Positions 1 through 64,000 of a DNA stretch of 64,000 nucleotides are shown here, piece by piece. The first letter of the stretch is position 1. Each line of letters opens with the position of its first letter. This stretch comes from a phage. The DNA lies in assembly GCA_019566135.1 (NCBI GenBank), contig GCA_019566135.1_3044.1, one strand, 5' to 3'. The translations under genes and the position numbers were made by a program. The notes under the pieces were generated by a model that had not been told where the DNA came from, made no database searches, and was given only the letters and a program-made list of their open reading frames with translations.

Positions 1-524
<524 letters not shown>

Positions 525-551
525 AATAAAATGGGCCTTGCGGCCCACTCC

Positions 552-1730
552 TTAAAAGTATTTTTTAAAACTCATCATAACTTTATCATCAACATCATTA
601 TCAATCTGTGCTACAAGGTAAGATGACAGCTCTACTTCTTGCGGTGCAGATTGAACATTATCAGAATTAAGATATTCACGAATCCAAGGATATGGATGTT
701 TAACCGGAGCATCGGTAATTGGGCATGGAAGACCACACTGTTTCATACGAGATACAGTTAAGTAATCAATAAAGCTCCACATGCTATTTGTATTTAATCC
801 AGGAACATCGCCATCTTTAAATAAATGAACTGCCCAATCTTTTTCTTGGCGGTTAACTTCCATGAAAATATCAACTGCTTCTTGTTCACACTCTTTGGCA
901 ATTTTAACCCATTCATCACCATCAGTGCCAAGTTGAAGTTGACGAATAATATATTGTGTACCTTTAAGATGAAGCTGCTCATCACGTGCAATGAACTTCA
1001 TAATCTTGGCATTACCTTCCATGATTTCCATGTTCTTATGGAAGTTAAAGGTACATGCGAAAGATACATAAAAACGAATAGCTTCCAATGCGTTGATTAC
1101 GTGCAGGCAGAGGTAAAGAGAGCGCATTAGTTCACGTTTCCAATACATTTCATGCTCTATGGCATCTTCAATAACGTCTTCGTCTGCATTAATTTCTTTT
1201 TGGTATTCGATATCAGCTTTAGCGTTTTCCCAATAACGAGTTTTAATCAGAACATCATCATAATAACGTCCAATGGATTCAGCACGTTTCATAATAGCTT
1301 CATCTAATACAATTTCATCAAATACTTTCGATGGATCAGTATAAAGATTTCGCATGATATGTGTATATGAACGGCTGTGAATAGTTTCACTAAAAGTCCA
1401 CGTAGCAACCCATGTATCAAGGCTTGGGTCTGAAATTAATGACATAAGTACAGCAGACGGCGCACGACCCTGAATGCTATCCAAAAGTGATTGATACTTC
1501 AGGTTATTAGTAAAAATATTTTGCTGATACTGAGGAAGCTTATTAAATTGCGCAGCATCCATCATTAAGTTTACTTCTTCAGGACGCCAGAAAAATGACA
1601 ACTGCTTTTCGGTTAAATCTTCAAAAACTTTATGACGTTGAATATCATAACGCGCAATACCAAGACCTGAACCAAAAAACATAGGTTCTTTTAAAACATC
1701 AACTGGATTTGTATTAAAAACTGTGCTCAT
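552..1730 (-). CDS. nrdB: Ribonucleotide reductase small subunit, uninterrupted (no intron)
   Basis: 392-aa ORF with R2-type ferritin-like motifs; position downstream of nrdA. Confidence 0.9.
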   Translation of the reverse strand: MSTVFNTNPVDVLKEPMFFGSGLGIARYDIQRHKVFEDLTEKQLSFFWRPEEVNLMMDAAQFNKLPQYQQNIFTNNLKYQSLLDSIQGRAPSAVLMSLISDPSLDTWVATWTFSETIHSRSYTHIMRNLYTDPSKVFDEIVLDEAIMKRAESIGRYYDDVLIKTRYWENAKADIEYQKEINADEDVIEDAIEHEMYWKRELMRSLYLCLHVINALEAIRFYVSFACTFNFHKNMEIMEGNAKIMKFIARDEQLHLKGTQYIIRQLQLGTDGDEWVKIAKECEQEAVDIFMEVNRQEKDWAVHLFKDGDVPGLNTNSMWSFIDYLTVSRMKQCGLPCPITDAPVKHPYPWIREYLNSDNVQSAPQEVELSSYLVAQIDNDVDDKVMMSFKKYF

Positions 1731-1781
1731 AAATTTTCCACTTAGTTAATAGATAGTGACTCGTCCATGAGTCAAATTATA

Positions 1782-4046
1782 TCATAATTTACAGGATGAA
1801 CAATCTTCAGCTTTTGGAGTTTCTATTTCATAATCATCAGTACCAGAACCATCACGGGTATTATGATAATAGAAATTTTTTCCGCCAAAATACCAAAAAT
1901 ACAAAAGGTCATCAATCATTATTGACATTGGAACCTTTCCTTTTGGAAAAATCTGTGGGTCATAATATGTATTCGCCGAAGCTGATTGACAAACCCATTT
2001 CAGCATAATAGCTACCTGCGTAAGATAAGGTTTATTACCTTTCTTAGCTAATTTCCATGTATAATCATAGAGGTCTATGTTATGCTCAATATTGGGCACG
2101 ACTTGATTAAAGGAGCCCTCTTTTGATTCTTTAACAGAGACTGGTCCACGTGGAGGCTCGATACCGTTTGTACTGTTAGAAACTTGGGAAGATGACTCAC
2201 ATGGCATAAGTGCTGATAATGTGCTATTACGGATGCCAAAGAGCTTAAGGTCTTCCCGCAGCGACGACCAGTCACAAACGTATTTTGGAGCTGCGATTTG
2301 GTCAATCTTTTTATTGTACCAGTCGATAGGTAATTCGCCTCGAGACCAACGAGTGTCTGAATAATATTCGCAAGGTCCTTTTTCTTTGGCGAGCTTAATG
2401 GATGCTTTAATGAGTCCATACTGTAATCTCTCAAATAGTTCATGTGTTAAATCGTTAGCATCTTCATAAGAAGCAAAGTTACTTGCCAGCCAAGCTGCAT
2501 AGTTAGTAACACCTACACCGAGGTTACGACGCTTTTTAGCTTTTTCTGCTTCAGGAACTGGATATCCTTGGTAATCCAAAAGATTATCAAGAGCACGAAC
2601 TTGGACTTCTGCCAATTCATTAATTTTATCTTGGTCTTGCCAGTCAAAATTATCCAGTACGAATGCAGAGAGAGTACACAATCCAATTTCAGCATCAGGA
2701 CTATTCACATCATTTGTTGGAATAGCAATTTCACAGCACAAGTTACTCTGACGAATAGGTGCCTTTTCACGAATAAACGGAGTATAGTTATTCGTATTAT
2801 CAATGAACTGCACATAAATCCTTGCTGTTCCTGAACGTTCAGTCATGAGCAATTCAAATAGTTCACGGGCTTTAATACGCTTTTTACGAATATTAGGGTC
2901 TTTTTCTGCTGCTTCGTATAATTCACGGAAACGGTCTTGGTCTTTAAAATAAGAATAATACAGCTCTCCACCCATTTCATGTGGACTGAACAAAGTAATG
3001 TAATCGTTCTTTCCGAATCGTTCCATCATCAAATCATTCAGCTGAACGCCATAATCCATATGACGAATGCGGTTTTCTTCTACGCCTTTGTTATTTTTCA
3101 AAACGAGAAGATTTTCAACTTCCAAATGCCAAATAGGATAATAAGCAGTAGCAGCGCCGCCACGAATTCCACCCTGTGAGCATGATTTAACAGCAGTCTG
3201 AAAATGTTTCCAAAAAGGAATAACACCAGTATGGCGTACTTCACCCATGCCAATCTTAGAACCTTCGGCACGAATCATACCAACGTTAATACCAATTCCA
3301 GCACGTTTGGAGATATATTCAACAATTGAAGCGGAAGCCTTATTGATAGACTTTAATGAATCACCTGCCTCAATAACAACGCATGAACTAAACTGTCGAG
3401 TCGGAGTACGGCAACCAGCCATAATAGGAGTTGGCAATGAAATCTGTCGAGTAGATACTGCTTCATAAAAACGAATAACGTGTTTTAATCTATCAACAGG
3501 TTCATCTTGATGCAATGCCATTCCAATAGTCATAAATGCAAACTGTGGAGTTTCATAAATTTGACCGGTGGTTTTATCTTTAACTAGATATTTTTCTTTT
3601 AATTGCATCGCCCCGGAATAAGTAAATTCCATATCCCGCTCGTGCTTAATTTTTGATTCTAAAAATGTAATTTCTTCTGCTGAATATTTTGACAATAATT
3701 CAGGGTCGTATTTACCTTCATTTACGCAATAAGAAATATGGTCAATAAATGAACGTGGTTCATATTGTCCGTAAACATGCTTACGAAGAGCGAACATTAA
3801 ACAACGTGCAGCTACATATTGATAATCAGGCTCTTCAACCGAAATAGAATTCGCAGCAGCCTTAATGACAATAGTCTGAATATCATCAGTTGTCATTCCA
3901 TCACGGAGATAAGATTTAATATTTTCATATAATTCATAAGGATCTACTGATGTTCCTTCAGCTGCCCAAGATAAAACTTTAATAATTTTTTGTGGGTCAA
4001 AGCTCTGAGAAACACCACTACTTTTGATAACATTAATTAATTGCAT
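1782..4046 (-). CDS. nrdA: Ribonucleotide reductase large subunit
   Basis: 754 aa, same length as T4 NrdA; class I RNR motifs; C-terminal CSSCKL. Confidence 0.93.
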   Translation of the reverse strand: MQLINVIKSSGVSQSFDPQKIIKVLSWAAEGTSVDPYELYENIKSYLRDGMTTDDIQTIVIKAAANSISVEEPDYQYVAARCLMFALRKHVYGQYEPRSFIDHISYCVNEGKYDPELLSKYSAEEITFLESKIKHERDMEFTYSGAMQLKEKYLVKDKTTGQIYETPQFAFMTIGMALHQDEPVDRLKHVIRFYEAVSTRQISLPTPIMAGCRTPTRQFSSCVVIEAGDSLKSINKASASIVEYISKRAGIGINVGMIRAEGSKIGMGEVRHTGVIPFWKHFQTAVKSCSQGGIRGGAATAYYPIWHLEVENLLVLKNNKGVEENRIRHMDYGVQLNDLMMERFGKNDYITLFSPHEMGGELYYSYFKDQDRFRELYEAAEKDPNIRKKRIKARELFELLMTERSGTARIYVQFIDNTNNYTPFIREKAPIRQSNLCCEIAIPTNDVNSPDAEIGLCTLSAFVLDNFDWQDQDKINELAEVQVRALDNLLDYQGYPVPEAEKAKKRRNLGVGVTNYAAWLASNFASYEDANDLTHELFERLQYGLIKASIKLAKEKGPCEYYSDTRWSRGELPIDWYNKKIDQIAAPKYVCDWSSLREDLKLFGIRNSTLSALMPCESSSQVSNSTNGIEPPRGPVSVKESKEGSFNQVVPNIEHNIDLYDYTWKLAKKGNKPYLTQVAIMLKWVCQSASANTYYDPQIFPKGKVPMSIMIDDLLYFWYFGGKNFYYHNTRDGSGTDDYEIETPKAEDCSSCKL

Positions 4047-4363
4047 AAGTCCTCAACTTGAAAATCGTCTTTAAACAATCGGTTAACTATATGAGCTATT
4101 ATATCACCATGACACGGCTTTGGTTTACATGTGCATCCTAGCCTCATTCCACGTAAAGGCTCTAAATGTGCTTTAGTTATTTCTCCGGATTTAATTCGAC
4201 GTATAAAATCTTTTTTGAATAATTCAATGGCAGCCTCCCGGCTGCCAGCATCTTTACCGACGTAATTTCCCCAAAATGTACCACGGTGAATATTAACATC
4301 AAAGTCGGATTTATATTTATTCACTACCCGGCATAGACGGCCCGCGCGGTTGTAGGTGTTCAT
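4037..4363 (-). CDS. Hypothetical protein, DUF4326-like (nrdA.1 position)
   Basis: 108 aa; WGNY...[12 protein letters not shown] pattern resembles the DUF4326 family; overlaps neighbours. Confidence 0.55.
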
Positions 4364-4592
4364 ATTGTTCTTCCGTTAAAACAGTAATATCGTAGTAACA
4401 GTCAGAAGAAGTTTTAACTGTGGAAATTTTATTATCAAAATACTCACGAGTCATTTTATGAGTATAGTATTTTTTACCATAAATGGTAATAGGCTGTTCT
4501 GGTCCTGGAACTTCTAACTCGCTTGGGTTAGGAAGTGTAAAAAGAACAACGCCAGAAGTATCTTTAAATCGTAAAATCATACATCCTCGCAA
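4317..4592 (-). CDS. Hypothetical protein (nrdA.2 position)
   Basis: 91-aa ORF between td and nrdA; start uncertain. Confidence 0.45.
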
Positions 4593-4600
4593 TAATAAAA

Positions 4601-5461
4601 TTACACCGCCATTTTTCCTTTAATTGGCAGATGAGATACATAGTTGTTAAGAACAAAATTATGAGGCTTTGCAAATTGACTCAACCAAAATACCTGCGAT
4701 TCTGTGTCCCATTCATCAAATTCATCTGGAAATTTTAATTGTAATTCGCATAAATCCATAGGTTCACGACGTAAAATTTCTTTACATTGTTCTACGTGAT
4801 TCATATAGATATGAGTATTACCACCAGAAAATATCAAATCTCCAGGAATAAGATTACACATTTTAGCTACAATATGAACTAACGTAGCATATGATGCAAT
4901 ATTAAATGGAAGACCGAGGAAAACATCTACCGAACGTTGATACCACTGCAAATCTAAATAGCCATTACGCACATTAAACTGATAGAACATATGACAAGGC
5001 GGTAATGCCATATATTTAAGTTCAGCTGGATTCCACGCAGAAACAATTTGACGCCTATCATTTGGCAGTTTTTTAATACGATCAATAACTTTTATAATTT
5101 GATCTACACCGCCAAAATCACGCCACTGTTTTCCATAAATTGGACCAAGTTCACCGCTATGGTATCCTAAATCTTTTGCTTGATTTTCGTAATTTTCATC
5201 CCAGACTGTTTTGCCTTGAATTAATGAATCATGTTGAATTAATCGCAAATCATTGACATTTGTGCTTCCTGATAAAAACCATATTAGCTCAGCAATGCAT
5301 GCATTCCAGGCGAGCTTCTTAGTTGTTACTGCAGGAAAACCTTTGGTTAAATCCCAACGCAATTTAGTACCGAACAAAGCAATTGTTCCTGTGCCCGTTC
5401 GGTCATCGGTTTCATAGCCATTTTCAAAAATGTCTTTAATTAAATCTTGGTATTGTTTCAT
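4601..5461 (-). CDS. td: Thymidylate synthase, uninterrupted (no group I intron, no I-TevI)
   Basis: 286 aa; [17 protein letters not shown]... matches T4 Td as remembered; one contiguous frame. Confidence 0.95.
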
Positions 5462-5506
5462 TTAGTACCTTATATAAATTATAATACATTTTATGAAGCT
5501 AAATAA

Positions 5507-6699
<1,193 letters not shown>

Positions 6700-6703
<4 letters not shown>

Positions 6704-7059
6704 ATTACCTCCCACTGAAAGGGGCCAGAAGCAAATACGCTATCTTTAATCATTTTAACTAAAGTTACCATTCCTCTGTTAACTGCTTGTGCAATTTCAT
6801 CAAAAACTTCATCACTATCACCATAAAGATCGCTAAAAAGTTCTAACACATTCTTCTGAACTTTTAATTTACAGCCAACAAATTCGCCTACAGTAAATTC
6901 GTTTCCGCCAACTCCAGCGTAAAACGTAATTACACCAGTTAATGGTCTTTCACTAGAACATAGGTCGTGTGATAAATTAATATAAGACGTCCCGGGTACA
7001 GTTTTAAGTTGGCAACGAATACTTACTCGAGCAATTCCAGCTACATGAATGTCAGACAT
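6700..7059 (-). CDS. Hypothetical protein (119 aa)
   Basis: ORF, translationally coupled to neighbour. Confidence 0.5.
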
Positions 7060-7069
7060 AATATTTTCC

Positions 7070-7312
7070 TCAAATAGACTTTTTCACAATTTTCCAATCA
7101 GCTTTAAACTGATCAACATCAGAATGGTAAATCCAGAATCCTGCGCTTTCTCCGTCTTCATAAAGAGGACATCCATCGCATTCATCTTCCCATCCCATAT
7201 CACGTAAAAGATGTTCAGCTTTTTCAATAAGTTCAGAATCTTTACCGATGATATTAAAATACCATTTACCTCTAACTTCTGAATCTTTGATGCTCTGGCG
7301 TTGTAATCTCAT
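7070..7312 (-). CDS. Hypothetical protein (80 aa from ATG 7312)
   Basis: ATG 7312 preceded by GAGGAGA; the track's N-terminal extension runs through the promoter. Confidence 0.5.
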   Translation of the reverse strand: MRLQRQSIKDSEVRGKWYFNIIGKDSELIEKAEHLLRDMGWEDECDGCPLYEDGESAGFWIYHSDVDQFKADWKIVKKSI

Positions 7313-7338
7313 TTTATTCTCCTCAAGTTGATAGGGTA

Positions 7339-7368
7339 ATAGTATCACACTACTACCCTGTTGTAAAC
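7339..7368 (-). promoter_or_regulatory. T4-type early promoter (-35 GTTTAC 7368..7363, -10 TGaTACTAT 7347..7339)
   Basis: Conserved early-promoter module, 18-nt spacer, A/T-rich upstream element. Confidence 0.6.
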
Positions 7369-7370
7369 AA

Positions 7371-7631
7371 TTATTTTTGAATTTTATCGAGCCACTTACC
7401 AAGCTTAATCATTTCTTTAGTAGCCTTTTCCATACTTCTGAACTTAACCAATAGAGGATAGGTATCGACACCCATAACTAAACTGGTTACAAGACTGTGT
7501 TCACCCACAAGCCATAACGAATACGTTTGAATATCGAGTCCGTAATTTCTGTCTTTATGGACCCGTACACCCATCACTTCAAATTTCTCACTAGCTTTTT
7601 CTACCGCATCCAGGAAATCATCTTTAGTCAT
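7371..7631 (-). CDS. Hypothetical protein (86 aa from ATG 7631)
   Basis: ORF; ATG 7631 with AAGG SD; longer ATG 7673 start would overlap upstream gene. Confidence 0.45.
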   Translation of the reverse strand: MTKDDFLDAVEKASEKFEVMGVRVHKDRNYGLDIQTYSLWLVGEHSLVTSLVMGVDTYPLLVKFRSMEKATKEMIKLGKWLDKIQK

Positions 7632-7632
7632 A

Positions 7633-8019
7633 TTAGGCCTTAAAAGTTTTTCGCAAAAGTTCAATGATTTCATCTACATTGTTTTCGTCAACAATGCAGT
7701 GAATTTTTGTTACGCCAGAAACTATACCTTCATTAGCGGATTGAGGCTTTTCTAAAGTTACCTCAGTAAAGTATTTGAATTCTTCAGGGTAAATCTCAAA
7801 ATACGTCTCAAGTGGGCCACCCGCCATGTATTCAGTACCATCTTCCATAGTTACACGTACCACACATTCACCAGCACAATCATCACTTTCCATTTCATCT
7901 ACAACAAAACTAGGTCCGTGCTTCTCTATTAAATTTAGCATCATTACATTGCAACGGCACTCGTTAGCAAAGTCATTTTTAAATAAAGGGTTAATGATAT
8001 AAGTTTTTCCAACTTCCAC
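7633..8019 (-). CDS. Hypothetical protein (128 aa, GTG start)
   Basis: GTG at 8019 preceded by GAGGA; protein-like composition. Confidence 0.45.
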   Translation of the reverse strand: MEVGKTYIINPLFKNDFANECRCNVMMLNLIEKHGPSFVVDEMESDDCAGECVVRVTMEDGTEYMAGGPLETYFEIYPEEFKYFTEVTLEKPQSANEGIVSGVTKIHCIVDENNVDEIIELLRKTFKA

Positions 8020-8065
8020 TTTGATTTCCTCATTTTAACGGGGCTATCAAATAGCCCCTTGATAA

Positions 8066-8296
8066 TTATTGTTCAATCAGTCCCATGTAAAATTCTGCGT
8101 CTTCAGAATCCATGCCATCGCAATATTCATTAGCCATAAAGCGGGTAAGGTCTTCAAGAGGACCTTCAATGACAATAGAAAAATTGCAATAATTGGGATC
8201 ATCATGAATACTTGTGATACTAAGTTCAGGATAACGATTACGAATAATCTCTTCAATATATTCAAAATCAACGATGTCAATATCAACTTTAGCCAT
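8066..8296 (-). CDS. Hypothetical acidic protein (76 aa from ATG 8296)
   Basis: ATG 8296 lies downstream of the early promoter at 8340-8369. Confidence 0.5.
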
Positions 8297-8339
8297 ATTA
8301 TTTTCCTCTTTGATCATCAGCAGTATTGCCGATAGTTGT

Positions 8340-8369
8340 ATAGTACCATGGAAGGACAAGGATGTAAAC
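8340..8369 (-). promoter_or_regulatory. T4-type early promoter (-35 GTTTAC 8369..8364, -10 TGgTACTAT)
   Basis: Same conserved module; follows the gene 32 terminator (PeSL-type cassette). Confidence 0.65.
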
Positions 8370-8390
8370 AGTTTTGTGAAAAAATTTTTG

Positions 8391-8419
8391 AAATAAAAAA
8401 GGGGACCTCTAGGGTCCCC
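8391..8419 (-). terminator. Rho-independent terminator after gene 32
   Basis: RNA hairpin GGGGACC-CUAGA-GGUCCCC followed by UUUUUUAUUU. Confidence 0.7.
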
Positions 8420-8442
8420 AATTAATTAGTAATTATAATCTA

Positions 8443-9348
8443 TTAAAGGTCATTCAAAAGGTCATCCAGGTCCGTGTCATCAGCACTAGATGAACTACCA
8501 GAGCTTGAGCTCATAAAATCATCTTCAGTTTTTGTATTGAAGTCATCAACATTGAATGCATCCAAATCATCAGCAACTTTATCAGCTTTCTTAGCAGCAG
8601 TTGCAGCGGCACCGCCCATCACAGCAGTTCCCATAACTTGACCGAATTTAGTATTCAGTTCTTCAAATGATTTGAATTTATCTTTAGAAGTCATTTCAGA
8701 AAGGTCAACCATTTGTTCGAACAGTTCTTTCTGGAAAGATTCATCATCAATGTTTGGAATCGCAGATTGATTCAGGAATTTAGATTCGTCGTAGTTACTA
8801 AAACCAGAAACTTGTTTAACTTTCAGTACAAAGTTAGCACCTTCCCACGGACAAGTTACATCAACCGGAGTTTCACCCATTTCAACATCAACTGCAATCA
8901 TTGCATTGATTTTATCCCAGATTTTCTTACCGAAACGGTATTTAAATACTTTACCTTCATTTTCTGGAGCAGCTGGGTCTTTTACAACAAGAATATTAGC
9001 CCAGTAAGAAGTTTTACGTTTAACAAGACTGTACTCTTTATTGTCAGTGTTGTACAGATCATTTTTACTGATGTATTGACATACTGGGCAAGAATCGTAA
9101 TCACCATGGGTAGATGAACATGTTTCAATATACCATTTACCATTTTTCTTGAAACCGTGATTTACAAGAATTGCGAATGGTGCTTGTTCATCATTTTTAG
9201 ACGGAAGAAAACGAATTACTGCTTGACCGTTACCCGCATTATCGAGTTTCAGTTTCCACTCGCCTTTATCTTCAGAAGAAAAACCTTTATTGCCATTCAG
9301 TTTAGCCATTTGCGCAGCAAGTTCAGCAGTAGATTTACGTTTAAACAT
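8443..9348 (-). CDS. 32: Single-stranded DNA-binding protein gp32
   Basis: 301 aa; [23 protein letters not shown]... matches T4 gp32 as remembered; acidic C-terminus. Confidence 0.95.
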
Positions 9349-9405
9349 TTTATTTCCTTTTTAACTTAATTTAATTAACAGTTGGTGCTATGACACTTTA
9401 CCTCA
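9349..9405 (-). promoter_or_regulatory. Gene 32 translational operator (A/U-rich UUAAA-repeat leader with upstream structured region)
   Basis: Leader reads ...GUGUCAUAGCACCAACUGUUAAUUAAAUUAAGUUAAAAAGGAAAUAAAAUG, close to the T4 operator as I recall it. Confidence 0.5.
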
Positions 9406-10035
9406 TAGCTGGCATAATTTGCAATACTCTGGGTCTTCGAGAGGTATCCAACCTGAGTTGAAATACTTTACCATCGATTTAGCAGTTGTATCAGTTATAT
9501 TTATATTACCTTTAACTCTTCGCCATCCAGGAGTTTTACCGTACAGATTAGAGGATAATAATAACACATAATTCTCGTAAGCAATATGAGATAATTTCCA
9601 AGACTCTATATTAGCTCGTGATGTTTTCCAAGGTCTAAAATCGTCACGGTTCATATAATTAGCCAATCTCATATGCTCTCTAACTTCCGGGTCTTTGGCT
9701 GGATGAGTTTCACCACTCACACCAAATCCACCACCAGCATATACCAGATTAAAATAGTCTGGATTATCTCTGGCATTTACTTCAAGTTGGTATTTTCGTT
9801 CTGCTTCAATAACATCCAAGTCATCATCAATTTGAATTATTTTAACGCTCGGTTTTTGAAGCATTAGCGCATTCAAAAATCTTTTTTGTTTACATGAGCT
9901 CCAGTATTCCTTTCCGGAAGAGTCATATATTATTCCGTTCTCAAATGAGCAATTTAATTTACTACCGATATAGTAGTACGGTGGAGTCTTATTTTTGACA
10001 CGGTCTTCAAATGTAAACCAATATACTATATTCAT
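9403..10035 (-). CDS. GIY-YIG-type homing-endonuclease-like protein (SegG-like by position between 32 and 59)
   Basis: 210 aa; N-terminal IVYWFTF...YYYIGSK resembles a GIY...YIG motif; sits where I recall T4 segG. Confidence 0.55.
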   Translation of the reverse strand: MNIVYWFTFEDRVKNKTPPYYYIGSKLNCSFENGIIYDSSGKEYWSSCKQKRFLNALMLQKPSVKIIQIDDDLDVIEAERKYQLEVNARDNPDYFNLVYAGGGFGVSGETHPAKDPEVREHMRLANYMNRDDFRPWKTSRANIESWKLSHIAYENYVLLLSSNLYGKTPGWRRVKGNINITDTTAKSMVKYFNSGWIPLEDPEYCKLCQL

Positions 10036-10036
10036 A

Positions 10037-10690
10037 TCAATACTTGCAAGATTTCACAGTTTCAATGAAAACACTTTTAGCTTTCTGTGAATCAATATTT
10101 AAAATTTTTCTATAAGCCTTTAACTTTATAGAATAATTATTCCAGACTAAATTATCAGTCTGTTCATCATGTTTATCAATTATATTTAAAAACGAATCAA
10201 GCAAGATAAACGTCTCAAACGAAATTATATTCGATTGAAGTAGTTTAAAAATATAACTTGATTGAACTTTTGGATTATACTCAAAGATTTCTTTAAAAGC
10301 AGAAACTTCAACTTTTTTACTAAAATAGTAAATATTGCGAATATCTTCTTCAAACTTAAATTTAATTTGTTTTAAGCGTCCGATATATTCACGATAAAAC
10401 ACAAGTGCATCAGCGTCAGAGATGTCACCAATCCAAGCATCTTGGTTAGCAACAAGATTGCTTATAAAAATTAAAGCAAGTTCCTTTAATTTATATTTTT
10501 CTGATAACTTCTGGAAAAAATACTTATCCCTTCGCTTTTGATAAGCGGCATCAGACACCCGCATGCACCAATTATACTTAATAACATCATACTTTCCATT
10601 CATATGTTGTTTTATCATTAAGTATAATTTATAAACTGATTTACCATCAATATATCTTTCACCACCAGCAGGCATGCGGAGTTTAATCAT
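10037..10690 (-). CDS. 59: Helicase loader gp59
   Basis: 217 aa; MIKLRMPAGGERYIDGKSVYKLYLMIKQHMNGKYD... matches T4 gp59. Confidence 0.92.
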   Translation of the reverse strand: MIKLRMPAGGERYIDGKSVYKLYLMIKQHMNGKYDVIKYNWCMRVSDAAYQKRRDKYFFQKLSEKYKLKELALIFISNLVANQDAWIGDISDADALVFYREYIGRLKQIKFKFEEDIRNIYYFSKKVEVSAFKEIFEYNPKVQSSYIFKLLQSNIISFETFILLDSFLNIIDKHDEQTDNLVWNNYSIKLKAYRKILNIDSQKAKSVFIETVKSCKY

Positions 10691-11034
10691 AGTAGAAAAT
10701 CTAATGTATTAGTTTTTTCACAACGAACAACAGAAGGACGTAAAAGATTTTCGTCAATAGCTTCTGACTGAATTTTTTCAATTATACCCGAAGGAATAAA
10801 TTTAGCAAATTGAGTTTCAGGAATAGAATTTTCTTCCAAGAATGCTGTCGTAGCTTCAAGATAACTCATTCCAAACTCTTCTACCATTTTTTCAATAATA
10901 AATCCATTTTCTTGACGATCAAGAAGCTTTGCTATTTCATCCTTTTCTTTCTTGATTGAAAGTTCTTTTTCTGAAAGACCGGTCTCATCGACCGGGCGAA
11001 TATCATTTAGAGAAAACTGTGTCATAAAGTTCAA
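10687..11034 (-). CDS. 33: Late-transcription accessory protein gp33
   Basis: 115 aa, acidic; conserved 59-33-dsbA order. Confidence 0.85.
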   Translation of the reverse strand: MNFMTQFSLNDIRPVDETGLSEKELSIKKEKDEIAKLLDRQENGFIIEKMVEEFGMSYLEATTAFLEENSIPETQFAKFIPSGIIEKIQSEAIDENLLRPSVVRCEKTNTLDFLL

Positions 11035-11272
11035 CTACCTCTTCGGTTTCAGCTTCAAACACATCACGGTTATCTTTATGATATAGAGCCAAAAGACGAT
11101 TAAACATCTTACCATCAACGCCAAGTTCATCTTTGGCACGAATTCGAATATCTTTAATCAATTCATTATAACCGGAAATTTTCAGTTTATGATCAGATGC
11201 TTCTTTAATAAATTTAGCCAAGTCTTCGCCATGGATAGCTTCATCAAATTCAACCATTTCTTTTTTAGCCAT
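11003..11272 (-). CDS. dsbA: dsDNA-binding protein DsbA
   Basis: 89 aa; position between 33 and rnh. Confidence 0.8.
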   Translation of the reverse strand: MAKKEMVEFDEAIHGEDLAKFIKEASDHKLKISGYNELIKDIRIRAKDELGVDGKMFNRLLALYHKDNRDVFEAETEEVVELYDTVFSK

Positions 11273-11280
11273 TATTCACC

Positions 11281-12198
11281 TCAAAATTCATTAATGCTAT
11301 TAGTTAATTTAGAAAGACCCGCTTTTACAAAATATGAATAAATTTTGCCACGCGGTGGTAATTTATATGAATTATAGTAATTCACAATGTTTGAAGCAAT
11401 ATTATCAGGAATATAATCAAAATCAATTAGAACTAAATTTTCTTTATAACGATTATATTCAGATTCTGTGAGAAGCACCTTAGCTTGCTCACGGTCATTA
11501 GCAATAGCTTCAACGATTGAAGTTTTCATTGAAGGAGTTCGTTCACCTTCAACTTTGGTAAACCAAAAGTCAGATCGTACTTTAACTGAAGCAACGTTAT
11601 CCTTTTTATCGCCTTTAAGGATTTTAGTCATACAGTCAATTTCAGCAGAACCGCTTTTAATTTTAACCCATTTCTTGTGCATCGGTGACCATTGCTTAAC
11701 ATTTGGGTATTTGTGAAGTTGAGTAAAGTCACCATCCGATGAAATGATTAAAATCTTGTGTCCTTCTAAAGAGAACTTTTTAACAAGAACAGCAATGTGG
11801 TCATCTGCTTCATACTTATCAATATCCATAACAATGTATGGCATATAAGCTTTCAATTCATCTATAACTTTGTGGCTGGATTCAAAATAACCTTCCCAGT
11901 CCCAAGTCGATTCTTCTCGTGCTTTTCCACGGTTTTTCTTATAATAATACGCGAAATCACGACGCCAGTATCCAGATTTCGCGTTATCAATACACAATAC
12001 AATTTTAGTGTATCCAAGAGTTTTTGCTTTTTTGACATTAAACTTAATTGAGTTCAATATCAAATGACGAACCATTGATAAATTAATTTTTTCTTTATCT
12101 GGGAAGTTTACTAAAGCAGTTGAAAGCGCAATTTGACTAAAGTCAATAAAGCAAATTCCTTCTTTGTAATCTTCATCCAACATCATTTCTAAATCCAT
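11281..12198 (-). CDS. rnh: RNase H (5'-3' exonuclease), 305 aa from ATG 12198
   Basis: MDLEMMLDEDYKEGICFIDF... matches T4 RNase H; track start 12213 is TTG. Confidence 0.92.
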   Translation of the reverse strand: MDLEMMLDEDYKEGICFIDFSQIALSTALVNFPDKEKINLSMVRHLILNSIKFNVKKAKTLGYTKIVLCIDNAKSGYWRRDFAYYYKKNRGKAREESTWDWEGYFESSHKVIDELKAYMPYIVMDIDKYEADDHIAVLVKKFSLEGHKILIISSDGDFTQLHKYPNVKQWSPMHKKWVKIKSGSAEIDCMTKILKGDKKDNVASVKVRSDFWFTKVEGERTPSMKTSIVEAIANDREQAKVLLTESEYNRYKENLVLIDFDYIPDNIASNIVNYYNSYKLPPRGKIYSYFVKAGLSKLTNSINEF

Positions 12199-12227
12199 AT
12201 GAACCTCGTTCAATTAGTGAGATTTCT

Positions 12228-12257
12228 ATTATATACCATCCAAATCTTAAAGTAAAC
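12228..12257 (-). promoter_or_regulatory. Early promoter for rnh (-35 GTTTAC 12257..12252, -10 TATAAT 12233..12228)
   Basis: 18-nt spacer; diverges from the gene 34 late promoter. Confidence 0.55.
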
Positions 12258-12260
12258 AAG

Positions 12261-12268
12261 TATAAATA
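12261..12268 (+). promoter_or_regulatory. Late promoter TATAAATA for gene 34
   Basis: Exact TATAAATA 35 nt upstream of the gene 34 ATG. Confidence 0.7.
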
Positions 12269-12302
12269 CTTATTATTGAAAACACAATAGGAGCCCGGGA
12301 GA

Positions 12303-15300
12303 ATGGCCGAGATTAAAAGAAAGTTCAGAGCAGAAGATGGTCTGGACGCAGGTGGTGATAAAATAATCAACGTAGCTTTAGCTGATCGTACCGTAGGAAC
12401 TGACGGTGTTAACGTTGATTACTTAATTCAAGAAAACACAGTTCAACAATATGATCCAACTCGTGGATATTTAAAAGATTTTGTAATCATTTATGATAAC
12501 CGCTTTTGGGCTGCTATAAATGATATTCCAAAACCAGCAGGAGCTTTTAATAGCGGACGCTGGAGAGCATTACGTACAGATGCTAACTGGATTACGGTTT
12601 CATCTGGTTCATATCAATTAAAATCTGGTGAAGCAATTTCGGTTAACACTGCAGCTGGAAATGACATTACGTTTACTTTACCGTCTTCTCCAATTGATGG
12701 TGATACTATCATTCTCCAAGATATTGGAGGAAAACCTGGAGTTAACCAAGTTTTAATTGTAGCTCCAGTGCAAAGTATTGTAAACTTTAGAGGTGAACAG
12801 GTACGTTCAGTACTAATGACTCATCCAAAGTCACAGCTAGTTTTAATTTTTAGTAATCGTCTGTGGCAAATGTATGTAGCTGATTATAGTAGAGAAGCTG
12901 TAGTTGTAACACCAGCGAATACTTATCAAGCGCAATCTAATGATTTTATCGTGCGTAGATTTACTTCTGCTGCACCAATTAATGTTAAACTTCCAAGATT
13001 TGCTAATCATGGCGATATTATTAATTTCGTCGATTTAGATAAACTGAATCCACTTTATCATACAATTGTTACTACATACGATGAAACGACTTCAGTACAA
13101 GAAGTTGGAACTCATTCCATTGAAGGCCGTACATCGATTGACGGTTTCTTGATGTTTGATGATAATGAGAAATTGTGGAGATTGTTTGACGGGGATAGTA
13201 AAGCACGTTTACGCATTATAACGACTAATTCTAATATTCGTCCAAACGAAGAAGTTATGGTATTTGGTGCGAATAACGGAACAACTCAGACAATTGAACT
13301 TCAGCTTCCTACTGATATTTCTGTTGGTGATACTGTTAAAATTTCCATGAATTACATGAGAAAAGGACAAACAGTTAAAATCAAAGCTGCAGGTGAAGAT
13401 AAAATTGCTTCTTCAGTTCAATTGCTGCAATTCCCAAAACGTTCAGAATATCCGCCTGAGGCTGAATGGGTTACAGTTCAAGAATTAGTTTTTAACGGTG
13501 AAACTAATTATGTTCCAGTTTTACAGCTTGCTTATATAGAAGATTCTGATGGAAAATACTGGGTTGTACAGCAAAACGTTCCAACTGTAGAAAGAGTAGA
13601 CTCTTTAAATGATTCTACTAGAGCAAGATTAGGCGTAATTGCTTTAGCTACACAGGCTCAAGCTAACGTCGATTTAGAAAATTCTCCACAAAAAGAATTA
13701 GCAATTACTCCAGAAACATTAGCTAACCGTACTGCTACAGAAACTCGTAGAGGTATCGCAAGAATAGCAACTACTGCTCAAGTGAATCAGAACACCACAT
13801 TCTCTTTTGCTGATGATATTATCATTACTCCTAAAAAGCTGAATGAAAGAACTGCTACAGAAACTCGTAGAGGTGTTGCTGAAATTGCTACGCAACAGGA
13901 AACTAATGCAGGTACTGATGATACTACAATCATCACTCCTAAAAAGCTTCAAGCTCGACAAGGTTCTGAATCATTATCAGGTATTGTAACCTTTGTATCT
14001 ACCGCGGGAGCTACTCCAGCTTCTAGTCGTGAATTAAATGGTACAAACGTTTATAATAAAAACACTAATAATTTAGTTGTTTCGCCTAAAGCTCTAGATC
14101 AGTATAAAGCTACTCCAACGCAACAAGGTGCAGTAATTTTAGCAGTTGAAAGTGAAGTAATTGCTGGACAGAGCCAAGAAGGATGGGCAAATGCGGTTGT
14201 AACGCCAGAAACGTTACATAAAAAGACATCAACTGATGCAAGAATTGGTTTAATTGAAATTGCTACGCAAAGTGAAGTTAATACAGGAACTGATTATACT
14301 CGTGCAGTCACTCCTAAAACTTTAAATGACCGTAAAGCAACTGAAAGTTTAAGTGGTATAGCTGAAATTGCTACGCAAGTTGAATTCGACGCAGGCGTCG
14401 ACGATACTCGTATCTCTACGCCATTAAAAATTAAAACTAGATTTAATAGTACTGATCGTACTTCTGTTGTTGCTCTATCTGGATTAGTTGAATCAGGAAC
14501 TCTCTGGGACCATTATACCCTTAATATTCTTGAAGCAAATGAGACACAGCGTGGTACACTTCGTGTGGCTACACAAGTTGAAGCTGCTGCAGGAACATTA
14601 GATAATGTTTTAATAACTCCTAAAAAGCTTTTAGGTACTAAATCTACCGAATCGCAGGAAGGTGTTATTAAAGTTGCAACTCAGTCTGAAACTGTGACTG
14701 GAACGTCAGCAAATACTGCTGTATCTCCAAAAAATTTAAAATGGATTGTGCAGAGTGAACCTACTTGGGCAGCTACTACTGCGATAAGAGGCTTTGTTAA
14801 AACTTCATCTGGTTCAATTACATTCGTTGGTAATGATACAGCTGGTTCTACGCAGGACTTAGAGCTATACGAGAAAAACAGCTATGCAGTATCACCATAT
14901 GAATTAAACCGTGTATTAGCAAATTATTTGCCATTAAAAGCAAAAGCTGCTGATACAAATTTATTGGATGGTCTAGATTCATCTCAATTCATTCGTAGGG
15001 ATATTGCACAGACGGTTAATGGTTCACTAACCTTAACTCAACAAACGAATCTGAGTGCCCCTCTTGTATCATCTAGTACTGCTACGTTTGGCGGATCAGT
15101 TTCGGCAAACAGCACATTAACTATTTCTAATACTGGAACGGCAACTCGTCTGATTTTTGAGAAAGGACCTCAAACTGGAACTAACCCAGTACAGACGATG
15201 ACTATCAGAGTTTGGGGAAATCAGTTTGGTGGCGGTTCAGATACAACACGTTCTACTGTATTTGAAGTTGGTGATGAAACGTCTAATCACTTTTATTCTC

Positions 15301-16172
15301 AACGCAATAAAGCTGGGAATATAACGTTTAGTATCAATGGTACTGTAATGCCAATAAATGTTAATGCTTCGGGTTCTTTGAATGCGAACGGCGTTGCAAC
15401 ATTTGGTAGTTCAGTTACAGCCAATGGCGAATTCATCAGCAAGTCTGCAAATGCTTTCAGAGCAATTAGTGGTGATTACGGATTCTTTATTCGCAATGAT
15501 GCTGCTAATACCTATTTTATGCTCACTGCATCCGGTGATCAGACTGGCGGATTTAATGGATTACGTCCTTTGTCTATTAATAATGCATCTGGCCAAGTAA
15601 CGATTGGTGAAAGCTTAATCATTGCCAAAGGTGCTACTATAAATTCTGGTGGTTTAACTGTTAACTCGAGAATTCGTTCTCAAGGTACTAAAACATCTGA
15701 CTTATATACCCGTGCGCCAACATCTGATACTGTAGGATTCTGGTCAATTGATATTAACGATTCAGCCACTTATAACCAGTTCCCGGGTTATTTTAAAATG
15801 GTTGAAAAAACTAATGAAGTGACTGGACTTCCGTACTTAGAACGTGGCGAAGAAGTTAAATCTCCTGGTACACTGACACAGTTTGGTAACACACTTGATT
15901 CGCTTTACCAAGATTGGATTACTTATCCAACGACACCAGAAGCGCGTACCACTCGCTGGACACGTACATGGCAGAAAACCAAAAACTCTTGGTCAAGTTT
16001 TGTTCAGGTATTTGACGGAGGTAACCCTCCTCAACCATCTGATATCGGTGCTTTACCATCTGATAATGCTACAATGGGGAATCTTACTATTCGTGATTTC
16101 TTACGAATTGGTAATGTTCGCATTATTCCTGACCCAGTGAATAAAACTGTTAAATTTGAATGGGTTGAATAA
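12303..16172 (+). CDS. 34: Long tail fibre proximal subunit gp34
   Basis: 1289 aa (same as T4 gp34); repeated ITPKKL...ATE(T/S)...G(I/V)A(E/R)IAT motifs. Confidence 0.93.
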   Translation: MAEIKRKFRAEDGLDAGGDKIINVALADRTVGTDGVNVDYLIQENTVQQYDPTRGYLKDFVIIYDNRFWAAINDIPKPAGAFNSGRWRALRTDANWITVSSGSYQLKSGEAISVNTAAGNDITFTLPSSPIDGDTIILQDIGGKPGVNQVLIVAPVQSIVNFRGEQVRSVLMTHPKSQLVLIFSNRLWQMYVADYSREAVVVTPANTYQAQSNDFIVRRFTSAAPINVKLPRFANHGDIINFVDLDKLNPLYHTIVTTYDETTSVQEVGTHSIEGRTSIDGFLMFDDNEKLWRLFDGDSKARLRIITTNSNIRPNEEVMVFGANNGTTQTIELQLPTDISVGDTVKISMNYMRKGQTVKIKAAGEDKIASSVQLLQFPKRSEYPPEAEWVTVQELVFNGETNYVPVLQLAYIEDSDGKYWVVQQNVPTVERVDSLNDSTRARLGVIALATQAQANVDLENSPQKELAITPETLANRTATETRRGIARIATTAQVNQNTTFSFADDIIITPKKLNERTATETRRGVAEIATQQETNAGTDDTTIITPKKLQARQGSESLSGIVTFVSTAGATPASSRELNGTNVYNKNTNNLVVSPKALDQYKATPTQQGAVILAVESEVIAGQSQEGWANAVVTPETLHKKTSTDARIGLIEIATQSEVNTGTDYTRAVTPKTLNDRKATESLSGIAEIATQVEFDAGVDDTRISTPLKIKTRFNSTDRTSVVALSGLVESGTLWDHYTLNILEANETQRGTLRVATQVEAAAGTLDNVLITPKKLLGTKSTESQEGVIKVATQSETVTGTSANTAVSPKNLKWIVQSEPTWAATTAIRGFVKTSSGSITFVGNDTAGSTQDLELYEKNSYAVSPYELNRVLANYLPLKAKAADTNLLDGLDSSQFIRRDIAQTVNGSLTLTQQTNLSAPLVSSSTATFGGSVSANSTLTISNTGTATRLIFEKGPQTGTNPVQTMTIRVWGNQFGGGSDTTRSTVFEVGDETSNHFYSQRNKAGNITFSINGTVMPINVNASGSLNANGVATFGSSVTANGEFISKSANAFRAISGDYGFFIRNDAANTYFMLTASGDQTGGFNGLRPLSINNASGQVTIGESLIIAKGATINSGGLTVNSRIRSQGTKTSDLYTRAPTSDTVGFWSIDINDSATYNQFPGYFKMVEKTNEVTGLPYLERGEEVKSPGTLTQFGNTLDSLYQDWITYPTTPEARTTRWTRTWQKTKNSWSSFVQVFDGGNPPQPSDIGALPSDNATMGNLTIRDFLRIGNVRIIPDPVNKTVKFEWVE

Positions 16173-16180
16173 GAGGTATT

Positions 16181-17296
16181 ATGGAAAAATTTATGGCAGA
16201 GTTTGGACAAGGATATGTCCAAACGCCATTTTTATCGGAAAGCAATTCAGTAAGATATAAAATAAGCATAGCGGGTTCTTGCCCGCTTTCTACAGCAGGA
16301 CCATACGTTAAATTTCAGGATAATCCTGTAGGAAGTCAAACATTTAGCGCAGGCCTTCATTTAAGAGTTTTTGACCCTTCCACCGGAGCATTAGTTGATA
16401 GTAAGTCATATGCTTTTTCTACTTCAAATGATACTACATCTGCTGCCTTTGTTAGTTTCATGAATTCTTTTTCAAGCAATAGACTTGTTGCTATATTAAC
16501 TAACGGAAAGGTTAATTTTCCTCCTGAAGTAGTATCTTGGTTAAGAACAGCAGGAACGTCTGCTTTTCCATCTGACTCTGTATTGTCAAGATTCGACGTA
16601 TCATATGCTGCTTTTTATACTTCTTCTAAAAGAGCTATTGCATTAGAGCATGTTAAACTGAGTAATAGAAAAAGCACAGATGATTATCAAACTATTTTAG
16701 ATGTTGTATTTGACAGTTTAGAAGACGTCGGAGCTACCGGGTTTCCAAGAAGAACGTATGAAAGCGTTGAGCAATTTATGTCAGCGGTTGGTGGAACTAA
16801 TAACGAAATTGCCCGTCTACCTACAGCATCTGCAATAAGTAAACTTTCTGACTATAATTTAATTCCTGGAGATGTTCTTTATCTTAAAGCACAACTATAT
16901 GCTGACGCTGATTTATTAGCGTTGGGAACTACTAATATTTCAATTCGTTTTTATAATGCGTCGAATGGATATATTTCCTCGACACAAGCTGAGTTTACTG
17001 GACAGGCTGGGTCTTGGGAATTAAAGGAAGACTATGTAGTTGTTCCAGAAAATGCAGTTGGATTTACGATATATGCACAGAGAACTGCTCAAGCGGGACA
17101 AGGCGGTATGCGAAATTTAAGCTTTTCTGAAGTATCAAGAAATGGCGGAATTTCAAAACCTGCTGAATTTGGCGTCAATGGTATTCGTGTTAATTATATT
17201 TGTGAATCTGCTTCACCTCCGGATATAATGGTACTTCCTACGCAAGCATCGTCTAAAACTGGTAAAGTGTTTGGGCAAGAATTTAGAGAAGTATAA
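16181..17296 (+). CDS. 35: Long tail fibre hinge protein gp35
   Basis: 371 aa; immediately after gene 34. Confidence 0.88.
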   Translation: MEKFMAEFGQGYVQTPFLSESNSVRYKISIAGSCPLSTAGPYVKFQDNPVGSQTFSAGLHLRVFDPSTGALVDSKSYAFSTSNDTTSAAFVSFMNSFSSNRLVAILTNGKVNFPPEVVSWLRTAGTSAFPSDSVLSRFDVSYAAFYTSSKRAIALEHVKLSNRKSTDDYQTILDVVFDSLEDVGATGFPRRTYESVEQFMSAVGGTNNEIARLPTASAISKLSDYNLIPGDVLYLKAQLYADADLLALGTTNISIRFYNASNGYISSTQAEFTGQAGSWELKEDYVVVPENAVGFTIYAQRTAQAGQGGMRNLSFSEVSRNGGISKPAEFGVNGIRVNYICESASPPDIMVLPTQASSKTGKVFGQEFREV

Positions 17297-17301
17297 ATTG
17301 A

Positions 17302-17327
17302 GGGAGCCTTCGGGTTCCCTTTTTCTT
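17302..17327 (+). terminator. Terminator-like hairpin after gene 35
   Basis: GGGAGCC-UUCG-GGUUCCC followed by UUUUUCUUU. Confidence 0.55.
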
Positions 17328-17335
17328 TATAAATA
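17328..17335 (+). promoter_or_regulatory. Late promoter TATAAATA for genes 36-37
   Basis: Exact TATAAATA 23 nt upstream of the gene 36 ATG. Confidence 0.7.
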
Positions 17336-17358
17336 CTATTAAAATAAAGGGGCATACA

Positions 17359-18018
17359 ATGGCTGATTTAAAAGTAGGTTCAACAACCGGAGGCTCTGTC
17401 ATTTGGCATCAAGGAAATTTTCCATTGAATCCAGCCGGTGACGATGTACTCTATAAATCATTTAAAATATATTCAGAATATAATAAACCGCAGGCAGCTG
17501 ATAACGATTTCGTTTCTAAAGCTAATGGTGGTACTTATTTAAATAAGGTAATTTTTAATAAAGGAATGACTGTCCCTGGCGCAGGGTCAGGTGACAATGG
17601 TATTTTTGCTGGTCCTGGTGATAACGCCACGTATGATACTACAAATATAGATATTGTTTCGTGGTACGGTATTGGCTTTAAATCATCACAAGGTTCAGCA
17701 GCCCGAACTGTTGTAATTAATACACGTAATGGTGATATTAACACAAAAGGTGTTGTATCAGCATCAGGTCAAGTAAGAAGTGATGCGGCTGCTCCTATAG
17801 CAGCAAATGACCTTACTAGAAAGGACTACGTTGATAGAGCAATAAATACTGTTACAGCAAATGCGGATTCTAGAGTTTTACGCAAAGGTGATACCATGAC
17901 AGGTAATTTAACAGCGCCAAACTTTTTCTCACAGAATCCTGCGTCTCAACCTTCTCACGTTCCGCGATTTGATCAAATCGTAATTAAGGATTCTGTTCAA
18001 GATTTCGGCTATTATTAA
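17359..18018 (+). CDS. 36: Long tail fibre distal connector gp36
   Basis: 219 aa; position and size. Confidence 0.88.
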   Translation: MADLKVGSTTGGSVIWHQGNFPLNPAGDDVLYKSFKIYSEYNKPQAADNDFVSKANGGTYLNKVIFNKGMTVPGAGSGDNGIFAGPGDNATYDTTNIDIVSWYGIGFKSSQGSAARTVVINTRNGDINTKGVVSASGQVRSDAAAPIAANDLTRKDYVDRAINTVTANADSRVLRKGDTMTGNLTAPNFFSQNPASQPSHVPRFDQIVIKDSVQDFGYY

Positions 18019-18026
18019 GAGGACTT

Positions 18027-21000
18027 ATGGCTACTTTAAAACAAATACAATTTAAAAGAAGCAAAACCGCAGGCGCGCGTCCTGCTGCTTCAGTATTAGC
18101 CGAAGGTGAATTGGCTATAAACTTAAAAGATAGAACAATTTTTACTAAAGATGATTCAGGAAATATCATTGACTTGAGCATTTCCACTGGCGGCAATATC
18201 AGTGGAAATATCACTCAAACTGGTGATTATTTACAAAACGGCACGTATAATCTTAATGGAAACCAGTTTGTTTATGCAGGAAAATACATTGAATTTTTAC
18301 CTAAAACCGCTGGTAATGGTGCGTGGGCAAATCAACACCTCAATAAAGCTCCTATCTTTACAGATTTAAGTTCAACTACTTCTGTTTCAGAATATCATCC
18401 ACTCATTAAGCAGCGTTATAAAGATGGGACTTTTTCTGTTGGTACGTTAGTAAACGAAGGAAGTTTTAAAATTCATTATATTAATGAATCGGGAACTTCA
18501 AAATATTGGACATTTCGTAGAGATGGTGGATTTGTTGTTGATACAGGAAGTTTGACAGTAACAGATGGAAATATTTCTGCCTCTGGTAATATTAATTCAG
18601 CTACTGGGGTAGTTTCTGCTCCGCAGATTAATACAAAGACTATAGTTTTTGATACAAAAGCGTTCGGACAATATGATTCGCAGTCATTAGTTCAATATGT
18701 TTATCCTGGAACAGGTGAAGCAAACGGAATCAATTACCTTCGCAAATTCCGTGCTAAATCTGGTGGTACAATTTATCATGAATTAGCTTCTGCGCAAACC
18801 GGAAAAAGTGATGAACTTTCTTGGTGGACTGGTAATACAGCGGTTAATAAACAAATGGGCCTTCGCAATGATGGGTCTTTAGTACTACGACGTTCACTTG
18901 CAATTGGTACAATTACAACAGATGAAAACATCAATAACTACGGTTCCACTGGAGCAATGGGCGAATGTTATATAGTTATTGGTGATGCATCAACAGGTTT
19001 ATCATACAAAAAAACTGGGGTATATGACTTAGTTGCTAGTGGTCTTTCTGTAGCATCTATTACTCCTGATAGTTTCCGTAGTACGCGCAAAGCGATTTTT
19101 GGACGCTCGGAAGACCAAGGCGGTACGTGGCTTCTTCCTGGTCAAAACTCATCTCTTCTTTCAGTTCGTACTGAAGCTGACCAAAACAATAATGGAGATG
19201 GTCAGACACATATTGGCTATAATAGTAATGGTAAATTTTATCATTATTTTAGAGGCAGAGGAAGAATGGCCATTGGAATGGCCGAAGGACTTATTGTTGA
19301 ACCAGGAATTTTAGATATTAAAACTGGTTCAAATACATTAAGTTTGCGTGCTGATGGTACCGTCGCTTCTGTTCAAACATTAAAGCTTAATAATGGATTA
19401 TATTTTAATAGCGATGGAACTAACGCTTCTCTAATTTTTAAAGCAGCTTCAGGTATTGATGGTACTAAACAAATACTTTGGGAAGGTGGTACTCGTGCTG
19501 GGCAGAATAAGAGCTATGTAACTGCTAAAGCTTGGGGAAATTCATTTAATTCATCTGGCGATCGTAATCGTGAAACGGTTTTTGAAGTATCAGATGGACA
19601 AGGATATTATTTTTATGCTCAACGCGTAGCTCCTGCACCAGGTTCAACAACTGGTGCAGTTCAATTTAGAGTTGCCGGAGCATTATTAACTTCTGGCGGT
19701 ATTACATCATCTGGTTCTATTGTTACTGAATCTAGCTTAGTTGCAAATAATGGATTATCTGTAAATGGACAAGCTAAATTTGGTGGAACAGCAAATGCAT
19801 TAAGAATTTGGAATGCCGAATATGGCGCCATATTCCGTCGCTCAGAAACAGCATTGCACATTATTCCTACTCTTAAAGACCAAGGAGAAAATGGTGAAAT
19901 AGGTAATCTTCGTCCATTGAGCATCTCACTTAACAACGGTATGGTTCAAATGCGCCATTCTGTCACGTTAGGTGATGATGGTGCAGGCGGTAATATGGTG
20001 ACGGTTGATAATGATTCTAAAGTTATAGTAATGACGACTAATAGCCGTATTAGTCCTAACTTCCGTATGCAAATTGGACAGTCGTCTTATATTGATGTGG
20101 AATGTACTGATGCTGTGAGACCTGCTGGAGCCGGTTCTTTTGCTTCACAGAATAACGAAAACGTTCGCGCTCCGTTCTATATGAATATTGATAGAACAGA
20201 TACAAGCACTTATGTTCCTATTGTGAAACAAAGATACGTGCAAAATAATAGTTGCTATTCTATTGGTACTTTAATTAATGGTGGTAACTTTAGAGTTCAT
20301 TATCATGAAGGTGGCGATGGCGGTTCTACAGGCGCAATTATAAAAGATTTAGGATGGGAATTTAATAAAAACGGTGATTTTTATTCTCCTGGTAAATTAG
20401 GCGCTGGAAATATTAGAATAGGTACTGATGGTAATATCACGGGTGGTTCTGGTAACTTTGCTAACTTGAATACAACTTTAAACCGTAAAGTTAATTCTGG
20501 TTTTATTGCTTATGGAGCAACGGCAGGTTGGTACAAGTTTGCAACAGTAACAATGCCTCAAGCTACATCAACTGTTTCAATTACAGTCACCGGTGGAAAT
20601 GGATTTAATTCTGGGTCATTTAATCAGTGTGCAATTTCTGAAATTGTTCTTCGTACAGGAAACAATACTCCTAAAGGATTAAATGCTGTTCTATATAGAA
20701 GAGGACTAAATTCATTTAGAGATATTGCTTGGGTTAATACATCTGGTGATACATATGACATTTATGTTAATATGGGAACATATGCTAATCAGTTGATATT
20801 TAACTATAGTTCTGTTGATAACGCCACAGTTCAAATTATTGGCGCATTCAGCTCAGCTCAAAATCCTGTTGATGCATTGCCAGAAACATATGTTAAAGGT
20901 CAGGTAGCAGATGTATTGACTAACTTAGTTGATTCTGGAAAAACGAAGCGTTTTGTTGCTGAATCTGAAATAGCTGTTAATAATCAAACTGGATTACGTA

Positions 21001-21890
21001 TTACGAGTAACGGTGATAAATCTGGTTCAAATTCAGTATTATTCAGAAATGATGGCGGTAGTTTTTATATTCTTTTAACAGATAAAAACGCAGCAGATGG
21101 AAATACGACTGCTACAGAAGGAGATTGGAATGGTAAACGTCCTTTCCAAATTAATATGACTTCTGGTGAAGTAACATTTGGAAATAATATTAATATTTCT
21201 GGAAACGGAAGCATTAATTGGACAAAAGCCAGAGCAAACCCTAGAAATATGAGAATATTTCATGCAGGTGATGCTTCTCGTGGTAACCGTATTGAAATCG
21301 CAGATGATACTAACTATATTGCTTACTTTGAAAAAACTCCAGGTGGAGCTAACCGCTTTGTAGTAAATAATGCTACTGTAGCTGGTGTTAATCAAATGAA
21401 TTCATTTGGTATTAACATCAATAACGCGCTTGGTGGAAATAGTATAACATTTGGTGATAGCGATACTGGTATTAAGCAAAATGGCGATGGATTATTAGAC
21501 ATATATGCGAACAACGTACAAGTATTCCGTTTCCAAAACGGTGATTTGTACTCATACAAAAATATAAATGCTCCAAACGTTTATATTCGTTCTGATATTC
21601 GTTTAAAATCCAACTTCAAACCTATCGAAAATGCGCTTGATAAAGTTGAAAAACTTAACGGTGTCATTTACGATAAAGCTGAATATATCGGTGGAGAGGC
21701 AATTGAAACTGAAGCGGGTATTGTGGCTCAAACGTTACAAGACGTTTTACCAGAAGCTGTCCGTGAAACAGAAGACAGTAAGGGTAATAAAATACTCACT
21801 GTTTCTTCTCAAGCCCAGATTGCTCTTCTGGTTGAAGCTGTGAAAACACTTTCTGCTCGTGTAAAAGAACTTGAATCTAAACTTATGTAA
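18027..21890 (+). CDS. 37: Long tail fibre distal subunit gp37, T2-type with C-terminal intramolecular-chaperone-like domain
   Basis: 1287 aa; C-terminal ~100 aa (SDIRLKSNFKPIENALDKVEKLNGVIYDKAEY...) resembles autocleaving chaperone domains. Confidence 0.88.
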   Translation: MATLKQIQFKRSKTAGARPAASVLAEGELAINLKDRTIFTKDDSGNIIDLSISTGGNISGNITQTGDYLQNGTYNLNGNQFVYAGKYIEFLPKTAGNGAWANQHLNKAPIFTDLSSTTSVSEYHPLIKQRYKDGTFSVGTLVNEGSFKIHYINESGTSKYWTFRRDGGFVVDTGSLTVTDGNISASGNINSATGVVSAPQINTKTIVFDTKAFGQYDSQSLVQYVYPGTGEANGINYLRKFRAKSGGTIYHELASAQTGKSDELSWWTGNTAVNKQMGLRNDGSLVLRRSLAIGTITTDENINNYGSTGAMGECYIVIGDASTGLSYKKTGVYDLVASGLSVASITPDSFRSTRKAIFGRSEDQGGTWLLPGQNSSLLSVRTEADQNNNGDGQTHIGYNSNGKFYHYFRGRGRMAIGMAEGLIVEPGILDIKTGSNTLSLRADGTVASVQTLKLNNGLYFNSDGTNASLIFKAASGIDGTKQILWEGGTRAGQNKSYVTAKAWGNSFNSSGDRNRETVFEVSDGQGYYFYAQRVAPAPGSTTGAVQFRVAGALLTSGGITSSGSIVTESSLVANNGLSVNGQAKFGGTANALRIWNAEYGAIFRRSETALHIIPTLKDQGENGEIGNLRPLSISLNNGMVQMRHSVTLGDDGAGGNMVTVDNDSKVIVMTTNSRISPNFRMQIGQSSYIDVECTDAVRPAGAGSFASQNNENVRAPFYMNIDRTDTSTYVPIVKQRYVQNNSCYSIGTLINGGNFRVHYHEGGDGGSTGAIIKDLGWEFNKNGDFYSPGKLGAGNIRIGTDGNITGGSGNFANLNTTLNRKVNSGFIAYGATAGWYKFATVTMPQATSTVSITVTGGNGFNSGSFNQCAISEIVLRTGNNTPKGLNAVLYRRGLNSFRDIAWVNTSGDTYDIYVNMGTYANQLIFNYSSVDNATVQIIGAFSSAQNPVDALPETYVKGQVADVLTNLVDSGKTKRFVAESEIAVNNQTGLRITSNGDKSGSNSVLFRNDGGSFYILLTDKNAADGNTTATEGDWNGKRPFQINMTSGEVTFGNNINISGNGSINWTKARANPRNMRIFHAGDASRGNRIEIADDTNYIAYFEKTPGGANRFVVNNATVAGVNQMNSFGININNALGGNSITFGDSDTGIKQNGDGLLDIYANNVQVFRFQNGDLYSYKNINAPNVYIRSDIRLKSNFKPIENALDKVEKLNGVIYDKAEYIGGEAIETEAGIVAQTLQDVLPEAVRETEDSKGNKILTVSSQAQIALLVEAVKTLSARVKELESKLM

Positions 21891-21891
21891 A

Positions 21892-21909
21892 AGAGGGCTT
21901 CGGCCCTCT
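21892..21909 (+). other. Perfect stem-loop AGAGGGC-UUCG-GCCCUCU between genes 37 and 38
   Basis: 7-bp stem with UUCG loop; no U-tract; sits just before the gene 38 SD. Confidence 0.5.
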
Positions 21910-21920
21910 AAGGATTTTTA

Positions 21921-22712
21921 ATGGCAATTGTAGGTGTTCCTGGCTGGATTGGTGAATCTGCCGTGAATGAAACTGGACAACGCTGGATGGATGCTGCAAT
22001 GAAAGCAGTTCGCGTTTCAGTTCCTGGCTGGATGAGTTCAATGGCTGGACAATCTAAAGAAGTATATTATAGTGTTGGTGCTAGTAATTCTTATAATAAA
22101 GACACACTAATAAATTGGATAAAAGCTCAAGGCAGTACTCCTGTTGTTATTACTATTACAGGAAATATTGTTTCTCAATCTACTGGTGTTCCATGCTTAG
22201 ATTTTCCTAGCTCATTAACTAATGCGTATGTTACCTTAAATATTAATAGCGGGGTTCATGTATTAGGTCGGGGAGGAAATGGCGGAAGTAACTCTGCTGG
22301 TGGAGCAGGAGGAACTGCAATAAATAACGGAATTGGAACTCGTTTAAGAATAAACAATAACGGTATTATTGGTGGCGGTGGCGGTGGCGGCGCTGGTGCT
22401 AGATACCATCCTTTCCCTCAAATGGATATGATATTTGGTGGCGGCGGAGGTCGTCCATTTGGCGCTGCTGGCGCAGCAGGAGGTGGCGCAGCGGCAGCAT
22501 CTGCTGGTACAATTTCTGCTCCTGGTAAAGGTACTGTTTCTGGGGTTCACTATGGAGGAAATGGTGGAGATTTGGGAGCTGCTGGCAAATCTTCATATAT
22601 TCAAGGTGGTACTGGAGGAACTGTTCACTCGGGTGGTGCTGCGGGTAAAGCTGTTACTGGTAATGCTCCAACTTGGACTAAAGTTGGTACAATATACGGT
22701 TCAAGAGTATAA
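21921..22712 (+). CDS. 38: Receptor-recognising adhesin gp38, T2-type with glycine-rich motifs
   Basis: 263 aa; poly-Gly/Ala segments (GGGGGGGAGA, GGGGRPFGAAGAAGGGAAAA) separated by variable segments. Confidence 0.85.
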   Translation: MAIVGVPGWIGESAVNETGQRWMDAAMKAVRVSVPGWMSSMAGQSKEVYYSVGASNSYNKDTLINWIKAQGSTPVVITITGNIVSQSTGVPCLDFPSSLTNAYVTLNINSGVHVLGRGGNGGSNSAGGAGGTAINNGIGTRLRINNNGIIGGGGGGGAGARYHPFPQMDMIFGGGGGRPFGAAGAAGGGAAAASAGTISAPGKGTVSGVHYGGNGGDLGAAGKSSYIQGGTGGTVHSGGAAGKAVTGNAPTWTKVGTIYGSRV

Positions 22713-22744
22713 TTTTTGAATAAATATCCTTAAAAGGAGGGTCT

Positions 22745-23401
22745 ATGGCAGCACCTAGAATATCATTTTCGCCCTCTGATATTCTATTTGGTGTTCTAGA
22801 TCGCTTGTTCAAAGATAACGCTACCGGGAAAGTTCTTGCTTCCCGGGTAGCTGTCGTAATTCTTTTATTTATGATGGCGATTGTTTGGTATAGGGGAGAT
22901 AGTTTCTTTGAGTACTATAAGCAATCAAAGTATGAAACATACAGTGAAATTATTGAAAAGGAAAGAAATGCACGCTTTGAATCTGTCGCCCTGGAACAAC
23001 TCCAGATAGTTCATATATCATCTGAGGCAGACTTTAGTGCGGTGTATTCTTTCCGCCCTAAAAACTTAAACTATTTTGTTGATATTATAGCATACGAAGG
23101 AAGATTACCTTCGACAATAACAGAAAAATCACTTGGAGGATATCCTGTTGATAAAACTATGGATGAATATACAGTTCATTTAAATGGACGTCATTATTAT
23201 TCCGATTCAAAATTTGCTTTTTTACCAACTAAAAAGCCTACTCCCGAAATAAACTACATGTACAGTTGTCCATATTTTAATTTGGATAATATCTATGCTG
23301 GAACGATAACCATGTACTGGTATAGAAATGATCATATAAGTAATGACCGCCTTGAATCAATATGTGCTCAGGCGGCCAGAATATTAGGAAGGGCTAAATA
23401 A
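22745..23401 (+). CDS. t: Holin
   Basis: 218 aa; MAAPRISFSPSDILFGVLDRLFKDNATGKVLASRVAVVILLFMMAIVWY... matches T4 holin. Confidence 0.93.
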   Translation: MAAPRISFSPSDILFGVLDRLFKDNATGKVLASRVAVVILLFMMAIVWYRGDSFFEYYKQSKYETYSEIIEKERNARFESVALEQLQIVHISSEADFSAVYSFRPKNLNYFVDIIAYEGRLPSTITEKSLGGYPVDKTMDEYTVHLNGRHYYSDSKFAFLPTKKPTPEINYMYSCPYFNLDNIYAGTITMYWYRNDHISNDRLESICAQAARILGRAK

Positions 23402-23674
23402 TTATTTGTTCGTATACATCTCTAGATATCGATATACACCCTCAAAACCCTCGTTGAATTCGTCGATGAGGGTTTTCTTATCTTCTTGAGTTAATTCAGA
23501 AACAATTTTACGGAATGAATTCTGATTTAATTTTCTACCTTCATGCGTTACTCCAATCTCATTCAGAAATGCAATAAAATTAGCACGATTCTCAACAATA
23601 TCTTCTCTGGAAAATTTAATCAAAATAGACGCAACAGTAATAATTTCACGAACTGTATCAATGTTTTTATTCAT
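23402..23674 (-). CDS. asiA: Anti-sigma70 factor AsiA
   Basis: 90 aa; MNKNIDTVREIITVASILIKFSREDIVENRANFIAFLNEIGVTHEGRKL... matches T4 AsiA. Confidence 0.93.
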   Translation of the reverse strand: MNKNIDTVREIITVASILIKFSREDIVENRANFIAFLNEIGVTHEGRKLNQNSFRKIVSELTQEDKKTLIDEFNEGFEGVYRYLEMYTNK

Positions 23675-23686
23675 TAACTATACCAC

Positions 23687-23839
23687 TCAATTAGTTGACT
23701 TTGCTATAATATCATCAGACGCTTGATTTGTAAACTGGTCTGTGGTATTTTCTTCAAAAATTTTTTCTACGAATTCCTTGAACGACTCGCGTTCCTGAGC
23801 TACATTATGCTCGATTACCTTTTCAAGATTATGACTCAT
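23687..23839 (-). CDS. Small acidic ORF (50 aa, MSHNLEKVIEHNVAQERESFKEF...), coupled to the arn stop
   Basis: ATG overlaps the arn stop (ATGA); below the track's length cutoff. Confidence 0.4.
   Translation of the reverse strand: MSHNLEKVIEHNVAQERESFKEFVEKIFEENTTDQFTNQASDDIIAKSTN
23706..23735 (-). promoter_or_regulatory. Early promoter for asiA (-35 GTTTAC 23735..23730, -10 TATTAT 23711..23706)
   Basis: 18-nt spacer; 32 nt upstream of the asiA ATG. Confidence 0.5.
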
Positions 23840-24114
23840 TCGAAATAATCTTCAATTTCATAATCATGGACATAAATCATTATAGTTTTTAATACATCAT
23901 CAATACTTTTTCCTGGAGCTGGAATTACGTAAAAATATCCTGCTTTTGAGAGGTCTTTATAAGTTCCAATCAAGAAATCATTATTCTCAAGATGTAGTTC
24001 TTCAACTAATTCATTAACAATTGAATGGTATAGGTTTGGTAGAAACTTATATAGCTTTTCTAGAATATCAATTTTGATTGTGTATTGAACCACGGATTGA
24101 GAATCAATAATCAT
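23836..24114 (-). CDS. arn: Anti-restriction nuclease Arn (McrBC inhibitor)
   Basis: 92 aa, acidic; position between asiA and motA as in T4. Confidence 0.8.
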   Translation of the reverse strand: MIIDSQSVVQYTIKIDILEKLYKFLPNLYHSIVNELVEELHLENNDFLIGTYKDLSKAGYFYVIPAPGKSIDDVLKTIMIYVHDYEIEDYFE

Positions 24115-24223
24115 AGACCTTCCCCTTATGTTTCTGTTTGCGATTAGATTCTTTAAACGCTTTCTTCTTATCCATATGAACAGAAGCTTTATTAAAATTA
24201 TGTTTTGCGACTAAATTGTTCAT
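24104..24223 (-). CDS. Small highly basic ORF (39 aa, MNNLVAKHNFNKASVHMDKKKAFKESNRKQKHKGKVYDY)
   Basis: Stop overlaps the arn ATG region; GAGAGAGG SD upstream. Confidence 0.35.
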   Translation of the reverse strand: MNNLVAKHNFNKASVHMDKKKAFKESNRKQKHKGKVYDY

Positions 24224-24400
24224 AGTGCTGAATTACCTCTCTCAAACATTTGCATGTGAATGAAAACTTTTTAGCTACACCACATTCAAATATATGTTCT
24301 CTTAAATCGTGTGTATCCGTATAATCCCATCTCAACAATAAAATGCCGTATTAGATTTTTATCTTTATCATTGAGAGAATTAAAATAATCAGATTTTGAA

Positions 24401-24697
24401 TTAATTTCCCTGGCCAAATTGAATCACCTTCAGTTGACGTTTTAGCTCTTTTATCATCTCTTCGTTCATCGCAATATAAAGATCGCGTAAAGCAGGTTTT
24501 AGCATGTCATTTATTATAGAACTAAATGGACATACATAATCTTTTCCTACAAGCTTTTTAGTAAATTCCATATCACAGAACTTAAATCCCGGCTCATTGG
24601 TATAAATTCCCCAATTAGTTGACATCATTTTATTAGCGTATTCCAGTGCCTGGATTTGATTCATAATTCCATCAATTTGAAACTTTTTAATATTCAT
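24401..24697 (-). CDS. Hypothetical protein (98 aa; arn.x position)
   Basis: ORF with ATG start, coupled to upstream gene. Confidence 0.5.
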   Translation of the reverse strand: MNIKKFQIDGIMNQIQALEYANKMMSTNWGIYTNEPGFKFCDMEFTKKLVGKDYVCPFSSIINDMLKPALRDLYIAMNEEMIKELKRQLKVIQFGQGN

Positions 24698-25158
24698 TAG
24701 TAAAGGTCCTCAGAGTAAAGTTCTTTTTCACTACCACCGCGTTCAATACGCACCTGCCCAGCATAAGTTGCAATAATCATTGCTTCTTCACGTGTCCAAT
24801 AATTACTATATTGGTCAATAAACCCTTGGTCATCATCACAAACTTGTTGAGTAACTAACTGTGGTTTAACTATATCTAAAACTTCTGCCATGTCCTTAGA
24901 ATAATGACGAGCGCCTGGAATAATAAGAGTTCGTCCATCTTTTAATTTAAAACGGTTGGCTGCGCAGACAATTCGTCGTTGATACTTTTGATTTTCATCC
25001 CAATATGCAGTCTGCCAACAGATTTCAGGAACTTCTTTCAGAATATCTTCTTCTGTGCATTTATAACCATGCGCTTTAAATTTTTGAACAAGACTCTCCG
25101 GAGTCTCACGAGATAAAGGAACATTCAGCATTTTTAAACGATTGATAAATGGGTTCAT
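24697..25158 (-). CDS. Hypothetical protein (153 aa)
   Basis: ORF; no motif recognised. Confidence 0.5.
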
Positions 25159-25484
25159 TTAAACCATCCTTTAATACGCTGCCACAAAGTTTTCTGCTGA
25201 GTTTTGTTAACACCAATTGAGCGAATAACTGGTTGAGATTCCTGGAATTCTTTATAATCAGCAAGGTAAATTTCGTAAGCTGCATCCGTAAATGAACTTA
25301 TCGCTGCCATAAAATTATTGCGAATACCTATTGGAGCATCTTTACTGTCACGAATAATCATGTATTTACCAGTCTTAATCTTTACAATAGTTCCAAGATA
25401 AGCTCCATGGTACCAAATGTCCCACCCCTCTTGAGTGGGTTCTGCACAACGACGAAGTTCATTGATAATTTCTAACTTGTTCAT
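25155..25484 (-). CDS. Hypothetical protein (109 aa)
   Basis: ORF; ATGA overlap with downstream gene. Confidence 0.5.
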
Positions 25485-25494
25485 TATTTATTCC

Positions 25495-26130
25495 TCACAG
25501 TTCAGATGCTACAGTGATTACTGCTTCAATGTTTTCTGCCGAGCGTTTAATGTCAAGATACACATTACCGTTTTTAGCGATTTTACAAGACATTCCGATA
25601 TCAGTAAATTTCTGAATATGATGTTCCATCATTTTGTATCCAAAAATTCGCATATTTCCATTATTGTTAATTTCAAAATTGCGAATTCCGTGGGTGCGTT
25701 TTTCTAAAATAGCGAGATAGTTACTGCGATAAGTTTCAACCTTTTTAAGAACAAATCCATTTTCATCTAAAAGTTTTAACATAAAGTCTTTATCTTCTTC
25801 CATATCAGAAGTAATCTCGCGAGCTTTACGAGTTGCTCGTTTTTTCAGCAGTTCAGGAGCGTTTTCCTGTGCATATAAAGTTGCTGCGTTTGAAATAATA
25901 TCTTGCGCTTCGCCTGTGATGATTAATCCATCACCTGATTTCTCTACCAGGCCTTTTTTAATCAATACCCCAATATTACTATTAACTACTGCGTTACCTA
26001 AATCTGGATGCACCTCACGAACTTCTGCGGCTGTAATGAAATCTTTCTTAGCAATAGTAATTAAAATCGCAGCAGTTTTTTCATTCAGAACATCGTTAGA
26101 AGCTTTGATGATGTAAGTTACTTTAGACAT
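25495..26130 (-). CDS. motA: Middle-transcription activator MotA
   Basis: 211 aa; MSKVTYIIKASNDVLNEKTAAILITIAKKDFITAAEVREV... matches T4 MotA. Confidence 0.93.
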   Translation of the reverse strand: MSKVTYIIKASNDVLNEKTAAILITIAKKDFITAAEVREVHPDLGNAVVNSNIGVLIKKGLVEKSGDGLIITGEAQDIISNAATLYAQENAPELLKKRATRKAREITSDMEEDKDFMLKLLDENGFVLKKVETYRSNYLAILEKRTHGIRNFEINNNGNMRIFGYKMMEHHIQKFTDIGMSCKIAKNGNVYLDIKRSAENIEAVITVASEL

Positions 26131-26171
26131 TTTCTAATCTCCGTAATTCTGTATCAGTAGTTGATAGTTGT

Positions 26172-26201
26172 ATAGTACCACAGTATGCTTTGGTTGTAAA
26201 C
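26172..26201 (-). promoter_or_regulatory. T4-type early promoter upstream of motA
   Basis: -35 GTTTAC 26201..26196, -10 TACTAT 26177..26172, 18-nt spacer. Confidence 0.65.
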
Positions 26202-26223
26202 CGTTTTGTGAAAAAAATTTTTG

Positions 26224-26253
26224 AAATAAAAAAGGGAGAGCCGAGGCTCTCCC
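26224..26253 (-). terminator. Rho-independent terminator after the gene 52 operon
   Basis: GGGAGAGCC-UCG-GCUCUCCC followed by UUUUUUAUUU. Confidence 0.7.
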
Positions 26254-26258
26254 TAAAA

Positions 26259-26408
26259 TTACTGCATGACTGTGATAACTGTCATAATAACACGTTGAAT
26301 TCCGAACGCAAGAAGACCTCCTGCTACGGCTGGAACAACACCTAAACCCGCCAGTAAAATGCTACCGGATACTAATGCAGCGCTTGTAATACCTATGAAT
26401 GGACTCAT
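26259..26408 (-). CDS. Small hydrophobic peptide (49 aa, MSPFIGITSAALVSGSILLAGLGVVPAVAGGLLAFGIQRVIMTVITVMQ)
   Basis: ATG overlaps the gene 52 stop (ATGA); terminator follows; membrane-like composition. Confidence 0.5.
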   Translation of the reverse strand: MSPFIGITSAALVSGSILLAGLGVVPAVAGGLLAFGIQRVIMTVITVMQ

Positions 26409-27733
26409 TTGATTTCCTCTAAATCTTTAGTGTATTCGGTAACTACATCAGTAGTTTTCCAATATTCGTTTTCTTCTTTCTTAGCTTTAGCTTCTTCAGC
26501 AAGTTTCTTTGCTTCGTCGGAAGTCATATGAAAAATATTCATTCCGACTAGTTTATCAACATAAGAAGAATACATCTCAATTTTAGAAAGTTCTTCGGTC
26601 AGTTCTTTACGAGTTTTACCCTGCACATCAATTTCACCTGAAATTACTTTCTTAATAAAATGTGCCTTGGCAAAGGCTAAACGAAATGCTGATTCAGTTT
26701 CTTTGATTTTGTTATCAATTCGTTTTTGGACATAAGTTTTACGAACTTCAACAAAGTCTTTAATTAAATCAACTACGTTATCGTAAACTTGCAGCTTTCC
26801 TTTCTCATTAATAACCGTAATATTCTGAGAACGACGCTCAATCAACCCGAAGTCTTTCATAATTTTTGCATGGCGTTCTTCTTCATTATCGCTCAAAGAA
26901 TATTCTTTACGGAATTTAACTTTAAAGCCAAAACCATGCTCACCACAAGCATCATCCCATGTAATGAAGCCTTTATCTTCAAGTGGGTCTAAGATTTTAC
27001 TCACATAAGTTTCACGATCATACTTATACGGAATCTCAGTGATATGCATTTGAGTTCGTGAAGTAAACTTATATGTTCCACGAATTTCATATTGCCCATC
27101 AATTTCAACGACTTCACCACGAAATTCTGGGAATTCTACCTTCGGTTTAGTTACTTTCTTTCCTTGAAGAGCTTGTAGTACAGCTTTCTTGACAGAAGAA
27201 ACACTATGAGGAAGAATGTAAGTTGCATAACCAGTTGCAATACCGGAAACACCATTAAGAAGAACAGTAGGAATAATAGGCAAATAGAAAGCAGGCGGAA
27301 TGTGTTCTTTATCTTGATGTACCGGAGCATATTCAGTATCTTTATATACGTTATAGAAATTTTTACTTACGCGAGCAAAAATATAACGACTTGCTGCTGC
27401 TTTTTGAACGGTACGAGAACCAAAGTTTCCTTGACCGTCTAACAGAGGAAAGTTATTATTCCAAGTGTTAGCCATCAAAGCCCCCGCATCTTGTGCAGAG
27501 TTTTCACCATGATGATATCCAAGGTCAGCTACACCACCTGCAATAGAAGCTAGTTTGTGAAACTTATCTTTATTTCCCCGTGCCAAATCAAGAGCTCGAG
27601 CAATAACAAATCGTTGAACTGGCTTAAATCCATCAATCATATTTGGAATAGCACGATTTTCAACCGTGTACATAGCATAAGCCAATGCTTCATTATCAAT
27701 GATACTTTTTAAATCGCGATTATTCAGTTGCAT
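26405..27733 (-). CDS. 52: DNA topoisomerase II medium subunit gp52
   Basis: 442 aa (same as T4 gp52); GyrA-like N-terminal domain. Confidence 0.93.
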   Translation of the reverse strand: MQLNNRDLKSIIDNEALAYAMYTVENRAIPNMIDGFKPVQRFVIARALDLARGNKDKFHKLASIAGGVADLGYHHGENSAQDAGALMANTWNNNFPLLDGQGNFGSRTVQKAAASRYIFARVSKNFYNVYKDTEYAPVHQDKEHIPPAFYLPIIPTVLLNGVSGIATGYATYILPHSVSSVKKAVLQALQGKKVTKPKVEFPEFRGEVVEIDGQYEIRGTYKFTSRTQMHITEIPYKYDRETYVSKILDPLEDKGFITWDDACGEHGFGFKVKFRKEYSLSDNEEERHAKIMKDFGLIERRSQNITVINEKGKLQVYDNVVDLIKDFVEVRKTYVQKRIDNKIKETESAFRLAFAKAHFIKKVISGEIDVQGKTRKELTEELSKIEMYSSYVDKLVGMNIFHMTSDEAKKLAEEAKAKKEENEYWKTTDVVTEYTKDLEEIK

Positions 27734-27737
27734 AAAT

Positions 27738-27878
27738 TTACCATACTAGTGAATGTAGTGCCATAATAACATCAGAAATGAAAAGCACGACTTGAATTAA
27801 TCCAAACATTACTCCATAATATAGTGCTATTAATAAAATAGCAAGGGCTAATGAATAGCCCAAGATTTTCTTAATCAT
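27738..27878 (-). CDS. Small hydrophobic peptide (46 aa, MIKKILGYSLALAILLIALYYGVMFGLIQVVLFISDVIMALHSLVW)
   Basis: ORF between ac and 52; ATG overlaps the ac 3' end. Confidence 0.4.
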   Translation of the reverse strand: MIKKILGYSLALAILLIALYYGVMFGLIQVVLFISDVIMALHSLVW

Positions 27879-28029
27879 TAGTAGATAACAACACAAATGT
27901 TAAATATGCACACATACCCTGAGCTAAAGCTTGCGAAAACACACTGCTGGCATCAATACAGATAGTTAAAACACATGCTACTATCCAACAAATAAATGAA
28001 ATAACTCCTAATAATTTTGCAATATTCAT
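27871..28029 (-). CDS. ac: Ac-like small membrane protein (acriflavine sensitivity), 52 aa from ATG 28029
   Basis: MNIAKLLGVISFICWIVACVLTICIDASSVFSQALAQG...; size and position as T4 ac; AGGAGA SD. Confidence 0.6.
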   Translation of the reverse strand: MNIAKLLGVISFICWIVACVLTICIDASSVFSQALAQGMCAYLTFVLLSTND

Positions 28030-28039
28030 AATATTCTCC

Positions 28040-28195
28040 TCAACTATTTTTAGAACCAATGTACGCGAATAATGATAAAATCGCTAATACGCCCTGAGCT
28101 GATGCTTGCAAAAATACTGAAGTTTCTCCAGTTATTACTGTTCCGATGCATAAAAAGAACCAACAGAAAAAGGCTATACCGTGAACAAATTTCAT
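28040..28195 (-). CDS. Ac-like paralog (51 aa, MKFVHGIAFFCWFFLCIGTVITGETSVFLQASAQGVLAILSLFAYIGSKNS)
   Basis: Tandem to ac with shared motif FxCWxxxC...SVFxQAxAQG; GAGGA SD. Confidence 0.55.
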   Translation of the reverse strand: MKFVHGIAFFCWFFLCIGTVITGETSVFLQASAQGVLAILSLFAYIGSKNS

Positions 28196-28202
28196 ATTTT
28201 CC

Positions 28203-28283
28203 TCACTGGCGTCCGAAGACGCCTTTGGTTTTAAGATTGTTACGATAGAACTGCATCACGTGTTCGTTGTGGAAATTACTCAT
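28203..28283 (-). CDS. stp: Stp peptide (26 aa; trigger of the PrrC anticodon nuclease in T4)
   Basis: Translates [26 protein letters not shown], the T4 Stp sequence as remembered; ATG overlaps the ndd stop. Confidence 0.8.
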
Positions 28284-28741
28284 TAATATGCCTGCAAAAC
28301 GAATTTAAAGTTATCAGCCAACATACGGTTCATTTCTTCAAGTGTTTGATACTCAGAATGATGATTACGAGTAAACGCCAAAGCTAACTGACCTTTACCA
28401 AATCCTGTCGTCAGAGGTTTCATCTTAGAAGCAGGCAGATAAAATACTGTGTATGGAACATTGTTATTTGCAATAGTACGTGCAAGCTGAGACCGACGTT
28501 GACGAATATGACTTAGAACTGCACTGAATCCTTGCTTAGAACGCTGATTACCTACATAAAATCGTGCAGACACGCATGGATTACTAAATGGACGACCATC
28601 TAATTTACTTACTAAAAAGTAAAATCCAGGTTTAGATAAAATATCTTTATGCGGAGTTCCCAAAAACCATTCACCACCCTTGATTGTACCAATAACAGTA
28701 GCACCTGCGTTGTTCAGATCAGTAACAGTCATATATTTCAT
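28283..28741 (-). CDS. ndd: Nucleoid disruption protein Ndd (152 aa from ATG 28741)
   Basis: [33 protein letters not shown]...; position next to stp. Confidence 0.8.
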
Positions 28742-28801
28742 ATTAATTTCCTCTAAATTATTTTCTACTCCAAGGCCGCATGAATACACACGGCCGATAA
28801 A

Positions 28802-29017
28802 TTAATCGTCGCAGTCGACGCTCAATTCCCAAAACTCTTCTACAGTATAAGTTTCAGTATCATTTTCAATACAGAAACGTTCATTACTGTTATTTGCTAA
28901 AGTAGCATTAACTGTCGGTTTCTCGCTAGTGCTCTTAAGAGGTGAAATACGAATTAACTGATCACCGTTATCTAAACAGAAAATTTCACCAACTTTTACA
29001 TCTTTAAAACTTTTCAT
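28802..29017 (-). CDS. Hypothetical protein (71 aa)
   Basis: ORF with SD. Confidence 0.5.
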   Translation of the reverse strand: MKSFKDVKVGEIFCLDNGDQLIRISPLKSTSEKPTVNATLANNSNERFCIENDTETYTVEEFWELSVDCDD

Positions 29018-29133
29018 AATTCACCTCAAGGAGTATAAAATCCAAATGCAGTTGTTGACCATCCCATCCAATACGGAAAATTTGCACCAATGTAAAACAT
29101 AAGAATATAAAACCAAATGTTTAGTAAATTCAT
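29005..29133 (-). CDS. Small hydrophobic peptide (42 aa, MNLLNIWFYILMFYIGANFPYWMGW...)
   Basis: ATG overlaps upstream stop; below track cutoff. Confidence 0.35.
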
Positions 29134-29351
29134 CATTTTACACCATTCCAAATTGTTTCAACTACGGATTTTAAACCATTTTGATGAATATCCATTCCGA
29201 CTACCGCCATCAAATAGATTCCAACTACAACTGAACCTAAGGCAAAAATCAGCATGAAAATGAATAAAGCCGGAAAAATATTATCGAAAAACCATTCAAT
29301 AAATGTAAAAGCATTGCGTTTACGCTTCATATTTTCCTCACATAAATCCAA
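29133..29351 (-). CDS. Small membrane protein (72 aa)
   Basis: Hydrophobic segment LFIFMLIFALGSVVVGIYLMAVVGM. Confidence 0.5.
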   Translation of the reverse strand: MDLCEENMKRKRNAFTFIEWFFDNIFPALFIFMLIFALGSVVVGIYLMAVVGMDIHQNGLKSVVETIWNGVK

Positions 29352-29451
29352 AGTAAACGTTTAATACATCAATCATTAAAACGATTGGGAATATACTCAA
29401 AACTATTAGTATTATAACTACATTCCATATAGCTTTAATAATCTTTTTCAT
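29338..29451 (-). CDS. Small membrane peptide (37 aa, MKKIIKAIWNVVIILIVLSIFPIVLMIDVLNVYFGFM)
   Basis: ATG 29451 lies downstream of the early promoter at 29480-29509; the track's longer ORF is a translated promoter. Confidence 0.45.
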   Translation of the reverse strand: MKKIIKAIWNVVIILIVLSIFPIVLMIDVLNVYFGFM

Positions 29452-29479
29452 TTTCTGTTCCTCCGTAGTTGATAGGGTA

Positions 29480-29509
29480 ATAGTACCACGGAAGAACAGT
29501 CTTGTAAAC
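29480..29509 (-). promoter_or_regulatory. T4-type early promoter
   Basis: -35 GTTTAC 29509..29504, -10 TGgTACTAT, 18-nt spacer. Confidence 0.6.
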
Positions 29510-29516
29510 AACTTTT

Positions 29517-29698
29517 TTAAAAATATTCGTAATAAATGTGAATACCAACTACTACCGCTGAAACCTGTGCAACCCACCATGCACAAGCAATAAGTACAGA
29601 ATTTAAAATTTTCATAATAACCTCATTACAAAAGTAAATGTTAAACAAATTACTGGAATACTAATTAACCAAACAAAACACCACCATAGTGAACTCAT
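29517..29698 (-). CDS. Two overlapping tiny hydrophobic ORFs (28 aa MSSLWWCFVWLISIPVICLTFTFVMRLL at 29612..29698; 32 aa MKILNSVLIACAWWVAQVSAVVVGIHIYYEYF at 29517..29615)
   Basis: Consecutive ATGA-coupled ORFs; very short, so speculative. Confidence 0.3.
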
Positions 29699-29958
29699 AG
29701 CTCAATCTCAGCGATTTTCATTTCATTACTATTAATAGCCGCTTTAAGACTATCTGAAAGAATTACATTCCAGTGGTCATTCATATGACCATTAACTAAG
29801 CGTGTAATTTCTTCAGGAGTTGAAAAATAAGGCTGATCAGACTCCCAATGCGATAATCCTAAGCGAGTATAAATCATGCCTTCATCATCGCTAGAATATT
29901 CAACTGACACAAACTCATCAGTTATTTTATGTTTAGCGTAATAAAATTTAAATTTCAT
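29695..29958 (-). CDS. Hypothetical protein (87 aa from ATG 29958)
   Basis: ATG 29958 with GGAG SD, downstream of early promoter. Confidence 0.5.
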   Translation of the reverse strand: MKFKFYYAKHKITDEFVSVEYSSDDEGMIYTRLGLSHWESDQPYFSTPEEITRLVNGHMNDHWNVILSDSLKAAINSNEMKIAEIEL

Positions 29959-29992
29959 TTTATTCTCCAAATCCGTATCAGTTGATAGTTGT

Positions 29993-30022
29993 ATAGTACC
30001 ACGGTCCTTGTGGCATGTAAAC
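29993..30022 (-). promoter_or_regulatory. T4-type early promoter
   Basis: -35 GTTTAC 30022..30017, -10 TACTAT 29998..29993. Confidence 0.6.
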
Positions 30023-30038
30023 CATTTTATGAAATTTT

Positions 30039-30596
30039 TTAAATGGAAAGATACCATCCGTTGTAGTTGCTTTTTCTTACAACCTTACGAAGGTCTTCTC
30101 TATCACCGATGAACTTCGGAGTGTACTGGATGACACCTGGATGAATTTCTTTAGTGTTGAATATAATTATACAGTCAGCGACTTGATGATTTAGAATGGG
30201 CCCTAGATTTATTCCAGAACCGTATGGATACTCTCCGCTGTATCCTGTCGTTACTGAAATCCATCGAGAGTCAGTTTGGTGTGTTTTAACTTCTACCCGA
30301 AGCCCGCAGTATTTTGGATGTGCTAAAACATCCCATGCATATGTATACGGATCATCGACGTCTTCTTGACCTTTATTAACATACCCACTTAACCAATCTG
30401 CTACAACATACTCAGCATACACTGCGATACGGCATCTTTCGATAACTTCTGCTTTATCCTGGTTCGGGTTTTGTTTTAAAGAGTATCTTGCTGTATCAGC
30501 AATTTTGACCTTCATTTCACTAGTCAAGTCACTGTTCGATAGGGTAAATGTCGGAATCTGAAATAGTCTCTGTAAACCCGGATTCGTTTTCTGCAT
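30039..30596 (-). CDS. denB: Endonuclease IV
   Basis: 185 aa; position between ndd region and rIIB. Confidence 0.8.
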   Translation of the reverse strand: MQKTNPGLQRLFQIPTFTLSNSDLTSEMKVKIADTARYSLKQNPNQDKAEVIERCRIAVYAEYVVADWLSGYVNKGQEDVDDPYTYAWDVLAHPKYCGLRVEVKTHQTDSRWISVTTGYSGEYPYGSGINLGPILNHQVADCIIIFNTKEIHPGVIQYTPKFIGDREDLRKVVRKSNYNGWYLSI

Positions 30597-30640
30597 TTAA
30601 ACTTTCCTTTATGTCGGAATCATAATTTCTCTTAAAACAA

Positions 30641-30656
30641 AAGGGCCGAAGCCCTT
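30641..30656 (-). other. Stem-loop AAGGGC-UUCG-GCCCUU (copy 1)
   Basis: Perfect 6-bp stem with UUCG loop on the transcribed strand, right after the stop of the 64-aa ORF. Confidence 0.6.
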
Positions 30657-30659
30657 ATT

Positions 30660-30854
30660 TTATTTGAATTGTGCGATTCTTTTCTCTAGACACTCAGCAT
30701 AAGATTTCATTGAGATGAATTGTGAAAGCAGCAGTTCTTGCTCAACTGCACTAACTGTTAGAAACTTTGCGCTTTCTAAAAATTTGCTCAGTGCATTAAT
30801 TTTGAGCATTAATTGATCGTATTCTTCTTTTACTCGTGCTTGATAACCTAACAT
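30660..30854 (-). CDS. Hypothetical coiled-coil protein (64 aa)
   Basis: ORF flanked by identical hairpins. Confidence 0.5.
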   Translation of the reverse strand: MLGYQARVKEEYDQLMLKINALSKFLESAKFLTVSAVEQELLLSQFISMKSYAECLEKRIAQFK

Positions 30855-30872
30855 AATTTTCCTTAATATGAT

Positions 30873-30888
30873 AAGGGCCGAAGCCCTT
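30873..30888 (-). other. Stem-loop AAGGGC-UUCG-GCCCUU (copy 2), overlapping the rIIB stop
   Basis: Identical sequence to the 30641-30656 hairpin. Confidence 0.6.
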
Positions 30889-31825
30889 ATTTAAATTGTT
30901 CAGTAACGTCTTCAACCACTTCGTATTGGCAGGTACGCATTTTAGCATCATTGTAATCAATCGGAATTGATACTACATCACGTGGATGTACTTTAACTTT
31001 TACAACTCGACTGGTTGAACTGCCAAAGTGACGAATATAAGATTTAGAACATACATGCAGACCACGAGAACAAGTTTGTGTATCATCGTCATTCACACGA
31101 GTACGCGGCATTTTAACTACTTTACCAGGACTGTTATCAAAGGTGTTTGAGTGACAGTCAAAGTAGTTGTCACGAACTACTTTCCAAGCATAGAAGTAAC
31201 CATCTTCGGTGATTTCAATATCGTTTGCTACCAAGAAATCAAAGAGTCGAGATACCGCTTTTTGGCTTGGGTTTTCCAGCAGATTTTCCAAGAACGGAAA
31301 ATAAAATTCAAAATTTTCGCCTTTTTCCATCGAGTCAAGAATACGATCAACCAGACCAGACCGTAATTCGATATTTTGATAGAACAAGCTTCCGCCTTCA
31401 ATTCGAACATCACCGGAAATATATTTTTCAACAGCGCGACGAACATTAATTTTTTGTGCAGCTTCTTCCAGCTTATCCGCTACAAGCAGATTAAGAATTT
31501 CCTGGAAGTTTGAATGAGTATTAGGAGTTGCGTTATAAGTTACACCGTCAACAGTAATTGAAATGAATTTTTTAGATGCATTCCAAATAATGTCAGATTT
31601 AGCAACTGGAGCAATAACTTCATCGCTATTAACTTTAACTGTAATATCACCGCTAATAGTAACTTTAGGGCGTTTAGCTTCTTCAGCATTTTTCAAAACA
31701 CGACGAATTGTGTCAACCGATACACCTTGCCAATCAGCCAATTCCTGTTGGGTGTAATTACCACTTGAATACAGTTTAACAATTTCAGCTTGTTCGTTTT
31801 TGGTCAGGCATTTAATATTGTACAT
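30887..31825 (-). CDS. rIIB: rIIB protein
   Basis: 312 aa (same as T4 rIIB); adjacent to rIIA. Confidence 0.9.
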   Translation of the reverse strand: MYNIKCLTKNEQAEIVKLYSSGNYTQQELADWQGVSVDTIRRVLKNAEEAKRPKVTISGDITVKVNSDEVIAPVAKSDIIWNASKKFISITVDGVTYNATPNTHSNFQEILNLLVADKLEEAAQKINVRRAVEKYISGDVRIEGGSLFYQNIELRSGLVDRILDSMEKGENFEFYFPFLENLLENPSQKAVSRLFDFLVANDIEITEDGYFYAWKVVRDNYFDCHSNTFDNSPGKVVKMPRTRVNDDDTQTCSRGLHVCSKSYIRHFGSSTSRVVKVKVHPRDVVSIPIDYNDAKMRTCQYEVVEDVTEQFK

Positions 31826-31836
31826 AATTTTCCTTA

Positions 31837-34014
31837 TTAGGCCGCAAGGGCCTTCATAGTTTTAGCGATTTGAGAAACTTCATCATCACTTAAAGAGTTG
31901 CGATATCCGATGAAGTCGGAAACAATACGGAATTTCTTGGTAAACTCAGCAACCATTTTATCACTGTTTTTTGAAGCATTATTTGATAATACATCAAAAA
32001 GATTAGTTACTGTCCAGATGTCATGACCGATGGTATCTTTTCCACCATTAAAATATACACCGCGCAATGAACTAACTATATTAGCGAGTCGTGTATATTC
32101 TTCAGAAACTTCATCTGTACTGAAGTACTTCATCATAAAATCTAGTTCAGGATACTTGATAATTTTATCAATATATCGTTGAGCTGAACTTGAATAACCT
32201 ACATACTTATCATAATCTACATCATCAAAAGCATCTACATATAAATCACGCAAAGCTTCAAAAATACATTGGCACTGACCGAGTTCTTTTACCTTTTTCT
32301 GTAAAAGCGGACGAATAACATAAAATTCATTAATGCCAATAAGATTAGCCATACGAATCAAAATATTCATAGATGGATGACAAAGTGATGTAGTACCATC
32401 CATAGAGAAAATATCAGAACGATGCATATACGCTACATAACCAGTAATTTCATCTGCTTCTGACGTAAGTGTAAATAATTCCTCTTTTTCCCAACGCCCA
32501 TCTTTAATTTCAAACTTAAATGCTGTAGCAGCTTTAGGACGAGGAGCTTTACTTTTAACTACCTTTGGAATATAGCTTTTAACTAAAGCTTCAATTTCTG
32601 ACAAATAATGAATGTTAACTTCATCACTTTCAAACATTGCCATAATATCAGGTAGTAAATCAATCTGCGATTCTACTTCTGGATTAATAAACAGAAGACG
32701 CTCATTATGATGAATATTTAAGGTGTTATTAAATTCGCTATCATCTAATGCACGTGCTAATCCACGGACAATATTAACGCGATTTTTAATATTATCAATA
32801 ACAATATTAATTTTTGTCGTATTAATACCAAACAGACGATAGCTTGATGCAACGGCTGAAGTTTCATGACTTTGCTTAATGCGTTTCAGTCGAGGGTCAA
32901 GATTTACTTCATACACAACTCCTGCATTGCATAACTTACTGTCAGGTTCAAACATGCTCTGCATCTTTTTATATGACAGATTTTTAGTCGTGAATTTGAC
33001 CGAATTACTAATCATATAATCTCGAGCAGAATACCCCATCTTCATTAATTCGCGATATGTATGACGAGGAGATGTAGATTCTTTAAATCGTTTTACATCT
33101 TCATTAAATGCTTTCTCACTGAGTTCTTTAACTCGTTCAATAATATTTTTACGAGTGCGATCATCTAGTGAAAGAGCCTCGCGAGATGGAGCAATATCAA
33201 GTGAACCCATTGGAAACTTAATGTAATTCACTTCATTGCGAATGCTTAGCCAGTTACGCTCTCTAATAACACCATCGATAGGATAAACAATACCACCATA
33301 GATAGCATATAATCCACCACGATCAGGCCAGTATCTTTCTGGATTTACACCGTAATAGTCATCAAAATCCGGAAAATAATCAATTTCGCGGTCAAGACCA
33401 TTAATGATAGCCAAATCTTTGAACGGTCGCATGATATAAGAAACTTCATAAGCAAAGTTTCTAAAGTCTTTTTCTTCAACTGGAACTACGATTTCAATAC
33501 CAGTTTTATCATCTGGACCCATTTCTTTCACGAATGTAGGTTTAATTTGTGGACCATCGCCATCCATGTAAGCTACATAACCACGAATTTCACCTTTATG
33601 ATACGAAGTAATACTAAATGTATCAGTATAACTAAACGGAGATTTAGAACCTAAACCAAATCCGCCAATGAAATCGTTAGATTCAGCCTTAGATGAACTG
33701 AAGTATGAATTATACAAACCAGGAGAATTATCATCACCCTGAATATCAAAATCACTCATACCCGGACCAAAATCTCGGCAAACAAATCGTGGATCTAAAC
33801 GTCCAGGAACTTGAATGATAAATTTTTCAGGATTTCCATTGAGAGCATGGGCATCAATCATGTTGGTAATCAATTCACGGACTACTGCGCGAATCTTGTT
33901 TGTATACAAATCAGACGACAGAATTTTAAATACTTTAGGAGATGCTGTGATGCTAAATGCTTTCGATTTAGAACCATTACCAAGAATTGTTTCTTTTTCA
34001 GTGGTGATAATCAT
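31837..34014 (-). CDS. rIIA: rIIA protein
   Basis: 725 aa (same as T4 rIIA); ATPase-like N-terminal region. Confidence 0.92.
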
Positions 34015-34024
34015 AATTTCCTCA

Positions 34025-34228
34025 TTAATTCATATTACGCTTAATAACTTCAGCAACTTCTAGTAGTTCATCTTTAGTTGCGGTGTCGGATTGAATTTTA
34101 TCTCTAATATCTTTAAAGCGGTTTTTAAATTCTTCGGCTTCTCCCATATCGAAAAAGCGTTGAATGATTCTATATTCTCGATGAACTGCTTTATCAAAAA
34201 GTTCTAAATTTACTTTATATGATTTCAT
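34025..34228 (-). CDS. Hypothetical protein (67 aa; rIIA.1 position)
   Basis: ORF. Confidence 0.5.
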
Positions 34229-34282
34229 TTCAATATCCTCATTTACCCAATTAATTATACCACATCCTTGTGGTAAAGTAAA

Positions 34283-36103
34283 CTACTGGCTCATCCATTC
34301 TTTACGAAGGTCAGCATTATCTCCCATGAGCATTTCAAAAAGCTCTTTCCAGTTCTCAGGAAGTTTAACAACATCATATACTGGATTTTGAATCATTTCA
34401 CGATATTCAGATTTTTCCAAAGAGCCAAGTCCTTTAATATAACGGATGCTATGTTTAGGTAGAGCATCTTTGGCACTCTCATATTCAGCGACTGTATAAA
34501 ACCATTCTTGTTTTTTACCGACCTGAGCGATGATTACAGGAGTTTTGACAAAGCGAATTCGTCCTTGCTCAAACAATTCTGGCCAATTACTAAAAAATCC
34601 GAGCAGAGAAGGATAAATGCTTCCTAGACCATCATGGTCAGCATCAGTCATAATAGCAATATTGCGATAATTCATGTTTTCAGCTTTTTCACCAAGAACT
34701 AATCCAGTGATTGCGCAAATATCAAATAGTTCTTTGTTTTTAAGCATATCTGCATAAGACATACCCCAACTGTTGAGAACTTTACCACGCAATGGATAAC
34801 CACCATGAAGTTCTTTATCACGAACATCAATAAGATATCCGATAGCAGAATCACCCTCAGTCAAGAAAAGAGTAGTATCAGCATCTTTACCGCACAGATT
34901 AGCTTTAATATGTTTATGAACCTTTGCCTTAGAAGCCTTTTTAGCTGCTTTAGTTTCAGCTGCTTTTTCTGCTGCCAATTTACGAGCTAGTGCAGCTTCA
35001 ATAATTGGCATTAAAATTGCTTCATTATTTAAAATAGCGCGTGAAATCTTTTTAGCGTCAAGTTGAATATGACTACGGATTTCACCAAATGGAGAAGTCA
35101 AACGCTCTTTAGTTTGAGAATCAAATCGCATGTTTTTCATATCACGAACAAACATAACGATAGTCAAACATTCTTTAACGCGTGCTTTAGTTACATCAAT
35201 TTTGAACTTACGTTTGATTTGTGGAATAAGGTCTTCACAAATATCATCCATAACACAGTCAATGTGATGGCCACCATTCTTAGTATGAATGTTATTGACG
35301 TATGTTAATTGACGAAATCCATCCGGTGAACGACCAACCGCAATAGAACAATTTTCTTGTTCTTGAACAATAGCATGTTCATCATACTGTAGTGCATATT
35401 TCTTAAAATTGCCCTGAACCTTTTTACCATTAAAGGTAAATTGAATATCAGGATAAACAACAGCAAGTGTCTGGAGACGATCTAGTGTAATGTCAAGATA
35501 AACTTGGGACAGCTCATTAGTTTCAAATGACATAAAATCTGGAATGAAAGTAACACGAGTTCCTTTCCATTTTCCAGGAATAGTTTCCCAGGATTTATTT
35601 TCCATGCCATTTGAACAACGAACTACAATATTATTTTGACCATCGCCAGTTTCACCGACAAACATCACAGAAAAAATGTTAGTTAAACTAGAACCAACAC
35701 CATTCATACCACCGGTGACACGTTCTTTATCATCACCAAAGTTACCACCCGCTTTTGGAATAGTCCAAGCAGCAACTGGACCAGGAATTTCTTCACCGGT
35801 AGGTGTTTTAACCATCGCTTGTGGAATACCACGACCGTTATCTTCAACTGTTACTTGATTGTTTTTAATAGTAACATTAATTTTATTTGCGAATTTAAAC
35901 TTAGTACGAATACCTTCATCTACTGAGTTATCGATAATTTCATCAATAAGCTTAACAAGACCAGGTACATACTGAACACTTTCCCATTTACCAAACAGAA
36001 AGCGCTCATGCATTTCATTAGCAGAAGAGCCAATGTACATGCCACTACGCTTTTTGATATGTTCAATATCGCTCAGAATTTTAATTTCATTCTTAATCAT
36101 CAC
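34283..36103 (-). CDS. 39: DNA topoisomerase II large subunit, unsplit (gene 39 and gene 60 portions in one ORF)
   Basis: 606 aa contiguous GyrB-like ATPase plus TOPRIM; no split, no mobA, no bypass gap. Confidence 0.9.
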   Translation of the reverse strand: MMIKNEIKILSDIEHIKKRSGMYIGSSANEMHERFLFGKWESVQYVPGLVKLIDEIIDNSVDEGIRTKFKFANKINVTIKNNQVTVEDNGRGIPQAMVKTPTGEEIPGPVAAWTIPKAGGNFGDDKERVTGGMNGVGSSLTNIFSVMFVGETGDGQNNIVVRCSNGMENKSWETIPGKWKGTRVTFIPDFMSFETNELSQVYLDITLDRLQTLAVVYPDIQFTFNGKKVQGNFKKYALQYDEHAIVQEQENCSIAVGRSPDGFRQLTYVNNIHTKNGGHHIDCVMDDICEDLIPQIKRKFKIDVTKARVKECLTIVMFVRDMKNMRFDSQTKERLTSPFGEIRSHIQLDAKKISRAILNNEAILMPIIEAALARKLAAEKAAETKAAKKASKAKVHKHIKANLCGKDADTTLFLTEGDSAIGYLIDVRDKELHGGYPLRGKVLNSWGMSYADMLKNKELFDICAITGLVLGEKAENMNYRNIAIMTDADHDGLGSIYPSLLGFFSNWPELFEQGRIRFVKTPVIIAQVGKKQEWFYTVAEYESAKDALPKHSIRYIKGLGSLEKSEYREMIQNPVYDVVKLPENWKELFEMLMGDNADLRKEWMSQ

Positions 36104-36127
36104 TTATCCTCGTTTGGTTTCGGGAAT

Positions 36128-36152
36128 ATTATACTCCGGTAATCATAAAGCT
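36128..36152 (-). promoter_or_regulatory. Possible middle promoter for gene 39 (MotA-box-like AGCTTTA, 12 nt, -10 TATAAT)
   Basis: TATAAT at 36133..36128; AGCTTTA at 36152..36146. Confidence 0.3.
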
Positions 36153-36170
36153 AAAGGCCCGAAGGCCTTT
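36153..36170 (-). other. Stem-loop AAAGGCC-UUCG-GGCCUUU at the stop of the lipoprotein gene
   Basis: 7-bp perfect stem with UUCG loop. Confidence 0.55.
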
Positions 36171-36439
36171 TATTTAAAACGAATAGTTGAATCCTTAAAG
36201 AACAGCCCAGAACATACTGTTCCTTCTACTTTCTGCCCGGTAGGTCCAATAGCACGAAATCCAGTATGTTGGAAATCATTTTCAGAGCAACCGAACCAGT
36301 TATATCCAGTGATTTCAATATTCGTAAAACCACTTGATGATAAAATTTTAGTTGCATTATCAGCATCAGTACATCCTACTAAAGATACTGCTAATACTAA
36401 TGCTGCGATAGAACGATTAATATATTTCATAATTTTCAC
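36170..36439 (-). CDS. Small lipoprotein (signal peptide plus lipobox LVGC)
   Basis: MKIMKYINRSIAALVLAVSLVGC...; 89 aa. Confidence 0.6.
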   Translation of the reverse strand: MKIMKYINRSIAALVLAVSLVGCTDADNATKILSSSGFTNIEITGYNWFGCSENDFQHTGFRAIGPTGQKVEGTVCSGLFFKDSTIRFK

Positions 36440-36807
36440 TTAAATTTAATAGCTTGAAGAAGACTAATAATTCTCAAGCGACTTCTTTCATCTTTAACTG
36501 TAAAGGAAAGAGGGTCGCCAGATTTCATGGTAATAGTGCATTCAAAATCAAAATCTTCTGTGACTTCTTCGAAGAAGTCAAATTCTTCAGCATAAATTAG
36601 AACATTACTCTGAAAACTGTGAAGAATTTTTCCGTTATTTCCAGACGCTGTACTAATCATCGTAACATTATGACCTTTCATATCTTCAACGATAAATTCG
36701 CTTGTAGATATTACAGCATTAATAGAACCATTCCTATAAATAGCAGACATTAGATATTTCTTTTCTTCGCCTTCGCGAATACGATATTTCTTACCGATTT
36801 TAAACAT
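36436..36807 (-). CDS. Hypothetical protein (123 aa), coupled to the lipoprotein gene
   Basis: ATGA overlap with the downstream lipoprotein ORF. Confidence 0.5.
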   Translation of the reverse strand: MFKIGKKYRIREGEEKKYLMSAIYRNGSINAVISTSEFIVEDMKGHNVTMISTASGNNGKILHSFQSNVLIYAEEFDFFEEVTEDFDFECTITMKSGDPLSFTVKDERSRLRIISLLQAIKFK

Positions 36808-36809
36808 AA

Positions 36810-36986
36810 TTATCCTTTAAGTAAGTCGTAAAATCCGCCATTCACATGCTTAGGAGCAGAAGGCCGACGAGTAGACAAACGATGACATTTAGGGCAAACA
36901 TCATTTTCTCGTTCAGAAATCTTTTTAATTTTTTCATATTCATGCCCGCAATCTTCGGATTGGCATTTATAATCATACATTGGCAT
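36810..36986 (-). CDS. Small zinc-ribbon protein (58 aa, CxxxxC...CxxC)
   Basis: MPMYDYKCQSEDCGHEYEKIKKISERENDVCPKCHRLSTRR...; below track cutoff. Confidence 0.5.
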   Translation of the reverse strand: MPMYDYKCQSEDCGHEYEKIKKISERENDVCPKCHRLSTRRPSAPKHVNGGFYDLLKG

Positions 36987-36988
36987 AA

Positions 36989-37414
36989 TTATTCCTTAAA
37001 GTGTGCTTTCAGCATTTGATACAAGGACCATGCCTGTTCATTATTTTCAATAGTAACTTTCATGACAGGAAATTCTGTGAAATCTTCTATTTGTTCTTGC
37101 TCTTTCTCTTCCTGCTCTTGCTCTTCAGCTGCCTGATATGGATTTTCCACTTCATCAAAGAACTCGGCTTCGTTAGTAGAGAGCCAGATAAAGTTTTCGT
37201 CAAGGATATCACCATGTGTTGCATATCCAATTGTGCCAGTAAATGACATAATTTTAGTAGGACGACCAAGATGGTCAACATCTAAAATTTTAAAAGGATG
37301 CATACCTAAACGTCGTGCATAAATTCCGTTATCAGTATGGTCTTTAATAAAAGCTTCTTGAGCTTGTTTATTTTTAAATTGATACCATTTATTAACTTCA
37401 AATCTAATAGCCAT
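36989..37414 (-). CDS. goF: GoF-like protein (141 aa from ATG 37414)
   Basis: Size and position match T4 goF; ATG overlaps the cef stop (TAATG). Confidence 0.55.
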
Positions 37415-37629
37415 TAATAAATTTCCTTCCAATAAGTTGTACCATCTTCAGTAATTTCGCGAAATACACCGTAAATTGGTTGTTTATCACCAACCTTTTC
37501 ATACACATAAACCGAAGTCAAGTGAGTAAACTTAACGGTATGTTCTTTTTGAACTACTACCAAATCTGGATCGAATAATACATCTTCAAATTCGTCATTA
37601 GTGCAATTCTGAACAATTTTACGTTTCAT
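37414..37629 (-). CDS. cef: Cef-like protein (71 aa)
   Basis: 71 aa as T4 Cef; position after goF. Confidence 0.55.
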
Positions 37630-37642
37630 TACAATTTCCTCA

Positions 37643-37924
37643 TTAATTGAACAGTGGAGCGATGCGTTTCAGAAGAGTAGCAGCACCTTTAGCGAATTTT
37701 ACATCATGAAAAACAGTTTCTTCTTCTGTAACAACTCGAACTTTAATATTTTCACAATCCCAATTTTTACGAACAATCTTCAAAAGCTGCAGTAAATCTT
37801 TACATTCAGCAATATCGATAACACATCCACGAGAATCTTCCATTATCGCACGATAACCGTAAGCCATACCATAATCATTGAAAGATTGCTCGATGATAAT
37901 TAAGTTTTCCATTTTATTCTCCAA
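37643..37924 (-). CDS. Hypothetical protein (93 aa)
   Basis: ORF with ATG; promoter-like region upstream. Confidence 0.5.
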   Translation of the reverse strand: MENKMENLIIIEQSFNDYGMAYGYRAIMEDSRGCVIDIAECKDLLQLLKIVRKNWDCENIKVRVVTEEETVFHDVKFAKGAATLLKRIAPLFN

Positions 37925-37936
37925 GTTGTTTTCTGT

Positions 37937-37979
37937 ATCAGTAGTTGATATTGATATAGTACCATAATCAACTACTGAT
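37937..37979 (-). promoter_or_regulatory. Promoter-like element with -10 TACTAT inside a 13-bp perfect inverted repeat (ATCAGTAGTTGAT, 17 nt, ATCAACTACTGAT)
   Basis: Arms at 37937-37949 and 37967-37979; the usual GTTTAC -35 is replaced by one arm. Confidence 0.45.
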
Positions 37980-38019
37980 GTATATAGTTTTATGAAAAAA
38001 ATTTAAACTTTATGCAAAT

Positions 38020-38439
38020 TTATGCTAAAGCTGCTTCGCACCATTTTTTAATTTGGAATTCAGGAACTACCATGAACTGGCCTGCAAAAACAATATTGTA
38101 GAGCTTGACACCATCTTCTACCCAACGGTCCGAAATAAAACCAGCGACTTGATTCGTTGTCCATGGAGTTCCATCTGTTGCCGCCGCAATTGTGAATTTA
38201 TGGTCTTTTACAACTAAAACTGAAGAACAAAGTTTCCATTTAAATGCGCTTTCTTCTGGCTCAATGAACTGACTTGAGACATAACCAATGTTACCATCAG
38301 CGTCACGAACTTTAACCTCGTTACGACCAAAAACTGGATCACTTACAGAAAGAACTTCAACCAGCTTTCCTGCAACTTTAGAACGAGAAGCAACGGATAC
38401 ATATACGTAATCACCAGTAGAGAGATTTGCAATATTCAT
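38020..38439 (-). CDS. MotB-like protein, paralog A (139 aa)
   Basis: N-terminal KOW-like GDYVYVSVASRSKVAGKLVEV; C-terminal WVEDGVKLYNIVFAGQF shared with B and C. Confidence 0.5.
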   Translation of the reverse strand: MNIANLSTGDYVYVSVASRSKVAGKLVEVLSVSDPVFGRNEVKVRDADGNIGYVSSQFIEPEESAFKWKLCSSVLVVKDHKFTIAAATDGTPWTTNQVAGFISDRWVEDGVKLYNIVFAGQFMVVPEFQIKKWCEAALA

Positions 38440-38448
38440 AATAATTCC

Positions 38449-38922
38449 TTAAGCTTTACGAGGAGAAGCATAACGAGTGATTTCAGATTCTTCAACAACC
38501 CGGAAGTCACCTAAGAATACGATATTGTAGAGCTTTTCACCATCTTCAACCCATTGGTCTGTGATGAAGCCACACATCCTATCAGTTTTACTTGGACCAG
38601 CGAAATCATCAATATAATCGAATTCTTCATCAGTTACAAATTCAACGCCTTTACACAACGCCCATTTAAATTGTGTATTAGACTCAGTGGATTCAACTTC
38701 TTCAACAGAAGCAAAATGAGAGCTAACACGAGTTTCCAGAAATTTAGGACTTACGTAAGCGTACTGAGTTTCAGTTTTTCCAGAACCAGGAATGATTCGA
38801 ACTTTAACTTCTTTAACACGACCAGTACCATTAGTACGAAGTCCTACCACTTCAACTAGACGACCTGCAGCTTTAGAACGAGATGCAGACGATACACGCT
38901 TAATTTCACCGATAGTAATCAT
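38449..38922 (-). CDS. MotB-like protein, paralog B (157 aa from ATG 38922)
   Basis: SASRSKAAGRLVEV and QWVEDGEKLYNIVFLGDF; ATG 38922 downstream of the early promoter. Confidence 0.5.
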   Translation of the reverse strand: MITIGEIKRVSSASRSKAAGRLVEVVGLRTNGTGRVKEVKVRIIPGSGKTETQYAYVSPKFLETRVSSHFASVEEVESTESNTQFKWALCKGVEFVTDEEFDYIDDFAGPSKTDRMCGFITDQWVEDGEKLYNIVFLGDFRVVEESEITRYASPRKA

Positions 38923-38965
38923 AATTTTTCTCTCTTTGTTGTTAAGATTTATACTCCGCAGGACC

Positions 38966-38995
38966 ATTATACTCTGGTCCCAAGAGTTTGTAAAC
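38966..38995 (-). promoter_or_regulatory. Early promoter (-35 GTTTAC 38995..38990, -10 TATAAT 38971..38966)
   Basis: 18-nt spacer; the TATAAT sits inside a GGACCA/TGGTCC inverted repeat. Confidence 0.55.
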
Positions 38996-39432
38996 TAGCT
39001 TACACGAACATTAATCACTGCGCTGCGAGGAACTACAGAGTACTCTCCAGCATGAACTACGTTCAGAAGTTCAACACCATCTTCAATCCACTGATCAGTC
39101 ACCCATCCACCCACAGGATTCGCGAATGGACGACGAATATAAACTGCCTTACACAGCAGATCAGTTGGATCTTCAGGTTTTTCAATTTCTGTCAATAGAC
39201 TAAAATCTTTTTCATAAATAATAAGCGGTGATACCATTCCATAATAGTTTCTAATTTCAATATACATCATACCGATAAGAATTCCGCTATTAACACTAAT
39301 AACAGTAAAAGGATATCCGCCAGTTAAACCAAGAAGTTCACAAAACTTATTATGAGCTGTATTAGACAGTACCGAAAAATTCTTAATTTCATCAAATTTT
39401 TTCAATTGATAAACAGCATTATTTTTAATCAT
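38995..39432 (-). CDS. Protein sharing the MotB-like C-terminal domain, paralog C (145 aa)
   Basis: C-terminal GWVTDQWIEDGVELLNVVHAGEYSVVP; unrelated N-terminus. Confidence 0.5.
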   Translation of the reverse strand: MIKNNAVYQLKKFDEIKNFSVLSNTAHNKFCELLGLTGGYPFTVISVNSGILIGMMYIEIRNYYGMVSPLIIYEKDFSLLTEIEKPEDPTDLLCKAVYIRRPFANPVGGWVTDQWIEDGVELLNVVHAGEYSVVPRSAVINVRVS

Positions 39433-39442
39433 AATTTTCTCT

Positions 39443-39946
39443 TTAATCTAAGGTAATAAAGCCTTTTAATTCGGCATGTGACTTGCGGAACATTACTTGA
39501 TGCCCACCAATGATAACTTTATCTTCAGGTACTTCGTATACAGCGAGATAAAATCCTTTAGAAGCTAATTCTTCACGCTCTTCTCGTGTGAACCATCTCA
39601 TCATATCATATTCACTAGCAAAAGCAAAATGATAAAGAGCTATAAACCATCCTGGAATATAGTGATCTACGCCTACATATTCTTCTTTCTCAAAATTAGT
39701 ATTAATTGCTATATTAGCATTTTTAACTAATAGTTTGTCTTCGTGCGGAAGAGGAATTCTTTTATTATCATTACTATGATGCATAAAATTAGGTCTGTCA
39801 TAACCTACGTGTAATAACCACTCTTCGCTCCATGAATCCATTATACTCCTGTACGGCGTTATTTGAACACAAAGATCTCGACGTATTGTTATAGCATCTT
39901 CATAATTAAGAATACTAAATGATGATTCAACACGATAAATTTTCAT
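39443..39946 (-). CDS. Hypothetical protein (167 aa from ATG 39946)
   Basis: GAGGA SD before ATG 39946. Confidence 0.5.
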   Translation of the reverse strand: MKIYRVESSFSILNYEDAITIRRDLCVQITPYRSIMDSWSEEWLLHVGYDRPNFMHHSNDNKRIPLPHEDKLLVKNANIAINTNFEKEEYVGVDHYIPGWFIALYHFAFASEYDMMRWFTREEREELASKGFYLAVYEVPEDKVIIGGHQVMFRKSHAELKGFITLD

Positions 39947-40009
39947 TTTATTATCCTCAGTAGCTATGGTGTTATAATACCACAACTAACCGAGGAAGTA
40001 AACAACTTT

Positions 40010-40693
40010 TTATCGTTTTGTTGGAAGAGTCAGAGGATCGCAATCTTCCTCTGACGGAGCATCTTCAAGACCCATAGCGTATCGCAAAGCATACTTCATC
40101 ATCAGGATGTCTTTCGCACAGTCATGAATAGAATCATGTGCAACGAATCCATCTAAAGTTCCCTTTGGAAGAGGACACGTGGTCATATCACGAACAAGCA
40201 GAAGTGCTTCAATTCTGGTACGAATATCACGCTGATTCCAGAATTTACATGGTTCTAACTTAAATGTATCAAGCTCATTCTCGGAAACGCCATTAAGACG
40301 TTGAATATCGCGAATGAGATCGACTAAAATTGGAAAATCAAACGACATTCCACGGCACCAGCCTTGAGATTTCCAAGGATCGATATTATGTGCATTGATG
40401 TAATCGTTGAATTTTGCAATACCATCAATGGTGCTTACATCTTCATCGGATGGTGCAATATTTTTTCGAGCTTCAGGAGACTGATTTTTCCACCATTCGA
40501 TAGTGCTTTTAGTAAAAAGACGATGTCCTTTTTGGCTTTTTAAATCAAATTTGATTTTAATGCCACGTGAAACTAGTTCATCGAATGATTCAACTACTTC
40601 TGGGTTAGGGTCAAAAGCAATTACAGCCAAATCAATAACAGCTGCTTTTTCACCGCTTCCCATTGTTTCAAAATCTATAATAAAATCAAACAT
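40010..40693 (-). CDS. dexA: Exonuclease A (DnaQ-like 3'-5' exonuclease)
   Basis: 227 aa (same as T4 DexA); N-terminal DFETMG exonuclease motif. Confidence 0.85.
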   Translation of the reverse strand: MFDFIIDFETMGSGEKAAVIDLAVIAFDPNPEVVESFDELVSRGIKIKFDLKSQKGHRLFTKSTIEWWKNQSPEARKNIAPSDEDVSTIDGIAKFNDYINAHNIDPWKSQGWCRGMSFDFPILVDLIRDIQRLNGVSENELDTFKLEPCKFWNQRDIRTRIEALLLVRDMTTCPLPKGTLDGFVAHDSIHDCAKDILMMKYALRYAMGLEDAPSEEDCDPLTLPTKR

Positions 40694-40950
40694 TAAATTT
40701 TCCTCGCTAAATCACGAATTTGGCCTACAGTATAGTCTTGAATATAAACTTTATTAATAGGCTCATCAATAAATTTTGCCATAGATTCAATATCTTTTTG
40801 TATCTCTTCAAGACTGTATACTATCTTTAAAGCTTTTTCGCGAATAGTAACATTATCAGGTCCTGAATTTTCTTGAATGACAGCTTTAACATTTGCCATA
40901 AGAGATTTAAACTGGTACCAACTTAATTCAATCATTAATAATCGCCTCAT
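40693..40950 (-). CDS. Small protein, dexA-upstream family member 1 (85 aa)
   Basis: Paralogous to the next ORF (LEEIQKD / LEEIERD core). Confidence 0.5.
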   Translation of the reverse strand: MRRLLMIELSWYQFKSLMANVKAVIQENSGPDNVTIREKALKIVYSLEEIQKDIESMAKFIDEPINKVYIQDYTVGQIRDLARKI

Positions 40951-41188
40951 AAAGATAGCTAATTTCGCCTAAAACGTAATCATTGATTGTAACAGTTTTC
41001 ACTTCACCACAAAAGAATTCTAACGCAATTAAATCTCGTTCAATTTCTTCTAATTGAAGCATCAACTTACTAGATTCAATTTTTACAGTTTCACGATTTT
41101 TACCATGAGCAATTTCATAAATTTCGCTAACTTTATCCTGAAGAAGATAAAACTGATCTTTAGTTATTTCCACGAATAGCTTCCTCAA
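40928..41188 (-). CDS. Small protein, dexA-upstream family member 2 (86 aa)
   Basis: Paralog of 40693..40950. Confidence 0.5.
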   Translation of the reverse strand: MRKLFVEITKDQFYLLQDKVSEIYEIAHGKNRETVKIESSKLMLQLEEIERDLIALEFFCGEVKTVTINDYVLGEISYLYEAIIND

Positions 41189-41420
41189 ATTTAATTAGTA
41201 ATTTACAGACACTTTCATCTAGTGTAATTACCGTATCTGTATTACTGTGATATGATTGTTTTTCAATTCGTTTAATTGCTAATATAGTATCACTTATAAG
41301 ATAAAGCTTATGAAGGAGCTCAGCTCCTGTTACCATAACATCGAGATTATCTTGCTTATTAGTATGCTTCCTTATACCATCTATTAGACGATTTAAATAT
41401 TTTGAATTGATGTTAATCAT
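41160..41420 (-). CDS. Small protein, dexA-upstream family member 3 (86 aa, weaker similarity)
   Basis: Similar size and pattern. Confidence 0.45.
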   Translation of the reverse strand: MININSKYLNRLIDGIRKHTNKQDNLDVMVTGAELLHKLYLISDTILAIKRIEKQSYHSNTDTVITLDESVCKLLIKFEEAIRGNN

Positions 41421-41426
41421 ATAGCC

Positions 41427-42746
41427 TCACACATAAAACACATCATAACGACCGCGGGTGACACCAACATAAAGAAGTTGTTGAGCTAGTTCAGCATCTG
41501 CATAATGAATACAAGGCGTATAAATGAAAGCACGGTCTACAGACATACCCTGAGCTTTATGGAATGTTGATGCAGGAAGTGCTTTCACTTTACTGAACTG
41601 TGATTTAGCATCCCAAAAATCACTCCATGGAGCTTTTCCGCCTTTGTTCCAATTTTTATAAGTTTCTGCCGTTTTACCTAAAAACAGGTTAAACTTATAT
41701 AGCTCTTCATCAGATGAAATTATTTTAATCTTTTCACGATAATATTCATCATCGCCGTAAGTTTCTACTGTTAAATCCCAATGACGAATTAAGTATTCTC
41801 CAGGAACACCACGAGCTTTAACAAACGTCGATGTATACTCTGCTTCTATAATACGAACTAATTGCCCATTATTAAAAATAATTTCTGATACAGGCTTTCC
41901 ATCAATTTTATATGTTTTAATTAATGGTTCCTGCATTACAATAATTTCACCGACAATAAAATCTTTATCAGTTTCAAAAATCTTTTTACGAATAATGCTA
42001 TTTAACTTATCAACAGATTTATTCGTAAATGCCATCACACGATTTTCAAACAAATCATCTAATGATTTAACAATTGAAAAATAATTTACCATAAAATCGC
42101 GTAAAGCGGTATCACCAGTAAATCCACGTACTCCATGCCCGTCAACAACTTTATCATAAATCCACTTACCGTTACGAACGTCAGTAGCTACATCAATAAT
42201 AGGAGCATTACTGCGTTTAACTTCAGTGAGTTCACACTGATAAAAATCTTTATGTGTAAAGAATGGACTGATATAAGCAGTATTTTCTCCTGGGTCAACA
42301 GGTCTAATTTGCTTATTATCCCCTATTCCAATTATAGTACACCACGGCGGGATAGTTGAAAGCAGAATTTTAAATAGCTTTCTATCATACATTGACACTT
42401 CATCGCAGATTAATACCCTGCATTTAGCTAAATCTGGTACTTCTTTTTGTTCAAAAAGAACGTTTTCTTCATATGTTACCGGGTTAATTTTAAGAATACT
42501 GTGAATAGTACTCGCTTCTTTCCCCGACAGTTTTGAAAGAATCTTTTTAGCTGCATGAGTAGGAGCTGCTAAAATAATACCAGTTTCACCCGTAGATATT
42601 AAAGCTTCAATGATGAACTTAGTAAGAGTAGTCTTACCAGTACCAGCAGGTCCATTAATAGTTACATGATGTTTCTTTTCTTTAATAGCCCTCATAACAA
42701 TGTTAAAGGCATTTTTCTGGCCTTCGGTCAAATCATCAAATGTCAT
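41427..42746 (-). CDS. dda: Dda DNA helicase (SF1B)
   Basis: 439 aa (same as T4 Dda); Walker A GPAGTGKTT. Confidence 0.93.
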   Translation of the reverse strand: MTFDDLTEGQKNAFNIVMRAIKEKKHHVTINGPAGTGKTTLTKFIIEALISTGETGIILAAPTHAAKKILSKLSGKEASTIHSILKINPVTYEENVLFEQKEVPDLAKCRVLICDEVSMYDRKLFKILLSTIPPWCTIIGIGDNKQIRPVDPGENTAYISPFFTHKDFYQCELTEVKRSNAPIIDVATDVRNGKWIYDKVVDGHGVRGFTGDTALRDFMVNYFSIVKSLDDLFENRVMAFTNKSVDKLNSIIRKKIFETDKDFIVGEIIVMQEPLIKTYKIDGKPVSEIIFNNGQLVRIIEAEYTSTFVKARGVPGEYLIRHWDLTVETYGDDEYYREKIKIISSDEELYKFNLFLGKTAETYKNWNKGGKAPWSDFWDAKSQFSKVKALPASTFHKAQGMSVDRAFIYTPCIHYADAELAQQLLYVGVTRGRYDVFYV

Positions 42747-43054
42747 CGTAAATTCCCTGCAATTGGTATACTAACAATACGCCCAGTATCTAAAATTCGC
42801 TGATATAATCTTTGTGTGTCTACATCAGGCTTAACATGTTTAACTTCTATTTTATTAAACCAAAATTTACGTGGAGTCTCAACTAATCTTGGAATTCCCA
42901 TACCTAAAGCTAGTTTATATTGGTCTTTGAGAGTAGTAAAAACTCTATCAGCAATCTCTCTTTCAAAAAACACAGCAGGACGATGTTCATCAAGTGGAAC
43001 TGGCGCCGTAAATCCGTCTTTGTCTCGGTAAACTATCGCATATACATAAACCAT
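42743..43054 (-). CDS. Hypothetical protein (103 aa; dda.1 position)
   Basis: ORF overlapping dda start. Confidence 0.5.
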   Translation of the reverse strand: MVYVYAIVYRDKDGFTAPVPLDEHRPAVFFEREIADRVFTTLKDQYKLALGMGIPRLVETPRKFWFNKIEVKHVKPDVDTQRLYQRILDTGRIVSIPIAGNLR

Positions 43055-43055
43055 A

Positions 43056-43811
43056 TTATCCTCGGATAAGTTTAAAAATTGAACAATTTAGCGGGTATCC
43101 TCTTTTCAGTTTAAGTTTATCAATAAAAGACAAGTTTTGATACCGCTCTACACCTTGAATAATTTTATCACACATATCATATTGCATTTCTGCTTCTGAC
43201 AACTTTTTCACAATTTTCCAATCCGAGCCTTTAAGAAGAACGTTCAGTTTAACAACTTCAGCGCCTTCTGCTATGCGAGAACCATCAATACGAGCTTTAA
43301 GTGCTATAATCCTTAGCTTAATGTCAGAGGTCTGTTTTGATTTAGAAAGCTGAGAAATGTGTTCAATTCGGTTTTCACGTTTTTTCTGTATAGCTTTAAT
43401 TTGATTATAAGTCTTTTTGATTTTAGCCCATTTCTTTTCATCTAAATTTAGTTTATGAACTTTTTTCGCAGATGAACGACCAATTCGCAAAGCAAATAAA
43501 TCCCGTTTTTCAATCAACTCTTCTAAAGTATAATCAGAACGAAATGTATTATACTTTTTCTTTACTGCAATAACATTCCCTTTAATGTATCCAATGTTAT
43601 TATCAAAACGTTCTAATGATAATTTCTCTCCTTCAATACGATTATCAAAAGGTTCTCCCGAGTAAGCGCAAACTTTTTGGTCTAAAATGTTCTTAATGTA
43701 ATTGAAGTCTAAGTTAAAATCTTTAGAACGTCTTTTTGCAGATGCCTGAGTGTGCTCTAAACGACGTTTAATTTTACGAATTTGATTATTAGACATATTA
43801 TGCAGTTTCAT
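43056..43811 (-). CDS. srd: Srd-like protein (251 aa)
   Basis: Size and position between dda and modA as in T4; identity not verified. Confidence 0.5.
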   Translation of the reverse strand: MKLHNMSNNQIRKIKRRLEHTQASAKRRSKDFNLDFNYIKNILDQKVCAYSGEPFDNRIEGEKLSLERFDNNIGYIKGNVIAVKKKYNTFRSDYTLEELIEKRDLFALRIGRSSAKKVHKLNLDEKKWAKIKKTYNQIKAIQKKRENRIEHISQLSKSKQTSDIKLRIIALKARIDGSRIAEGAEVVKLNVLLKGSDWKIVKKLSEAEMQYDMCDKIIQGVERYQNLSFIDKLKLKRGYPLNCSIFKLIRG

Positions 43812-43846
43812 ATTTTTCTCACATCTTACGGACGATTGACTACTAT

Positions 43847-43876
43847 ACTATAACATTTTTACCTTGGCTTGTAAAC
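43847..43876 (-). promoter_or_regulatory. Early promoter for srd (-35 GTTTAC 43876..43871, -10 TATAGT)
   Basis: 18-nt spacer. Confidence 0.45.
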
Positions 43877-43932
43877 AATTTTATGAAAAATGCTTCAAAA
43901 ATTTCATGGTATAATGAATCTAAGTCCTTCCA

Positions 43933-44535
43933 TTATAGATTAAATCCTTCAAAATCAAGAGTATAGATAGTGTATGTTGAATACTTTTTATACTCATATC
44001 TATCTGCAATTCTAAATACACTTCCAGCTGGTATCATTACTTCCTGTTCATCTGAAACTAATTCCATATTACGATAGCGATGGCTATCTGGAAATTTAAA
44101 ACTCGGACTATATTCTTTACAACGTAGAGCTTTTATAGCATACTCCTGGAAATTGAATACCATAGGAGCTTTGAATTCAAAAATAACTTGTGTGTTATAC
44201 TCTAAACCGGAAGCAAAATGTAGAGCTATATTTTTATCATATGAAGCTGATACGACTTTATCAAATGTAATAATATCAATTCCTTGATTTAACACCTGCT
44301 TAGTCTCAGCTGGAACACCTCTCCAAAGAGGTTTATCGTTTGGAACCAAACGAGATTTGATTATTTCATTTAACCAAGTATGGTCATCTGGTTTGTTGGT
44401 AATACAATGAATTAAAAGTTCAATTTCAGATAAATTAAACCCTTCAGAAAGTAATTCTTCACGAATAGAAGCACGCACCGATGCATCCATTGATTTTATT
44501 TTAAAATCTTTTAGTTGCATTACTGAGTATTTCAT
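43933..44535 (-). CDS. modA: ADP-ribosyltransferase ModA
   Basis: 200 aa; R-S-E triad context (LWRG, SAS, EQEVMIP). Confidence 0.8.
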   Translation of the reverse strand: MKYSVMQLKDFKIKSMDASVRASIREELLSEGFNLSEIELLIHCITNKPDDHTWLNEIIKSRLVPNDKPLWRGVPAETKQVLNQGIDIITFDKVVSASYDKNIALHFASGLEYNTQVIFEFKAPMVFNFQEYAIKALRCKEYSPSFKFPDSHRYRNMELVSDEQEVMIPAGSVFRIADRYEYKKYSTYTIYTLDFEGFNL

Positions 44536-45155
44536 TCAACTACCTCAATATCATAAACTTTAAATGTTCCAAATGAATCGTGTAATTTTTCTTTTGAAAT
44601 AGAAGTTATTCTATACTTTCCAATTGGAATCATCCATTCTTGTTCATGCACAATCATCATTAAGTTATCAGTACGCTCTGAATCTAGCCCATCAGTATCT
44701 TCATACGTGTACTTAAACTCAGTATTAGGAGAAGAAAGTATAATATCGCTGATATGGTCAGAGTAATTAAAAGCTTTATCAGTTTTTAAACGAAGTATTG
44801 TTTCAGTGAAATATTCAGCATAAGAAAAAGAACACGCTGTATGCAAACTAGTAGTAAATGAATCTACCCTGTTCGTTGAAAACACTTCTCCAACTTGTAA
44901 ATCTTTAATAAGTTCTTTTGTCGATTTTGATATACCACGATATAACTGATAAGGCGATTTAGTTAAATGCTTTTTAATGATTTTATTCAACTGTCTGTGA
45001 AGAGCTTCATTCTTTTTGGCTTCCATACATTGCCAAAGAACAGACTGCTCAAAGTCAGTAAATTTTTCACAGACTTTTTTATACATATCATATTGAAAAT
45101 CAACGCTTTCAGCTTTTATAGATAACTGTTCAACATCTGCAGGATTAATAATCAT
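44532..45155 (-). CDS. modB: ADP-ribosyltransferase ModB
   Basis: 207 aa; paralog of ModA (LYRG, EQEWMIP). Confidence 0.8.
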   Translation of the reverse strand: MIINPADVEQLSIKAESVDFQYDMYKKVCEKFTDFEQSVLWQCMEAKKNEALHRQLNKIIKKHLTKSPYQLYRGISKSTKELIKDLQVGEVFSTNRVDSFTTSLHTACSFSYAEYFTETILRLKTDKAFNYSDHISDIILSSPNTEFKYTYEDTDGLDSERTDNLMMIVHEQEWMIPIGKYRITSISKEKLHDSFGTFKVYDIEVVE

Positions 45156-45181
45156 GATAGCCTCCGTATACTTCAGAAGCT

Positions 45182-45211
45182 ATCATATCATCGTTAGAAA
45201 GGAAAGTAAAC
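45182..45211 (-). promoter_or_regulatory. Early promoter for modB/modA (-35 GTTTAC 45211..45206, -10 TATGAT)
   Basis: 18-nt spacer; 27 nt upstream of the modB ATG. Confidence 0.5.
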
Positions 45212-45222
45212 AACTTTTTGAA

Positions 45223-45405
45223 TTATTTTGCCCAGGGAGCCCAAGGCGGAGGGTCAAGATGGTATGAAGCTAGTTCTTCTAGAAGAGCATCTGGGGCTTC
45301 AATTCCATAATTCTGTAATACTATACGGTACTCTTTCTTATAATCACTAGAATCATTCTGGTTATTCGTAGAATGATTATCTTCTAACATCTCAAATAAA
45401 TCCAT
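45223..45405 (-). CDS. Hypothetical acidic protein (60 aa)
   Basis: ORF. Confidence 0.45.
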   Translation of the reverse strand: MDLFEMLEDNHSTNNQNDSSDYKKEYRIVLQNYGIEAPDALLEELASYHLDPPPWAPWAK

Positions 45406-45413
45406 ATTAATTC

Positions 45414-45884
45414 CTAGCGATAAAAACCAAAGTGACGATTAGCTTCAATGATCTTTCTTTCTTCTTCGGACATTCTCCAGCGTAGTCCAACATCAAAATG
45501 AGCCCAGACCATCCTAACAAATGCATTTATATCTTTAATATCTTCAATAATGAATGTTTTACTTTTAGAAGGTTGACTCGCTAATTTAACTTTATCGTCT
45601 TCAAACATGTCAAAAAGACCATATTCATGAGCTCTTTTATAGCCTTTAATAGTTAAAGCTTCAGAAGAAGAAAATGGTGAATCTGTATTCTGCAAAATAT
45701 CTTCAGTATGCTTTATAATTAGAATAACATTTTCTGGATATTTTCTTTCTTTTATATCTTTAATTAAAATATCCGGATTTTCTGCTAAAGGAATAATTAA
45801 CGAGCATTTTTTATCAAGTGTATTTACTGATTTACCTTCTTTAGACATAAATTCTATTGAATATAATTTTGCTACTTCAATCAT
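45414..45884 (-). CDS. Hypothetical protein (156 aa)
   Basis: ORF. Confidence 0.5.
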   Translation of the reverse strand: MIEVAKLYSIEFMSKEGKSVNTLDKKCSLIIPLAENPDILIKDIKERKYPENVILIIKHTEDILQNTDSPFSSSEALTIKGYKRAHEYGLFDMFEDDKVKLASQPSKSKTFIIEDIKDINAFVRMVWAHFDVGLRWRMSEEERKIIEANRHFGFYR

Positions 45885-45885
45885 G

Positions 45886-46041
45886 TTATTTCCTTTTGCC
45901 TACTAATGGACCGTCAGGAATTTTGTTTTCCTGAATGTATTTCTCATTTTCTTCCATCATTTTACTACCGATTTTAAGAAGCAAATCCATTGCTTCATTT
46001 GCTTTAGCCTTTGCCTCTTCTAACGTCATATCTTTGGTCAT
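45886..46041 (-). CDS. Small ORF (51 aa, [35 protein letters not shown]...)
   Basis: ATGA-coupled to upstream gene; below track cutoff. Confidence 0.4.
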
Positions 46042-46241
46042 GATTTATCACCATAGATGTCTCTCATCAATTTAAGCGCTGAGCGTTCTAATTTCTTTTC
46101 TTTCTCAGCACTAATCATTGATTTCATCCATTCTTCTGACTCGTTCTGCATTTCTTTATTTGCCTGTTCAACCCAACCATCATCAATATACATTGAGTTT
46201 GGTCTATTGAACCATTCAAGCATTTTCTTCAGAACTTTCAT
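46038..46241 (-). CDS. Hypothetical protein (67 aa)
   Basis: ORF. Confidence 0.45.
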
Positions 46242-46701
46242 TTGTTTTACCTAAAACGATAGTATGGACAGCGTCAAATTCATGAATTTTTAGCAAATTA
46301 GGATTTAAATTATTCCATAAAGAGGTAATAAAATATGATAGCGCACTTTCGTCCGTAATTATAAATTTATTTCCTTTATCTATTTTCCAATCATATATTG
46401 AATCGTATGAATAGAAGGATAACGGTTTATTATTATAGTATGCTTCAGCAACATCAATATAGTTAGATTTAGTAAATGCTTGAATTGCCATAAATGGAGA
46501 ATTTTGTACAGTTTCAATAATTCCGATCTTTTTAAGTTTTATTTCAACATCTTCTGGAACTGGCATTGAAATAAAATCTTCTACTAGATACATGTCATTG
46601 TCATATCTTTTATCAATCATTACTGCTACTGTAATTGGAACATCCTTGACAAACGCCATACTAATACTATTGATAGACATTTCAAACAAAATCGCTTCCA
46701 T
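46216..46701 (-). CDS. Hypothetical protein (161 aa from ATG 46701)
   Basis: GAGGA SD before ATG 46701. Confidence 0.5.
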
Positions 46702-46709
46702 AATTTTCC

Positions 46710-47051
46710 TCAATCACAAGATGTAGATGAACAACTAGAATCACAAGAACTTCCACATGAATCGCCCGTCCATACATGAACAGGAACATTGGTGTCATAT
46801 GAATCAGAACTAGACTGTGTATTCTGTGCATTAGATGATGTAGTAGGTACTGACCAGCGCCAAGGATTTTTATAATATTCTTGGGCTTCTTCATAAGTCA
46901 TAGTAACTGCTTCTACTGTTCCATCTCCCATATAAACATACTCAACTACAGTTAAAGGAAGGTAGTCATTTGAAATAGGAACTACACCTTCTCCCGGAGT
47001 TGTAGAGAAAAAATCTGTAAAGAAATTTTTAAACCAATTAAATATAAACAT
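46710..47051 (-). CDS. Hypothetical protein with hydrophobic N-terminus and Cys/Ser-rich C-terminal tail (113 aa)
   Basis: C-terminus ...[20 protein letters not shown]; N-terminus [15 protein letters not shown]. Confidence 0.5.
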
Positions 47052-47257
47052 TACAAAAAGCCTCTTTTGAATTCGACTTGCTTATCGCCATAATCATATC
47101 GAATCTCTGCATTAAATTCGACAGAACCATCTGCGTACATCATAAATGAATGCACAACAACTTCTGTGGACCATGGCTGCAGTTCATATTTCTTCATTAC
47201 ATGCCGTGAAATGATAATATCTAAATCTTCATTTGGTTTAATCCAACGATTTAACAT
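47051..47257 (-). CDS. Hypothetical protein (68 aa)
   Basis: GAGGAG SD; first gene after the early promoter at 47284-47313. Confidence 0.5.
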   Translation of the reverse strand: MLNRWIKPNEDLDIIISRHVMKKYELQPWSTEVVVHSFMMYADGSVEFNAEIRYDYGDKQVEFKRGFL

Positions 47258-47283
47258 AGTGCTCTCCTCTATAAGATAGTTCT

Positions 47284-47313
47284 ATTATACCACACTCATT
47301 TTGATATGTAAAC
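47284..47313 (-). promoter_or_regulatory. Early promoter (-35 GTTTAC 47313..47308, extended -10 TGtgGTATAAT)
   Basis: Near-consensus TATAAT with 18-nt spacer. Confidence 0.65.
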
Positions 47314-47320
47314 TGCAAAA

Positions 47321-47349
47321 ACGAAAAAAGGAACCCCGAAGGATTCCTT
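47321..47349 (-). terminator. Rho-independent terminator after soc
   Basis: AAGGAAUCC-UUCG-GGGUUCCUU followed by a U-tract. Confidence 0.7.
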
Positions 47350-47354
47350 AAATT

Positions 47355-47612
47355 TTAACCACCAATACCTGGAGTTGGCGTAACAGTCCAAAGACCTTCA
47401 TTAGCAGTGATCCATTCAGTACGCTGATTTTCTTCATATACTGTAGAATATGCTGCTTTTTCAGAAGGGAATGTCTGATAATGAGCACCAGAAATTTTGT
47501 GAACATCAGAATAAAGAGGGAAAGCTACAGAAATTTCTTTACCCTGAATTGTACCACCATCAACTGCTTGGTCAAATGTTTTAATATTAACATAACCGCG
47601 AGTACTAGCCAT
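47355..47612 (-). CDS. soc: Small outer capsid protein Soc
   Basis: 85 aa; MASTRGYVNIKTF...EISVAFPLYSDVHKISGAHYQTFPSEKAAYSTVYEENQRTEW matches T4 Soc. Confidence 0.9.
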   Translation of the reverse strand: MASTRGYVNIKTFDQAVDGGTIQGKEISVAFPLYSDVHKISGAHYQTFPSEKAAYSTVYEENQRTEWITANEGLWTVTPTPGIGG

Positions 47613-47628
47613 GTAATTCTCCTTTTAT

Positions 47629-47838
47629 TTAAATTACATGATTATTTATAATAAATTCTCGCGGAACGTTAAAATATCCGATTTTAGTTAATATAACAAC
47701 ATCACCGTTAATAATTACCGGAGAATAATCTTCTGGAGTGTTAAATTTCCAATGGGATCTAATATTATATCCATCAGAACCAAATGCTCGAGTAGCCGGT
47801 CTCCCGGCTTTTTGCCACGCGTAGAAATCAAATTTCAT
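47629..47838 (-). CDS. Hypothetical protein (69 aa; soc.1 position)
   Basis: ORF. Confidence 0.5.
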   Translation of the reverse strand: MKFDFYAWQKAGRPATRAFGSDGYNIRSHWKFNTPEDYSPVIINGDVVILTKIGYFNVPREFIINNHVI

Positions 47839-48029
47839 TTTGAATGCTCTATAATTAATTTTAAAGCTTCTTCACTGACAAAAATTTCGTCAGGACCTTC
47901 TATAACTTCAACCATACGAAGTTGATTAGTTAAGAGCTCACATACGAGCTCCTTGTTATAATCTTTAAATAGCTGGTCAATACGTTTCTTATGGGCTTTC
48001 TTAAGCTGACGCTTATTTAAACGAGCCAT
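47835..48029 (-). CDS. Hypothetical protein (64 aa; soc.2 position)
   Basis: ORF. Confidence 0.5.
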   Translation of the reverse strand: MARLNKRQLKKAHKKRIDQLFKDYNKELVCELLTNQLRMVEVIEGPDEIFVSEEALKLIIEHSK

Positions 48030-48547
48030 TAATAACCTCGGTCTTGACGAGCGAAGTTTTCAGCATTTTTCAGGTAATAAAGTTTAAAGATTTCTTCAGC
48101 CGACATTCCAAGAGCAATAAATTTATTCATGAAAAAGTGAAATTGGTCAATCAGTTCAAATTTAATTTCAAGCTGATCTTCAGGAGATAAGTCTTGAATT
48201 TTCTTGGATTGCATTTCAGAATAACGTTTCTTCCAAGGTTTCCATACAGCAGAAGCTTCTTTTTCACCATTACTCATACCACCAAGAGAAGTATATAGCT
48301 CGCGAGTTTCGTCTGCGATATAATCGTCTTGGTTTCGCAGCCAAGCAAGAACTTCTCCTGCAGTTTCAAGTGAATCAGGATGACGATTTGTTTCTGGTTT
48401 ATCATTAGCCAAACGAATCTGTAAATGCCGCTGCATGTCAAGCATAACCTGCAATGGGTCAATACTGTGCATAATATACTCAGCATATGCACGATTTGCT
48501 TTATCAACACCTTCGATCAAATGAGCACATTCATTAAAGTGAGCCAT
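48029..48547 (-). CDS. 56: dCTPase/dUTPase gp56 (MazG-like), 172 aa from ATG 48547
   Basis: MAHFNECAHLIEGVDKANRAYAEY...; AAAGGA SD; track's longer ORF is an upstream read-through. Confidence 0.85.
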   Translation of the reverse strand: MAHFNECAHLIEGVDKANRAYAEYIMHSIDPLQVMLDMQRHLQIRLANDKPETNRHPDSLETAGEVLAWLRNQDDYIADETRELYTSLGGMSNGEKEASAVWKPWKKRYSEMQSKKIQDLSPEDQLEIKFELIDQFHFFMNKFIALGMSAEEIFKLYYLKNAENFARQDRGY

Positions 48548-48618
48548 TATTTTTCCTTTCAATTCATGGGTTAGTAGATTAATTATACAATAAATATATA
48601 AAGCAATAAGGAGGACAT

Positions 48619-48819
48619 ATGGTACAAAAATTAATGGCACTTGTTAATGCCATAAAAGGTAATAAAAAACGTATAGCTTTTACTATTTCTGCTATGGTAG
48701 GAATTTTACTCTGGAACTTTATTTTATCACCAATTGCAATTGCGCATGGTGTTAATATTCCAGTAGTTACTCTTGATACATTTGTAGATTTAGCATTTGC
48801 TTTAGTTGGGTTGATTTAA
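48619..48819 (+). CDS. Small membrane protein on the opposite strand (66 aa)
   Basis: Strong SD AAGGAGG 5 nt before ATG 48619; two hydrophobic segments; converges on gene 61, overlapping its stop by 4 nt. Confidence 0.55.
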   Translation: MVQKLMALVNAIKGNKKRIAFTISAMVGILLWNFILSPIAIAHGVNIPVVTLDTFVDLAFALVGLI

Positions 48820-49844
48820 ATCTTAGCATATTTAGATAGCCGCATTTTAGCCATCAACCCCTGGGCAATATTATTTTTCATATATTCCATAATTTGTTCA
48901 GGGGTTGCACCTTCCTTTCTAATCATATCATTAACATCTTTAGATTTCCAGGGAGATTTATCCCAAAACATAATCCTTTCTCCTGCATCAACTAATTTAG
49001 TCATTCGTTTGATAGTGTCAGGGTGACGAGGTTCATTATCTAAAACCCACACTCGTCTATCTTTAAATGGAACAACTTCTAGGTCTAATTGACCACCCGT
49101 AATAGCTATACCATTTTCAATAAAAAGTGAATCTATAGGTCCTTCTAGAACATATACATCACCATCTTTAACTCGTTCAACACCGTAAATTTTTGTTGCC
49201 TCAGGATAAGCTTTAATGGTGATATATTTTTGAGGAGCATCTTTCTTTAATGCACGTCCTTGAAAAGACTCAGCTTTTCCATTAGCATTATAAATTGGAA
49301 TAACAAGACGAGGCTCAGAAATTTCCTTTTTGTATGTTCCCGGTGCTATACTATTAACTAATTTAGGCCATTCGGTTGTAAACCAAAGATATTTCCATTT
49401 ATCCTTTGGAATACAACGAGCTTTTACATATTTTATAATTGGATGGTCTTCCGCCAGTTTATCTAATCTAACACATGACGGAAGAGATTTAATTATTTTC
49501 TTCTCAGGTTGCTTAGGAAGTTCTTTAGGTTTTTCTACTGGACGACTTTTACCTTTTTCTTTTCTTATTTCAAAGATATACTCACGATATAAATCAGGTT
49601 CAAACTCCTTTAAATATATTCCGATTGGTGCATGATAATTACAGTTATAACAATGAATATTTCCTTCATTATTATCACCATAATACCATCCACGAGCTTT
49701 ATTCTGGTCGGTTTTTGAATCTCCACAAACTGGACATCTAAACCGCAATTTAAAAGTTGAACTATTATTTACTTGTGTGAATTTAGGTAAATGAGCTAAT
49801 GCACGGTATGCAAACTCATTATCAATCCAAGGTATTGATGACAT
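48816..49844 (-). CDS. 61: DNA primase gp61
   Basis: 342 aa (same as T4 gp61); N-terminal zinc ribbon CPVCGDS...CYNC. Confidence 0.93.
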   Translation of the reverse strand: MSSIPWIDNEFAYRALAHLPKFTQVNNSSTFKLRFRCPVCGDSKTDQNKARGWYYGDNNEGNIHCYNCNYHAPIGIYLKEFEPDLYREYIFEIRKEKGKSRPVEKPKELPKQPEKKIIKSLPSCVRLDKLAEDHPIIKYVKARCIPKDKWKYLWFTTEWPKLVNSIAPGTYKKEISEPRLVIPIYNANGKAESFQGRALKKDAPQKYITIKAYPEATKIYGVERVKDGDVYVLEGPIDSLFIENGIAITGGQLDLEVVPFKDRRVWVLDNEPRHPDTIKRMTKLVDAGERIMFWDKSPWKSKDVNDMIRKEGATPEQIMEYMKNNIAQGLMAKMRLSKYAKI

Positions 49845-49846
49845 TT

Positions 49847-50011
49847 TTACTCTTCTTTTTCTTTAGATTCCTCTTTTTTCTTTTTAGGAATCTGCTCAGG
49901 ACCTTTATTTACTACAGCGCCTGACGTTGTTCCAGTAGAGATATTTTCAGGATTACCACCTGAATCTCCAGCGACCATATCTTCTTTAATAAATTCTTTA
50001 TATGTTTTCAT
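49847..50011 (-). CDS. Small hydrophilic ORF (54 aa, MKTYKEFIKEDMVAGDSGGNPENISTGTT...)
   Basis: GAGG SD; its start lies inside junction repeat copy A. Confidence 0.4.
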   Translation of the reverse strand: MKTYKEFIKEDMVAGDSGGNPENISTGTTSGAVVNKGPEQIPKKKKEESKEKEE

Positions 50012-50057
50012 ATTAACCTCTATTCATAAAAGCATTAAAAATTTGGTCATCAATAGA
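50009..50057 (-). repeat. 49-bp gene-junction direct repeat, copy A
   Basis: 46 of 49 nt identical to 50367-50415; covers last 12 codons, stop, SD and ATG. Confidence 0.8.
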
Positions 50058-50369
50058 TGGCGCAGTAATATTTTCTGCATCATTTAGTAAATCATTAATT
50101 TCATCAGATAGCATAACACATGTACCTTTATTTCCTGTAATTGTTACTGCACAATTACGAACGTTTTCTTTATCAAATTTTAGGTTAATATTTTCGTAGT
50201 GAAAATCCTTTAATGCCGAATATATCTTTAAAATGAAATTGTCTTTTACTACAATAAACCCAACCTCACTATTAAAACGCGGTTCATGGAAACTGTAATA
50301 AACCTTTTCATCTATAAAATCGTATGAAATTTTTTCCATTTTTAAATATGAAAATTCAGAACTATACAT
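50013..50369 (-). CDS. Hypothetical protein (118 aa), truncated paralog of the next ORF
   Basis: Shares FIVVKDN motif and C-terminal SIDDQIFNAFMN(R/K)G with 50371..51003. Confidence 0.55.
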   Translation of the reverse strand: MYSSEFSYLKMEKISYDFIDEKVYYSFHEPRFNSEVGFIVVKDNFILKIYSALKDFHYENINLKFDKENVRNCAVTITGNKGTCVMLSDEINDLLNDAENITAPSIDDQIFNAFMNRG

Positions 50370-50415
50370 ATTAACCTTTATTCATAAAAGCATTAAAAAT
50401 TTGATCGTCAATAGA
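50367..50415 (-). repeat. 49-bp gene-junction direct repeat, copy B
   Basis: See copy A. Confidence 0.8.
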
Positions 50416-51003
50416 AACTTTTACTTTAGGCTGTTCTTCAAACGGTAATTCATATCCACATATTACAATTTTGTGATCGATACCAAAATACACAGAAGCA
50501 ATATTATTAATATTATTTTCAGTGAAATCTAAATCAACATCAATATCTTTTTGACTAACGCTCAAAGGATAATTAATACGAATAATTCGATTATCTTTAA
50601 CAAAGATTCCACCGACATACTCTGTGCTGCGTTTAAAGTTTACACGTTTCCTAAATGAAAAATATTCAGGTTCTTTATGGGCTCGACTCATAGGGCTTAA
50701 AGTGTATTCCGAATATGAAATATCAAATCCTACACCTTCAATATGAGCCAAAGTGTCATGATTAAACCAATTATAATCGTATGCCAAATCCATTAAATTG
50801 TAATATGTGAAAGGCACCGGATTAACATCATATGTTGTACCTTTAAAATCTGCCCAGGCAACGATTTCGTTATCTTTAACAATTACAAAAATTGTGCCAA
50901 TAAGATATCCACGGTTATTTTCATCAGGCGTTATATTATAACATTGTGCATCAGGAAATTTACCGTATTTAAACGGTGGATTTTTGTGCATATAATAAAT
51001 CAT
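50371..51003 (-). CDS. Gene 61.2-position protein (210 aa); possibly the anti-DarT factor AdfA family
   Basis: Position between 61 and sp; internal repeats of an IFVKDN-like motif; AdfA assignment is from memory of the literature. Confidence 0.45.
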   Translation of the reverse strand: MIYYMHKNPPFKYGKFPDAQCYNITPDENNRGYLIGTIFVIVKDNEIVAWADFKGTTYDVNPVPFTYYNLMDLAYDYNWFNHDTLAHIEGVGFDISYSEYTLSPMSRAHKEPEYFSFRKRVNFKRSTEYVGGIFVKDNRIIRINYPLSVSQKDIDVDLDFTENNINNIASVYFGIDHKIVICGYELPFEEQPKVKVSIDDQIFNAFMNKG

Positions 51004-51004
51004 A

Positions 51005-51298
51005 TTATTCGCCTGTGATTTCGGTTACGATATTTTTGTTATTAAAGTTTTTATCGCAATACAGAACATAATTATACTGCATTACACCACCAGACTTAAG
51101 TTGTTTTTGCACTTCAGCTTTCATTTCAGGACGATCGCGCTCAACGATATTCATAATATCCGCTTCAATTTGAGTTTCAACTTCAGTCTGATCTGCAGTC
51201 ATAGACCATTCACACAAATCTTTATCATATCCTGCCATAGCAGGCTGAGTAGCACAAGAAGCCAAAGTAAAAATTGTAGCAAAAATAAATTTTTTCAT
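51005..51298 (-). CDS. sp: Spackle periplasmic protein
   Basis: 97 aa with signal peptide MKKFIFATIFTLASCATQPAMA; size and position as T4 sp. Confidence 0.75.
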   Translation of the reverse strand: MKKFIFATIFTLASCATQPAMAGYDKDLCEWSMTADQTEVETQIEADIMNIVERDRPEMKAEVQKQLKSGGVMQYNYVLYCDKNFNNKNIVTEITGE

Positions 51299-51358
51299 GA
51301 TAATCTCCTCAGTAGTTTATGTTTATATAGTATCTCAATTTCCAACAAAAGTAAACAG

Positions 51359-51616
51359 CTATTTTAAAACTTCTGCGTAATCACATGTTACAAACTGTTT
51401 CTCTAGCTTAACGATTTTACGAAAATACCTTTTATACTGACGAATCTGCCTCTTCGTAGGACGTACAGCAAACTTAATAAATTCCACTCGACCAAATGGA
51501 GGACTTTCTTCTGCTGGAATATCTAACACCAATTCCCACGTATCCGCAATAAGTGCTTTGAATTGCGTATTTTTCCTGACGTTATACGGAGTAGGTTTAA
51601 ATAAAACAATATGCAT
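51359..51616 (-). CDS. Gene 61.4-position protein (85 aa); possibly TifA (toxIN inhibitor)
   Basis: ATG 51616 with GAGGA SD inside the dmd 3' end; basic C-terminus. Confidence 0.45.
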   Translation of the reverse strand: MHIVLFKPTPYNVRKNTQFKALIADTWELVLDIPAEESPPFGRVEFIKFAVRPTKRQIRQYKRYFRKIVKLEKQFVTCDYAEVLK

Positions 51617-51617
51617 A

Positions 51618-51800
51618 TTATCCTCGGCAATCCACTTCGCACACTTTCTTGTCATCAATGAAAGCTTTAACTAATGCTTTATTAACTTCAGCATATTGAG
51701 TAGTAGCCCATTGAACGTCATCTTTCATCATTGTGATTTCTTTAGTAAACATGCTTTCATTCTTAAACCACCCCATAAAAACTACTTTTACCAATTCCAT
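51618..51800 (-). CDS. dmd: Dmd (discriminator of mRNA degradation; antitoxin against RnlA/LsoA)
   Basis: 60 aa as T4 Dmd; directly downstream of gene 41. Confidence 0.75.
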   Translation of the reverse strand: MELVKVVFMGWFKNESMFTKEITMMKDDVQWATTQYAEVNKALVKAFIDDKKVCEVDCRG

Positions 51801-51858
51801 AACAATCTCCTCATTTAACCAACAAGACTACTATACCATAGTCTTGTCAGCTTGTAAA

Positions 51859-53286
51859 CTAAAATTTTAATTCATTTGCCAAAGCATCTAACTGAGCTCG
51901 AGCTGATTCGTTTCTTTGATAGCGATTCTGTTCAGCCTGAATCTGTTGTGAACCTGCTACTTCACTCACTTCGGTTGGAGTAGAATCTTGTTCAATTTCT
52001 ACCCATTTTTGATTTCCTTTTTGAACACCCATCAAAAACTTATTCCACTTATTCTTATCACCATATCGTGATTTGATTTGCTTAATAAGTTGTTGTTCAG
52101 CAGCTGCTAGCTCCTCAGTTTCAATGACCGCAAGCATAAAATCAGCTGTTGCTGGAAGACCAGCAGATTCTGCAATATCGCTCATGTTAACATCGGAAGA
52201 GTCCCAAGCTTGTTTACCGACCTGTGCTGCAGTCCAAAGAACAGTTTCGGTTTCAACAGCCAGAGCACGCAATTCCTCTGCGATAGCTTTAACAGTTGTG
52301 TAACTATTTTCTGAATAAACTCGGATGCGACAAGATTTACAAATACCCAGATAGTCGACAATAATGATTGTTGGAACAAAATTCTTTTTGAGCTTCAATT
52401 CATTCAAGAGAGACCTGAATGTGTTAGCGTCTGCTCCACCAGTAGGATATTGCTTAACGATTAAACGACCAAGGGTAGATTTCTCACGCCATTTTTCCAT
52501 TTTTCCTTTATATTCAGCGTAAGAAATATGCCCATCATCAATGTCATCAAGAGAAACATCAAGCATGTTAGCGTCAATACGCTTAGCACAGACTTCTTCT
52601 GCCATTTCCATGGAAATGTAAAGAACATTATGACCGAGCTGCAAATAATCTGCCGCTAATGAACACAATCCTAATGATTTACCAACGTTAACGCCAGCCA
52701 TTAAAACGTTCAGTGTTCCAGTCTCAGCTCCGCCTTTAGTAATTTTGTTTAGAATTCTGAGTTTAAATGGAACCTTACGAGCTTTATTCATATAAGATAG
52801 CCAACGCGCTTCATAGTCATCCATCCAATCATGACCAACGTAGCTATCAAATGAAATTGATAATGCTTGGCGCATGATGTCAGGAATAGCACCTACATCT
52901 GGCATTTTCTTATTTCGTTTTTCCGGAGGAAGCTCAGCATTAGTTTGAATTTCGATTATTTTAGACGTAGCATTAAACATCGCCCTTTGCTGAACATATT
53001 TTTCTGTTTCTTTTACTAACCAGCTGTGGTCTTCTGGAGAATCAGCCAGTTTTGAAATAAGTGTTTTTACACCAGAATATTCTGTTTCAGTAAATGAACT
53101 ATTTTCTAATGCAACATTTAACGCATTAATAGATGGAACGCTATGATACTCATTAACATGAGATTTAATTAATTTGAACGTATTTTTAGCTGGACCACTT
53201 TCAAAATATTCTGAATCCATATATGGCCAAACTTTTGAAAAATAAGCTTGATCAAATATAAGATGAGAAAGAATAATTTCTACCAC
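51859..53286 (-). CDS. 41: Replicative DNA helicase gp41
   Basis: 475 aa (same as T4 gp41); DnaB-like Walker motifs. Confidence 0.93.
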   Translation of the reverse strand: MVEIILSHLIFDQAYFSKVWPYMDSEYFESGPAKNTFKLIKSHVNEYHSVPSINALNVALENSSFTETEYSGVKTLISKLADSPEDHSWLVKETEKYVQQRAMFNATSKIIEIQTNAELPPEKRNKKMPDVGAIPDIMRQALSISFDSYVGHDWMDDYEARWLSYMNKARKVPFKLRILNKITKGGAETGTLNVLMAGVNVGKSLGLCSLAADYLQLGHNVLYISMEMAEEVCAKRIDANMLDVSLDDIDDGHISYAEYKGKMEKWREKSTLGRLIVKQYPTGGADANTFRSLLNELKLKKNFVPTIIIVDYLGICKSCRIRVYSENSYTTVKAIAEELRALAVETETVLWTAAQVGKQAWDSSDVNMSDIAESAGLPATADFMLAVIETEELAAAEQQLIKQIKSRYGDKNKWNKFLMGVQKGNQKWVEIEQDSTPTEVSEVAGSQQIQAEQNRYQRNESARAQLDALANELKF

Positions 53287-53295
53287 ACTTACTCC

Positions 53296-53658
53296 TTAAA
53301 AGAATTTAAACTTTTTCTTTGATCTTTTATTAAATGCATCTTGTAGTTGCATTGTAATACATTTTTCTACATGAGGAGCTAACTCAGCTTTTCTTTCTTG
53401 GTCAAGAACAGCAAAGTCCATTACGACTTTTCCATCAACCCAATCTAATTTTGTCACATACACAATGTGTGTAGAACCATCTTCTAGTTTAATGACAATC
53501 TCCTGGATAACATTTTCCATGGCAGATTTAATTATCTTAAGAGATTCATTAAAAAGACGTTCTTTTCTTTCTTCTTCCCCCTCCGAAGAGGGGGATTCAT
53601 CGATAATTTCTAGATCTAAATCTAAATCATCTTTATTCATTAAATTCTTCCATATCAC
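53296..53658 (-). CDS. 40: gp40 (head assembly accessory protein)
   Basis: 120 aa; position between uvsX and 41. Confidence 0.75.
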   Translation of the reverse strand: MIWKNLMNKDDLDLDLEIIDESPSSEGEEERKERLFNESLKIIKSAMENVIQEIVIKLEDGSTHIVYVTKLDWVDGKVVMDFAVLDQERKAELAPHVEKCITMQLQDAFNKRSKKKFKFF

Positions 53659-54814
53659 TTAGCTGATCTAGGTCAGTTTCTAAATCAGCAGCTGATTTAC
53701 TTTTACTTTCTGGAGATTTAAATTTTTCAACTTTTGAGTTAATTAATTCATCAACTTCCGCTTCAACAATTTCATTACTATCAATAGCACCTAACTGATA
53801 AGCACGCTTAATAGCATCACGGAATGGTTGATGCTTAAATAAAGGACCCCAGAATGTAGTGCAGTTGGTATCTTTTGCACGCCAAGATTTTTCTTCGCGA
53901 ATCATCTCGCCGGTTTCTTCATCAAGAAATTCACGAGCATACCAACCATTTTTAGGTTTTACCACGAATCCTAATTCTAGAGCCATATCTAACAATCCAG
54001 AATAAGGATCGATACCGCCGTCAAATTTAACATCAATAAAGAATTTACTTTTTTCTTTAACGGTACGAGATTTTTCTACATTTAGAACAAATTGATACCC
54101 TTGAAGATCAGAACCATCTTTAATCTGACGTTTACCGATAATGAATACGGTATCAGCCGAATACATTACGCCTGTACCACCTGTCATCACGGTTTTACTA
54201 AACATTTCAATTGTTTCAATTGTATGGTTAACCGCAACGCATGGAATATTTTTAATGCTAAAATAAGGAGTAACAATACGGAATAATGACTTCAGTGATT
54301 TAGCACGAGTCATATCTGCCACAGATTTTTCATTCAAGGCATCTTCCGTTTCTTTCTTAGAAGCCATATTACCAATTGAGTCGATGAATACAATAACCTT
54401 TTCACCGCGCTCAATAGCTTCAAGCTGGTTCACCATATCAATTTTCAGCTGTTCAACTGACTGGATTGGCGTATGAATTACTCGTTCCGGGTCAACTCCC
54501 ATGGATCGCAAATAAGCTGGAGTAATACCAAATTCGCTATCATAGAATAGACAAACCGCGTCAGGATATTTGTTCAAATACGCCGCAACCATAGTCAAAG
54601 ACATATTTGATTTAAAGTGTTTAGAAGGACCTGCAAAAATGGTTAAACCAGACTGCATACCACCATCAATCGCACCAGAAATAGCGATATTAAGCATTGG
54701 GATTTTTGTACGGATTACATCCTTTTCATTAAAGAATTTAGATGTAGTCAGTTCAGCAGTCATTTTAGAAGTGGAAGCTTTAATCAAACGGGATTTTAAA
54801 TCTGCAATAGACAT
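53633..54814 (-). CDS. uvsX: Recombinase UvsX (RecA-like)
   Basis: 393 aa; Walker A GPSKHFKS; close match to T4 UvsX as remembered. Confidence 0.93.
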   Translation of the reverse strand: MSIADLKSRLIKASTSKMTAELTTSKFFNEKDVIRTKIPMLNIAISGAIDGGMQSGLTIFAGPSKHFKSNMSLTMVAAYLNKYPDAVCLFYDSEFGITPAYLRSMGVDPERVIHTPIQSVEQLKIDMVNQLEAIERGEKVIVFIDSIGNMASKKETEDALNEKSVADMTRAKSLKSLFRIVTPYFSIKNIPCVAVNHTIETIEMFSKTVMTGGTGVMYSADTVFIIGKRQIKDGSDLQGYQFVLNVEKSRTVKEKSKFFIDVKFDGGIDPYSGLLDMALELGFVVKPKNGWYAREFLDEETGEMIREEKSWRAKDTNCTTFWGPLFKHQPFRDAIKRAYQLGAIDSNEIVEAEVDELINSKVEKFKSPESKSKSAADLETDLDQLSDMEEFNE

Positions 54815-54892
54815 TCATTTTTTTCCATAGGCATCATTATATTTTCCTCACTGGTTAAAGATAGAGTAATTATAACACAATAAATTTAGGCA

Positions 54893-55741
54893 TTAATCAA
54901 CTGCTATTGGATGAATAGCATTAAACTTATGAAATGCTTCTGATTTTTCTTTACGCGAAACACACATGCGAAGAACCTTTAGTGGTTCATCTTCTTCACC
55001 CAACGATTTTCGTTTTTCAATATTCGATGTTTTCCAACGAGCTTGCTCTGGAAACTCTCTATTGATTTGCTCAAGCGCTCTATTATGTTTAGAATTACTA
55101 CGAATTGAACTACACCCGCCAGGAGCTTGTGCTTTTCCAGATACAACTAGATATTTGAACAAGGCCAAATGCGGATAACCTTGATTAATTAAATTGAGAA
55201 ATGCATACATATCTTCGCATAAATCAATTTTTCCATACCCAATTTGTTCTGTCGTAAGTTTTCCAAGGTCATACCAAGTATTCGTGAATCCATATGAATT
55301 TTCACGATAATTACCCCAAGATGAAGTAATTTTAAAAATTGGTAAACGAGCATGACCATGATAATACCCACAATCCATGGCATCTTCAACGTATTGAATC
55401 AATTCATAGAACTGTTCACGAGTTAATTGATTAATTTTATCTACACAGCGACGATCATCTTTCTTTCGCATTGAACTCATACGAATAGTAGTATCATCAT
55501 CAATCATCCAGATTCGTTGACCTGCATACATATCAGTAATTGCTTTACGAGTACCAGCAATTCCATTAACATCATCAGGAATAGTTATAATTTTGGCTTT
55601 AGACCCGTAAGCGTCATAATAAGCTTTTTCTTCGTGTTCACGTACTACAATATGAGGTTCATAATCAGTCGGAAACATATCAAGGGCAGAAACTGCCCCT
55701 ACGCGTTGATAGCTTGGAATTACGAATTGAATCATTTCCAC
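54893..55741 (-). CDS. HMC-DNA glucosyltransferase at the beta-gt locus (282 aa, DxD motif); T2/T6-type second-glucose transferase suspected
   Basis: MIDDDTT DxD motif; sits between uvsX and 42 where T4 has the 351-aa beta-gt. Confidence 0.5.
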   Translation of the reverse strand: MEMIQFVIPSYQRVGAVSALDMFPTDYEPHIVVREHEEKAYYDAYGSKAKIITIPDDVNGIAGTRKAITDMYAGQRIWMIDDDTTIRMSSMRKKDDRRCVDKINQLTREQFYELIQYVEDAMDCGYYHGHARLPIFKITSSWGNYRENSYGFTNTWYDLGKLTTEQIGYGKIDLCEDMYAFLNLINQGYPHLALFKYLVVSGKAQAPGGCSSIRSNSKHNRALEQINREFPEQARWKTSNIEKRKSLGEEDEPLKVLRMCVSRKEKSEAFHKFNAIHPIAVD

Positions 55742-56472
55742 TCACCATTATAATCTTTTTTCACAATATGAGTTTCGCCAGTATTCCACCAATGATCAAC
55801 CAAGTAAAAATGACGAGAATATACATGAAGACTTCCAACATTCCATATAATAGAACCTGCTTTATACTGACGAGTTGAATCACCTGCATTCAAATCAGAT
55901 ACTAATTTATCTAGTACGTATTTTTGCCATGCATAATCATTACGGAATCCGAAGACAACGTCATTTGAACGCATGCTCACTACTGCATTGACTTTCTTAT
56001 CACGAATCAGGTACTGTACTGTATTCGTACACATGAAATCTGACATACCATCTTTATTGTAGTCAAACTGCATGGATGGACGAGTATAAATCATGATACC
56101 GCGTCGAGAATCAGGATTTTGACCAAGTTCAGCTAAACACATATCATACTGGGCATAGTTATCTTCTGACCAGATGGCCCAACCATAATTCGAGTTAATT
56201 TCGCCTTTAGAAGATGCTACCTGTTGCCAAATCTTCGGTGTTTCACCTGGAATATCTTTAACAAACAAACTTTTAGATTTATACCATTCAAGTTCACGCT
56301 GAATGTATTCATCATTAAGAGCGCCAAAAATAAATGGTTCATCTGCTACAAATGATGCGCCAATAATTTCAATAGTTTTAACGCCAGTTTTATCAACTAC
56401 GAAATCTTTTTCCTTTAATGCAAGCCCCAAATGAAGACGGATTTCTTCAACTGTCATAGAGTCACTAATCAT
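55732..56472 (-). CDS. 42: dCMP hydroxymethylase gp42
   Basis: 246 aa (same as T4 gp42); thymidylate-synthase-like fold motifs. Confidence 0.93.
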   Translation of the reverse strand: MISDSMTVEEIRLHLGLALKEKDFVVDKTGVKTIEIIGASFVADEPFIFGALNDEYIQRELEWYKSKSLFVKDIPGETPKIWQQVASSKGEINSNYGWAIWSEDNYAQYDMCLAELGQNPDSRRGIMIYTRPSMQFDYNKDGMSDFMCTNTVQYLIRDKKVNAVVSMRSNDVVFGFRNDYAWQKYVLDKLVSDLNAGDSTRQYKAGSIIWNVGSLHVYSRHFYLVDHWWNTGETHIVKKDYNGEWK

Positions 56473-56479
56473 TTAAACC

Positions 56480-56629
56480 TCAATTGATACATTCATATTT
56501 AACTTGTAACAGTAATAAACCCCAACCTATAATAAGTGTCGGAATCATACAAGGAACCGTTACGCTATAGTATATACTTATTATAATCATCAAGATTAAA
56601 AGCAATACTGCTAAAATTTTGCTTTTCAT
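56480..56629 (-). CDS. Small hydrophobic peptide (49 aa, MKSKILAVLLLILMIIISIYYSVTVPCMIPTLIIGWGLLLLQVKYECIN)
   Basis: ATG overlaps the imm stop (ATGA); stop overlaps the gene 42 SD. Confidence 0.45.
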   Translation of the reverse strand: MKSKILAVLLLILMIIISIYYSVTVPCMIPTLIIGWGLLLLQVKYECIN

Positions 56630-56877
56630 TCCTTCTCTCTGATGATAATTACTTGATTCGGTTGTGCAGATTTTTTAGTTTCACCCGCAATTGACCAAAT
56701 AAATGTAATAAACCAACCAATAATTGACCAGTTAAACAGTAAAGATGTGAAAAAGATTCCTACTGTCGATTTTGACCCGCGCATCAAGGCGATGAACCAC
56801 GGAAGCATGTATATAATAATAGCTAACACGCCTGAAACTAAAACCATAAAAATTGAACCTGCTACTAAAGTTTCCAT
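56626..56877 (-). CDS. imm: Superinfection immunity protein Imm
   Basis: 83 aa with two TM segments; size and position as T4 imm. Confidence 0.8.
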   Translation of the reverse strand: METLVAGSIFMVLVSGVLAIIIYMLPWFIALMRGSKSTVGIFFTSLLFNWSIIGWFITFIWSIAGETKKSAQPNQVIIIREKE

Positions 56878-56884
56878 GTTTTCC

Positions 56885-57265
56885 TCACTTAGTCAAATTT
56901 TTTACACATGAATTATAAGAATTCACTACATACTCCATCGGAGCATTTTTACCAGTACGCCATTGGTAATTATTAGCCCAATTTGCCCAAAGTTCAGCGC
57001 AGTAGTTTTCAATTTTTTCTTCGCGTGTAATTACATCCGAATTACGATATGCTTGAGCAGATTCATCTGGACGAATAGCTTCGTCAAAATTCGCCTGCAT
57101 TTGTTCTACTGTCTGTTTTGGAGCTTCTTTATAACACTTGACATTAGGATTATAAAATTTGCTTGAACAGTTTACAATTTTTCCTACATCAGATTGATTT
57201 ACTACCGGTCCTTGAGCTACACAACCAGTAAGACCCAATGTAATAACCAAAATAGCAATTTTCAT
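56885..57265 (-). CDS. Lipoprotein (lipobox LTGC), 126 aa
   Basis: MKIAILVITLGLTGCVAQG...; several Cys; next to imm. Confidence 0.55.
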   Translation of the reverse strand: MKIAILVITLGLTGCVAQGPVVNQSDVGKIVNCSSKFYNPNVKCYKEAPKQTVEQMQANFDEAIRPDESAQAYRNSDVITREEKIENYCAELWANWANNYQWRTGKNAPMEYVVNSYNSCVKNLTK

Positions 57266-57275
57266 AATAATTTCC

Positions 57276-57533
57276 TCAAATACAAGTAGTAATTACTCCA
57301 GTAGTGCTTACACAGGTATTACCTAATTGAACACCAAGCGTTCCATTAGTATTCATATGAAGATTATCATCAATTTTTGTTGATACTTTACCATTCATGT
57401 GAATAACAGTATTAGATTCAATCACATTCTGAGTGTCATTTTCAATATCAATAAATGGAACAGCTGCTAATGCAACTAGAACAACTGCTAATGCAACTAA
57501 ACACGCTGCTAAACAACCATAAACAATTTTCAT
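57276..57533 (-). CDS. Membrane-anchored small protein (85 aa from ATG 57533)
   Basis: MKIVYGCLAACLVALAVVLVALAAV...; ATG downstream of early promoter. Confidence 0.5.
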   Translation of the reverse strand: MKIVYGCLAACLVALAVVLVALAAVPFIDIENDTQNVIESNTVIHMNGKVSTKIDDNLHMNTNGTLGVQLGNTCVSTTGVITTCI

Positions 57534-57567
57534 TTTATTCTCCAAATCCGTATCAGTTGATAGTTGT

Positions 57568-57597
57568 ATAGTACCATGGAAGAACAGAGATGTAAAC
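57568..57597 (-). promoter_or_regulatory. T4-type early promoter
   Basis: -35 GTTTAC 57597..57592, -10 TGgTACTAT 57576..57568. Confidence 0.65.
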
Positions 57598-57676
57598 CGT
57601 TTTGTGAAAAAATTTTTAATGAATTTACAGGACCTAGAATCATCTATTTTTCCTAAGTATAGATTTATATTACTTG

Positions 57677-57702
57677 TATGAAAAAGGGACCCGGAGGTCC
57701 CT
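57677..57702 (-). terminator. Rho-independent terminator after gene 43
   Basis: AGGGACC-UCCG-GGUCCCU followed by UUUUUCAUAC. Confidence 0.65.
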
Positions 57703-57714
57703 AGATTTATTCTA

Positions 57715-60411
57715 TCAGCCAAACAGGAAGTCTAACGAAGCTTTTTCCTCATAGTCCATACCTGCCGATTCACACATACCCGCAAGTGGTTTAACAAACG
57801 ATTTTTGGAACAAAGTTGAGTAGTCAATCCAAGACAGTACGTCAGAACGAATTTCTTTTGGAAGTTCTGTGCCTGATGGCCAAGCAATGCACTTGTCACC
57901 AAATGGATTTCCTTCACGTAATGGAAGAACCATTACCTTATTTCCATCCAAAATTGGAGCTACACCTAAACCGCTAACAGCTCGACGATAAGTTAGCACA
58001 CCACGAATATGGAACGGACATTTAAATCCTGGCCAACCTTTATCATCATATTTCGCTATATCGTTCGCAGTTTTTACTTCAGCAATAACTTTATAGTCAA
58101 GTTGACGATATTCTTTCTCAAAGTTCTTGTAGTATTCTTGGACAGACTCTTCGCCTTCCTGAAGAATACGACGAATACTTTCTTCGAGAGCTTCTTGTAC
58201 TGCTTTTGGTGTTGAACTCTGTTGAGTTTCCATACCCATAATTTTTAGATGCGGTTCGGCAAATCGCTTATCTTCCATATCATAAACGTTCAGAGCATAA
58301 CGCTTTTTCGCTTTCCAAAATCCACCGACACCCTTTGAACCAAGCGGAGGGCAAGAAATAGCTTCACGGTCCATATGCATCAGATGCTCGCGGTTATTCA
58401 TATAATCACATAACTCACGATATGCAACATCAATCATCGGTTCCATTTTTTTCTTACCGAACTGATTCATGAATTCAACTAAATCGTTCTGCTCTTTGAA
58501 TCGGTCAAGACCAACTTTTTCAATAACTTTATCTACACAAACATATACCGAATCAGTATCACCTGCTGCAATGAAATCTTCGCCATTAGTTCCGCATACT
58601 TTATTCAGATATTCATTAATTTTACGAGCAATCCACTGAATACCAACTTGGCCGAAAATTGTGATAGCAGTAGCATTTCGCAAATCATAGTAACGGAAAT
58701 GAATATTACCAAGAGCACCATAAAGACTGTTAATAAGAATTTTACGGTTCAGCTGATTTGTGTTAGCAAGTGTAGCTGCTTTTTCACATTCTTCGATCAG
58801 ACTATTAAGAACAGATTCGGTGTAATTCGATAATTCGTTTAAGAAATCATCACTGAACTTAACATATCGTTCAACTTCTGGTTTAGTTGAGCAAGACCCT
58901 GCGCCTTTCATAATAATCTTTTTAATAGCTTCGGCATTCATTTCTTCCGCGAACATTTTCTTTTTCCAATCTTTACGCTGGAAAAATACTTTAGCGATTT
59001 CCTTTGGAATGATACCTTCTTGGTGCTTATCATACATCCATCCATTCGGAGAGCAAGAATATTCATCACTTGGCTTAGGAGCTGTTCCTGCGATATATTC
59101 ATGAATTGGATGAACTTTAAACTGCCCGCGAATAGTCTCAGGACTAATGTTAACCTGACGAATAATGCTAGGATACAGAGACGTCAAGTCAAAACTCATA
59201 ATGTATCGACGAGCAATCGGTTTAGGTTCAAACACAAATGCACCTGGAAAACTCTGTTTAACGTGCGAACCTTGTTGAGGAATAACCTTATGTTCACCTT
59301 TCAGTGAGTTAAAAATAATAGCATCCCAAGTTTTAATAGGACTCATTACACCAGAAAAAGGCATTTTAGCGTAATAAGACATACTTAAAACTAGATCGAT
59401 AAACCCACGAATTTTATCAATTGCTTGAACTGATTCTACGTCAATGATGTTATAACTAATGTATCTCTGATGATTAGTCTCACGAAGTTTATTAATAGGA
59501 CCATCGTACGGCAATTTACCTTTTTTGGTTTCATGTTGAGCAACTGATTCCAAAGAGAACGATGGCAAATTAGTAAATGCGAACTTCTTGTACAAATCTA
59601 AATAATCAAGAATAGATACGCCATCAATAGAATAAATTTCTTTGCTACCGTACATATTTTGAATTAGTTTAGATTTTACTCGACCGATTGGAGAGAAGCG
59701 TTTCATACTACGTTCACCGAGAACCATTTTAACACGATTCATGATATACGGAACGTCAAATCCCTCAATATTCCAACCAGTAAAAATAGCAGGTCGTTTC
59801 TGTTCCCAGAGATTAATATATTCCATGAGCATATCACGCTCATTATCGAATGGCATATAAATTACTCGGTCAAGAATTTCTTGAGGAACTTCATCACCAC
59901 CTTCACAGTCAAGCTTAGCAGCTAACTTTGCATCCCATTTTGATACTGAACCATACATTGAATTCAACAAATCAAAGACGTAAAAACGGTCATCAATTGA
60001 ATCATAATGAGTGATAGCATCAATTTCATATTCTGCTTTCATTGGGTCAGGAAATTTATCACCAGTAACCTCAATGTCACAGTTAGCTACACGAACAAAT
60101 TTTCGGTCATAAACAATTTCTGAACCATATGTATCACTGATATAAGCGAGTTTAAAATCGTTCATACCGAGAGCTTCGAGACCAATGTCTTCCATTCGCT
60201 TCATCCAGTCTCGTGCATCTTTCATTGATGGAAATTTTTGAGGAGCGCAGTTTTTACCATAAATGTCTTTGTATTTTGACTCTTCCTTACAATGTCTAAA
60301 CATAGTCGGAAGATATTCTACTTCACGAGTACGTTCCTTTCCATTTTCATCAATATAACGCTCAACAATGTTATTTCCGACTGTTTCGATAGAGATATAA
60401 AATTCTTTCAT
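57715..60411 (-). CDS. 43: DNA polymerase gp43
   Basis: 898 aa (same as T4 gp43); B-family exonuclease and polymerase motifs. Confidence 0.95.
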   Translation of the reverse strand: MKEFYISIETVGNNIVERYIDENGKERTREVEYLPTMFRHCKEESKYKDIYGKNCAPQKFPSMKDARDWMKRMEDIGLEALGMNDFKLAYISDTYGSEIVYDRKFVRVANCDIEVTGDKFPDPMKAEYEIDAITHYDSIDDRFYVFDLLNSMYGSVSKWDAKLAAKLDCEGGDEVPQEILDRVIYMPFDNERDMLMEYINLWEQKRPAIFTGWNIEGFDVPYIMNRVKMVLGERSMKRFSPIGRVKSKLIQNMYGSKEIYSIDGVSILDYLDLYKKFAFTNLPSFSLESVAQHETKKGKLPYDGPINKLRETNHQRYISYNIIDVESVQAIDKIRGFIDLVLSMSYYAKMPFSGVMSPIKTWDAIIFNSLKGEHKVIPQQGSHVKQSFPGAFVFEPKPIARRYIMSFDLTSLYPSIIRQVNISPETIRGQFKVHPIHEYIAGTAPKPSDEYSCSPNGWMYDKHQEGIIPKEIAKVFFQRKDWKKKMFAEEMNAEAIKKIIMKGAGSCSTKPEVERYVKFSDDFLNELSNYTESVLNSLIEECEKAATLANTNQLNRKILINSLYGALGNIHFRYYDLRNATAITIFGQVGIQWIARKINEYLNKVCGTNGEDFIAAGDTDSVYVCVDKVIEKVGLDRFKEQNDLVEFMNQFGKKKMEPMIDVAYRELCDYMNNREHLMHMDREAISCPPLGSKGVGGFWKAKKRYALNVYDMEDKRFAEPHLKIMGMETQQSSTPKAVQEALEESIRRILQEGEESVQEYYKNFEKEYRQLDYKVIAEVKTANDIAKYDDKGWPGFKCPFHIRGVLTYRRAVSGLGVAPILDGNKVMVLPLREGNPFGDKCIAWPSGTELPKEIRSDVLSWIDYSTLFQKSFVKPLAGMCESAGMDYEEKASLDFLFG

Positions 60412-60450
60412 AGATATTCCTTAGTTTATAGCCCGAGTTATTAGGCTCTT
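60412..60450 (-). promoter_or_regulatory. Probable gp43 translational operator (short hairpin with UAAUAACUC loop next to the SD)
   Basis: Leader AAGAGCCUAAUAACUCGGGCUAUAAACUAAGGAAUAUCUAUG resembles the T4 gene 43 operator as I recall it. Confidence 0.45.
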
Positions 60451-60469
60451 GATATATTATACTCCAAAT

Positions 60470-60487
60470 AAGGGGCCGAAGCCCCTT
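60470..60487 (-). other. Stem-loop AAGGGGC-UUCG-GCCCCUU after the stop of the 77-aa ORF
   Basis: 7-bp perfect stem; a TATAAT (60461..60456) follows. Confidence 0.55.
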
Positions 60488-60489
60488 GC

Positions 60490-60723
60490 TTAAATTAATA
60501 CCAGTTGTCGGTGAAAAATTGTTAATCCATCTGCATTAATTGACTTAACCACTGCGGTAAAGTGTTTTTGTTCTGGGTGAACTAATTTTTGAAATTCTAC
60601 CTGAAATTTTAGTTGGAGGTTTTCTGGTAAATCAAAAAGTGTTTCTGTTGCAGAAAGATTATATTTTTCTTTAAGAGACGCCATGTATTCTTGCGGAGTT
60701 ATAGCAGTCATATTAATTACCAA
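60490..60723 (-). CDS. Hypothetical protein (77 aa) between regA and 43
   Basis: ORF overlapping the regA 3' end. Confidence 0.5.
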   Translation of the reverse strand: MVINMTAITPQEYMASLKEKYNLSATETLFDLPENLQLKFQVEFQKLVHPEQKHFTAVVKSINADGLTIFHRQLVLI

Positions 60724-61081
60724 TCGTATATTTAGGAACGAGTTTCCATTCGTGTTTTTGTTTAAAAGAAATAACTCGGAAGTTATTAGTTAAATCTTTC
60801 ATAAAAGTTCTTTGACCAGGAACGATTTCAATCAATCCCCAATCTTCTAACAGCCACGCAATCGAATCACGACGAACTTCATCTTCTTCTGTCATTTCAA
60901 CCTGACGGCCATCCATACGAAGCATTTCTTTAAAATGAACGATATAGTATAGTCCTTTTTTCTGAAGAATGTGGCAGGACTGATATAGAACTTTATCTTT
61001 ATTATTAGCAATTCCCATACGAGTCAAAGTTTCTTTTACTTTCAGAAAATCTTCAGGTTTTTTAAGAGTAATTTCAATCAT
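60713..61081 (-). CDS. regA: Translational repressor RegA
   Basis: 122 aa (same as T4 RegA); MIEITLKKPEDFLKVKETLTRMGIANNKDKVLYQSCHILQKKG... Confidence 0.92.
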   Translation of the reverse strand: MIEITLKKPEDFLKVKETLTRMGIANNKDKVLYQSCHILQKKGLYYIVHFKEMLRMDGRQVEMTEEDEVRRDSIAWLLEDWGLIEIVPGQRTFMKDLTNNFRVISFKQKHEWKLVPKYTIGN

Positions 61082-61082
61082 T

Positions 61083-61646
61083 TTACCATTCCAATGCTAG
61101 TTTTTTGAGTTGTTTCTGTTCTTTTACATTCTTAGTCACTTCTTTCAAAAAATCATCCGTGACTAAACCTTTTAGTTCTTTTAATACTAAAGGAAGTTTT
61201 CCATTTTTAGCAAGAATTGATTTATAGTTAATTGCATCATTTGTATTAACTTGATACCGCTTAGCAAGTAACTTAATAATCAATACTTCAGTAGAATCTT
61301 CGACCAGTTTTGCCCATTTACCATATCTTTTACCCCGAGGAACAGCAGCCATCAGATAATTAAAATGGGCTTCATCGCTTAAACCTGATCCAATTAAATT
61401 CATCGCATATACAGCTGGCATGCATTCAGGAAATTGTGATAATGCATTCTCAACCATGAATTTTGAATAATCTTTTTGAGCAATAGAGCATTTAGTTTTA
61501 TTATTGATAGCTCCAATTATTTCAAAAAATTCATTTTCAGCTTTTTCTTTAAAAGAATCAGCAGCGGATTGGACAGCAGTCCAATCTTTTGAATACCAAG
61601 CAACTTGATGCTCGTTTAATTGAATATCATCTTCAAATAAGCTCAT
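61083..61646 (-). CDS. 62: Clamp loader small subunit gp62 (187 aa from ATG 61646)
   Basis: [22 protein letters not shown]...; ATG just after the gene 44 stop. Confidence 0.9.
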
Positions 61647-61647
61647 A

Positions 61648-62607
61648 TCACTTCCACTGCATTTCACATGCTAACTGAATGAAAAGATAAGCTAGATGCA
61701 ATTCAGTATTAGCTGCAATACCATGATACTGATTATTTTCGCCGACAATTTCGTACATACGAATAATACTTTGTGGAGTTACACGTGAATAGATTTCTTC
61801 GGCAAGTTTACCCACGAACCACGAATAATCAGCTGCATATTTTGGTGCTAAAGCTCTGAGTTGTTTAACATCTTTATTTTTGAGAGACTCAAGAACATCA
61901 TCAATAGCACCACGATCGTTAGTAACCAGTGATAAAATACCAGCATCCAAAACACCTTTAGATGAATAACTATCGAGCTCGCCAATAGTTTTACGAAAAT
62001 CAGGAAAATTCTTTTTAACCAAAGCTGCTACAACTTTCATATCAGCTATAGCAATTCCTTCATGCTTGCAGATTTCAGTCAATCGACGAATCATCTGCTT
62101 CATCATTTCAATTTTATCTTCATCGGTCGGTTGACCGAATGTAATAACTCGGCAGCGTGACTGAAGCGGTTTAATAATACCATCAATATTGTTAGCAGTA
62201 ATAATAATACTACAGTTTGAACTATAAGCTTCCATAAAGGAACGAAGATGTCGCTGAGACTCTGCTAACCCTGAGCGGTCAAATTCATCAATAACGATTA
62301 CTTTTTGACGACCATCAAATGAAGCTGCACTGGCAAAATTAGTCAAAGGACCACGAACGAAATCAATTTTACAATCTGACCCATTCACAAACATCATATC
62401 AGCATTTACATCATGACACAATGCTTTTGCTACAGTTGTTTTACCTGTTCCTGGAGAAGGAGAATGAAGAATAATATGTGGAATCTTACCTTTACTTGTA
62501 ATAGATTTAAAGGTTTCTTTATCAAAGGCGGGAAGAATACATTCATCGATAGTAGATGGACGATATTTCTGTTCAAGAATGTGTTCTTTTTCATTTACGG
62601 TAATCAT
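61648..62607 (-). CDS. 44: Clamp loader large subunit gp44 (AAA+), 319 aa from ATG 62607
   Basis: Walker [11 protein letters not shown]; GAGGA SD before ATG 62607. Confidence 0.93.
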
Positions 62608-62639
62608 AATTTCCTCATTCAAGTTTTAGTGTAAATTAT

Positions 62640-62657
62640 AAAGGGCCGAAGCCCTTT
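62640..62657 (-). other. Stem-loop AAAGGGC-UUCG-GCCCUUU between genes 45 and 44
   Basis: Same AAGGGCUUCGGCCCUU core as the hairpins at 30641 and 30873. Confidence 0.55.
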
Positions 62658-62658
62658 A

Positions 62659-63345
62659 TTAAAAATCGTGGGTAGAATCAGCTTCAAGAGCTACTACATA
62701 ATTTGCGTGTTCACCTTCAAATTTAGCAGCACCTTGTTTACCTTTTGCCCAGAGTAGAAGTTTATAATTTCCTGGTTGCATTTTCATATTTGCCATATTG
62801 ATAATGAAATTAAATGTATTTTCACCATCATAATCACCGAGAGTCAAAGAATATTTAACACGGGTCAGAGCAGAATCTTCTACTTTATTAAAACCGTTAA
62901 TTACGATTTTACCTTCTTTTACTGTGATAGCAATTGTATCAATTTGCAGACCACGAGATACACGTAACAGTTGTTGAAGGTCTTCAGCTTTAATTTCAGT
63001 AACAACAGATGCTACCGGGAATGGAATTGGTTTATTAGGAGCAACTACTGTACTCGGATCGGCTGCTGGCCAAAAAATTGTTGAGCGAGCATCAGCAATT
63101 TTAATATTTCCATCTTCTGACTGGGAAATTTCTGCATCATCATTAACTAGAGACAGAATACCGAGAAAACCGTTCAAATCGTAAATTGCTACATCAAAAT
63201 CAATAACGTCAGAAATATTTGCTTCCGCATAAGTTGTACCATTAACTGCGCGAGTCATAATAAATTGACCGGATTTAAGCATAATACCGGAGTTAATAGT
63301 AGCGAAATTTTTAAGCAGAGCAGTAGTATCTTTAGACAGTTTCAT
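62659..63345 (-). CDS. 45: Sliding clamp gp45
   Basis: 228 aa (same as T4 gp45). Confidence 0.93.
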   Translation of the reverse strand: MKLSKDTTALLKNFATINSGIMLKSGQFIMTRAVNGTTYAEANISDVIDFDVAIYDLNGFLGILSLVNDDAEISQSEDGNIKIADARSTIFWPAADPSTVVAPNKPIPFPVASVVTEIKAEDLQQLLRVSRGLQIDTIAITVKEGKIVINGFNKVEDSALTRVKYSLTLGDYDGENTFNFIINMANMKMQPGNYKLLLWAKGKQGAAKFEGEHANYVVALEADSTHDF

Positions 63346-63400
63346 GTAATTTCCTTCAATTCAAATGAGATTTAATTTTATAACTAATTTGATAAAGCAA

Positions 63401-63790
63401 TTAACGATTAAAATCAGCCGCAATTGTTTCCGCAACAATTTGAGCAGCAACAATTAGACGTTCATCTGCATTACCACAATAATCATCTTCAAGGCGTTCA
63501 CCACATGAAGTCATAATAAATTTAGCACCGGCGTTTAGGGATTCTGTAGTATGTTTGCGCATTAGTTCAATCCATTTATTACTTACTTCACGATCGATAG
63601 CTTCATAATACGCATGACGAGCAGGTGCAGATTTAATTTTGTTCTGAATAACTTCCATTGCGTTATCAGAAAGAGACAAAACCCATGCGCGACGAATTTT
63701 ATTTTGGTTTTGCGGATTTGAGTCAGAACGCACGTGTTTTGGCTGAATATCTTTTACATCAACAGTATAATTCACAGTAATTTTAGTCAT
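63401..63790 (-). CDS. rpbA: RNA polymerase binding protein RpbA
   Basis: 129 aa; position upstream of gene 45. Confidence 0.75.
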
Positions 63791-63799
63791 AATACACCT

Positions 63800-63988
63800 T
63801 TAGTCATAATAATCAGTAACAGTCCAAGCTTCATTTCTATTGGACATTATTTTTGTATATTCTGCTTTAAATGCATTCCTAAGCATAGATTCAGTAACTA
63901 TATGCTCTTCATTAGAAAAATTATTTCTCAGAATATATCGTTTTATTTCAGGAAAAGTTAATAAATGCTGTCCAGTTGAATATTCCAT
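63800..63988 (-). CDS. Hypothetical protein (62 aa; 45.2-like position)
   Basis: ORF with GGAGGA SD at the window edge. Confidence 0.5.
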   Translation of the reverse strand: MEYSTGQHLLTFPEIKRYILRNNFSNEEHIVTESMLRNAFKAEYTKIMSNRNEAWTVTDYYD

Positions 63989-64000
63989 GTTTTTCCTCCA

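Follow-up and report, generated by a model that had tools for sequence, protein, structure and literature searches.

Which glucosyltransferase is encoded between uvsX and gene 42 of this phage, and what would it do to the phage DNA? In T4 this interval holds segA and beta-gt, whereas T2 and T6 carry there instead the gene of a TET-associated glycosyltransferase (TAGT). We analysed a window of 64,000 nucleotides, the whole stretch of DNA available to us. Its source is a Tequatrovirus, a T4-like phage; the last 24 kb of the window are 96-97.5% identical in nucleotide sequence to many Tequatroviruses, AV122 being the best match (97.5%). The genes on the minus strand are ordered 41, 40, uvsX, the TAGT gene, gene 42, a 49-aa ORF, imm, imm.1 and gene 43. 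The TAGT gene thus occupies the position of T4 beta-gt in the uvsX/gene 42 interval, without segA, for which tblastn gave no significant match in the 64-kb window. The synteny of TAGT with T4 beta-gt has been stated for the Durham phages (PMC13390438). The features of the locus are as follows.

53633..54814, minus strand: uvsX recombinase, the downstream flank (Pfam T4_UVSX_C, E 4.7e-39, and RecA; synteny with T2, T4 and T6)

54893..55735, minus strand: coding sequence of TAGT, also called ba-gt or g-gt, 280 aa plus TAA (ORF, PHROG 842, PF20691, identity to T2)

55493..55501, minus strand: GAT GAT GAT, encoding D79-D80-D81, the predicted DxD motif for binding of metal and UDP-sugar (alignment and model)

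55736..55741, minus strand: GTG GAA, the two extra codons of the mechanical 282-aa ORF (sequence; orthologues are annotated from the ATG)

55732..56472, minus strand: gene 42, dCMP hydroxymethylase, 246 aa (97% identical to T4 gp42; Pfam thymidylate synthase family)

48029..48547, minus strand: gene 56, dCTPase/dUTPase, 172 aa (PHROG 173, NTP pyrophosphohydrolase, E 5.9e-44; 70% identical to T4 gp56)

The original prediction placed a 282-aa glycosyltransferase at the beta-gt locus. The minus-strand ORF of 282 codons, which opens with GTG at 55741 and closes with TAA at 54893-54895, is real and so is the locus, but the length is not that of the protein: the choice of GTG is an artefact, as it was taken for being the earliest codon able to serve as a start. 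Translation almost certainly begins at the ATG at 55735-55733, which gives a protein of 280 aa, because this ATG overlaps the gene 42 stop codon, TGA at 55734-55732, in the sequence ATGA, follows the purine-rich GGTGAG at 55746-55741, and matches the starts of the annotated orthologues. All orthologues that we inspected, from T2, from AV122 and from the ten Durham phages, begin at this same ATG and span 843 nt (280 aa). Positions 55736..55741 are probably part of the ribosome-binding region and non-coding for the TAGT protein. Gene 42 lies directly upstream with its stop codon overlapping the TAGT start, and the simplest account of TAGT expression is that its translation is coupled to that of gene 42. 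A scan for promoters and terminators around the TAGT gene found sites no more numerous than in shuffled sequence.

The gene at 54893..55735 is no chance ORF, because its product matches PHROG 842, 'beta-glucosyl-HMC-alpha-glucosyltransferase' (E 1.7e-89), and has homologues in 690 phage records by tblastn. It also matches Pfam PF20691, the TAGT family, with 38.8 bits over profile positions 2-205 of 205, against a curated cut-off of 27.5 bits. The T2 enzyme is identical to it at 275 of 280 residues (98%), and the T6 enzyme (MH550421) shows seven differences, one of which is a stop codon of MH550421. This bears out the proposal that this is a second-glucose transferase of the T2/T6 kind. Identity is at least 95% in 472 of the 690 records, which are Tequatroviruses of Escherichia, Shigella and Yersinia, and 60-80% in 203 others, from relatives infecting Klebsiella, Enterobacter and Salmonella; 46 phage records reach at least 99%, and the 90%-identity cluster of the protein has 485 member sequences. 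Among the matches listed, the TAGT homologue adjoins gene 42. These comparisons leave us highly confident that the gene is an ordinary, intact beta-glucosyl-HMC-alpha-glucosyltransferase of the T2/T6 type. The finding is already known: sequenced T4-like phages with this gene at this position number in the hundreds.

The enzyme had also been described as shorter than, and unlike, the 351-aa T4 beta-gt, and we found the same: BLASTP detected no similarity between the two proteins (E 3.3), and PF09198, the Pfam family of T4 beta-gt, had no match in the window protein. The best tblastn match to T4 beta-gt in the 64-kb window (E 0.18; 50 aa at 7642-7785) was not significant and lies far from the TAGT locus. 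T4 beta-gt shares with TAGT its genomic position, and it too takes UDP-glucose as donor and makes a beta linkage on phage hydroxymethylcytosine (hmC) DNA. However, it is a 351-aa GT-B enzyme of family PF09198 with bare hmC as acceptor, whereas TAGT would be a GT-A enzyme acting on alpha-glucosyl-hmC.

The MIDDDTT motif, from which a GT-A type DxD enzyme had been predicted, lies at residues 77-83 in the 280-aa numbering (79-85 of the 282-aa ORF). D79-D80-D81 is invariant across a ten-sequence family alignment that reaches down to 32% identity. In the structure model, which is of moderate confidence and falls below pLDDT 50 at residues 196-211 and at the C-terminus, DDD is found where the predicted strand beta-4 (residues 74-79) ends, and an N-terminal I-P-S-Y-Q-R loop follows strand beta-1. 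We take this loop to resemble the GT2 nucleotide-binding motif. Fold searches with the model returned only GT-A/GT2 inverting enzymes and related nucleotidyltransferases, and no GT-B protein. With the bacterial GT2-family inverting enzymes TarS, TarP, RmlT, AvpGT and BcsA, TAGT has in common the fold and a DxD motif after strand beta-4. A sequence search of the PDB returned no solved structure of a TAGT family member, the sole match (E 0.76) being spurious. Alignment and model thus support a GT-A fold with a conserved DxD for the TAGT protein, in agreement with the GT-A fold already modelled for the T6 enzyme (PMC13216743).

The window contains both gene 42 and gene 56; the hmC pathway is therefore present, and the prediction of hydroxymethylcytosine DNA, which was drawn from these two genes, stands. 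Gene 56 is read from an internal ATG at 48547 of a mechanical ORF of 203 aa, the alignment with T4 gp56 starting at residue 32. The third component, alpha-gt, had no significant tblastn match in the 64-kb window. AV122 has it 4-5 kb past the position corresponding to the 3' end of the window, and it is also carried by T6, Geo, Solly and Some. Judged from these relatives, alpha-gt is very likely present in the source phage, 4-5 kb past the 3' end of the window. Because alpha-gt is outside the window, we infer the substrate of TAGT from synteny.

The enzymology of glucosylation in T2 and T6 was reportedly worked out by Kornberg, Josse, Lehman and colleagues in the 1960s, and the glucosyltransferase genes of these phages are said to have been cloned by Winkler and Rueger in 1993. 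The T2 enzyme resembles that of the window in its 280 aa, its uvsX/42 locus, its ATGA overlap and its DDD, and the T6 enzyme in its locus and GT-A fold; the window enzyme differs in lacking R11H and P251S of T2 and the lesions of two T6 records. Both phages lack beta-gt and add a second, beta-linked glucose to alpha-glucosyl-hmC, which yields gentiobiosyl-hmC; the DNA of T2 contains about 70% alpha-glucosyl, 5% gentiobiosyl and 25% bare hmC, and that of T6 about 3%, 72% and 25%, respectively (bioRxiv 10.64898/2026.02.25.707755). A T6 mutant with ba-gt deleted is left with alpha-glucosyl-hmC only, and its sensitivity to the Brig1 glycosylase rises (PMC11078745). The ten Durham Tequatroviruses encode alpha-gt and TAGT and no beta-gt, and HPLC/MS of their DNA detected hmC, alpha-glucosyl-hmC and gentiobiosyl-hmC and no beta-glucosyl-hmC (PMC13390438). 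In Geo, EL and BGP the ratio of hmC to alpha-glucosyl to gentiobiosyl forms is about 1:2:2, and Solly, TB37, EH2, CP, Some, QOTSP and NR1 have about one third hmC and two thirds gentiobiosyl-hmC (PMC13390438). The T6 deletion that loses gentiobiosyl-hmC, the GT-A fold and the LC-MS of ten close relatives are thus already published.

In the source phage, gp42 and gp56 would replace dC with 5-hydroxymethyl-dC. After replication, alpha-gt would place an alpha-linked glucose on most of the hmC, and TAGT, depending on its DxD, would add a second glucose derived from UDP-glucose onto the first by a beta-1,6 linkage to give gentiobiosyl-hmC. This second transfer would invert the configuration, like those of the related GT2 enzymes. 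In the absence of a T4-type beta-gt, part of the hmC would stay bare, and the expected DNA would be a mixture of hmC, alpha-glucosyl-hmC and gentiobiosyl-hmC. A gentiobiosyl and partly unglucosylated DNA had been predicted for this phage, and the prediction is consistent with the chemistry of T2 and T6 and with the LC-MS of the ten close relatives. Our analysis itself covered the identity, locus and intactness of the gene, the fold, the conservation of the motif, and the presence of genes 42 and 56; that the donor would be UDP-glucose and the linkage beta-1,6 we infer from the T2 and T6 enzymes and from T6 genetics.

We considered three other readings of the gene. The exact coincidence with the T4 beta-gt position might mean that the enzyme is a non-homologous replacement of beta-gt, a primary glucosyltransferase that acts on bare hmC and gives mono-beta-glucosyl-hmC. 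GT2-like enzymes are inverting, so that a beta product would be expected in either case, and distant homologues of TAGT are encoded by phages that have neither alpha-gt nor beta-gt (PMC13216743); some members of the family must therefore use other acceptors. However, the window enzyme is only 3-8 of 280 residues away from enzymes whose products have been analysed. In T2 and T6 about 25% of the hmC is left bare and beta-glucosyl-hmC is lacking, the ten relatives with TAGT show no beta-glucosyl-hmC by HPLC/MS, and T6 without ba-gt loses the second glucose only. A primary transferase at this locus is thus very improbable. Slightly less so, and still unlikely, is a hypomorphic or inactive TAGT, with DNA that consists essentially of alpha-glucosyl-hmC and hmC, as in T2 or with even less gentiobiose. 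The ORF is intact, with Q10, R11, DDD and all invariant columns retained. Impaired alleles do exist in laboratory phages (R11H of T2, with about 5% gentiobiosyl-hmC, and two lesions in T6), and three substitutions are private to the window allele; but these, K46, K92 and I101, are conservative, lie at variable columns and are seen in other homologues, and the 46 records of at least 99% identity together with the 485-member cluster argue for a widespread functional allele.

The transfer of another sugar, for example arabinose or GlcNAc, to give a different hypermodification is the least credible of the three, and we give it almost no weight. The enzyme is 97-99% identical to those of phages with gentiobiose in their DNA. 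Relatives in Mosigvirus do use arabinose, and donor specificity is unreadable from a model of moderate confidence, but the arabinosyl pathway is that of another genus, and its sugar sits on 5-hydroxycytosine, not on hmC. The second-glucose transferase of the T2/T6 type is therefore the reading that we retain.

The presence of TAGT as such a transferase assigns the phage to the T2/T6 type of modification, with hmC, alpha-glucosyl-hmC and gentiobiosyl-hmC, rather than to the T4 type, with alpha- and beta-glucosyl-hmC. This assignment bears on host range: neither the Brig1 glycosylase nor the BapA deglucosylase is effective against gentiobiosyl-hmC, the leftover bare hmC is a target of Brig3, and enzymes of the GmrSD/BrxU type cut all forms of hmC. 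It is useful for annotation and for the choice of phages, and adds nothing beyond what is published for hundreds of relatives.

The share of singly and doubly glucosylated hmC differs among these phages, and we compared the TAGT allele of the window with those of T2, T6, AV122 and the ten measured Durham phages. The window enzyme differs from the T2, T6 and Durham enzymes at 3-8 of 280 residues. Its private substitutions, R46K, R92K and V101I, are conservative and lie at variable columns. The enzymes of Geo, EL and BGP share V50, I89, K95, R97, S202 and H203, and the haplotype of this intermediate group relative to the consensus is I50V/M89I/R95K/C97R/A202S/Q203H. The seven high-gentiobiosyl Durham phages have the consensus residues at positions 50, 89, 95, 97, 202 and 203, as does the window. 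Their TAGTs are 3-5 aa from that of the window, a count that includes K46, K92 and I101 of the window, and their interval between genes 56 and 61 lacks dam, as in the window. By haplotype, the window allele would be of the high-gentiobiosyl type. Our best guess by resemblance, which rests on a weak association, is that about two thirds of the hmC in the source phage would be gentiobiosyl-hmC and about one third bare.

There are two alleles of alpha-gt, which differ by about 33 aa and separate Geo from Solly and Some. Attribution of the phenotype to TAGT is confounded because the alpha-gt alleles also separate the Durham groups. T6, with 72% gentiobiosyl-hmC, has the same alpha-gt type (Geo/T4-type) as Geo, which has an intermediate level. 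An attempt to read the ratio of gentiobiosyl to alpha-glucosyl forms off the TAGT allele, with the ten phages that have published HPLC/MS data plus T2 and T6, thus gave a weak association, as the alpha-gt alleles covary.

The T2 enzyme carries R11H, at a residue that is invariant in the family alignment and lies in the I-P-S-Y-Q-R loop just after the first strand, as well as P251S. All eight records of T2/SV76 (PV648363 and seven others; 6007-6849 of the extracted PV648363 locus) are identical across the TAGT gene, and teqskov, the nearest non-T2 relative, has R11. R11H is a candidate that could explain why T2 has about 5% gentiobiosyl-hmC against 40-72% in its relatives; we found no statement in the literature searched that R11H causes the low level in T2. 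Two independent genome records of T6 each contain a different lesion. In MH550421, Q10 is an amber codon (CAG to TAG) and the CDS is annotated from M20 (4138-4980 of the extracted locus); in AP018814/NC_054907, one GAT of (GAT)3 is lost in frame, which turns DDD into DD (61-900 of the extracted locus). Both lesions are odd in a phage with 72% gentiobiosyl-hmC, and therefore suggest that laboratory stocks of T6 may lose TAGT function. A preprint on 'contingency loci' deals with homopolymers in alpha-gt only and does not cover the (GAT)3 deletion of T6. The window TAGT is intact, with none of the lesions of T2 or T6 and with Q10, R11, DDD and all invariant columns present.

It is conceivable, though we would sooner doubt it, that natural allelic variation in TAGT helps to set the share of doubly versus singly glucosylated hmC in Tequatrovirus genomes. 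If this were true, the ratio of mono- to di-glucosylated hmC and the sensitivity to defences of the Brig1, BapA and Brig3 types would be predictable from sequence.

Several features of the window outside the TAGT locus were also recorded. The segment around gene 56 (48029-48640) is a locally divergent mosaic, gene 56 being 70% identical to T4 as against about 97% in neighbours such as gene 42. T4 has the homing endonuclease gene segF adjoining gene 56, and segF has reportedly been linked to marker exclusion at this locus. A dam methyltransferase gene is absent from the interval between genes 56 and 61 (48548-48815), and tblastn found no Dam homologue anywhere in the window. In this interval the window is unlike T4, Geo, EL and BGP, which have dam, and resembles Solly/NR1, with only a small ORF on the opposite strand. 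The PHROG of Mrh, which modulates transcription under heat shock, is matched by two ORFs, at 45414-45884 (156 aa) and 46216-46713 (165 aa), which look like paralogues separated by a few hundred bases. A single ORF of 606 aa occupies 34283-36103, where T4 splits a topoisomerase subunit between genes 39 and 60. A td-like ORF at 4601-5461 (286 aa) is apparently uninterrupted. Judged by ORF lengths only, the 606-aa ORF and the uninterrupted td would fit a T2/T6-like rather than a T4-like genome.
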